A program made the position numbers and the translations under genes. From positions 2,606,385 through 2,638,384 of the forward strand of contig NC_019697.1 in NCBI RefSeq assembly GCF_000317145.1: DNA of 32,000 nucleotides, read 5' to 3'. Numbering within the stretch: position 1 is the stretch's first letter; the number at the start of each line of letters is the position of its first letter. The DNA comes from Chamaesiphon minutus PCC 6605. GTDB lineage: Bacteria; Cyanobacteriota; Cyanobacteriia; Cyanobacteriales; Chamaesiphonaceae. The notes beneath the pieces were generated by a model. It had not been told where the DNA came from. It did no database searches and was given only the letters and a program-made list of their open reading frames with translations. This document shows positions 1-32,000 of the stretch, piece after piece.

Positions 1-1145
1 GTTTGAGAGGCGTTGGTGGCTAAAGTACTAGGCATGGGTGACATCCGCCCGCTCGATCGCCAGCCACCGTTCGTTGCGGGGATATTTGGCGCGGGCATCA
101 GGCCGTTTTTGGCTGGTTCGGGCAGTTCGCGGACGATCGAGACTTTGCCAGCTTCATTTACCGTGCGGACTTGAGTCGTCGGTTGACGACCGCGCAATAA
201 GGTATCCACCATTTCGGAGACGCTATCGTGGACGACCCAGCGATGGCGTTCGTGCATTTCGACAGCGATTTCAAAGGTGGGCGGTGCTTTGCGTTCGAGG
301 ACGGTTTTTTGGGAGGAGCGGCGGCGCGCTTCTTCGTCACCGAGGGTGACGGCTTGAATCCCGCCGATCAAATCGGAGAGAGTGGGGTTTTTGAGCAGGT
401 TTTCGAGGCGATTGCCGTGAGCGGTACCGACTAATTGGACGCCGCGTTCGGCGATCGTGCGAGCGGCTAAAGCTTCAAGCTCCGTACCGATTTCGTCGAT
501 GACGATGACTTCGGGCATGTGGTTTTCGACGGCTTCGATCATCACTTGGTGCTGAAGCTCGGGACGTGCGACTTGCATCCGTCTGGCTCGACCGATTGCC
601 GAGTGGGGAATATCACCATCGCCTGCAATCTCGTTACTCGTATCGATAATGACAACCCGTTTGCCCAATTCGTCGGCTAATACCCGCGCGATTTCCCGTA
701 GGGCGGTAGTTTTGCCCACCCCAGGACGACCCAACATCAGGATCGATTTGCCCGTTTCGACGAGATCGCGAATCATATTAATCGTGCCATAGACGGCGCG
801 ACCCACGCGACAGGTCAACCCGATAATTTCGTCTGTGCGGTTGCGCATACAGCTAATTCGGTGCAAGGTGCGCTCGATACCCGCCCGATTGTCGCCGCTA
901 AATAAGCCCAGTCGATCGACACAATGCTGAATGTCGGCTCTGGTTACTGCAACATCGCTGAGATATTCTGCTCCATCGGCAAATCTCGCCTCAGGATAAC
1001 GCCCCAGATCCATCACTACTTCAATTAGTACGCTGAGTTTAGGATGGTTTTCTAAAGCGATCCGAATCGATTCCGGCAACACCGCCAATAATTGGCTGAG
1101 GTCATCGGTAATTTGCATTCTACCCAAACTTAAATTTTCGTCCAT
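1..1145 (-). CDS. AAA-type ATPase of the Ycf45 / SpoIIIAA-like (R3H-domain) family; C-terminal part lies beyond the window start
   Basis: Absent from the ORF track because the frame is open to the window edge. Reverse-strand ATG at 1143-1145. My translation [55 protein letters not shown]... stays open to base 3. Walker [20 protein letters not shown] (~690-740), Walker [11 protein letters not shown] (~485-515). The + strand ORFs at 38..434 are shadows of it. Confidence 0.8.
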
Positions 1146-1237
1146 TACGGGTTGTTATTGGTGATTTTTTGCTTGTTTCTGGCTCGCCGATTCACTCCGA
1201 GATCCTGGCATCGTTTTATCCTTGCCTAACTGCATCA

Positions 1238-2335
1238 TTAACTAAAATTATGGGCAGATTCTCCCTTCAATTGCCCGACTAGCTCTGTCGCGATCGTCAC
1301 AGCCGCAACCATTAAGTCTGAATGCGCTTCCAATCTCCCTGGATTATCGGTGCGTGCGTCCAACTTGTCCAGCAGGGGCGACAATAAGACCCGTGCGTAA
1401 CTGCCGTAAGCCACACCATGAATGTGTTTGTTGTCAGTTGGCGGCAAAAGTGCGCGTTCCCGTAGCTTGGGGACGGTGTAATGGTTGGTACCACCTGCTA
1501 GTTGCACGTAACCTGGGAGATTGGCGGCTAAGACTTTTTCACCCAATTTAATTGCGGCATGAGTCGTCCCCGCGCCGATATCCCCGCTCATCGGCCTACC
1601 ATCGGTTTGCCAAAGGAGTGTAAAGGGGAGTGGGTGAGGATCGTAAGTGGCGGAGATCGTCGCGTGGAGCGATCGCAGATACGAGATTAATTCGTCGCTA
1701 TCGGGACAACTAATCGCCAGCAATTTAAGATGGTGTGCGGCTGGTGCCAAGACGCTCCACAACTGCCGAAAGTCATCTAAATGACCCGGCTGAGTATGAA
1801 TTTCGATCGCGTCGATACCGTCCTCCGCCGTGAGATAGGGAAGGATACTACTGGGAGTTGCCGTGCGATCGTGGGTTACAATCAGTCCTAACGGACAAAT
1901 TGGCAAACAGCGACCGCAACCATAACACCGACTATCGATGACCCCCTGCTGAGTGCTAGTAAAGGCGATCGCATCAGCCGGACAAATCCGCACGCACGGA
2001 CGCGGGCAATCGATCGGACATTGGGATGGGTTGAATTCTGCTTTCCGAAAATGTGGGTCTATGCCATCATTTAAACTCACCATCAGCCACGGGATATCTA
2101 CTATTGGATCTCCCGAATCTCGATGTGCCTGGGCTAATTTGCGAGCGGTGTGGATGCCATCTTTAGCGGCGGTAATTACCGCTAAGTCGGCAGCAACATC
2201 GATACAATCAGCTCCAGCTAATGTATAGGCAATCGCGAGATTGCGGATGGCTGGTAAGTGCCCAAAGCTAGCACCACAGATGAGTTTAAACCATGTACCC
2301 CTAGTTAATGAATTTAAGGGTGAAGGATATAGCAC
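1238..2335 (-). CDS. ldpA: LdpA-like iron-sulfur protein (light-dependent period protein, circadian input)
   Basis: 365-aa ORF. N-terminus GTWFKLICGASFGHLPAIRNLAIAYTLAGADCIDVAAD plus two ferredoxin-type cluster motifs (CPIDCPRPCVRICP and CYGCGRCLPICP). This is the layout I recognise from cyanobacterial LdpA. Confidence 0.75.
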   Translation of the reverse strand: MLYPSPLNSLTRGTWFKLICGASFGHLPAIRNLAIAYTLAGADCIDVAADLAVITAAKDGIHTARKLAQAHRDSGDPIVDIPWLMVSLNDGIDPHFRKAEFNPSQCPIDCPRPCVRICPADAIAFTSTQQGVIDSRCYGCGRCLPICPLGLIVTHDRTATPSSILPYLTAEDGIDAIEIHTQPGHLDDFRQLWSVLAPAAHHLKLLAISCPDSDELISYLRSLHATISATYDPHPLPFTLLWQTDGRPMSGDIGAGTTHAAIKLGEKVLAANLPGYVQLAGGTNHYTVPKLRERALLPPTDNKHIHGVAYGSYARVLLSPLLDKLDARTDNPGRLEAHSDLMVAAVTIATELVGQLKGESAHNFS

Positions 2336-2601
2336 TAGGACTTGGATGAATTTTTTCTGACACTATTGCTAGTGGAAATTTTTAGATATACCGAGTAAAA
2401 ACATTCATGACATTCACCCTCTCTGTCCTAAGTTTGTCAGCGTGCTGATGTATGAATTATATCTAGATTTACAGGCGCATAGCTAGGAATCGCCTGGATG
2501 TTAATTTTCTGTAATGGGATCGAGATCGGTTCAGATCTGATGAGATTATAGCTCGATCGACTGCCATAACTGGCGATCTTTGTTGGGTCGAGGTTAAATA
2601 G

Positions 2602-3219
2602 CTAACGGCGTAATAATTTGCCTTTTGCTTTTGCCGATCGAATTGCCTGATAATTACTAGTGAATAACTGAATATTTGGGACAGTAGAGTAATCCATGTC
2701 GTCAGTGAGGACTTTGACTTGTCCAGGATTAGCTTTATGGATGGCTTCTAGAATAAATAGATCGTAGCCATCCAGAGCTTGGGTTTGAAAGCGAGCTAGT
2801 GCTGCATTTGTAGTATCTTCATCAACTATCAGTTCATTAATAGGTACTGCCAAAGATTGAATCTGCATCCAGGCTGTTTGGAGTAAGTTGACAACTTTAG
2901 AACGTTCGTTGGGGTGATTATGGCGAAATTCTTTGGCTGTCAGAGACAGGTTATTTCTTTTGTTGTAAATCTCACACTCAGTTCTTTCAATGACGTGGGC
3001 TAATTCTTCCAGCAGTAGCCCACAATAGGACAAGGTTGAACCATTTTGCCGAGCGGCTTTGAGATAAGCTCCATATTCTCGAATTTTTGATGAATTTTTG
3101 GCATTAGGGTAAGTTTGCCAAATCCAGACGTTAGTATCTACTAAAAATATATCCGATTGCTGTGGGCGATCGGATAAAATATCAATTACCTGAGCTTCAA
3201 CCTTGAGATCGATCGTCAT
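2602..3219 (-). CDS. PIN-domain nuclease-like protein (last gene of the four-gene operon)
   Basis: 205-aa ORF with ATG start. The four acidic PIN positions are readable: IFLVDTNVWIW (Asp), LLLEELAHVIER (Glu), LDGYDLFILEA (Asp), VLTDDMDY (Asp). Starts 3 nt after the upstream gene. AT-rich. Confidence 0.65.
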   Translation of the reverse strand: MTIDLKVEAQVIDILSDRPQQSDIFLVDTNVWIWQTYPNAKNSSKIREYGAYLKAARQNGSTLSYCGLLLEELAHVIERTECEIYNKRNNLSLTAKEFRHNHPNERSKVVNLLQTAWMQIQSLAVPINELIVDEDTTNAALARFQTQALDGYDLFILEAIHKANPGQVKVLTDDMDYSTVPNIQLFTSNYQAIRSAKAKGKLLRR

Positions 3220-3222
3220 AAT

Positions 3223-3570
3223 CTAGAAGCTGGCGGCATATTCTTCCATAACTGTATCGACAGCTTGACGATGAGCGGGATCTGAGTAGTAAGGCTTGGC
3301 GTTCTCAATGACTTGTGACAGAACGGTTTCACCGTGAGGGGATAGATTCTCAATGATAAGTTTCTCGTTGAGAGTATCAGAGGGGATATCTTGCAAAAGC
3401 TGTCCGATAGCTACGTTGAAAAATGCTGATGCAAAAACTGTGACTCTTTCAAAGTCAAGCTCTACAGTTTGTCCCGTCTGGAGTTGGGGGTGAATCAGAT
3501 CGAAGAGTTGTTGTCCGTCGTCAAACGAAATTGCATATTGTCCGGTAATTTCATAAACGATGTAACGCAT
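3223..3570 (-). CDS. Stand-alone STAS-like protein (DUF4325-like)
   Basis: 115-aa ORF. Core GQTVELDFERVTVFASAFFNVAIGQLL resembles the STAS / anti-sigma-antagonist-like DUF4325 pattern (x-LDF-x-gV-x-x-x-sFa-x-E). A GGGGAG Shine-Dalgarno-like sequence lies ~10 nt upstream of the ATG (minus strand). Confidence 0.6.
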   Translation of the reverse strand: MRYIVYEITGQYAISFDDGQQLFDLIHPQLQTGQTVELDFERVTVFASAFFNVAIGQLLQDIPSDTLNEKLIIENLSPHGETVLSQVIENAKPYYSDPAHRQAVDTVMEEYAASF

Positions 3571-3590
3571 TGCTTTTTTCTCCCCTGTTT

Positions 3591-4481
3591 CTAAAATCGT
3601 TTCTTCACCCCGCTAGTAACCTCTGATGCTAGGCAGTAATATGACTCATCGCATTTGAAGGCTATGTTTATCAGTGTTCCCTGAAAATCGAGCGTTCTTT
3701 TTTCATATATAACTTTATTATCTTTGATGTTGACGTATCCGTCATTGCTAAATATTTTCAGATTACCTCGATTGGTCGAAACGAAGTTCTGTAATGTACT
3801 CAGCCCTATCCCTCTTTTGAAGGTTTTGATGGCGGTACTGTTTCCAGGTTGAAATGCCCATTCTAGGGCTTGGGCTGAATCTAACGATTGATTTTGGGAT
3901 AGAGATCGAACGTTGTTGGCTATGCCCTGACCAAAATCAACAATCGTTAGGTGTAGCTCTTTCTTGTTGGGGTAGTTTTGCCCGCAACTGAACACACCAA
4001 GCGAGGAGTTGCTATGTTCAAAGGCATTAGCATAGATTTCCCACACACTACCAGCGATCGCACCCTGTAAGCCAGAGCTGATATTGACCCAGCTTTTTCC
4101 TAACCAATTATTTAGCAGGTATTCCATTATAGCACATTTGTTCTGGTCTAGATCTTGGCGATAAGGAATAGAATTGCCACTCCAAGGCTCTATCCCTCGA
4201 TTGAAACCGAACAAAAATCCATTTTGAGCGAGATTAGTGTGAACTTTGGGCTGTAATGTCTCCCAGTCGAAGTTTAACTGTCCGCCTTTCGAGCGAACGT
4301 GATGACTGAGTCCACCAAGAAACGCTACCCCAAGGTGACTCAGAAAGCTGCACTTTTGAAAATCAAGGGTCAAGTCTGAGGAGGTATCAAGTTTTTGGTT
4401 TACCGTGTGCCAGATCTCTAACAAGGAGTGGCAATGCTTCGATGTGTGATAGATGACGGGGATTTCGATTTTGACAGTCAT
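3591..4481 (-). CDS. GHKL (HATPase_c, RsbW/SpoIIAB-like) ATP-binding protein with an N-terminal STAS-like domain
   Basis: 296-aa ORF. N-box-like WEIYANAFEHSN, G1-like LTIVDFGQGIANNV and G2-like KRGIGLSTLQNF motifs in the C-terminal ~170 aa. The N-terminal ~100 aa (DLTLDFQKCSFLSHLGVAFLGGL ... NLAQNGFLFGF) resembles a STAS fold. Starts 13 nt after the methyltransferase stop. Confidence 0.65.
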   Translation of the reverse strand: MTVKIEIPVIYHTSKHCHSLLEIWHTVNQKLDTSSDLTLDFQKCSFLSHLGVAFLGGLSHHVRSKGGQLNFDWETLQPKVHTNLAQNGFLFGFNRGIEPWSGNSIPYRQDLDQNKCAIMEYLLNNWLGKSWVNISSGLQGAIAGSVWEIYANAFEHSNSSLGVFSCGQNYPNKKELHLTIVDFGQGIANNVRSLSQNQSLDSAQALEWAFQPGNSTAIKTFKRGIGLSTLQNFVSTNRGNLKIFSNDGYVNIKDNKVIYEKRTLDFQGTLINIAFKCDESYYCLASEVTSGVKKRF

Positions 4482-4494
4482 GTAGTCGATCTAT

Positions 4495-7400
4495 CTAAGC
4501 GGTTTGTTGTAGCTCGGCATATTGCCAGTAGGTGATGCCTGTATCCTCACGTTTAACCAGCAGCCCAAACCATTCTAGTCGATCGAGATTTTCGCCCACC
4601 GCCTCCAGTTTCTTCTGGGTATTTTTGCCTGTAAATTGGTTGGCAATCTGCACCACCGTCCATGCGCCGCTGCTGCTGCGTAACAGGTCGCGGATGGCGG
4701 CGAGTTGGTCTTTTGGTTGACTAGGCCATTTTTGCTGTTCGACGGGGGTTGTAATGGTTTCTGCTTCATCCCCAATACCTGCCAGAGTGGTTTGGGTGGA
4801 TTGCACCTGTTCGGGGGCTTGGTATTCGGGGCGGAGCCAGCGGATGTGTCCGTTGCGTTCTTCGGCGGCGCGTTCGGCGTTGAGGGCGACGAGACGTTCG
4901 AGGATGGTTTCGGTGATTTCGGTGGTGGGTTTTCCGGCTAAGTCTTGCCAACCGTAGGCGGCGAATACGGCGGTGTCTAAGTCGTCGTGGATTTGTTTGA
5001 GAGTGGAGACGAGGGCGCGATTGTTGTAAGCTCGATCGGCATCGGTAAATGGTTCGCCAGCGCGGAGTTTTTCGAGCAGGTTGTACATTCCGGTGATGGT
5101 AATGTCGGGATGGGCGGCTTGAACTTGTTTGCGATGGCTATCTAATCGATCGCCCAATTCTCGAATCTTTTGCTTTTGTTCTGGGGTAGGATCTGGAAAT
5201 GGGAAGGGGTCGAAGCAAACCGTTTTTATATATCGAGGATCGTTTCCGATACCTAGTCTACTTCCTGCCTCTGTAGCCCATAATACGTGGATTTGGCTCG
5301 ATATAACTCCAAAATGAAATCCGTTATCCAAAGCAAAAATAACAGTGGTACTATCTGCAATAGTCCGCGACATCTCAAAAGTAAAAAACCGATGCTTAGA
5401 CGTTAAAGATGTAACGATAAATCTATTGATTATTTTGATGGCTGGCCGAAAAGTATTACGGCTCTTTTCAAAAGTCCACCAGTGTTTACGTAAAGTTGGA
5501 TTATTGTTTTGTTCTCTTTCTGGCTTGACTCTATCGATTAACCACTGAAAAATCAGTGGATACTCTTCTTGGACTTTTTCGATCTCTAATCCAAACAAGT
5601 CAATTGCGTACAGATTTCGATGTTTTTGAGTAATATCTCTGCCTGATAAAAGAGGCAAAATCACACTATCTTTTGAACCTAATTCTATATTAAGTTTATT
5701 AGCCGATTCTCGATCGACTATAAAACCTTGACCTGTTGGCTGATAGCCAACACAAGCCATTCCTGAATTAGATTTCAGGGATTTGACAGAAGCTAAATCC
5801 ACATTAACAGTTAAGCTCGGCGTTATACAACCGTAATTAAAGCTAAATAATAAAGATGCTTCCTCGTTAGAATTCTTAGCTTCAGCTATTACTTCAGCTA
5901 ATGTACCAGGTTGAATCATCGTAGTAGCGGCAGTTATCGCTATACGAATAGATGCTCCATCTTGAGCATCGATCCAAGGATGATCTGGTACAGCAAAAAA
6001 TAATTTAAGCGGATTTTTCTTTGCTTCTAAATAAGATTCAATCACTCGACGGTTATATGTTTGACTTATGGAGTTTGTAGATATAAAACCAAAACGCTTG
6101 ACTTTACTCTGGTGGGTTAATTCAGCAGCTTGATTCCACCAATACATAACTAAATCTACAGAATCAGGAATACTTTTATTAATACGTCTTAATGTTTCAG
6201 TATACCCATCTCCTAGTGATTCACGCATGTTTATTTTTCCAATAAACGGCGGATTTGAGACGATATAATCTGCCTCTGGCCATTCCGCAGCCCGCGCATT
6301 AAGATACTTGTAAATAACAACTCGATCGAGTGGATCTGGCACATCCTCACCCGTCACTGGATGCTTCATCATCTTCCCACCCCAACGCGATCGCACCTCA
6401 CCCGTTTTCGGATCTAGATCTGGCTCCCGCCCGTCATAAGCCAACACCGCATCCCGACATTCGATATTCCCGAAGGCTTGGAGTACGGGTTCTGGCGGTG
6501 CGGCATTGCCATAGCGTTTGAAATACCATTGGAGATACCCGATCCAGATTACCAGCTCTGCGATCGCGGCTGCTCTAGGATTGATTTCGATGCCCAAAAA
6601 TTGCGCTGGATTCACCTGTTCCAACACATTTAATTGGACATTTCCCGCCACATCTACCAGCCGCGCGATCGCTTCTTGCTCCAACCCCTTCAATAAATCC
6701 AGCGTCACGTACAAGAAATTCCCGGTACCGCAAGCCGGATCTAAAATTCGCACCTGACGTAATTGCGTCAAAAATTGGGCGATTTCCTGCTCTGCCTTCT
6801 TCTGCTGCAACCCCGTCGGTTCCTTCCCCTCTGGAGTGACTAAAATCCGCCGTAACTCCAACTCCACCTCATCCCACTGTTGGCGCAATGGTTCCATTAC
6901 CACCGGACGCACCAACCGCTCGACATACGATCGCGGTGTATAATGTGCCCCTAAACGGCTGCGTTCCTTCTTCTCCAACGCCCGTTCTAATAACGTCCCA
7001 AAAATCGCTGGCTCTACCTGACTCCAATCCTTCGCCGCCGCTGCGTATAAGACTTCCAACTGCTCCTTGGGCAACTCAAACGCCGTCGCATCCTCAAAGA
7101 AGCTCCCATTAAACCGCAAAATCCGCTCGAAGCCGAAGGTACCACCCGTATTCATCGTTTGCCAGAGCTGTTCGATTTCGGGCTTAAATGTGTGCGGATT
7201 GGGTATCCATCGATCGCGCAATGCCTTGGTAAATACCTCCCCCTTGAGTAATTCGACATCCTCGGCAAACATCGTAAAAATGCACCGCATCAAAAAGTTC
7301 GCCGTCGCATGAGCTTCATAACCCTGCTCCTCCAACCACCGCGACAACTTCGCCAATTCCGCCGCTACTTCCCGCGTCACCCGCGCCCGATATTTCTCAG

Positions 7401-7953
7401 GGTTGAGCGATTGCGGATCTGTGAAAATTGCCACAAACCTGTCAAATATTTCCGGTTGCGCCAGATCCTTGAGATTAATCGTCTGACGCGCCCCATAACT
7501 CCCATACTCCCCGCTAAACCCTTGCCATACCTCAAAATGCGAACCAATATCGCAAGTCAGCAAAAACGGCGGTAACGACGGCAACATCCGATTATAGGCG
7601 TAAGATTTCGCCTGGTTGAATGCCTTTTGCATCTCATCCCGATAGCCCTTCGTCCCCCGTTTGCCGTGCCCTTTGCTCGAATTAGTACTCCCCTGCTTCG
7701 CCTCAATCAGAAAGTGAGATTCCTTGTAGAAGTCCGCAAATCGCGTCGTCTCAGCCTTCTCACTGAAAAATTTGATGTTTTTGTCAAAACAGTATCGATC
7801 GCCTTCCTCACTGCCTTTTGGGGGTGGTGCTGGCACATTTAGAGCCACACACAAATCGCCAAAAAAGGTTTGATAATTTGCCCGCTCGTTCCCTTCCGAA
7901 CCCAACCATTTATTTAGGAAGTCTGCAACTCGTTGGCGATCGACATCATTCAT
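4495..7953 (-). CDS. MmeI-family (type IIL/IIG) fused restriction endonuclease - N6-adenine DNA methyltransferase - specificity protein
   Basis: 1152-aa ORF. N-terminal D-x9-E-x-K nuclease motif (FADFYKESHFLIEAK, aa 74-86), GAHYTPRSYVERLVRP linker motif, SAM motif I ILDPACGTGNFLY and catalytic motif IV VSNPPFIGK (DNA ~6243-6254). These are followed by a target-recognition region, FGVISSQIHVLWA...FDPFPFP, and a ~240-aa C-terminal extension. Confidence 0.85.
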   Translation of the reverse strand: MNDVDRQRVADFLNKWLGSEGNERANYQTFFGDLCVALNVPAPPPKGSEEGDRYCFDKNIKFFSEKAETTRFADFYKESHFLIEAKQGSTNSSKGHGKRGTKGYRDEMQKAFNQAKSYAYNRMLPSLPPFLLTCDIGSHFEVWQGFSGEYGSYGARQTINLKDLAQPEIFDRFVAIFTDPQSLNPEKYRARVTREVAAELAKLSRWLEEQGYEAHATANFLMRCIFTMFAEDVELLKGEVFTKALRDRWIPNPHTFKPEIEQLWQTMNTGGTFGFERILRFNGSFFEDATAFELPKEQLEVLYAAAAKDWSQVEPAIFGTLLERALEKKERSRLGAHYTPRSYVERLVRPVVMEPLRQQWDEVELELRRILVTPEGKEPTGLQQKKAEQEIAQFLTQLRQVRILDPACGTGNFLYVTLDLLKGLEQEAIARLVDVAGNVQLNVLEQVNPAQFLGIEINPRAAAIAELVIWIGYLQWYFKRYGNAAPPEPVLQAFGNIECRDAVLAYDGREPDLDPKTGEVRSRWGGKMMKHPVTGEDVPDPLDRVVIYKYLNARAAEWPEADYIVSNPPFIGKINMRESLGDGYTETLRRINKSIPDSVDLVMYWWNQAAELTHQSKVKRFGFISTNSISQTYNRRVIESYLEAKKNPLKLFFAVPDHPWIDAQDGASIRIAITAATTMIQPGTLAEVIAEAKNSNEEASLLFSFNYGCITPSLTVNVDLASVKSLKSNSGMACVGYQPTGQGFIVDRESANKLNIELGSKDSVILPLLSGRDITQKHRNLYAIDLFGLEIEKVQEEYPLIFQWLIDRVKPEREQNNNPTLRKHWWTFEKSRNTFRPAIKIINRFIVTSLTSKHRFFTFEMSRTIADSTTVIFALDNGFHFGVISSQIHVLWATEAGSRLGIGNDPRYIKTVCFDPFPFPDPTPEQKQKIRELGDRLDSHRKQVQAAHPDITITGMYNLLEKLRAGEPFTDADRAYNNRALVSTLKQIHDDLDTAVFAAYGWQDLAGKPTTEITETILERLVALNAERAAEERNGHIRWLRPEYQAPEQVQSTQTTLAGIGDEAETITTPVEQQKWPSQPKDQLAAIRDLLRSSSGAWTVVQIANQFTGKNTQKKLEAVGENLDRLEWFGLLVKREDTGITYWQYAELQQTA

Positions 7954-7992
7954 GCAAGTTCGAGCCTAGTGAAAAAGGGGTCTAGCTGAGAT

Positions 7993-8020
7993 ATCTTACC
8001 TTTAAGTAACTTAGATTGAA
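7993..8020 (-). promoter_or_regulatory. Candidate sigma70-type promoter of the four-gene operon (TTCAAT-N16-TAAGAT on the minus strand)
   Basis: Minus strand reads GCTTTCAATCTAAGTTACTTAAAGGTAAGATAT. The -35-like hexamer is at 8015-8020 and the -10-like hexamer at 7993-7998, ~40 nt upstream of the ATG at 7953. Sequence pattern only. Confidence 0.25.
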
Positions 8021-8092
8021 AGCGATCGATAATTTTTCGATAAGTAGCTGGGCGCAAATATTTATTAGATGGAGATTGCCAGAAACCTATGT

Positions 8093-8109
8093 GGTGGGCA
8101 GTGCCCACC
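8093..8109. other. 17-nt near-perfect palindrome GGTGGGCA-G-TGCCCACC
   Basis: 8-nt arms around a single central base, located between the arsR-family stop (8178) and the operon promoter region. It could be a hairpin or a protein-binding site. Confidence 0.4.
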
Positions 8110-8177
8110 CTACTACTGACTTGTCGCAAATTTGGTCGAGGATGGAGACGATCGATTATTGCAAGCTCGATCGATAT

Positions 8178-8492
8178 CTATGCCAGAGTATTAATTGGCG
8201 CGTGCAAAACTACTGCTAATAATCCTGGAAATAGTCTGTTGAGATCGTCAGAGCGGAGGGTGTTGATATGTTGAGTACCTTCTTTGCGGGTGAATACCAG
8301 TCCCGATTCGCGCAAAATCTTGAAATGATGGGACATGGTGGATTTAGCAACAGCGCAGTCTAGATCCGAGCAAGTTAATTCCCCCGTCTGGGCTAGTCGG
8401 TGGACGATCTGCAATCGCACGGGATCGCCTAATGCGTATAGCACGCCGACAAGAGTAATATCTTCAGCTTGGGGATGATAGAAGGGTCGCAT
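8178..8492 (-). CDS. ArsR/SmtB-family winged-helix transcriptional regulator
   Basis: 104-aa ORF. LYALGDPVRLQIVHRLAQTGELTCSDL...STMSHHFKILRESGLV is the typical ArsR-family HTH region. Divergent from the oxidoreductase gene at 8730. Confidence 0.8.
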   Translation of the reverse strand: MRPFYHPQAEDITLVGVLYALGDPVRLQIVHRLAQTGELTCSDLDCAVAKSTMSHHFKILRESGLVFTRKEGTQHINTLRSDDLNRLFPGLLAVVLHAPINTLA

Positions 8493-8505
8493 GGTATGGA
8501 GATAG

Positions 8506-8526
8506 AGCGGGGAGCGGGGAGCGGGG
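8506..8526. repeat. Tandem heptamer AGCGGGG x3 (CCCCGCT x3 in the arsR-family leader)
   Basis: Three exact tandem units at 8506-8512, 8513-8519 and 8520-8526, followed by GG. They lie 14-36 nt upstream of the minus-strand ATG at 8492. Confidence 0.9.
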
Positions 8527-8658
8527 GGAAGAGATGATTTGTCCGATATTCAAGAAATTCTCCAAAAGAGACCTTCAGGATGATGTCTCCTTTTGGTTCA
8601 AAACTAACATCGACACTGCCCTACTTGCATTATGCCATGTAAGTTGATATAGTTTGTT

Positions 8659-8685
8659 AATTCGGGAATATCGAACTACCGAATT
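8659..8685. promoter_or_regulatory. Inverted repeat AATTCGG-N13-CCGAATT, candidate operator in the divergent arsR-family / oxidoreductase intergenic region
   Basis: 7-nt perfect arms at 8659-8665 and 8679-8685, 45 nt upstream of the ATG at 8730. No binding data. Confidence 0.25.
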
Positions 8686-8729
8686 TACTACAGCAGACTA
8701 ATCCAGCTCTTCATTAATTTAGTTAGCTT

Positions 8730-9806
8730 ATGACATTGACCCATCTATTTACACCGCTGAAAATGGGAGCTTTGACTCTCCCCAATCGCATTCTGATGGC
8801 ACCATTGACTCGCTGTCGGGCAGACAAAGACCACGTACCGACAGCTCTAATGGCCGAACACTACAGCCAACGGGCGAGTGCGGGATTAGTAATTGCCGAA
8901 GCCACTGCGGCGATGGCGGGTTGCTCGTCATTTTGGACGGAGCCAGGGATTTATAATGACGCGCAAGTAGCTGGCTGGAAACAAGTCACCGACGCAGTTC
9001 ACGCCAAAGGCGGTCAGATCGTGCTCCAAATCTGGCATGGCGGGCGATCTTGCCATCCGCTAATGAATGATGGCGCAATTCCAGTGGCTCCGAGTGCGAT
9101 TCCGATTACCAATGATGAAATTCATACACCCAACGGCAAAGTCGCACACGTAACGCCCCGCGCGTTGGAAGATGCCGAAATTCCGACGATTATTGCTGCC
9201 TTTAAAGCAGCGGCGGTAAATGCTAAAGCAGCAGGATTCGACGGTGTAGAAATCCACGGCGCGAATGGTTATTTATTAGACGAATTTTTGCGCGATGGCT
9301 CGAACCACCGCAGCGGTGCTTATGGTGGTGCTGTCGAAAATCGCGCTCGGTTGTTGCTAGAAGTACTAGCGGCGACGAGTGATGTTTGGGGTAGCGATCG
9401 AGTAGGCGTCAGAGTTTCGCCGCTCAATAGCTACAATAGTATGAAAGACAGCGATCCGATCGCCACTTACAGTTGGTTGGCGAATCGACTCAATGACTAC
9501 AATCTTGCCTATCTCCACGTCATGCGCGCCGATTTCTTGGGCGAACAACAGGGCGATGTGATGACGCCAATGCGATCGATCTATCGCGGTACGATTATCG
9601 GCAATATGGGCTATAGTGCCGAGGAAGCCGAAGCGGCGATCGCGGATGGGAAGCTAGATGCAGTGGCTTTTGGGACATCGTTCTTGGCTAATCCAGATCT
9701 GCCGACACGGTTTGCCAAAAATGCGCCACTGAATGCGCCAGACCCTTCTAAATTCTATTCTTCAGGTGCTGAAGGTTATACAGATTATCCCTACTTAGCG
9801 GCCTAA
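8730..9806 (+). CDS. Old Yellow Enzyme family NADH:flavin oxidoreductase / alkene (N-ethylmaleimide-type) reductase
   Basis: 358-aa ORF. LFTPLKMGALTLPNRILMAPLTRCRA N-terminus, VLQIWHGGR and GVEIHGANGYLLDEFL are canonical OYE motifs. Confidence 0.85.
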   Translation: MTLTHLFTPLKMGALTLPNRILMAPLTRCRADKDHVPTALMAEHYSQRASAGLVIAEATAAMAGCSSFWTEPGIYNDAQVAGWKQVTDAVHAKGGQIVLQIWHGGRSCHPLMNDGAIPVAPSAIPITNDEIHTPNGKVAHVTPRALEDAEIPTIIAAFKAAAVNAKAAGFDGVEIHGANGYLLDEFLRDGSNHRSGAYGGAVENRARLLLEVLAATSDVWGSDRVGVRVSPLNSYNSMKDSDPIATYSWLANRLNDYNLAYLHVMRADFLGEQQGDVMTPMRSIYRGTIIGNMGYSAEEAEAAIADGKLDAVAFGTSFLANPDLPTRFAKNAPLNAPDPSKFYSSGAEGYTDYPYLAA

Positions 9807-9990
9807 ATTAGCGATCGAGATCGACCCGATTTTTACGAGAAACTTGGGTCGCGATCTAATATTAAGCTGAATATATGCTCAAAATATTGAAACGCGGTGG
9901 GAGCGGACGTTGCATAATTAGAAGATAAGTCCGATCGGCCATGAGTATGAGTCGATCGCTAAAATTCAACTTGCAACTGCCAAAATTATT

Positions 9991-12063
9991 ATGCTGCCCC
10001 AACATCGCTGGCAAATAGCACCAAGCAATCGTTCCCAGGCTGCCAAATTAGCTGCGGGAATTACGCTTACAGATGGAGAAGCGACATCGCCATTGCTGGC
10101 GCAGGTATTGATAAATCGCGGGATTGAGACAGTCGAGCAAGCCGAGTTGTTTATCGATCCAGAGACGGCGGTACTACCTTCGCCATTGACGGAATTTCCC
10201 GATTTGGAAATTAGTCTGGATATCTTGGTGGACGCGATCGAAAATAAGTCTAAGATTGCGATTTGTGGGGACTACGATGCGGATGGCATGACTAGTACCG
10301 CCCTACTTTTGCGCGCACTCTCGGCTTTGGGTGCGGATGTAGATTATGCAATTCCCAGTCGGATGTCGGATGGGTATGGGATTAATAAGCGGATTGTGGA
10401 GGAGTTTCATGCTGAAGGGGTGAAACTGATTATCACGGTGGATAATGGCATCTCGGCAGTTGCCGCGATCGCTAGAGCGGTAGAATTGGGCTTACAGGTG
10501 ATTATCACGGATCACCACGATCTACCCCAAGAATTACCGCCAGCACAGGCGATTCTCAATCCGAAACTAATTGCCGAGTCATCGGTTTATCGTGCGATCG
10601 CGGGTGTGGGAGTTGCTTATCTATTGGCTTTAGAATTAGCTCAGCGGCTAGCAAAACCATCTTTAAGCGATGAGCTATTAGAGTTATTTACATTAGGTAC
10701 GATCGCCGATTTAGCACCACTGACAGGAATCAATCGGCGGTTGGTCAAACAGGGTTTACAACTATTGCCAAAGTCGCAAGTTGTTGGCATTCAAGCCTTA
10801 ATTGAAATGTCTGGAACTCAAGGGGGCACGACGGCAAAAAGTATGGCGATGAAGCCAGAAGATATCGGGTTTAGATTGGGGCCGAGGATTAATGCGATCG
10901 GGAGAATTGACGATCCGCAGATTATTATTAATTTACTCACTACTGAAGATATGGGTGTCGCTCTTGCTAGGGCGATTCAATGCGAACAAGTTAATAAACA
11001 ACGCCAAGATATGTGCGCGCGGATCGAACAAGAAGCGATCGATCTGATTGCAACTGGCAATTATAATCTCAAACAAAATCGCGTGCTGGTTATCGTCCAT
11101 CCTGGCTGGCATCACGGCGTCATTGGCATCGTCGCCTCGCGATTAGTCGAACGCTATGGCGTTCCGGTATTTATTGGAACCAATGAGGACGAGCATCCGC
11201 TTGGTGAAACGCACGCTGTAGGCGTTGGCGAAGCCTCTCCGAAGGAGATACGAAGCGAGACGTGTCGCCAGACGGAAACCTCAGCGCGATTTCATCCGCA
11301 CATTCGCGGTTCGGCGCGCAGCATTCCAGAGTTTAATGTGTTTAACGCTCTAGAATACTGTCACGATCTGTTGGGTAAATACGGCGGACATCGCGCAGCA
11401 GGGGGCTTTTCGATGCCAACTGAGAATCTAGAGAAATTTCAACATAGATTGAGCGAATTTGCCCATAAATGCTTAGAAATCGAACATCTCAAGCATTTAG
11501 TCAAAATTGATGCCGAGGCCGATCTAGCAGCCATTAACATGTCGCTGTACGAACAGATCGACGCGATTCATCCCTGTGGAATGGAGAATCCCGATCCGGT
11601 ATTTTGGACGGCAAATGTCCGCGTCATCGAGCAAAAAATTGTCGGCAAAGGACATCTCAAATTTACCGTCAATACGCCAGAATTTCCCCAGGGAATTAAA
11701 GCGATCGCGTGGCGATTTGGCGATTATTTTCCATTACCGCGCTATTTAGATATTGCTTACAAACTCAAAGAAAATAACTGGAAAGATTCACGCGCGATCG
11801 AGTTAGAAATTGTCAGCGTGCGCTTACCAGTTGCCAGTAAAACTTATCAGTTTAATTATCAAGAGCGAGATTATAATTGCAGTATGTCTCCTGACAAAGA
11901 GCGACTGACGATTGTCAATGCTCAAGGCCAAGCTTTAGTAATAAATAAGGGTCACAAGGTTGCGGAGTTAATTGGGGCGCAGGAAATTAAGTCGATCGAT
12001 ATTACTAAGCCTTATTATTTTAAATTGATTAAAACTGCAATGCAAGTATTGCAAATTAATTAA
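9991..12063 (+). CDS. recJ: Single-stranded-DNA-specific exonuclease RecJ
   Basis: 690-aa ORF. DHH-family motifs ICGDYDADGMTS, ITVDNG, IITDHH and DHHA1 motifs IRGSARSI and GGHRAAGGFSM. Confidence 0.9.
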   Translation: MLPQHRWQIAPSNRSQAAKLAAGITLTDGEATSPLLAQVLINRGIETVEQAELFIDPETAVLPSPLTEFPDLEISLDILVDAIENKSKIAICGDYDADGMTSTALLLRALSALGADVDYAIPSRMSDGYGINKRIVEEFHAEGVKLIITVDNGISAVAAIARAVELGLQVIITDHHDLPQELPPAQAILNPKLIAESSVYRAIAGVGVAYLLALELAQRLAKPSLSDELLELFTLGTIADLAPLTGINRRLVKQGLQLLPKSQVVGIQALIEMSGTQGGTTAKSMAMKPEDIGFRLGPRINAIGRIDDPQIIINLLTTEDMGVALARAIQCEQVNKQRQDMCARIEQEAIDLIATGNYNLKQNRVLVIVHPGWHHGVIGIVASRLVERYGVPVFIGTNEDEHPLGETHAVGVGEASPKEIRSETCRQTETSARFHPHIRGSARSIPEFNVFNALEYCHDLLGKYGGHRAAGGFSMPTENLEKFQHRLSEFAHKCLEIEHLKHLVKIDAEADLAAINMSLYEQIDAIHPCGMENPDPVFWTANVRVIEQKIVGKGHLKFTVNTPEFPQGIKAIAWRFGDYFPLPRYLDIAYKLKENNWKDSRAIELEIVSVRLPVASKTYQFNYQERDYNCSMSPDKERLTIVNAQGQALVINKGHKVAELIGAQEIKSIDITKPYYFKLIKTAMQVLQIN
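11194..11299 (+). mobile_element. MITE-like 99-bp in-frame insertion inside recJ, bounded by the 7-bp direct repeat CATCCGC
   Basis: CATCCGC at 11194-11200 and again at 11293-11299, exactly 99 nt apart. The intervening segment contains the dispersed hairpin core GCGTTGGCGAAGCCTCTCCGAAGGAGATACG (11222-11252). Removing one unit gives ...EDEHPHIRGSARS... Confidence 0.6.
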
Positions 12064-12275
12064 AATAAATTAGGGAATTAATCCTACTAACGCTCGAACT
12101 GGATCTTGGCCGTTCCAGAGGGTAACTGAGAAGGTTTTGGCAAAACATAGCATTTGCCATTGCCGCGATCGAATAAATTGCTCTAGATAATTAATATAGG
12201 CGACAGGGATTATCTTGAGTACGGTATCCTTTAGCCGGAAAATAGCTAAGTTAGTGTTTGTCGATTGAGAATTAA

Positions 12276-12524
12276 GTGAGGATGGCAGTCAGCGGATCTA
12301 CAAAGTTAGCGGTCAAATTTTCTTTTTATCGAAGGAGGAATTTTTTGGGAGCGTTTGATTTTGGGGAAGTAGTCGAACGGGTGACGATCGATCTGACCAA
12401 TGCTCATTTGTGGGATCGGGGCGCGGTAGAAATCATCGATCGAATTGTCCTGAAATTTAGGCTAGATCCCACGCTTTCAAGCGGGGGCTTGCGCCCCGCC
12501 ATTCGGTCAATCAGAGTTCTCTAG
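12276..12524 (+). pseudogene. Remnant of the C-terminal STAS domain of a SulP-family anion transporter
   Basis: FLGAFDFGEVVERVTIDLTNAHLWDRGAVEIIDRIVLKFR matches the SulP STAS-domain pattern (LFFg..F...f......v.iDls.aH.WD.sAv.alD.vv.KFr). There is no transporter body upstream and the similarity is lost after KFR. The ORF ends back to back with bgtA. Confidence 0.4.
12481..12499. terminator. GC-rich hairpin between convergent ORFs (possible terminator of bgtA)
   Basis: GCGGGG (12481-12486) pairs with CCCCGC (12494-12499) around a 7-nt loop. It lies 26 nt downstream of the bgtA stop on the minus strand. There is no strong U-tract. Confidence 0.3.
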
Positions 12525-13280
12525 CTAGAGAATCTGGGCTAAAAATTGGCGAGTCCGTTCTTCTTTGGGATGTTGAAAAAAGTCGATCGGATTAGCTTCT
12601 TCTACTAGCAAACCACTATCCATTAACACAATTCGATCGGCTACTTCCCTGGCAAATCCCACCTCGTGGGTGACGACTACCATCGTCATCCCCGATCCCG
12701 CCAAGGACTTCATCACCTCCAATACCTCCCGCACCATTTCTGGATCTAGAGCCGACGTGGGTTCGTCAAATAACATGATCTTCGGCTGCATCGCTAACGC
12801 ACGGGCGATCGCTACCCGTTGTTGCTGTCCGCCAGATAATTGTCCTGGATACTTCCGTGCTTGGGCTAAAATCCCTACCCGTTCTAATAACTGCATGGCT
12901 GCTGCTTCCGCCTGTGCCTTGGGATGTTTTCGCACCCACATCGGCGCGAGGGTAACGTTTTCGAGGACGGTGAGGTGAGGAAATAAATTAAACTGCTGAA
13001 ACACCATCCCCACCTCTTGGCGAATCCGATCGATATGTTTGATATCGTCGGAAATTGCGATCCCATCGATCGTAATCGTCCCCTGTTGATAGTCTTCTAA
13101 GGCATTAAATGTCCGAATAAAGGTCGATTTTCCCGATCCAGATGGCCCCATAATCACCACCACTTCGCCAGGGTAGACAGACAGGCTCACGCCCCGCAGC
13201 ACGTTAAATTGACCGTACCACTTATGAACGGATTCAGCGACGATAATTGGAGCCGGAGTAGGAGGGGAGGTGTTTTGCAT
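12525..13280 (-). CDS. bgtA: Polar amino-acid ABC transporter ATP-binding protein (AapP/GlnQ/BgtA type)
   Basis: 251-aa ORF. Walker [10 protein letters not shown], signature [15 protein letters not shown], Walker [13 protein letters not shown]. The symbol is assigned from synteny with the natF-natG-natH genes on the same strand, as in Anabaena. Confidence 0.85.
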
Positions 13281-13392
13281 GAGGGGATGGGGAGAGGGGG
13301 AGTAATGAGAGGTCGATCGCAGTTGTTAACCGAGAACTATTGAGAGCGATATATTCTTTGTATTCTAAGTCGATCGCCATCATCTCAGATAT

Positions 13393-13416
13393 CGATCCTC
13401 CACCGGAGCGGCTAAG
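13393..13416 (-). repeat. Copy of the dispersed short-hairpin repeat
   Basis: Reverse complement CTTAGCCGCTCCGGTGGAGGATCG matches ACGTAGCCGCTCCTTGGAGAATCG at 30157-30180. Confidence 0.6.
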
Positions 13417-13623
13417 AATGGAAAAAGTTGGATTCCTTAACTGCGGGTACCCCCCACGAGTGCATCGAAAAAATCGTTTTGGTGGTCATGCTATCTTGTT
13501 GCATATTTGGGTAAAAATGCGATCTGGATCGATCTATTTTGACGTGTAGCTATGTCAGAGTGGTTACAATAGAGATGTCCTCTTCATTCACGAAGTGTGG
13601 GCTTTGCCCGATCGTCATAATCT

Positions 13624-13914
13624 ATGGTGACAATCACCCCTGAGCACGAAAAACTTATTCAAAATCATCTGGATACTGGACGGTATAGTAATGCGGAGGA
13701 AGTCCTAGCGATCGCTCTGCAATTGCTCGCTCGTCTCGATACCGAGCATCAAGCCTGGATTGAAGAAACTCGTCAACAAATCGCCATTGGGATCGCCGAA
13801 CTCGATTCGGCAAAGCCGACGCTACGCGAACGCGGCGAGGGCGTTGATGGTGAAACAGTGATGGCGGGATATCTTCAGCAATTTCAGACGGCACGGCAAA
13901 CGCGGCTCTCATGA
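13624..13914 (+). CDS. parD: ParD-family (ribbon-helix-helix) type II antitoxin
   Basis: 96-aa ORF. ITPEHEKLIQNHLDTGRYSNAEEVLAIALQLL is the typical ParD/CopG-like N-terminus. The stop overlaps the downstream ATG (ATGA at 13911-13914). Confidence 0.7.
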   Translation: MVTITPEHEKLIQNHLDTGRYSNAEEVLAIALQLLARLDTEHQAWIEETRQQIAIGIAELDSAKPTLRERGEGVDGETVMAGYLQQFQTARQTRLS

Positions 13915-14207
13915 ATTTTATCCTCGCGCCCAGTAATACCTGCGACCTAGATCGGTGATCTCAATACTTTCTTGACACCAATGTTGAAGCAGGAGAACGG
14001 TTATTCAAGAAACTCAACCAAAAGTTTTATAACCTGACTCAGTTCCCAAATCTTGGCAAGCCATATCCTCACCTCGATCCCAATATCCGAGGCTTGCTGG
14101 TTGAGAAGTACATCATTTTTTATCGTGTCACCGAGATTCAAGTTGAGATTGTTCGTGTTGTAGATGGCAGACAAGATCTCACTCAACTATTTACGACAGA
14201 AGATTAG
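13911..14207 (+). pseudogene. parE: ParE-family toxin gene interrupted by an in-frame TGA at codon 16
   Basis: ATG at 13911 gives MNFILAPSNTCDLDR, then TGA at 13956-13958. The same frame then continues open as SQYFLDTNVEAGERLFKKLNQKFYNLTQFPNLGKPYPHLDPNIRGLLVEKYIIFYRVTEIQVEIVRVVDGRQDLTQLF to TAG at 14205-14207. This is the ParE/RelE-fold pattern. Confidence 0.6.
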
Positions 14208-14483
14208 CCACAAGTTGTCAGAATATTAGAGATCGCCCTAGTTACCCTAAGCCAGCGATCGCCAGCACGATCGCGCTGCTGCAAATCAATCGTGATGGTG
14301 TGGTTAATATGCGTCGAGTTCTGGCAATTATAGGCTATCATCCACCGGATTAACAAAGATTCTCGAATGACAGGCTACGCGATCGAGTCGTCAGAATATT
14401 TGCTAGACTTTGGCTTGTCAATATTGATAACCCTATAGAACTCTGTAAAAATAAGACAATCTCACAAACTTAAGTATCTCCCA

Positions 14484-14831
14484 TGTCAATGAATGATGTA
14501 ATCGATCGAATTGCGATTGCCGCAGAGAAAAATCCTCGCAACAACGTACTCATAGGCTACTGTGGAAGATATGGAGATAATTTATTAACCAGAGGAAGAA
14601 AGAACAGAACTCTCATCACAACGCATTTATGAACTCAATCAAGAACTATACGCGAAGGGTCAATTACACCCACCTAGATTGAGTGTTGACGAAATAAACG
14701 TCATTCTCTCCGGCTATCCCTATCGACTCCCCACTGAATTTTACGAGATATATCAGCGCGGAACACCTCGATCGCGAGTTTACTCGCTGTCAAACGATAA
14801 TCTTCCCAGCACGATCTCTCTGAGCCAATAA
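14484..14831 (+). pseudogene. Decayed gene fragment with an SMI1/KNR4 (SUKH)-like N-terminal motif; frameshifted and truncated
   Basis: ATG at 14484 reads MSMNDVIDRIAIAAEKNPRNN...LLT, then stops. The next frame continues EEERTELSSQRIYELNQELYAKGQLHPPRLSVDEINVILSGYPYRLPTEFYEIYQRG and ends at 14829-14831. The xLPxEFxxxYxxxxG pattern is SUKH-like. Weak call. Confidence 0.3.
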
Positions 14832-14860
14832 GTCGATCGGCTAGATACTCGATCGACTTA

Positions 14861-15286
14861 TTGGCAGGTATAATTAAGACATCTGGCAAAAAAGTCGCAA
14901 AGCTTATGTCGATCGCAAATTTGATAACCAAGTCTCTCGATCCAACTCCGCTCCGATACGATACCATCGAAGAAACTGCCGAACGCTTCCAACTAGATAG
15001 CAATCTCAGACAACAGATTTTTGGCATCTCGCCCAGAAATCAAGCTCGTCTGCGGAAAGATAACGCGATTTTAAATCCTCTCGTGGTCGATCGATTCAAC
15101 AGATTTAATCGCATCACTCAACAAGCCATTAATCTATTTGAAGATACCGATCGAGCATTAAAATGGTTGCATACCCCTAAAAATAGCTTGGCAGGTATCA
15201 CCCCTCTTGCGGCTCTCTCTACCGACGAAGGTGCCAAACAAGTAGAAGAAATTCTCTATCGCGTTGAATATGGGATTTACGGCTAG
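14861..15286 (+). CDS. Xre-type antitoxin with C-terminal RES-toxin-binding domain (DUF2384 / MbcA / ParS type)
   Basis: C-terminus ALKWLHTPKNSLAGITPLAALSTDEGAKQVEEILYRVEYGIYG is the DUF2384 pattern. The track start at 14861 is TTG; the first ATG is at 14906. The stop overlaps the start of the RES gene. Confidence 0.7.
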   Translation: MAGIIKTSGKKVAKLMSIANLITKSLDPTPLRYDTIEETAERFQLDSNLRQQIFGISPRNQARLRKDNAILNPLVVDRFNRFNRITQQAINLFEDTDRALKWLHTPKNSLAGITPLAALSTDEGAKQVEEILYRVEYGIYG

Positions 15287-15732
15287 TGAGAGTTTGGCGG
15301 ATCACTGCTCATAAACATATTGAAACAGTCTTTTCTGGAGTCGGTGGACTTTACACCAGTGGTCGTTGGCATCCCCAAGGCTACAAGATTTCCTACACAT
15401 CAGAAAGTCTGGCACTAGCTAGCCTCGAAGTATTTGTACACAGCGAAACAACAGATATCCCACTCGCTTGTGTCAGTGCCATTATTCCAGATACCACACC
15501 AATTTTAGAAATTACCGATCTACCAGTCAACTGGCAAGATGTCGCCGCTTACCCAATTCTCCAAGAAATCGGGCGTAAATGGCTCAGAACAATGGAATAT
15601 CCAGTATTGAAAGTGCCTTCTGCAATCATCCCAGTTGAGTACAATTATTTAATCAATCCTGAACATCCAGACCTACAATTACAGACGGAACAGGTACTAG
15701 AGTTTCAGTTTGATAGTCGAATGTGGAAGTAA
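15286..15732 (+). CDS. RES-domain toxin (NAD+-targeting MbcT/ParT-like family)
   Basis: 148-aa ORF with a GTG start overlapping the upstream TAG by 1 nt. RVWRI...GGLYTSGRWHPQGYKISYTSESLALASLEVFVH carries the Arg, Glu and Ser signature positions of RES domains. Confidence 0.75.
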   Translation: MRVWRITAHKHIETVFSGVGGLYTSGRWHPQGYKISYTSESLALASLEVFVHSETTDIPLACVSAIIPDTTPILEITDLPVNWQDVAAYPILQEIGRKWLRTMEYPVLKVPSAIIPVEYNYLINPEHPDLQLQTEQVLEFQFDSRMWK

Positions 15733-15983
15733 CAAGGATAAATCTACACCACCAACTAAAACAATAGACTAAACCAGGTTTGGGGCTTTTCGGGGTTATT
15801 TCCCAACAGGTCTATTATCTATATTCTTTTGGTGGGAAGGGAGTAGGGTTGAACCTTTTTGTATTGCCAATTGTGATTTTTGGCTTTTTACCAAAAAATA
15901 GTTCTACCGAACTTATAGAACCCATTTGAGATTTTTTCATATATCGATTGGAACGATCGGCAAGCGTAATTATCGGAGTTGTA

Positions 15984-16459
15984 TGCAATCAGACCTTCTT
16001 AATTTATGTTCGCAAGCTAGACAATTTTTGGAACCGCGATGGCTTTTATTACATCAGTCGTGGGGAGATCCTCAACCAAAGACGACTTCAGAATATATGT
16101 GCCGCTACACGTCAATTTTTCTAAAAGCAATCTTAAATGTGGGTAATTGCCCATCATGGCGATTAGTGGCAGGAAGACCGATTGCTAGAGAATATGAAGG
16201 TACACAAAAAGGTTGTTTTGGATTTCGTAGATCCGATGGTCTTTTCTTCGACCACTGTTGGGTGCAATCCTCCAATCTAATAGTGGATATTACGGCTGAC
16301 CAATTTGAAGATAAAGCAATCATAATTACTCCAATCGGCGATTCTAGATATTGCCCAAATTTAGAAGAAGCAAACTTTTATGATGATATTACAAAACTTT
16401 CGCACCGCCCACAGAAATGGCTACGAGAATGGAATGAGGACATTGCTGAATTGATATAG
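15984..16459 (+). CDS. Hypothetical protein with a possible Cys-His-Asp (transglutaminase/papain-like) triad
   Basis: First ATG at 15984 (MQSDLLNL...); the track ORF starts at TTG 15926. YMCRYTSIFLKAIL ... FFDHCWVQSSNLIVDITADQF has the C...H-x-W...D-x-T spacing seen in transglutaminase-like cysteine peptidases. AT-rich. Confidence 0.4.
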
Positions 16460-16555
16460 TCATTTCGATTAGGAATGAGGCAAACCAGCAAGATCGAATC
16501 CTGTCATAACAAACACTTGAGCTGATAAAAACAGGGCTACTCAGCTTCCTTTTCC

Positions 16556-17578
16556 CTAACCCTTAACCTCTAGCTGACGACTGATTTGGGAGAGGGTGAA
16601 ACAGACGATCCAGTAAATTAAGCCGATAAATAGATATACTTCTGCATAGCGACCGATAAAATCTGGTTGGGCTAAAACCGATCGAGCAATTCCGGTTAAC
16701 TCCGCTAGGGCGAACAGTGCCAGCAGGGAAGTGTCTTTAAACATGGCAATAAACTGACCGACGATCGCCGGAATTACCATGCGGATGGCTTGGGGTAAGA
16801 CAATCAGCCACAACCGCAATGGCGCGCTCAATCCTAATACCTTGGCGGCTTCAATTTGTCCGCGTGGTAAGGATTGTAAACCACCGCGCACTGTTTCTGC
16901 TAGATATGCCGCGTTGAATAGAATTAAGCCCGCAATCGCCCGCGCCAGTCGATCTAACCGCCAATCTCCAGGTAATAGCAATGGCAATAAAAATTGTGCC
17001 ATGAATAAAATCCCAATCAGTGGAAGTCCACGCACCAGTTCGATATAAATCGTACAAGCGATCCGCAAAATTGGTAAGGAACTTTGTCGCCCTAACGCCA
17101 ACAATACGCCCAGCGGAAAAGCCAGTACAGTACTGATACTCGCCGCCAATAGGGTGAGTAATAACCCATTCCACAAACTATTTTCAACGGGGACTAAACC
17201 AAACCCCCCACCCAACAACCAACTGATGCCAATCGCCGCACAGAAGGCGTAAATCCAGCCCATCCGAGGCGATCGCCGCCGTTGCCCGACCCAGATACTC
17301 ACTGGCAACCCGATCGCCAGCAGCAGCACCAACCACAGCCGCCAGGACTGTTCGGCTGGATATCTACCGACTAGCAACAGGGGTAAATTTTCGCTAATTA
17401 CCGCCCATTTAGCTTTCGTGGCAATCCAAGTTACTGCCGCCGCTAATACTTGGAGGATGAAACCACCCAAGATTAGGGTTAAAATGCCGTTGTACCAAGT
17501 GTTAAATAGATTTTGGCGTAACCACCGCAGTGGAGATCGATCGATAGCTGGTGGGCGGGGAGAGGGTGGATTTGTCAT
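16556..17578 (-). CDS. natH: Amino-acid ABC transporter permease (AapM/NatH type)
   Basis: Multi-span membrane protein with the His/Glu/Gln/Arg-permease EAA-type loop (AAYLAETVRGGLQSLPRGQIEAAKVLGL). I place the start at ATG 17576-17578 (MTNPPSPRPP...). The track start at 17665 is TTG and would translate the heptamer repeat. Confidence 0.8.
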   Translation of the reverse strand: MTNPPSPRPPAIDRSPLRWLRQNLFNTWYNGILTLILGGFILQVLAAAVTWIATKAKWAVISENLPLLLVGRYPAEQSWRLWLVLLLAIGLPVSIWVGQRRRSPRMGWIYAFCAAIGISWLLGGGFGLVPVENSLWNGLLLTLLAASISTVLAFPLGVLLALGRQSSLPILRIACTIYIELVRGLPLIGILFMAQFLLPLLLPGDWRLDRLARAIAGLILFNAAYLAETVRGGLQSLPRGQIEAAKVLGLSAPLRLWLIVLPQAIRMVIPAIVGQFIAMFKDTSLLALFALAELTGIARSVLAQPDFIGRYAEVYLFIGLIYWIVCFTLSQISRQLEVKG

Positions 17579-17587
17579 GTTGAGGAG

Positions 17588-17632
17588 GGGGAAAGGGGAA
17601 AGGGGAAAGGGGAAAGGGGAAAGGGGAAAGGG
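17588..17632. repeat. Tandem heptanucleotide repeat (GGGGAAA) x6 plus a partial unit; (TTTCCCC)n on the coding strand of the nat operon
   Basis: Exact units at 17588, 17595, 17602, 17609, 17616 and 17623, then GGG. It lies in the 91-nt natG-natH spacer, ending 9 nt from the natH ATG. Confidence 0.95.
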
Positions 17633-17669
17633 TTTAAATCGCCTTTTTAAAAACTTCGTTGTCAACTGT

Positions 17670-18614
17670 TTACCTTTCGACTAATTGAATCGATCGATTA
17701 TAAATATTAATCAGCAGTGAAATTGATAAACTCAAGATTAAGTAGGAAACCATGACGATCGCCATTACTTCGACGGCGCGCCCAGTTTGGTTGAAAGTAG
17801 TTGAAGAAATAGCATAGAGATCGGGATAACCGATCGCCACTGCGAGACTAGAGTTTTTGGCTAGGTTTAAATATTGATTGGCTAACGGCGGTAAAATCGC
17901 CCGCAGAGCTTGAGGGAAGACGACCAACCATAATGTAGATAATGGTTTAAGTCCCAGCGATCGCGCTGCTTCTGTTTGTCCACGGGGTACCGACTGAATC
18001 CCACCGCGAATGATTTCGGCAATGAAAGTCCCCGTATAGAGACTCAATCCTGCTAACAAGGAGGCAAACTCTGAGGACATCTGGAGTCCCCAACCCATCA
18101 CCCCACTGCTACTCAGCGTCCAGCCCAGTATTTGCAGTGGATTTGCCGCATTGGGTAGAGTCAAAAACACTGCAAAGTACCAGAAAAAGAGTTGCAACAG
18201 CAGCGGCGTATTGCGGAGCGTTTCCACATAGATCTGGGCGATCGTCCGCACCAACCAATTAGTTGACAACCGCGCCATTCCAGCAGTTATGCCGATCGCC
18301 GTCGCCAATACCAAAGCCAGTCCAATTACTCGCAGCGAATTTATCACGCCAACGAATAAAGCGCGAAGATAGGAATCAGCCGGAGTATAAGGCAAAATCG
18401 TATCGCTAATCGTAAAACCTGCCTGAGAGCCAAGAAAATCAAAACCCAGCCGAATCCCAATTTGCTCCAGATTGAACAGCAAATTATCCCCTAACACTCC
18501 CAACGCGATCGCAATCCCCAACGCTGCGCCAAATTGTCCCGCGCTCTGCCAAAATCGCCGACTCCGCCACACCGGAATCGAACCATCTAATCTTCCCTTC
18601 ACTCGATCGCGCAT
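17670..18614 (-). CDS. natG: Amino-acid ABC transporter permease (AapQ/NatG type)
   Basis: 314-aa membrane ORF. GTFIAEIIRGGIQSVPRGQTEAARSLGL EAA loop. Same strand and order as natF and natH. Confidence 0.8.
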   Translation of the reverse strand: MRDRVKGRLDGSIPVWRSRRFWQSAGQFGAALGIAIALGVLGDNLLFNLEQIGIRLGFDFLGSQAGFTISDTILPYTPADSYLRALFVGVINSLRVIGLALVLATAIGITAGMARLSTNWLVRTIAQIYVETLRNTPLLLQLFFWYFAVFLTLPNAANPLQILGWTLSSSGVMGWGLQMSSEFASLLAGLSLYTGTFIAEIIRGGIQSVPRGQTEAARSLGLKPLSTLWLVVFPQALRAILPPLANQYLNLAKNSSLAVAIGYPDLYAISSTTFNQTGRAVEVMAIVMVSYLILSLSISLLINIYNRSIQLVER

Positions 18615-18724
18615 AGCTCCCTTTTCCTTGGCGTTAAATAATTCCCCCGACTTTAACCAGCCAACTTTATATGTTTGCCGGGAAATGGGATTGTGATGCC
18701 GTATTAAGCAATAGATATCCGAGC

Positions 18725-19594
18725 TTATAACACTGCCATATCTTTAAAGCAACGACGTGTTAACTCCATCCGAAGGGCTGGATCTTTCTCATTCCGAATA
18801 TCGATATTAGTGGCAAAGAAGTAAGTCTTATTTCCTTTCTCCAAATAACCGATATACCATCCAATATTTTGTGTCACTTTACTTCCAAAACCATACCATC
18901 CGGTCTTGCCTCCGATCGTGTATTGTGGAGTTCTTTCATTAATCATTATATCCTTAACGATAGACAGTGACTGCTCAGAAAATGGTAAATCGTTATTATA
19001 GAGACGGCGGAGAAATTGAATTTGCTGTTGAGGGGTAATTTTTAGTAATCCATTTAACCAAAATCGATCGATATCCTCCTTCCTCCCAATATTTTGGTTT
19101 CCATATTTTATCTGAGTTACCCATTGTTGCATTCGCTCATATCCGACTCGACGGGCTAGAACCTGGTAAAACCAGACTGCGGAAATTTTGAATGCTTCTC
19201 TCATATTCAAGTCTCGATTCCATCCAGGAAGCTCTCTTTGAATTCCATCCCACGTAAGCACAGCAATTTCATTGGTAATGACCTTTGTTTCCAATGAAAT
19301 TAGAGAGTTGAGAATTTTGAATGTTGATGCAGCGGGGAAAGCGGTTTTATTCCGTTGTGGATTGTGTTGAAGAACAAGATTATTGTTCGAGTCATAAATC
19401 AGAATTGAACCTTTAACTCCGAGATCTCGAAAGTGTCTTGAAAAGTTAATATTACGATCGATGCTTACGCGAGCGGGCGGTTCAAAGGCTAATTTTTGGA
19501 TTGTCGCATTGGATTGCTGGGCTTGAAATAGAATGGAAACAATGCAGCAGAATGTAACAAAAACAATTATTGCAAACCGGACAATACGATTCAT
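18725..19594 (-). CDS. Class D (OXA-type) beta-lactamase with N-terminal signal/anchor
   Basis: 289-aa ORF with all class D signature elements: S-T-F-K (PAASTFKILN), S-x-V (KISAVWFYQ), Y-G-N (IKYGNQNIG), FWLNGxLKITPxQQIxFL and K-T-G (GGKTGW). Hydrophobic N-terminus FAIIVFVTFCCIVSILF. Clearly more AT-rich than the flanking genes. Confidence 0.8.
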   Translation of the reverse strand: MNRIVRFAIIVFVTFCCIVSILFQAQQSNATIQKLAFEPPARVSIDRNINFSRHFRDLGVKGSILIYDSNNNLVLQHNPQRNKTAFPAASTFKILNSLISLETKVITNEIAVLTWDGIQRELPGWNRDLNMREAFKISAVWFYQVLARRVGYERMQQWVTQIKYGNQNIGRKEDIDRFWLNGLLKITPQQQIQFLRRLYNNDLPFSEQSLSIVKDIMINERTPQYTIGGKTGWYGFGSKVTQNIGWYIGYLEKGNKTYFFATNIDIRNEKDPALRMELTRRCFKDMAVL

Positions 19595-19691
19595 AAGCTT
19601 TCACAGGGCAGGAAGATGTTGAAATAGTTTGATTTCGCAATCGCTGCACGAGCAATCTCGAATTCTCACCAGATGGAACGCAGCCGCATAA

Positions 19692-20759
19692 CTACCTAAA
19701 CGGCGGCGAATATAGCAACCCACCCTGATTCCACAATTGATTTTGACCCCTCGGCAACTTCAGCAGCGTTTGCTCCCCCAGGTTGCGATCGTAGATTTCG
19801 CCATAATTACCGACATGCCTAATAATCCGCAGCGCAAAGTCATTTGGTAATCCCATCCCCTTTCCCAAATCCCCTTCCAAGCCCAACAGCCGCCGCACAG
19901 TTGGATCTGGATTAGTACTCTGCTGTGTCACCGTTTGGGCAGTCAGCTTCATCTCTTCCGCCTCAATCAGGGCGTAAATCGTCCAGCGCACCACATCACC
20001 CCAGCTCGAATCGCCACTGGCGATCGCGGGAGCAAGCGGCTCCTTCGATAAGACTTCCGGTAAAATAATATGATCGTCAGGTTTTGGTAAAGTACTGCGA
20101 CGGGAAACCAGTTGAGATCGATCGGCTGTCACCCCTTCACACCGCCCTTCGGAGTAAGTCGCAAAAGTCGTATTTACATCTTCAAACACCACAGGCGTAT
20201 AGGTTAGCCCCCGCTGACGCATTCGATCGGTCAAATTCTGCTCTGTAGTCGTACCCGTTTGAATACAAATTGCCTTGCCTTTGAGATCGGCTAAAGATTT
20301 AATGCCGCTAGCCTTTTTGACCATAATTCCCTGCCCATCGTAAAATACCGTCGGCGCAAACTCTAACCCCACAGAGGTATCGCGGCTCATGGTATAAGTC
20401 GTATTCCGACTGAGAATATCCACCTCCCCTGATTGCAGGGCAGTGAAACGTTCCTTGGCATTGAGATTACGAAATTCTACGGCTTGAGGATTATCAAAGA
20501 TCGCACTAGCCACCGCTCGACAAATATCGACATCGAGTCCCTGATACTTCCCATCTTTGCCCAAAAAGCTAAATCCTGGCAGTTCGCCACTGACCCCACA
20601 AACCAGTTTGCCCCTACTCAATACCGTCGCCAGTCGTCCCTTTGCTAAGGTTTCCGCTTGCCCAGGGGCTGTCGGCGGCTTAGAGGAAAGCCTAGCACAA
20701 GCAGTGGAAAACATGAATAAAAGGGCGATCGCGCCCCAGCTAAACATTTTTGGGTGCAT
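19692..20759 (-). CDS. natF: Amino-acid ABC transporter periplasmic substrate-binding protein (AapJ/NatF type)
   Basis: 355-aa ORF. Signal peptide with Cys (LLFMFSTAC), then a type 3 solute-binding-protein pattern (LATVLSRGKLVCGVSGELPGFSF...GLDVDICRAVA). Confidence 0.8.
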   Translation of the reverse strand: MHPKMFSWGAIALLFMFSTACARLSSKPPTAPGQAETLAKGRLATVLSRGKLVCGVSGELPGFSFLGKDGKYQGLDVDICRAVASAIFDNPQAVEFRNLNAKERFTALQSGEVDILSRNTTYTMSRDTSVGLEFAPTVFYDGQGIMVKKASGIKSLADLKGKAICIQTGTTTEQNLTDRMRQRGLTYTPVVFEDVNTTFATYSEGRCEGVTADRSQLVSRRSTLPKPDDHIILPEVLSKEPLAPAIASGDSSWGDVVRWTIYALIEAEEMKLTAQTVTQQSTNPDPTVRRLLGLEGDLGKGMGLPNDFALRIIRHVGNYGEIYDRNLGEQTLLKLPRGQNQLWNQGGLLYSPPFR

Positions 20760-21012
20760 ATAATGACTAATCAGGGATCGTCGGTCTAGATCTAAGAATA
20801 TATCCTAATCACCAAAAATCTAGGGTAGCAGTAACATTGTTCCTGACGAACATTTTGCGGTACCCATTGTGCTATTTAATTAGGTATAAATTTGTAGATC
20901 GATCGAGAACAAGAGTGCAACTTGCCGAAATTAAAAGTTTAGCTCGGTCGATATTTTATCAAGAATTATATTTATTTTCTAAATTGCTAGCAACTCGTAC
21001 ATTTTGACATAC

Positions 21013-21828
21013 ATGAACAGTCGCACACTTCAAGAATTTACTCCTGTCAAATTAGCCGATCGCCAAGCCCCAAAACTATCGGTTGAAAATCTTTCCAAAT
21101 CTTACCCCGTCCGAGGAGATCGACACTTAACAGTACTAGAAAATATCAATCTTGAAATTTTCCCCAGAGAATTTACTTGTCTGGTGGGAGCATCTGGTTG
21201 TGGCAAGTCAACTCTGCTCAATATTATCGCCGGACTCACCCCACCTTCTACCGGAAAGGTATTGGTAGACGGTCGCTCGGTCACAGGTAAACCAGGTTCC
21301 GATCGCGGGATGGTATTTCAAGGTTATACCCTTTATCCGTGGTTGACAGTCGCCCAAAATATCGCTTTTGGGTTGCAATTCCAGCACATGTCCAAATCAG
21401 AACAGCGGGACAAGGTTAGTTACTTCCTGAATGTGGTGGGGCTAGAAAAATTTGCCAATAGTTATCCCAAACAGTTATCGGGGGGAATGAAACAGCGGGT
21501 GGCGATCGCCAGAGCGTTAGCGAACGAACCTGCCGTGCTATTGATGGATGAGCCGTTTGGTGCCTTGGACGCTCAAACTAAAGAGCAAATGCAAGAATTT
21601 TTACTCGAACTGTGGTCGAAAACCCATGTCACGGTATTGATGATTACTCACGATGTCGAAGAGGCGATCTATCTGTCCCAGCGGATATATGTATTGAGTT
21701 GTCGTCCGGGTCGAGTTAAAAGTGAGATTACCATCGATCTACCCGAACATCGCGAACTCGATATTAAGCTCGCGCCTGAATTTGTCGCCATTAAGCGGCA
21801 GGTGCTTCAACTCATGCGCCAGGAGTAG
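21013..21828 (+). CDS. NitT/TauT-family (nitrate/sulfonate/bicarbonate-type) ABC transporter ATP-binding protein
   Basis: Walker A GASGCGKST, signature [15 protein letters not shown], Walker B VLLMDEPFGALD, H-loop ITHDVEEA. First ATG at 21013; the track start at 21004 is TTG. Confidence 0.85.
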   Translation: MNSRTLQEFTPVKLADRQAPKLSVENLSKSYPVRGDRHLTVLENINLEIFPREFTCLVGASGCGKSTLLNIIAGLTPPSTGKVLVDGRSVTGKPGSDRGMVFQGYTLYPWLTVAQNIAFGLQFQHMSKSEQRDKVSYFLNVVGLEKFANSYPKQLSGGMKQRVAIARALANEPAVLLMDEPFGALDAQTKEQMQEFLLELWSKTHVTVLMITHDVEEAIYLSQRIYVLSCRPGRVKSEITIDLPEHRELDIKLAPEFVAIKRQVLQLMRQE

Positions 21829-21852
21829 GGAGATGGCAACCAAACAAGTCGG

Positions 21853-21883
21853 CGATTCTCGTTCCGAGAGGCTTTGCCAACGC
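21853..21883 (-). repeat. Copy of the dispersed short-hairpin repeat
   Basis: Reverse complement GCGTTGGCAAAGCCTCTCGGAACGAGAATCG aligns with 11222-11252 and 30061-30090. Confidence 0.65.
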
Positions 21884-22086
21884 TAGTTTGCCACACAACT
21901 GTATTTTGGAGTATTCGGCAAGGATTTTCTAAGCCTTGAAAATTTCGATCGTTACCTTGGGCGTGGTGCGGTACAACATGATTAGGGTGGCTGATGCGGT
22001 CAAGTTCATTCCCACCGAGACGATCGATGTTGCCTATTTTTAATTCAAGTTCATTTATTTAATCGATCTATTACTTCTAAGTTTTC

Positions 22087-23106
22087 ATGTTCAAAATATC
22101 GGCTTGGTTTCGCTCTGTTTTATTAGTTCTGATTGCTTTCACATTGACTATTGCTTGTAGCCAAAAACCAAATCCTACTGCACCTGGAGCGAGTCCCGCA
22201 CCGACAACTGCATCCTCGCCCCTAGTCTCCGCAGCTTACAACTGGGTCGGTTATTCCAGTCATTATGTGGCCGTGAAACAGGAACTATTTGCAAAGGAAG
22301 GCTTGAATGTTCAGGACTTATTTTTTCAGAGTGCTAGTGAAGAAATTACTGCGGTACTAGCAGGTAAAGTGGATATCGCTTGGTTGACTTCGGGCGATGC
22401 CATTCAGACAGCGGCGAAGGATCCATCCCTTAAGATCGTCTATTTGGTCGATTATTCTAATGGTGCTGATGGGATCCTCGGTCGCAACATTGCCACCCCA
22501 AAGGATGCCAAAGGCAAAAATGCTGCCCGTGAAAATGTGCTGTTTGAGAAGGTGTTGCTCCAAGCCTATTTAAAACAGGGGGGCTTAACTGAAGCCGACT
22601 TGAAGATTAGGGATATGGAAGCTGGCGCAGCCGCTGCTGCTTTTGCCGCCAAGCAAGTCGATCTGGCGGTGACTTATGAGCCTTTCCTGACCAAAAATGC
22701 CAAGTTAGGCGGGGGTCAAATCATCTTTTCCAGCAAAGATACCAACCTAATTGCCGATGTAGTGGTAGTAAGAGACAAGCTCATCAAAACGCGATCGAAA
22801 GATCTCCAGGCTTATTTCCGCGCGGTGGATAAAGCAGTAAAATTAGTGATGGCTGGCGATCCAGCGGCTCTGAAAATTGCTGGTGACAAAATGGGCGTAA
22901 CTGCGGCGGAAGTCAAAGAACAGTTGTCTGGGGTTAAGTTGTTTGATGTAGCTGGCAACAAAGCGATCGCGTTCAACAAAGCCGATCCCAAGAGTTTGAT
23001 TGGGAATCTAGAACTAACAGCCAAGGCTGCTGAAGAGTTTAAGATTGTGACTCAACCAATCAAAGTCGAATCATTGTACGACGATTCGATCGTCAAATCA
23101 ATCTAG
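22087..23106 (+). CDS. NMT1/THI5-like (NitT/TauT-family) ABC transporter substrate-binding lipoprotein
   Basis: 339-aa ORF. Lipobox-like LTIAC after a hydrophobic N-terminus. WVGYSSHYVAVKQELFAKEGLNVQ and TYEPFLTK fit the aliphatic sulfonate/nitrate-type binding-protein family. Confidence 0.7.
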   Translation: MFKISAWFRSVLLVLIAFTLTIACSQKPNPTAPGASPAPTTASSPLVSAAYNWVGYSSHYVAVKQELFAKEGLNVQDLFFQSASEEITAVLAGKVDIAWLTSGDAIQTAAKDPSLKIVYLVDYSNGADGILGRNIATPKDAKGKNAARENVLFEKVLLQAYLKQGGLTEADLKIRDMEAGAAAAAFAAKQVDLAVTYEPFLTKNAKLGGGQIIFSSKDTNLIADVVVVRDKLIKTRSKDLQAYFRAVDKAVKLVMAGDPAALKIAGDKMGVTAAEVKEQLSGVKLFDVAGNKAIAFNKADPKSLIGNLELTAKAAEEFKIVTQPIKVESLYDDSIVKSI

Positions 23107-23160
23107 TGTACGATTCAACGATCTAAACGACTTATTTGAATTGAGAATGGCAGGGTTAGT

Positions 23161-23208
23161 CAGCGACTAAAGTCGCTGCTAGTGTTGCTAAGTCCGCCTG
23201 CGCGGACT
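23161..23208. repeat. Twin GC-rich hairpins (REP-like element / possible terminator) downstream of the binding-protein gene
   Basis: CAGCGAC-TAAA-GTCGCTG (23161-23178) and AGTCCGC-CTGC-GCGGACT (23191-23208). Two perfect 7-bp stems with 4-nt loops and no U-tract. Confidence 0.6.
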
Positions 23209-23309
23209 AAAACTAGAAGCAATATTTGTCTGACCGAACCGTATTGGGGGTGGGCTATTTGCTACTGCCATTATTTTTATTAACCAACAACCTCAACCAG
23301 TGAAGATCG

Positions 23310-24671
23310 ATGTCTGAAACCTTACCGCCAGAAATTCAAGCTTTGCAAACATCCTTAGCATCCCAAGGCGTTAAGTATGCCTTGGCGAGCTTTGCGGATA
23401 TTCATGGGATGTGTAAAGCCAAATCCGTCCCGTTGGCTCATTTGGGACAGATGATGGCCGGATCTGAACTATTTACTGGCGCGGCTCTGGATGGAGTGCC
23501 GCAGGAGGTGAGCGATGATGAAGTCGCTGCCCATCCCGATCCAGATTCTGCCACAATTTTGCCCTGGAATCCGACAGTAGCCTGGTTTGCCAGTGATTTG
23601 TATCTGGGGGACAAGCCTTTTGCAGCTTGCAGTCGGGGCATTCTAAAACAGGTTTTAGCTGAAGCGGCGGCGATGGGCTTTACCTTGAATCTGGGGATTG
23701 AAACAGAATTTTTTATCTTAAAAGAAGCGGCAGATGGCAAAGTAACGGCTGTAAGCGATCGCGATATCCTGGCAAAACCTGCATACGATGTCCAGACATT
23801 ATTAGATAACTACGAGTGGGTTACTGAAATTGTCGAAGCCATGAACCAACTGGGCTGGGATGTGTATTCCTTCGACCATGAAGATGGCAATGGCCAGTTT
23901 GAGACAGATTTTGGTTATTGTGATGCGTTAAAAATGGCCGATCGATTGGTATTTTTTCGGTTAATGGCCAAGGAAATTGCCCGTAAGCACGGTTTCTTCG
24001 CAACGTTCATGCCGAAGCCGTTTGCTAACATGACGGGTAGTGGTGCCCATTTCAATATGTCTTTAGCAGATATCCAGACCGGAGAAAATCTGTTTTACGA
24101 TCCTAGCGATATCAGGGGATGTAAGCTCTCCACCCTAGGCTACCAGTTTATTGCTGGGGTATTAAAACACGCACCCGCGATCTGTGCGACGATCGCACCG
24201 ACGGTGAATAGTTATAAGCGGTTGATCGCCAGGGGCAGTATGTCAGGATTTACCTGGGCACCTGTTTATGTTTGCTACGGTAATAATAACCGCACCAACA
24301 TGTTGCGAATTCCAATGGCAGGGGGACGAGTCGAATGTCGAGCCGCAGACATTTCTTGTAATCCTTATTTGGGAGCGGCGATGATTTTGGCTGCCGGACT
24401 GGAAGGGATTCGGGAAGGACTCGATCCGGGCGAGCCACATACTGAAAATATGTACAACTATTCCATGGCAGAGTTGGCGGAGATGAAAATCTCGTTTCTG
24501 CCCCGAACCTTGGGTGAAGCGATCGCCGCTTTTGCAGCCGATCCACTCAGTGAAAAAGTAATGGGATCTTTGATGTACAAGAGTTATATAGATTTCAAAA
24601 CTCAGGAGTGGCAGGAATATCACAGTCATGTCTCAGATTGGGAAATTCAGCGTTATCTCAAGTTTTTTTGA
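23310..24671 (+). CDS. Glutamine synthetase family protein (GlnA-like type I fold; possibly a gamma-glutamyl-amine ligase)
   Basis: 453-aa ORF with GS motifs: FADIHGMCKAKSVP (beta-grasp), NLGIETEFFILKE, DHEDGNGQFETDF, ATFMPKPF, GSGAHFNMSL, NSYKRL, NNRTNMLRIP and ECRAADISCNPYL. Confidence 0.8.
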   Translation: MSETLPPEIQALQTSLASQGVKYALASFADIHGMCKAKSVPLAHLGQMMAGSELFTGAALDGVPQEVSDDEVAAHPDPDSATILPWNPTVAWFASDLYLGDKPFAACSRGILKQVLAEAAAMGFTLNLGIETEFFILKEAADGKVTAVSDRDILAKPAYDVQTLLDNYEWVTEIVEAMNQLGWDVYSFDHEDGNGQFETDFGYCDALKMADRLVFFRLMAKEIARKHGFFATFMPKPFANMTGSGAHFNMSLADIQTGENLFYDPSDIRGCKLSTLGYQFIAGVLKHAPAICATIAPTVNSYKRLIARGSMSGFTWAPVYVCYGNNNRTNMLRIPMAGGRVECRAADISCNPYLGAAMILAAGLEGIREGLDPGEPHTENMYNYSMAELAEMKISFLPRTLGEAIAAFAADPLSEKVMGSLMYKSYIDFKTQEWQEYHSHVSDWEIQRYLKFF

Positions 24672-24799
24672 TGTGTCGATCTGCACCAGCATCTACTGCG
24701 AGTAATCGATCGACCGTAGTCACCCAGCCAATCGCGCCATTCTCTGAGAGTAGGAGATCGATCGCTACTAGCTTTTCGATCGGAACTAATACCTATAAA

Positions 24800-25492
24800 T
24801 TACGTTGAGAACTGCTTACTAGTCAGTCGATGGTGGGACATCTGCGCAATATCGATCGCCGGAGTACCAGACCACATATCATCCAAAGAGAGAGATCGCG
24901 ATCGAGAGACAATCGCGTCGATCTCTTGAGCCATCTCGCTCAGAATCTGCTGTGCGCCCAAATGTCCCAGAACGCCCAAGCGGATTGCCGCACTGACAAT
25001 TCCCGTCACAAAATTGTGGAGGAACGCAAAACTCGTATCGATTTCACTCAGATGTATTGCACGCCCAACCATTGCAAACACGATCGGATGTAACCCAGGC
25101 GTTTTGTGGACATCAATATCCTCCTGTAAAGCTGCCAGTTGCGGATCGTTCCAAGTCGAGCGCGCTACCATTAATAACGCCTGTCCGCTACGTTGCTGAG
25201 CTTCACGAGTCGTCTGAATTAACATCTGAGCATACAAACATGCATCGGCTCGCCGTACTTCCGTTAGATCGTTGTTGGTGCTGGCGCGGTAGGCATGAAT
25301 GAGGGCGATTAAATCCGAACAACCCACTTTGTTGTGTAGCAACAAATAGAGAAATGTTTCTATATCCTGAGGATTATGAATCTGGTTAGTTTGCACCATT
25401 GCTTCCAAACCGTGGGAAAGTGTGAAGGAACCCGATGGGAAAAAAGAATCAGACAATTGCATCAGAGCCAGACGGGAATCAATCATAACCAT
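24800..25492 (-). CDS. ureF: Urease accessory protein UreF
   Basis: LMQLSDSFFPSGSFTLSHGLE is the UreF signature. I start at ATG 25490-25492 (MVMIDS...). An upstream ATG at 25561 would overlap ureE by 56 nt. Confidence 0.8.
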   Translation of the reverse strand: MVMIDSRLALMQLSDSFFPSGSFTLSHGLEAMVQTNQIHNPQDIETFLYLLLHNKVGCSDLIALIHAYRASTNNDLTEVRRADACLYAQMLIQTTREAQQRSGQALLMVARSTWNDPQLAALQEDIDVHKTPGLHPIVFAMVGRAIHLSEIDTSFAFLHNFVTGIVSAAIRLGVLGHLGAQQILSEMAQEIDAIVSRSRSLSLDDMWSGTPAIDIAQMSHHRLTSKQFST

Positions 25493-25505
25493 CGATCGGG
25501 GATAA

Positions 25506-26018
25506 TTAGTGATGAGCATGAGCCGAAAATTGAATCTGATTAGCGGCAGAGCGCACCTCATAGTCGATACGTAAATTTGGAATGTTGACGTTTCGGACAG
25601 TGGCTTCCATGACGGCGCGATCGGCTACCATTTCTACATAAATGCGATCGCCTTGGACTAGAATCGGCCAGTGATGATTACCCAGGACATGTCCCAGATA
25701 GATGAGATCGATCGCATGTTTGGATATATCACCACTAACACTCAGCGTCATCACAGTTTGCTCAGTGAGATTGACTAACAGCAATTGTCCAGATTGCATT
25801 GCGAATAAATCCCCCGTACCGAGAGACTGCTCGCGGCTTTTGATGATACCTAGCTCGATACCCGTTGTCGAAAAAGCATGAATCCGCCCTTTGCTACTAT
25901 CTGCTGGTTGTAAATAGACCTCTAGCAATGTGCCTGATTGTTGCGCTTGCGATACTTGCTGCTGTAGAGATGGATCGATTGCTTGATTACCTAAGTAGGT
26001 TTCGGTTAGAACTGTCAT
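25506..26018 (-). CDS. ureE: Urease accessory (nickel-binding) protein UreE
   Basis: 170-aa ORF. LGTGDLF, IYLGHVLGNHHWPILV (the GNRH-type motif) and a His-rich tail SAHAHH. Overlaps the ureD stop by 4 nt. Confidence 0.75.
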   Translation of the reverse strand: MTVLTETYLGNQAIDPSLQQQVSQAQQSGTLLEVYLQPADSSKGRIHAFSTTGIELGIIKSREQSLGTGDLFAMQSGQLLLVNLTEQTVMTLSVSGDISKHAIDLIYLGHVLGNHHWPILVQGDRIYVEMVADRAVMEATVRNVNIPNLRIDYEVRSAANQIQFSAHAHH

Positions 26019-26896
26019 TTGGGGATCTCCGGTAAGGGTGGTTGACCGTTGAGATGTCGCATTCTGGTCAAAGCATAGTTGATATAGGCTTTAAGGATCG
26101 GTACGTTTGATGACATCGCGCGCACTAGCAAGCCATTACAGTTAGGCAAAGACGAACAGGCGGCAGTTAACTCTGGATAATTTTGGACAAACCCTTCTAA
26201 ATCCTGTTCCAGAGATTGCAAATCTCCGGCTGGCATAACCACAATTATGCTGGCAAGAATTGGTTGAGATGTAAAAATTGGATTGTTAGTAAGACGTTCA
26301 GCTTTCCCTATCAACCGCATCGCATCGGTAAAGACTAAATCTCCGTCGGTAGTAGAAACTTTGAGGCGACTGAAGTACTGACTGAAATGGAAGTATTCTC
26401 CCCGTGCTAACCGACCAGGAATCATGATTTCACTCAGAAATAGGCTGGCATTGGGAGCGAGCGCTACTTGGATAGTCTGCTCTAAATTTGCATCGCGATA
26501 GAGAATAAGTGGTTCAGGGACAAACTCTAAACACGACCCTGTACCAATCTCCAAGTCATAACAGATCCGAGCCATCTGACCCAATGGCATCAGATGGACT
26601 TTTGAGGCTGACTGATCGGTGAGGTAGAGGCTCGTGCGATCTCCTAATTTCACCCCAATCTGAAAGCGATCGCCTGCCAACAGCCCAGGGGAGGAATTCA
26701 TAATGTATAGATAAGCGCGATGGGCATCGGTGGGGTCGAGCCTTAACGGTCGCGACAGCCGAAACGGATAGGTGGCATACTGACGATACACAAACGATCG
26801 CCCTAATCGATCGAGTCCCATCTCTAGAGTGAGTTGTTGCGGGGAAACTGGAGGATTTAGCGTAGTTAGAGGCGAAGAAATGAGTTCAGCTAACAT
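26015..26896 (-). CDS. ureD: Urease accessory protein UreD (UreH)
   Basis: 293-aa ORF. YATYPFRLSRPLRLD...AYLYIMNSSPGLLAGDRF...LTDQSASKV is the UreD family pattern. First gene of the ureD-ureE-ureF run. Confidence 0.8.
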   Translation of the reverse strand: MLAELISSPLTTLNPPVSPQQLTLEMGLDRLGRSFVYRQYATYPFRLSRPLRLDPTDAHRAYLYIMNSSPGLLAGDRFQIGVKLGDRTSLYLTDQSASKVHLMPLGQMARICYDLEIGTGSCLEFVPEPLILYRDANLEQTIQVALAPNASLFLSEIMIPGRLARGEYFHFSQYFSRLKVSTTDGDLVFTDAMRLIGKAERLTNNPIFTSQPILASIIVVMPAGDLQSLEQDLEGFVQNYPELTAACSSLPNCNGLLVRAMSSNVPILKAYINYALTRMRHLNGQPPLPEIPK

Positions 26897-27052
26897 ATCG
26901 ATCGCGTTTTCTCCATCATTTTACTTGTGTTGTCCAATCCTTCCTGACCATCTTCCCGCTCGATACTGCTTTTAATCTGTGTGGAGCGATGCCACTTTCT
27001 TAAAAGCTGCATGTACCCACCAAACTTTAAACCTTCTAACGAATGAATCGGG

Positions 27053-27295
27053 TTGACGATCGCGGGTTCAATTGCGCCTTGGTTTTGGTTGCTGCAAGAT
27101 CCAGGGGTGCTAATGTCTCCCGCCTTATTTCTGCAACTATCGTTTGCGAATCAGATTGCGACTGCTTGGGCGAGCGATTTGCTGATTAGTGCGAGTGTTT
27201 TCTTTATTTTTGCTGCGATTGTCCTACAGACACGCTACGCGAACGGTGAAGCAGGAGTCATGTTTGATGAGGATTGCGTCTTTAACCTGCTCTAG
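27053..27295 (+). pseudogene. Possible fragment of a small membrane protein
   Basis: 80-codon ORF with a TTG start and two hydrophobic segments. The 3' part runs through the motif ACGCTACGCGAACG (27232-27245), which is also present at 13819-13832. No recognisable family. Weak call. Confidence 0.2.
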
Positions 27296-27495
27296 CAGCT
27301 TCAGCAAGATGAGCAGCAATGCTTTTGGTTTGAGTCAACGATTAAGGTGAATTGTTGTTTCTTTCTGGATGATGAGGAATTCGTGTTCATCGGGGATGGC
27401 ACAACAGTCAAAGTCAGCGATCGTTAATCCCAAACGGGTATGACCCACGCGGGATCTGTTAAATTGAAAGTACTGACATGCACTGATGTGAAACT

Positions 27496-28044
27496 ATGAG
27501 ATCGAGCGTCGATCCTCAGAAAATCGAACAACTGATGGAAGCATTGGGCAAAGAGGCTCGTGGTCCAGGCTGTATCTACTTTACAGGTGGTACGAGTGCT
27601 TTACTTATTGGTTGGCGCGGTTCTACAGTAGATGTAGATATTCGGCTAGATCCAGAACCATCAGGCATTTTTCAAGCGATTGCAAAGCTAAAGCAAGAAT
27701 TGAATATCAATATCGAACTTGCCTCCCCACAGGACTTCTTACCGTCTCTTCCAGGCTGGCGCGATCGAAGTGTGTTCATTGGTAAACGAGGTCAAATTTC
27801 TTTCTATCACTATGATTTTACAGCCCAAGCTCTTGCTAAACTATCTAGAGGATTCGATCGGGATATTAAAGATGTTGAAGCTATGTACGATCGGAAATTA
27901 TTCTCTCTGAGCGAGCTAAACGATTGCTTTGAGGCGATTGCGCCTGAAATAATTCGATTTCCCTCTCTTAATGCTGATGTACTCAAAAGCAGAGTCGAGA
28001 ATTTCATCGATCGTTTTGAAGATCGAGGATTGGAGGATCGATAA
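27496..28044 (+). CDS. Pol-beta-superfamily nucleotidyltransferase-fold protein (AbiEii / MNT / DUF6036-like)
   Basis: 182-aa ORF. IYFTGGTSALLIGWRGSTVDVDI fits the hG[GS]-x(9-13)-Dh[DE]h nucleotidyltransferase signature. The stop overlaps the next start (TAATG at 28042-28046). Confidence 0.5.
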   Translation: MRSSVDPQKIEQLMEALGKEARGPGCIYFTGGTSALLIGWRGSTVDVDIRLDPEPSGIFQAIAKLKQELNINIELASPQDFLPSLPGWRDRSVFIGKRGQISFYHYDFTAQALAKLSRGFDRDIKDVEAMYDRKLFSLSELNDCFEAIAPEIIRFPSLNADVLKSRVENFIDRFEDRGLEDR

Positions 28045-28379
28045 TGAGTCTCCATGATTTGCCAGGAGCCGAGATAATATTACCTGGATTAAGCGATCTT
28101 CACAGTGGTAATCGCAATACAATTGGGGCTTTACTAATTGCGATCGCCGCAACACGTTTAACCGAAGCAGGTTTGGATATTCACAATTATCACTTAGCCC
28201 CAGAGCCAGAATTAACTTTGTATGCTCTTCTTCAAAAGGAACGAGAAGATGCTTATCCCCACTATAATGCTTTGCTGAATCGCCTTAATAGTTTTTGTAA
28301 CGCACTCGAACTCAGTCACAAATATAAACCGTCTAACAATGCGTTGGAGCCGACATCTAAACGATCTTCAAAAGTTTAA
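28044..28379 (+). CDS. Small helical partner protein of the nucleotidyltransferase (function unknown; contains one R-x5-H element)
   Basis: 111-aa ORF, translationally coupled to the upstream gene. KEREDAYPHYNALLNRL contains R-x5-H, loosely HEPN-like. No firm family assignment. Confidence 0.4.
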   Translation: MSLHDLPGAEIILPGLSDLHSGNRNTIGALLIAIAATRLTEAGLDIHNYHLAPEPELTLYALLQKEREDAYPHYNALLNRLNSFCNALELSHKYKPSNNALEPTSKRSSKV

Positions 28380-28428
28380 TATTATTGACAGCGACTCAAC
28401 TTCACCGTTATGCAGATTGGAGAGTCTG

Positions 28429-28767
28429 ATGAAACTGAAATATTACGGTAAAGAACTTCCATTTGAATTAATAGAGTATGATGATTGCACCGTAAAGTGT
28501 CTAGTCCTTGACGACGAAACCGAAGAAGAATTTGAGGAGTTGGGTGAGGACGATCGAGATCGCGACGAAGAATGGTATATGGATGAAAATGGCTATCGGC
28601 TGGAATCTGAAGCATTATTTGCAGCATCTCCATGGAGCTTGGAAACGCCTGATGGAGAAGTTAAATTATTACAGCGATTTTGCAAAAACGGTGTAACTCA
28701 CTTTGATACCCTCAATGGGTATGGTGGTGAAACATTTAGATGGTTGCATAGTAGATCTCCTTCATGA
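28429..28767 (+). CDS. Small highly acidic hypothetical protein
   Basis: ATG at 28429 preceded by GGAGAG (28419-28424). MKLKYYGKELPFELIEYDDCTVKCLVLDDETEEEFEELGEDDRDRDEEWYMDENGY... The longer track ORF (28339) would overlap the previous gene. Confidence 0.45.
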   Translation: MKLKYYGKELPFELIEYDDCTVKCLVLDDETEEEFEELGEDDRDRDEEWYMDENGYRLESEALFAASPWSLETPDGEVKLLQRFCKNGVTHFDTLNGYGGETFRWLHSRSPS

Positions 28768-28985
28768 ATTGAAAATAGCAACACATTCACAAGGGGTTCA
28801 GTCTTCAAGTCAGGGATCTGATGCCATGAGGCTAGAGGATTTGCCCACTTTCAAAAAAGCTTGGGATTCTAAAGGTGGGTTTTCTGCCTTTCAACAGCAT
28901 GTTCGATCCTTGCTTACAGACATTTAAGACACAGAAGGTATGAAGGCTTGCTATACTTGGATTGTACCTAGGTCAATTGTTTACC

Positions 28986-29156
28986 ATGAAGTACCCTTTT
29001 CATACCCAATCGAAGCCAGTTGTTGGTGAAGAAGCGCGAAAGCTGATCGAAGCGATCGAAGCAGGTCAATCCGTCACCAACGAACGCGCTCTTGCATTAG
29101 CCAAACGTATTGCCGATCGTCGTAACCAAGCTCAAGCTAATGCCCAGTCAAAGTAA
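28986..29156 (+). CDS. Small putative antitoxin paired with the GNAT gene
   Basis: 56 aa from ATG 28986 (the track start at 28962 is TTG). MKYPFHTQSKPVVGEEARKLIEAIEAGQSVTNERALALAKRIADRRNQ. The 3' end overlaps the GNAT start by 17 nt. Confidence 0.4.
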   Translation: MKYPFHTQSKPVVGEEARKLIEAIEAGQSVTNERALALAKRIADRRNQAQANAQSK

Positions 29157-29745
29157 GTTTGAAGGGATAGACTTTTCCCAGATTCCGGTCGAACGCCTCA
29201 CCCCTGACATCCTCAACTTAGGACAGGGGTTTCGTTGTCTTCGAGGAGAATTTGTCACTTATTGGAAACAAGGCAGGATTAAGCGGGAAGCAGATGCTCA
29301 TATTTGCCACTGCTGGGCGATCCGAAGCACGGAATCTCTAGCAGGTTACATCACCCTTCTGGCTGACAAATTGCAAGTTGAAAATCCCATCTTGGCAGAA
29401 GAAGGCGTAAAGTATCAAACTTTTCCTGCTGTCAAAATTGGCTTACTAGCTGTCGATCGACGTGCAAAAGGAGCAGGTCGTCATTTGGTGGAGTGGGCGA
29501 TCGAATATGTGGTGTCTGAGATTGTTCCCGTTGTTGGAGTGCGCTTTGTGACGGTAGATGCGTTATACGATCGAGATGTTGAACCAGCTTATGATGCGTC
29601 AGGATTTTATACCAAACTGGGCTTCGACTTTGCAGATCCTCATGAAAGCCTTCCTCCAGAAGTGCCCTACCGCACGATGTACTTCGATCTGAAGCCTGTA
29701 ATTGAACTGTTTAATCCACAACCTCCACGAGCAGAATCAGATTAA
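29140..29745 (+). CDS. GNAT-family N-acetyltransferase, TacT/AtaT-like toxin architecture
   Basis: 201 aa from ATG 29140. GFRCLRGEFVTYW (the F-x-C-G...L-type N-terminal motif of toxin GNATs), acetyl-CoA loop VKIGLLAVDRRAKGAGRHLVEWAI and C-terminal ASGFYTKLGF. Confidence 0.65.
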   Translation: MPSQSKFEGIDFSQIPVERLTPDILNLGQGFRCLRGEFVTYWKQGRIKREADAHICHCWAIRSTESLAGYITLLADKLQVENPILAEEGVKYQTFPAVKIGLLAVDRRAKGAGRHLVEWAIEYVVSEIVPVVGVRFVTVDALYDRDVEPAYDASGFYTKLGFDFADPHESLPPEVPYRTMYFDLKPVIELFNPQPPRAESD

Positions 29746-30060
29746 ATGTATGGACTGTATAACAAACCCGTTGCACACCGACCGTAGCAAGTTGGTTAAG
29801 TCCAAGAGACTATTAGCGGCGGGTGAACGGGAACGTTATATAGCTGAGATACAATGCTAATTGCTATTACGCTCTGTAGCGAATAGCATGAATCCAGATC
29901 GACAATTCATACAAAATTTATCCGAAGTATTTTGCATTAACAACTTTGGCAATTATCTAGTTTAGGAATGAAATACTATCCCGAAATGGCCACTTAATGA
30001 TGCAATCGATCTAGTGCAACTGTTCGATCGAAATCACATCGGTATTCACGCCTATACATT

Positions 30061-30090
30061 CGTTGGCGTAGCCTCTCCAACGGAGAATCG
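30061..30090 (+). repeat. Copy of the dispersed short-hairpin repeat
   Basis: CGTTGGCGTAGCCTCTCCAACGGAGAATCG, with the hairpin TCTCC-AAC-GGAGA. Confidence 0.65.
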
Positions 30091-30156
30091 ATCCACCAAA
30101 CTTAACCATGCCTGGAAGATCGCCCCTCAATAAAGGCTCGATCGTTTTAATTCGAT

Positions 30157-30180
30157 ACGTAGCCGCTCCTTGGAGAATCG
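30157..30180 (+). repeat. Copy of the dispersed short-hairpin repeat
   Basis: ACGTAGCCGCTCCTTGGAGAATCG, in the same orientation as the copy 96 nt upstream. Ends 7 nt from the ureG stop. Confidence 0.6.
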
Positions 30181-30186
30181 AGCTAG

Positions 30187-30807
30187 TTATCGCACGGACT
30201 GAAATAGTAATTTGTCAAAGATGAACTGCATCACTCGATCTAATCCTTCACCAGTTTTACAGTTGGTATAGGCGATCGGTTTCCCTTTTCGTCGTTCCGT
30301 AGCATCGCGATCGATGATGTTCAGGTCGGCTCCCACATAAGGCGCAATATCAATTTTGTTAATTACCACCAGATCGGCTTGCATAAACCCTGGCCCATTT
30401 TTGCGGGGAATATCATCGCCTGCGCCCACATCCAAGACAAAAATATAGGCATCAATTAAGTCATAGCTAAATGTCGAGGCCAAATTGTCGCCACCGCTTT
30501 CGACAAACACCAGATCGAGTTCAGGAAAAGCTCTCTCTAGATTGCGGATTGCCAACAAATTCATTGTCGGATCTTCGCGAATCGCTGTATGCGGACAACT
30601 ACCTGTTTCCACACCCACAATTCGATTGGCAGGTAAGACTCCTTGACGCTTGAGGCGATCGGCATCTTCTTGCGTCAACAGATCGTTTGTTACTACAGCT
30701 ACTTCGATCCCTTGCTGCATGAGTAAGGGTAACAACCTTTCTAGGAGAGCCGTTTTGCCACTGCCGACTGGCCCACCGACACCCAAACGCGCCACTGATT
30801 TTTTCAT
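30187..30807 (-). CDS. ureG: Urease accessory GTPase UreG
   Basis: 206-aa ORF. P-loop GGPVGSGKTAL, metal-binding ETGSCPHTAIRED, ESGGDNL and INKIDIAP. Confidence 0.9.
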   Translation of the reverse strand: MKKSVARLGVGGPVGSGKTALLERLLPLLMQQGIEVAVVTNDLLTQEDADRLKRQGVLPANRIVGVETGSCPHTAIREDPTMNLLAIRNLERAFPELDLVFVESGGDNLASTFSYDLIDAYIFVLDVGAGDDIPRKNGPGFMQADLVVINKIDIAPYVGADLNIIDRDATERRKGKPIAYTNCKTGEGLDRVMQFIFDKLLFQSVR

Positions 30808-30809
30808 GT

Positions 30810-32000
30810 TTACCTGAAGATATACAGCCGACCGAGCGGCACTCGCGAGACAGGTTCGCAGGTAGCGATTTCACCATTCACCCGCACCTGAAAAGTGTCG
30901 GGATCGACTTCAATTTCAGGACAGACGGTGTTATGCAACATATCTGCTTTACTCAGGGATCTGGTGTTTTTGACTGGCAAAAGTTGTTTGCGAAGTTTCA
31001 GCTTATCGGCTAAGCCGCAATCTAGAGCAGTCTGAGTCACAAAGCAAAAAGAAGTAGACTGCTTGGCACTGCCATAGCTGCCCCATTGCGGACGATACAG
31101 AATTGGTTCGCAAGTCATCAGCGAGGCGTTTGATTCACCCATAGGCGACCAAGCGATAAAGCCTCCCTTAATTACTAGCTCTGGTTTAACTCCAAAATAA
31201 CCAGGATGCCAAAGCACAATGTCCGCGATTTTACCGGGTTCGATCGAACCTACATGGGAATCAATTCCACAGGTTTTGGCAGGATTAATTGTGTATTTTG
31301 CGATGTATCTCAAAATTCGTTGATTATCATGGCGATCGCTATCTTCAGGAAGTGCGCCACGTTGGTCTTTCATTTTGGAAGCCAATTGCCAAGTGCGACA
31401 AATTACTTCGCCAATCCTGCCCATGCCCTGACTATCAGATCCCATCATGCTGATGGCACCCAGATCGTGCAAAATATCTTCCGCCGCAATAGTTTCGGCA
31501 CGAATCCGCGATTCGGCAAAGGCGACATCTTCGGGAACTCTGGGATTGAGGTGATGGCAGACCATCACCATATCTAAATGTTCATCAAAGGTGTTAACTG
31601 TATAGGGATTGGTGGGATTAGTGGAAGAAGGTAGACAGTGAGAATAGGAAGCCACCTTGATGATGTCTGGAGCGTGTCCACCGCCAGCACCTTCCGTATG
31701 GTACATGTGGATCGTGCGACCACGAATTGCTGCAAGCGTATCTTCTACATAGCCAGACTCATTGAGCGTATCAGTGTGAATTTGGACTTGAAAGTCGTGC
31801 AGATCGGCAACAGAAAGACAGGTATCAATCAGCGCAGGCATTGCGCCCCAATCTTCATGGATTTTTAGTCCGATCGCACCGCCTTCTATTTGTTCGACGA
31901 GACTTGCTGGGAGACTCGAACTCCCTTTACCCAAAAAGCCAAAATTAATCGCAAATCCTTCGGAAGCTTGGAGCATTAAGCCCATATTATAGGCTCCACC
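30810..32000 (-). CDS. ureC: Urease alpha subunit UreC (N-terminal part beyond the window end)
   Basis: The frame is open through base 32000 (GGAYN upstream of the track Met). GLKIHEDWG (carbamylated Lys), [45 protein letters not shown]. The stop lies 2 nt before the ureG ATG. Confidence 0.9.

Follow-up and report, generated by a model that had tools for sequence, protein, structure and literature searches.

Introduction

MmeI-family enzymes methylate one strand of their target site and cut unmodified DNA about 20 bp away from it (20/18 nt). In the EcoprrI–PrrC and RloC systems, an anticodon nuclease is embedded in a type I restriction–modification (R-M) locus; PrrC, an RNA-cleaving suicide effector, is inactive while bound to the R-M enzyme and is freed by a phage anti-restriction peptide.

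VapKSC is a kinase-controlled toxin–antitoxin anti-phage system (Chambers, Rani, Min, Villa, Corbett, EMBO J 2026; PMC13373217). Against phage Bas42, the Escherichia vapKSC genes by themselves give protection of about 2 logs, and function is abolished by the mutations VapC D28A, VapS S48A or S48E, and VapK F54A, the last of which removes an aromatic residue that is conserved at the predicted single-stranded DNA (ssDNA) site. VapS leaves the catalytic Mg2+ of VapC in place. Escherichia VapK is insoluble, and its kinase activity and activation by ssDNA are deduced from an AF3 model together with the phenotype of F54A (PMC13373217). In the same study, 88 of 443 capKS cases directly followed an R-M system, and the authors proposed that the kinase is activated by the DNA damage that restriction causes (PMC13373217). 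The coupling of PIN and DUF4325 genes has been on record since 2017 as PIN subfamily PIN.4 (Matelska et al., PMC5499597).

The locus considered here is a four-gene block within a stretch of 32,000 nucleotides of Chamaesiphon minutus PCC 6605 DNA (the window). The block, which extends from about 8040 to 2602, is very probably a mobile cassette in which two known defence modules, an MmeI-type enzyme and VapKSC, are combined.

Gene Content of the Block

The block consists of four minus-strand open reading frames (ORFs) in the same direction, encoding the C. minutus PCC 6605 proteins AFY93573–AFY93576:

4495..7953, minus strand: MmeI-family single-chain type IIL/IIG restriction–modification–specificity enzyme, 1152 aa (AFY93576/WP_015159723), intact
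3591..4481, minus strand: vapK, STAS + GHKL Ser/Thr kinase by homology to Escherichia VapK, 296 aa (AFY93575)
[quoted passage not shown]
2602..3219, minus strand: vapC, nuclease toxin with a PIN domain, 205 aa (AFY93573; 9Z7O_C match)

Re-derivation of the ORFs reproduced the arrangement given in the original prediction, with gaps of 13, 20, and 3 nt, and the flanking genes that it named were also recovered, ldpA (LdpA_C, E = 1e-72) on one side and a gene for an ArsR/HTH_20 regulator on the other. Judged from this spacing, it is plausible that the four genes share one transcript; a scan for consensus promoters and terminators gave matches at chance level.

The first gene encodes a single-chain enzyme in which an N-terminal PD-(D/E)xK nuclease is followed by a helical spacer, a gamma-class N6-adenine methyltransferase, and a target-recognition domain (TRD). 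The Pfam families MmeI_N, MmeI_hel, MmeI_Mtase, and MmeI_TRD are all matched above the gathering score, the PADLOC model REase_MTase_IIG (PDLC03627) is matched end to end (residues 8–1137; 1414 bits), and MmeI itself (PDB 5HR4) is matched with E = 5e-44. The nuclease motif is present as D74-x9-E84-x-K86, and the methyltransferase motifs as DPACGTGNF and NPPF at residues 405 and 567, respectively, in agreement with the earlier description of a type IIL enzyme with an intact D-x9-E-x-K motif, SAM motif I, and NPPF. Full-length orthologues of 1150–1153 aa were found. In blastn comparisons with all orthologous loci, similarity is lost from about 6120 to 5250, while the flanks on either side are 72–89% identical; the Pfam MmeI_TRD match spans aa 735–921.

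5250..6120, minus strand: hypervariable part of the MmeI gene that encodes target recognition, about aa 611–901, GC 0.367

Identification of the VapKSC Genes

By homology, the STAS–GHKL, DUF4325, and PIN genes are VapKSC, a named toxin–antitoxin anti-phage system. The block had been put forward as a candidate undescribed defence module, a claim that falls with this identification, and Dataset EV3 of the VapKSC study already contains the exact locus, C. minutus PCC 6605 vapKSC with an "RM_type_IIG" neighbour (PMC13373217). The content of the block is thus already known as an MmeI-type enzyme plus VapKSC, and the locus itself was previously tabulated. The proposal of a partner-switching circuit wired to a PIN effector held up well, being essentially the VapKSC mechanism that has been shown experimentally (PMC13373217).

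AFY93575 shares 40% identity over 262 aa with VapK of Escherichia sp. E4736 (BLASTP, E = 3e-68). Its kinase boxes, with E148 and N152 in the N box, D182-F-G-x-G in G1, and G224-x-G-L in G2, are at least 97% conserved among 77 relatives, and F46, which aligns with F54 of E. coli VapK, is phenylalanine in 76 of 78 sequences and a gap in the remaining pair. The AF2 model of VapK (pLDDT 87) finds GHKL ATPase domains as its fold matches in the PDB, the best of which are of the GyrB type rather than SpoIIAB. In the databases, AFY93575 carries the NCBI label "chemotaxis protein", and relatives carry the JGI label "anti-sigma regulatory factor (Ser/Thr protein kinase)".

The 115-aa VapS protein matches Pfam DUF4325 with E = 2e-20 and, over residues 4–112, PDB 9Z7O_A ("Escherichia VapS"; phmmer, E = 1e-17). 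Its Ser48, the phospho-acceptor position by homology, sits in a FAS(A/P)FFN motif, and across 78 sequences this position is serine in 71, threonine in six, and alanine in one. VapC matches PDB 9Z7O_C ("Escherichia VapC") over residues 8–203 (phmmer, E = 7e-34), and its acidic residues D28, E72, D150, and D174 are at least 97% conserved among 74 relatives. The residues mutated in the Escherichia system thus correspond here to D28 of VapC, S48 of VapS, and F46 of VapK.

Profile searches of the kind that the original prediction called for gave strong matches for the restriction enzyme and for DUF4325, while the Pfam STAS and HATPase_c matches of VapK and the PIN match of VapC (E = 0.025) fell below the gathering score. 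These sub-threshold calls are nevertheless upheld, because the proteins are homologous to characterised ones and the AF2 model has GHKL-fold matches, and the GHKL, STAS, and PIN assignments made earlier all stand.

Distribution of MmeI and vapKSC

Of 80 loci, which come from different species, about 77 keep the order K–S–C, with median gaps of 15.5 and 2 nt, whereas linkage to MmeI is rare: the trio recurs as a neighbourhood, but an MmeI gene or MmeI relic lies upstream in only eight of the 80 loci, all within a small cyanobacterial clade, and the remaining 72 have none. Conversely, vapKSC is absent from all MmeI-orthologue loci for which a downstream flank was available (orthologues at 42–72% identity). 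By sequence inspection, the MmeI orthologue is followed by a HicAB-like gene pair in L096, and by a PIN-like gene and a putative antitoxin in L084. The vapKSC genes lie directly 3′ of a type I hsdS gene in nine loci and adjoin hsdR in five, and the majority of vapKSC loci have no directly attached R-M gene.

Within the clade, the adjacency of MmeI and vapKSC is retained in Chamaesiphon and in a Synechococcales metagenome-assembled genome (MAG) at 65–71% protein identity (L005, with a 19-nt gap). In most of the assessable clade members, MmeI is disrupted or deleted (L001, L003, L004, L007, and L040), although the loci with a decayed MmeI are from MAGs, in which some of the breaks could be assembly artefacts. 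The vapKSC genes are intact in L001, L003, L004, and L007, with L040 as the exception, and MmeI is reduced to a relic in L001, L004, and L007. Since MmeI and vapKSC are each found without the other, they are in all likelihood two autonomous modules, possibly coupled via restriction-generated DNA damage.

Cassette Borders and Base Composition

Nucleotide homology with the other loci reaches 8000–8040 on one side of the block and ends exactly at 2602, the stop codon of vapC, on the other. The genomic context of the cassette varies from genome to genome, and none of the loci shares ldpA or arsR. Three further features belong to the borders and to the junction of the two modules:

7954..8040, minus strand: upstream end of the shared cassette (limit of nucleotide homology), which presumably holds the MmeI promoter
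4495..4663, minus strand: 3′ tail of the MmeI gene that accompanies vapKSC, candidate site of an internal vapKSC promoter
8116..8178, minus strand: 62-nt MmeI-like relic resembling MmeI codons 970–992, abutting the arsR stop codon

The 3′ tail is kept in the loci that have lost MmeI (L001, L004, and L007) and is duplicated in L040 and L081. It contains TAGAAT at 4577–4572, 91 nt upstream of the vapK ATG; TAGAAT or TACAAT occurs in every linked and relic copy of the tail, and the same position reads TGGAAT or TCGAAT in L082, L084, and L086, orthologues that are unlinked and more diverged. A generic promoter scan gave no match in the tail (4495..4663). The relic at 8116..8178 was matched through the direct-repeat families D2 and D3 to 4977–5043 at 72% and 85% identity, while its protein-level match alone is non-significant (E = 8); it may be the trace of an older MmeI-type gene at this site.

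The base composition of the block is close to that of the window (GC 0.456 vs. 0.465). The block had been described as AT-rich, which is correct for the trio (0.42) and for the target-recognition segment but does not extend to the rest of the MmeI gene (0.50–0.53). It had also been described as nearly free of the HIP1 octamer (GCGATCGC), but four sites are present (4054, 6387, 6560, and 6665), against 4.4 expected from the density of 0.83/kb outside the block (P(X ≤ 4) = 0.55), and since the count is close to expectation, the HIP1 argument for a foreign origin fails.

Proposed Mechanism and Alternative Explanations

Gene structure, homology, conservation of functional residues, and identity of the locus are direct observations; for C. 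minutus, we infer the biochemical steps and the coupling of MmeI to VapKSC. By analogy with the Escherichia system, VapS would form a 2:2 complex with the VapC dimer and so keep it inactive. When DNA damage or phage infection gives rise to ssDNA, this would switch on the STAS–GHKL kinase VapK, which would then phosphorylate Ser48 of VapS, a residue predicted to lie in the VapS–VapC interface. The release of VapS would allow free VapC to cut RNA and arrest growth, resulting in abortive infection.

The 13-nt spacing of the two modules is consistent with a front-line and back-up arrangement, in which breaks made by restriction supply the ssDNA signal to VapK. Such a coupling is favoured by the adjacency retained in L005, by the occurrence of vapKSC directly after hsdS or next to hsdR, and by the parallel with capKS; the decay of MmeI beside intact vapKSC in most assessable clade members and the majority of vapKSC loci without an attached R-M gene speak against it. 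That the MmeI enzyme and VapKSC are functionally wired as such a two-tier unit is doubtful, though conceivable. In that case, double-strand breaks that the enzyme makes in phage DNA, or in self DNA that is under-methylated, would be resected to ssDNA, the physiological trigger of VapK, and VapC would fire only if restriction were engaged but failing. The vapKSC genes would have their own promoter within the final ~170 nt of the MmeI gene, and this would account for the survival of the MmeI tail wherever MmeI is deleted. If this were true, vapKSC after a type I hsdS gene would represent the same design with another R-M partner, and EcoprrI–PrrC would have a kinase-based counterpart in this arrangement.

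A tighter relationship, in which the four genes form a single obligatory and new composite system, with MmeI requiring the trio or vice versa, would account for the short intergenic gaps, for the adjacency kept between Chamaesiphon and the Synechococcales MAG, and for the shared cassette borders that end exactly at the vapC stop codon. It is highly improbable, however, and is largely refuted by distribution: MmeI orthologues with downstream sequence carry no vapKSC, nine-tenths of the vapKSC loci (72/80) are without MmeI, L001, L004, and L007 combine a relic of MmeI with intact vapKSC, and Escherichia vapKSC is protective alone (PMC13373217). There is likewise only a slim chance that vapKSC serves mainly as an addiction module, stabilising the cassette and its R-M gene through post-segregational killing rather than sensing phage. 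The toxin–antitoxin architecture, the differing contexts of the cassette, and the small toxin–antitoxin-looking gene pairs seen by inspection after other MmeI orthologues (L096 and L084) would fit such a role, but the MmeI gene decays even with vapKSC linked, the presence of a dedicated kinase in which an ssDNA-binding residue is conserved favours signal-dependent activation, and a homologue gave protection against phage (PMC13373217).

The weak HATPase_c and STAS matches and the database names quoted above could also point to a housekeeping switch of the RsbW/RsbV or SpoIIAB/SpoIIAA type, or to a chemotaxis kinase, with the PIN gene as an unrelated neighbour. The probability of this is negligible: no sigma-factor, HPt, or CheW domain is found in or adjoining the block, the STAS protein is directly homologous to VapS, which was crystallised in complex with VapC, and the three genes occur together in nearly all loci with a median S–C gap of 2 nt. 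The conserved K–S–C operon and the homology to the VapS–VapC complex refute a housekeeping partner switch or chemotaxis kinase, and an autonomous VapKSC module beside an autonomous MmeI-type enzyme is the preferred reading.

Comparison with Known Systems

The enzyme of the block resembles MmeI (type IIL; PDB 5HR4) in its four MmeI Pfam domains and its D-x9-E-x-K motif, and the MmeI/type IIG family in its gamma-class N6-adenine methyltransferase motifs and swappable TRD. In contrast to MmeI (919 aa), it is 1152 aa long and has about 190 additional C-terminal residues, which are covered by the PADLOC model PDLC03627. The methyltransferase domain of the enzyme also matches the DISARM model DrmMI, and VapK matches only the first 275 of 1750 DrmA positions (E = 2e-10); DISARM, which pairs a DrmA helicase with DrmB and with DrmC, DrmMI, or DrmMII, was rejected, as neither a helicase nor DrmB is present.

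The trio shares with VapKSC of Escherichia sp. E4736 the order vapK–vapS–vapC, the STAS–GHKL kinase, the STAS protein with a C-terminal helix, the PIN protein, and every mutationally validated residue. The proteins are also of similar size (VapS 116 aa and a VapC chain of 203 residues in 9Z7O for Escherichia, and 115 and 205 for C. minutus, where VapK has 296), although identity is only about 40%, as measured for VapK. No PADLOC neighbour accompanies the Escherichia locus, whereas the C. minutus operon begins 13 nt after the MmeI-type gene. VapKSC is also similar to type II VapBC toxin–antitoxin systems in that a VapC-like PIN nuclease toxin is kept in check by a small protein whose gene lies upstream, but its antitoxin has a STAS fold without a DNA-binding domain, and release is by phosphorylation rather than proteolysis. 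Canonical VapBC, whose antitoxin autoregulates the operon and binds DNA through an AbrB, RHH, Phd, or HTH domain, was rejected, since the STAS/DUF4325 protein in the antitoxin position matches no DNA-binding domain. An RsbW/SpoIIAB anti-sigma switch, in which the kinase sequesters a cognate sigma factor that is usually a product of the same operon, was likewise rejected, with no sigma-factor gene in or beside the block and a PIN nuclease as the conserved third gene.

CapK–CapS follows the same logic of a STAS–GHKL kinase with a STAS substrate and is often immediately downstream of an R-M system. However, CapK has an additional N-terminal HTH domain compared with VapK, and CapS, unlike VapS, is a transcriptional repressor with a wHTH domain, so that its output is transcription of a downstream operon and not release of a nuclease. 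EcoprrI–PrrC likewise places an effector at an R-M locus as a second line of defence, comparable to the recurrence of vapKSC directly after hsdS and MmeI genes; the proteins are non-homologous, and VapC, in contrast to PrrC, is restrained by its own STAS antitoxin and freed by a kinase.

VapKSC and Its Upstream MmeI-Type Gene

The block comprises four open reading frames on the minus strand, spaced by 13, 20, and 3 nt, and it lies between ldpA (product AFY93572, by exact-sequence look-up) on one side and an ArsR-family gene on the other; the original prediction was correct in these respects.

Genes of the block, with C. minutus PCC 6605 accessions from the same look-up and NCBI/UniProt names
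4495-7953, minus strand, MmeI-type gene, 1152 aa (AFY93576, "DNA methyltransferase")
3591-4481, minus strand, vapK, 296 aa (AFY93575, "chemotaxis protein (histidine kinase-like)")
3223-3570, minus strand, vapS, encoding the DUF4325 protein, 115 aa
2602-3219, minus strand, vapC, encoding the PIN protein, 205 aa (AFY93573, "hypothetical protein / PIN domain-containing protein")

The block had been proposed as an undescribed defence module, but the three genes following the MmeI-type gene are the named VapKSC system, and this very locus is listed in Dataset EV3 of the paper describing it (PMC13373217). Chambers et al. (EMBO J 2026, PMC13373217; bioRxiv, February 2026) defined vapKSC as a three-gene operon, with 289 instances, which encodes a CapK-like STAS-GHKL kinase (VapK), a STAS protein with a short C-terminal region (VapS), and a VapC-like PIN nuclease (VapC). 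VapC is toxic and is neutralised by VapS, the crystal structure of VapS2-VapC2 has been solved, and the operon confers about 2 logs of protection against phage Bas42, which is abolished by VapC D28A, VapS S48A, or VapK F54A (PMC13373217). The coupling of PIN and DUF4325 genes has been on record since 2017 as the PIN subfamily PIN.4 (PMC5499597). The EV3 entry "Chamaesiphon minutus PCC 6605" assigns consecutive gene IDs to VapK, VapS, and VapC and names "RM_type_IIG" as the PADLOC neighbour; therefore, both the locus and its MmeI-type neighbour had already been catalogued. Nothing in the trio is categorically new, as it is a catalogued VapKSC beside a standard type IIL enzyme. The proposed circuit logic of GHKL-STAS-PIN partner switching was right, and agrees with VapKSC.

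By homology, the trio belongs to the VapKSC family. The PIN protein matches Escherichia VapC (PDB 9Z7O, chain C) over its full length (E = 7e-34), the DUF4325 protein matches Escherichia VapS (9Z7O, chain A) over residues 4-112 (E = 1e-17), and VapK is 40% identical to Escherichia VapK over 262 residues in BLASTP (E = 3e-68), the latter sequence being taken from the AF3 model file of Chambers et al. (PMC13373217). These matches bear out the earlier GHKL, STAS, and PIN assignments. Pfam detects DUF4325 strongly in VapS (E = 2e-20) and HATPase_c (22.6 bits), STAS_2 (21.4 bits), and PIN (15.6 bits) below the gathering score, leaving two of the three proteins weak. A PDB sequence search with VapK returned no match, no NCBIfam model matches VapK, VapS, or VapC, and PADLOC v2.0, whose library is older than the VapKSC description, gave no match for VapS or VapC. 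In the AF2 model of VapK (pLDDT 87), an alpha/beta domain lies at the N-terminus and a Bergerat-fold domain comes after it, and Foldseek recovers the GHKL fold with GyrB/Topo VI-B as the best matches, at a low TM score for this two-domain query and without separating kinase from ATPase.

The function-validated residues are kept as VapC D28, VapS S48, and VapK F46; E. coli VapK F54 aligns with F46, and not with the equally numbered F54 of the window protein. Across a survey of 77 related loci, the S48 position of VapS holds Ser in 71 sequences, Thr in 6, and Ala in 1, the VapC residues D28, E72, D150, and D174 are each at least 97% conserved, and F46, the N box (E148, N152), the G1 box (D182-F-G-x-G), and the G2 box (G224-x-G-L) of VapK are near-invariant. 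The public names of VapK and VapC are outdated, and correcting the annotation of these and of the MmeI-type protein is of modest value.

VapK also matches the first 275 of the 1750 positions of the PADLOC profile PDLC02567 (DISARM DrmA; E = 2e-10), and therefore some DrmA proteins seem to bear a VapK/CapK-like STAS-GHKL sensor head.

The MmeI-Type Enzyme and Its Specificity Segment

The assignment to the MmeI family holds: the protein carries four MmeI Pfam domains, each above its gathering score, matches PADLOC REase_MTase_IIG (PDLC03627) end to end (1414 bits), and matches the MmeI crystal-structure sequence 5HR4 (E = 5e-44). The motifs are as claimed, with D74-x9-E84-x-K86, DPACGTGNF at 405, and NPPF at 567.

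The AT-richness first ascribed to the whole block (GC 0.456, window 0.465) applies only to the trio (0.42) and to 5250-6120 on the minus strand (0.367), the target-recognition segment within the MmeI gene. This segment has no nucleotide similarity to orthologues, and both flanks within the gene are 72-89% identical to them; from sequence, it looks like a swapped specificity domain. Specificity-domain swapping is known for MmeI-family enzymes. The reported near-absence of HIP1 was not confirmed: the block contains 4 copies of GCGATCGC, and the density of this octamer in the rest of the window predicts 4.4. HIP1 depletion was rejected as evidence of recent transfer.

In several MmeI orthologues, 104-587 nt are inserted at one shared point, corresponding to window 7314-7327 (MmeI aa ~210), between the nuclease and helical-spacer domains. 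L-numbers denote vapKSC or MmeI-orthologue loci from other genomes.

Insertions in MmeI orthologues
L081, 6626-6730
L003, 6967-7178
L040, 6840-7015
L086, 6627-7214 (DUF559-type endonuclease-like, judged by eye)

A 62-nt stretch at 8116-8178, abutting the arsR stop codon, is 72-85% identical to 4977-5043 (MmeI codons 970-992), and may be what is left of an older MmeI-type gene in this place.

Two Separable Modules

The arrangement was surveyed in 80 vapKSC loci from different species and in 31 loci encoding MmeI orthologues, all of which were searched with the window proteins. Of the proposed four-gene neighbourhood, the trio does recur, with K-S-C kept in about 77 of the 80 loci, but mostly without MmeI: an MmeI homologue or relic lies directly upstream of vapK in 8 of the 80, all in the closest clade (L001-L007 and L040), which comprises Chamaesiphon, Synechococcales, and Acaryochloridaceae MAGs. 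Within this clade, L005 has a full-length MmeI (71% identity, 19-nt gap), L003 has one broken near aa 154-214, and L004 has one with an internal deletion of aa 155-1097; in L001 and L007 only the final ~50 codons survive, and L040 holds fragments. Apart from L040, each of these loci has an intact vapKSC. Where downstream sequence is available for MmeI orthologues (42-72% identity), vapKSC never comes next; other genes lie there, including small pairs that resemble toxin-antitoxin modules on inspection. The decay of MmeI beside an intact vapKSC, together with MmeI orthologues lacking vapKSC, therefore indicates that the modules are separable and autonomous, which fits, by analogy, the stand-alone activity of Escherichia vapKSC.

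On the Acaryochloridaceae MAG contig L006, fragments of the MmeI C-terminus (aa 933-1005 and 1013-1131) are found at 1998-3281, downstream of vapC and not upstream of vapK; a tandem or permuted gene order may account for this, or an error of assembly.

Retained MmeI Tail and Cassette Borders

The final 90-170 nt of the MmeI gene (window 4495-4663) persist ahead of vapK in all relatives where MmeI is otherwise missing; L040 and L081 each have two copies, L081 being without vapKSC.

Copies of the MmeI tail
L001, 181-361
L004, 3558-3722
L007, 9835-9978
L040, 9886-10000
L081, 9832-9920

The tail contains TAGAAT at 4577-4572, 91 nt ahead of the vapK ATG; this hexamer (or TACAAT) occurs in all linked and relic tail copies, and TGGAAT or TCGAAT occurs in diverged unlinked orthologues. 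Retention of the tail and of the hexamer therefore makes the tail a candidate for vapKSC's own promoter, though on weak evidence, given that the copies share ancestry and lie in coding sequence; the tail may be either this promoter or a recombination joint of the vapKSC cassette. A promoter and terminator scan of 2300-8800 gave counts at shuffle level and no minus-strand site between MmeI and vapK, a result that says nothing on operon structure.

At the nucleotide level, the cassettes are homologous up to precisely the vapC stop codon (2602) on one side and to a point ~50-90 nt before the MmeI start (8000-8040) on the other. Neither ldpA nor arsR is shared by any other locus, and the 5' neighbour of ldpA in C. 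polymorphus is prk, not arsR. Thus, the cassette is mobile, and its position, with housekeeping genes around it, coincides with a break in synteny. An empty-site comparison through C. polymorphus ldpA found the break at the cassette and no cleanly definable empty site, and the borders show no flanking repeats, tRNA, or Rfam match. The window holds no further defence genes, the remainder being housekeeping (OYE reductase, recJ, ABC transporters, glutamine synthetase, and amidohydrolase), and is not a defence island. The recJ gene (9991-12063, plus strand; DHH, DHHA1, and RecJ_OB domains), whose product is an exonuclease acting on single-strand DNA, is 2 kb away from the cassette; this proximity is probably coincidental, yet RecJ processes the type of DNA proposed as the signal for VapK.

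Proposed Mechanism

With its motifs intact, the MmeI-type enzyme would methylate and restrict. VapS would bind and block the VapC dimer, as shown for the homologue, given ~40% identity and the conserved interface Ser. VapK would be activated by ssDNA, a step predicted and mutationally supported in the homologue, F46 being conserved here, and would then phosphorylate VapS S48 to release VapC, as phosphomimetic evidence from the homologue suggests. The E. coli VapK was insoluble, and its cyanobacterial counterpart may be soluble. The released VapC is expected to cleave RNA and cause growth arrest, its toxicity having been shown in the homologue. Breaks made by restriction could supply the ssDNA for VapK.

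Restriction Neighbours and Comparison with capKS

Restriction genes of other types also adjoin vapKSC. A type I hsdS is the immediate co-directional upstream gene in 9 of the 80 loci (L044, L047, L054, L057, L065, L067, L072, L075, and L077), several with spacings from a 3-nt overlap to a 71-nt gap; in L047, a Hypoth_Ymh gene lies between hsdS and vapK. An hsdR adjoins vapKSC in five loci (L052, L070, L071, L074, and L080), and a PLD-SNF2 protein is encoded nearby in five. By these counts, vapKSC is therefore physically attached to a restriction gene in about a quarter of the sampled species. The PADLOC neighbours in EV3, by our own count among the 289 instances, include 24 RM_type_I, 5 RM_type_IIG, and 3 RM_type_HNH, a picture similar to that of the 80-locus sample.

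Also of modest value is the documented position of vapKSC, repeatedly immediately 3' of two unrelated restriction types, MmeI-like in 8 loci and hsdS in 9, among 80 species. The remaining interest lies in this recurrent juxtaposition, in the persistence of the MmeI tail, and in the specificity domain that looks swapped, and the locus offers a compact natural test case for whether restriction-made DNA damage feeds an abortive-infection back-up. In 88 of 443 instances, the related capKS directly follows an R-M system, and damage made by restriction has been proposed to activate its kinase (PMC13373217). A capKS-like logic from restriction to kinase is the most attractive, though inferred, reading of the 13-nt MmeI-vapK junction; the adjacency to R-M systems was pointed out in that paper for capKS, but not for vapKSC (PMC13373217).

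Follow-up and report, generated by a model that had tools for sequence, protein, structure and literature searches.

A composite of small dispersed hairpin elements in frame within recJ of Chamaesiphon minutus

In recJ of Chamaesiphon minutus PCC 6605 the heptamer CATCCGC occurs twice, and the question raised by the locus is how the segment between the two copies came to be in the reading frame of this gene. The original prediction, made from a 32,000-nt stretch (the window), was of a miniature element which had transposed into recJ and left a target-site duplication. The reading favored here, to which we give a probability of about 0.8, is that the segment is selfish repeated DNA, neither a feature of RecJ nor a miniature inverted-repeat element (MITE) with a duplication. 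Small dispersed hairpin elements of this sort are a known kind of selfish DNA.

The host gene and the extent of the insert

The protein has DHH (PF01368, residues 88-237), DHHA1 (PF02272, 364-492) and RecJ_OB (PF17768, 506-607) domains, all above cut-offs, its DHH motifs are intact with the invariant motif residues kept, and it matches PDB entries 8y30, 2zxo and 5f54 with E values of 1e-61 to 1e-79. Translation of the 690-aa frame yields the peptide that had been quoted and shows no interruption across the segment. An orthologue was found in all 41 of 41 relatives, and the insert proved to be lineage-specific, as anticipated, with an empty site in 19 Chamaesiphon orthologues and six outgroups. 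The unoccupied site reads ...NEDEH|HIRGSARS, with the DNA GA(A/G)CAT|CACAT, in the 19 Chamaesiphon orthologues, and DEH|HIRGS is also read in the six outgroups; the seamless junction of the empty allele is GAGCATCACATT. These empty sites put the insertion point between codons H402 and H437 and give an insert of 34 codons, not the 33 proposed, with its boundary ambiguous by 1 nt (11197-11298 is equivalent to 11198-11299); nor does deletion of one 99-nt unit restore the ancestral sequence. Insert-bearing proteins make up only seven clusters among 5.8 billion, each a RecJ of Chamaesiphon type, with Chamaesiphon as the genus wherever one is named.

9991..12063, plus strand: recJ (single-stranded-DNA-specific 5′-3′ exonuclease), 690 aa, host of the insert (Pfam, PDB matches, orthologues)
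11198..11299, plus strand: whole in-frame insert, 102 nt, 34 codons, residues 403-436 (empty sites in orthologues)
11194..11200, plus strand: left CATCCGC, consisting of host CATC (11194-11197) followed by the initial CGC of the element (empty versus filled sites)

In an AlphaFold model of RecJ (mean pLDDT 87) residues 401-435 have pLDDT below 50 and fall between strands 393-399 and 437-443, so that the insert is modeled as a disordered surface loop at the turn of a DHHA1 β-hairpin. Alignments to solved RecJ structures are interrupted at 395 and at 434-439, and the same loop varies in length by up to ~40 aa among other cyanobacteria. As originally noted, the insert, which lies in this loop, is directly beside the conserved R-G-S-x-R-S motif. 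It is probably tolerated rather than useful.

Two families of hairpin modules

Three repeat modules make up the insert, a 48-nt hairpin element, a 30-nt loop segment and a 24-nt double mini-hairpin, and because all three lengths are divisible by three and there is no stop in frame, RecJ is predicted from the sequence to gain 34 residues. That the segment is foreign repeated DNA held in frame is supported by the empty orthologous sites and by copies of its modules elsewhere in the genome, but the single 92-bp element proposed does not exist as a unit, the genome search having given no other full-length copy of the 92-bp string.

11198..11218, plus strand: 5′ arm of family A, CGCTTGGTGAAACGCACGCTG (genome copies; identical in six filled recJ alleles)
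11219..11224, plus strand: left part of the 30-nt long-form loop segment, TAGGCG... (same segment in 78-nt copies)
11225..11248, plus strand: family B element, TTGGCGAAGCCTCTCCGAAGGAGA, encoding GEASPKE (264 genome copies)
11249..11273, plus strand: right part of the 30-nt long-form loop segment, TACGAAGCGAGACGTGTCGCCAGAC (same segment in 78-nt copies)
11274..11299, plus strand: 3′ arm of family A, ending in the conserved GATTTCATCCGC and including the right-hand CATCCGC (terminus kept in all copies)
21857..21880, minus strand: family B copy elsewhere in the window (pattern search, 0 mismatches)
30063..30086, plus strand: family B copy elsewhere in the window (pattern search, 0 mismatches)

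Family A is palindromic, with termini (T/C)GCTTGG...CATCCGC (T/CGCTTGGTG...GATTTCATCCGC), and is represented in the genome ~26 times, in 22 cases by a copy of exactly 48 nt (TGCTTGGTG...CATCCGC) and in three by one of 78 nt. Copies are mostly in heptamer arrays (AAAATCC and CCTAAAG), in register and without duplication, and there is also one within a 24-nt shell at C1:2563228. Subfamilies have paired stem changes, CTGAGG/CCTCAG versus CGGAGG/CCTCCG, in which the 5′ and 3′ arms compensate; it is on this covariation that support for the structure is based, since single-sequence folding gave weak z-scores, with the folding energy of single copies not significantly better than that of shuffles (z −0.1 to −1.6). 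A generic repeat search missed the family because its copies differ by nested indels. The 30-nt segment is present in the 78-nt copies at C1:2294174, 2563228 and 4564277 and in a 77-nt copy at 3563256, and its right part has five matches in its own genome, only inside family A hairpins. The recJ copy in this genome is the 78-nt long form of family A, with family B held in its loop segment. As the 30-nt segment is never found alone, the apparent nesting of three insertions could come down to two, long-form A and B.

Family B consists of two mini-hairpins, GGC-GNA-GCC and TCTCN-NNN-N′GAGA, with ends TTGGCG...GAGA. GNA-type triloops closed by C-G pairs are a classic, very stable DNA mini-hairpin motif. 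The variable stem pair 15/19 is C-G in 123, G-C in 40, T-A in 39 and A-T in 15 of the 264 copies, and so is Watson-Crick in 217/264 against ~94 expected by our arithmetic from the pair counts. Flanking the copies are CG (86%) and ATCG (59%), with six paralogous empty sites reading CG^ATCG and one orthologous near match, CGGTCG, being 1 nt off. Open frames of at least 200 aa contain 120/264 copies, and 50 copies are deep inside ORFs of at least 350 aa; of ORFs with such a deep copy, 10/10 tested have Pfam domains and are real proteins, PurL, PurT and Mur ligase among them. Family B is present in every Chamaesiphon genome searched for it (six species), and outside the genus it occurs at 1-8 copies each in 21 genomes belonging to 18 cyanobacterial genera, with 0 matches for a reversed control pattern. 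Of the recJ alleles, only that of this genome has family B. A full-text literature search with the repeat consensus strings returned nothing relevant. The original prediction was right that a dispersed short hairpin repeat has a copy in the segment (11225-11248), but instead of four other places in the window only two are found at up to 3 mismatches (expected number 0.09). The regions surrounding these two are not syntenic in relatives, and the chromosome is without the usable GC skew that a replichore strand-bias test of family B needs.

The modules also account for the paired heptamers. CATCCGC is indeed at 11194-11200 and 11293-11299, 99 nt apart, but the pair follows from where the element landed, after host CATC, and from its own ends, (T/C)GC at the start and always CATCCGC at the finish. 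The right copy is part of the invariant 3′ terminus ...GATTTCATCCGC that every family A copy of the genome has, whatever its flank, and CATCC does not precede the other copies on their left. Judged by orthologous and paralogous empty sites and by the heptamer register, family A duplicates 0-1 nt of its target and family B nothing, and a target-site duplication of CATCCGC is thereby ruled out. Nor does the pair stand out, for the window has 635 identical 7-mer pairs no more than 150 nt apart compared with 282 in shuffles, a heptamer repeat being common by chance. Transposition into recJ of one ~92-bp miniature inverted-repeat element, with duplication of a 7-bp target, has in its favor that the pair is real, that its spacing is a multiple of three and that the insert has imperfect inverted repeats at its ends; yet it would have the unoccupied site read ...GAGCATCCGCACATT..., where empty sites read GAGCAT|CACAT, and the basic unit is 48 nt. 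This model is very unlikely and, going by the orthologous empty sites, is already refuted.

History of the recJ site

Five other filled recJ alleles, from four species genomes, have the same insertion point, in graded states of 48, 78 and 99 nt compared with 102 nt here. The smallest, those of G010 (C. polymorphus) and G013a, have exactly 48 nt added; the 30-nt loop segment is in recJ of G019, G013b and G007 and not in those two, and G007 recJ has in addition a 21-nt module of which further copies exist. The family A arms are identical in all six filled alleles, and between G010 and G013a the element is identical at 48/48 positions while recJ as a whole matches at 80% of positions and at 55% of third codon positions. 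Mere tolerance of junk DNA does not account for arms that are the same across clades, which counts against the reading favored here.

If there had been one ancient insertion, inherited vertically as ordinary coding sequence and occasionally lost, the identical insertion point and the ancestral right flank ATTCGC common to all filled alleles would be expected. Monophyly of the filled alleles is, however, rejected (AU p = 2.2e-43), and the state of the site has changed at least four times within the genus. The interior sequences are discordant with the gene tree, one loop variant being common to G007 and G013b and another present in G019, and 0/48 differences between clades whose recJ differs by 20% overall and 45% at third positions has, by our arithmetic, a chance of ~2e-5, or ~1e-4 for the 16 third positions alone. 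Such a history is extremely unlikely.

Spread of a filled allele among Chamaesiphon species by homologous recombination (natural transformation), that is introgression, would leave a tract of similarity around the insert. To the right, the first 20 nt are identical between this genome and G007, the flank differs from the nearest empty alleles at two of its first nine bases (+6 and +9), and 300 nt group G007, G019 and G013b contrary to the whole-gene tree. To the left, though, the bases 4 and 7 nt away from the junction vary by clade, and a tree of 300 nt places this genome among empty alleles with strong support; in sliding windows the divergence from the other filled clade stays at 16-17% up to the edge of the insert, with no tract of near-identity. 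Flank displays, four partition trees and sliding windows together yielded a weak recombination signal over ~20 nt, on the right only, and introgression is considered unlikely.

The arms invite a further explanation, that the insert, or at least its hairpin arms, was co-opted and is kept by nucleotide-level selection, either as a structure in mRNA or DNA that influences recJ expression or as a peptide loop modulating RecJ by the 5′-phosphate-binding R-G-S-x-R-S. Arms identical in six alleles where flanking synonymous sites are ~45% diverged point that way, as does the abutment of the insert on the invariant R439, G440, S441 and R443. So too does the sharing of the recJ copy by five species genomes, when both of the family A copies tested at other loci (2/2) are missing from the orthologous sites of related species (G010, G022), even sister species. 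Against co-option, 19 congeners lack the insert, among them the species closest to the filled ones, its interior varies freely from 48 to 102 nt, the loop is predicted to be disordered, dozens of unrelated genes, as well as intergenic heptamer arrays, contain the same modules, and an Rfam scan of 10900-11600 gave no family match and just one chance miRNA match. Co-option is judged quite unlikely.

With selfish repeated DNA as the preferred reading, family A, a 48-nt palindrome, lies between H402 and H437 without target-site duplication, its loop carries the 30-nt segment, and within that segment is family B, of a type that inserts precisely at CG^ATCG-like sites. The history of the site would then be either one of repeated insertion or one of in-place replacement by other family copies together with precise excision. 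The modules could be moved in trans by a putative enzyme recognizing folded single-stranded hairpins. A search for the mobilizing enzyme among Y1/RAYT-type genes did not find one: the genome has five PF01797 matches, four of them RAYT-like Y1 transposase genes, which are flanked by other GTAG palindromes (GTAGGGGCGGG, GTAGGGGTGCCCC or GTAGGGTGGGCA) and not by family A or B; a single family A match is anywhere near a RAYT-like gene, 1.6 kb off, and among the Y1/RAYT-type genes examined no transposase gene was seen flanked by family A ends.

It is possible, and is put forward tentatively, that the nucleotide between H402 and H437 is a preferred and reused landing and excision site of a live 48-nt hairpin element whose loop takes up 21-30-nt modules, both processes being seamless. 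If so, this locus, with varied states in a culturable strain and its relatives, would be a natural read-out of the mobility of such micro-elements, and the mechanism could be single-stranded-DNA hairpin transposition by a putative enzyme.

Relation to other small repeats

Beyond correcting a plausible-looking annotation of a MITE with its duplication, the results reveal one 24-nt unit at 264 copies, dozens of them predicted to be translated inside the frames of housekeeping proteins. Because the lengths of the modules are divisible by three and they land without duplication, they are a steady source of small surface-loop peptide insertions. The recJ site is unusual among copies in being occupied in non-sister species, with graded nested states and with arms far better conserved than the surrounding gene, and it provides a concrete locus for insertion, excision and homogenization of such elements.

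MITEs have terminal inverted repeats matching those of a parent IS, target-site duplications and a usual size of 100-400 bp. Nezha of Anabaena and Nostoc and the Correia elements resemble the elements here in being non-autonomous and dispersed, with inverted-repeat ends, and sometimes in genes; unlike MITEs, the elements here lack a duplication, and their unit is below 100-400 bp. No classical TIR/TSD anatomy was seen in them, and no parent IS was found among the Y1/RAYT-type genes examined. Among known kinds of repeat, the closest are Elhai's small dispersed repeats (SDRs), intragenic REPs and the Rickettsia palindromic elements (RPEs).

RPEs (Ogata et al. 2000, as reviewed in PMC10969869) are in-frame palindromes in many unrelated housekeeping genes, giving surface peptides compatible with fold and function. 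The same traits are seen here in the recJ loop, with pLDDT below 50 between two strands, and in the 50 family B copies deep in long ORFs. RPEs are single units of ~100-150 bp in an obligate intracellular alphaproteobacterium, whereas those here, of 24-48 nt, are nested and belong to a free-living cyanobacterium, and the two would not be expected to be related in sequence.

Intragenic REPs, GTAG- or CGTC-tagged palindromes (Di Nocera et al. 2013, PMC3733652), are likewise short palindromic repeats wholly inside ORFs and translated. They are often in replication and repair genes (uvrA/B/D, recBCD, dnaE), and different REPs are at about the same recB site in two Xanthomonas species (PMC3733652); in the text consulted recJ is not among the genes named. 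REPs carry the terminal GTAG/CGTC tag and adjoin cognate RAYT genes; families A and B are without the tag, with only the junction of the 30-nt segment reading CTGTAGG, and are not next to RAYT genes here.

Family B is likened to the SDRs by their description. SDR1-8, from Nostoc punctiforme and relatives, are said to have been described by Elhai et al. in 2008, in Genome Res 18:1484. According to PMC5861425, SDRs are, like the elements here, very small dispersed hairpin repeats, and their size of 21-27 nt fits family B (24 nt, 264 copies) and also the 21-nt module of G007, family A at 48 or 78 nt being larger. The same paper has the hairpins supported by compensatory changes, as in families A and B, and has SDRs nested in each other and in larger small elements, as B is inside long-form A, embedded in tandem heptamer repeats, as family A is, and with no known transposase, as here. 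It also places SDR5 only inside HIP1 (GCGATCGC), and family B lands in CG^ATCG, the HIP1 hexamer core, though not always in the full octamer. In PMC5861425 SDRs are reported as confined to Nostocaceae, a family to which Chamaesiphon does not belong, so that micro-elements of the SDR type, reported there only from Nostoc-type cyanobacteria, are here found to be abundant in Chamaesiphon.

The empty site and the nested insert in recJ

The host gene, recJ, encodes 690 amino acids with DHH, DHHA1 and RecJ_OB domains. Its closest named relatives are from Chamaesiphon (L061, and P0005 of C. polymorphus), and the C. minutus genome, which is 6.76 Mb in three contigs with 45.7% GC and abundant GCGATCGC, also encodes a RecJ paralogue. 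Orthologues were sampled from 40 relatives and then from all 27 genomes of the genus sample. An empty site, ...FIGTNEDEH^HIRGSARS (GA(A/G)CA(T/C)^CA(C/T)AT in DNA), is found in 19 Chamaesiphon orthologues and six outgroups. Because these read DEH^HIRGS, the insert is residues 403-436, and so 102 nt (1 nt ambiguous) rather than the 99 nt of the original prediction, which took it for a MITE-like element with CATCCGC as its 7-bp target-site duplication. The CATCCGC pair is present, with its left copy made of host CATC and CGC of the element, and its right copy being the element's own end; to the right host sequence restarts at ACATT and there is no duplication. Nor does the pair stand out as a repeat, with 635 identical 7-mer pairs at most 150 nt apart in the window against 282 in shuffles. 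The reading as a MITE with a target-site duplication is wrong, although the observation itself is real. In genome-wide BLAST and pattern searches, the insert broke down into three repeat modules.

Features of recJ and its insert (window positions)
9991-12063: recJ open reading frame
11194-11200 and 11293-11299: CATCCGC pair
11198-11299: insert
11198-11218 and 11274-11299: family A, outermost module
11219-11224 and 11249-11273: 30-nt segment, inside family A
11225-11248: family B, inside the 30-nt segment

The 48-nt hairpin of family A, TGCTTGGTG-N-...-GATT(T/G)CATCCGC, has about 26 clean copies in the genome (22 of exactly 48 nt), and its subfamilies are distinguished by paired changes in the stem. 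Most copies lie inside heptamer arrays (AAAATCC, CCTAAAG or similar) whose register continues straight across the element, and so insertion is without duplication. A long form of 78 nt carries 30 nt extra in the loop; elsewhere in the genome it has three copies of 78 nt and one of 77 nt, and the same searches found no occurrence there of the 30-nt segment by itself. In contrast to the recJ copy, two further family A copies of this genome have no counterpart at the orthologous sites of G010 (C. polymorphus) and its congener G022. One of the two belongs to a second 102-nt composite, at C1:2563228-2563304 with flanks (L003), in which a 24-nt shell, CCGCAAAGCGGACGC^TACGCGATC, is interrupted by the 78-nt form of family A; it is missing in its entirety from the orthologous sites L217 (G022) and L218 (G010). 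Family A copies at C1:1662488, 4564277, 3271073 and 6114937 are embedded in other GGAGG-NNN-CCTCC hairpin repeats, e.g. ...CTCGGAGGTTCCCTCCGAG..., and micro-palindromes nested in one another form a whole set in this genome.

The 24-nt unit of family B, TTGGC-GNA-GCC-TCTCN-NNN-N'GAGA, occurs 264 times in the genome. Its variable stem pair is Watson-Crick in 217 copies, with all four pair types, where our arithmetic from the pair counts gives about 94 under independence. The first loop is G-N-A closed by C-G in 211/264, which is the very stable d(GCGNAGC) DNA mini-hairpin motif. CG flanks 86% of copies and ATCG 59%; six paralogous empty sites show the precise sequence CG^ATCG, others differ by one or two changes, and one orthologous pair (G016 filled, G004 empty) also fits. 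From these flanks and empty sites, insertion is in the core of the HIP1 octamer and without duplication. The repeats at window 13393-13416 and 30157-30180, originally counted as copies of the insert's hairpin, fall outside the family B pattern even with three mismatches allowed, and may be diverged copies or members of another family.

Tolerance in RecJ and other proteins

AlphaFold modelling with 52 RecJ sequences as input gave a mean pLDDT of 87; residues 401-435, lying between strands 393-399 and 437-443, fall below 50 and are devoid of secondary structure. When aligned to RecJ proteins of solved structure, the sequence shows breaks at 395 and 434-439, where the solved proteins have a turn of 4-5 residues. 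The length of this beta-hairpin turn varies across other cyanobacteria, with up to about 40 extra residues in a Microcoleaceae MAG; unrelated additions of 10-40 aa occur there in L090:1501-3606 (that MAG; acidic, about 40 aa), L087 and L075.

Family B is depleted in long open frames yet frequent in them, as 120/264 copies lie within frames of at least 200 aa compared with 71% of random positions. Fifty are deep within ORFs of at least 350 aa, and all ten ORFs tested are real proteins, including PurL, PurT, a Mur ligase, an SNF2 helicase and a CHASE2 kinase. The recJ peptide VGEASPKEI belongs to a recurring set (VGEASLKEN, VGVASPSGN and similar). Outside the window, the ORF for a PurL-type FGAM synthase (C1:774456-778445, L207; 1330 aa) contains, besides an intein splicing domain (PF14890), a copy of family B inserted in frame as VGEASLKEN.

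History of the recJ site

Inserts in filled recJ alleles
C. polymorphus (G010): 48 nt
G013a: 48 nt
G019: 78 nt
G013b: 78 nt
G007: 99 nt (78 plus a 21-nt module with other copies)
C. minutus: 102 nt

Insert-bearing RecJ forms only seven clusters among 5.8 billion proteins, all Chamaesiphon-type (the named ones being Chamaesiphon). In a recJ tree computed without the insert columns, C. minutus and G010 are sisters nested among empty G008, G018 and G022, and G013a/b, G007 and G019 are in a separate clade with empty G009 and G001. Forcing the filled alleles to be monophyletic costs 313 log-likelihood units (AU p = 2.2e-43), and at least four state changes are needed. G010 and G013a share an identical 48-nt element, yet their recJ genes agree at 80% of all positions and 55% of third codon positions, and the loop variants are discordant with the gene tree. 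On this tree, identity and loop evidence, vertical inheritance of an inert insert is rejected.

Repeated seamless insertion at a preferred recJ site has a probability of roughly 40%. Just as probable is an older copy that other members of its family keep uniform through conversion, combined with precise excisions; short-tract exchange between species is about half as likely as either. Partition trees and sliding windows revealed no conversion tract around the insert: in the left 300 nt C. minutus still groups with empty alleles, and it differs by 16-17% from the other filled clade up to the junction. Only the right-hand side, over about 20 nt, hints at a tract, all filled alleles retaining ancestral ATTCGC there. 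Whether by repeated insertion or otherwise, the site is unusually dynamic and informative.

The extra 21 nt in G007, ATCTTCTATACGTCTTCGCCTA (L032), has further copies at G007:C207:11954-11975 and G010:C339:42698-42719 with one mismatch each, and is a fourth small module. The Chamaesiphon MAG G013 has two recJ alleles, L034 (C699) and L141 (C279), with flanks 96% identical, one with a 48-nt and one with a 78-nt insert; either strains are mixed in it or the 30-nt segment has turned over very recently.

Distribution, movement and known relatives

Searches for family A and for family B were positive in each Chamaesiphon genome that they covered, also in species whose recJ site is empty. With a strict 30-mer for family B, C. 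minutus gives 109 matches and G011 gives 18; in the phylum sample, 21 genomes from 18 other genera hold 1-8 each, and a reversed control pattern has zero matches. The seamless insertion, defined ends and GNA mini-hairpins suggest that both families would be moved by a hairpin-recognising, single-strand-based process. No mobilising enzyme for them was identified in the C. minutus genome, where the RAYT-like Y1 genes were examined.

RAYT-like Y1 genes (PF01797) with GTAG-tagged palindromes on the flanks of each
C1:2978935-2979456
C1:141676-142194
C1:3366815-3367405
C1:6142792-6143409

Their palindromes (GTAGGGGCGGG..., GTAGGGGTGCCCC..., GTAGGGTGGGCAnTGCCCACC) are separate REP families of this genome.

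The recJ insert belongs to an already known type of element. The Chamaesiphon families behave like Elhai's small dispersed repeats, which are reported as restricted to Nostocaceae (PMC5861425), like the intragenic REPs often seen in repair genes (PMC3733652), and like the palindromic elements (RPEs) of Rickettsia (PMC10969869).
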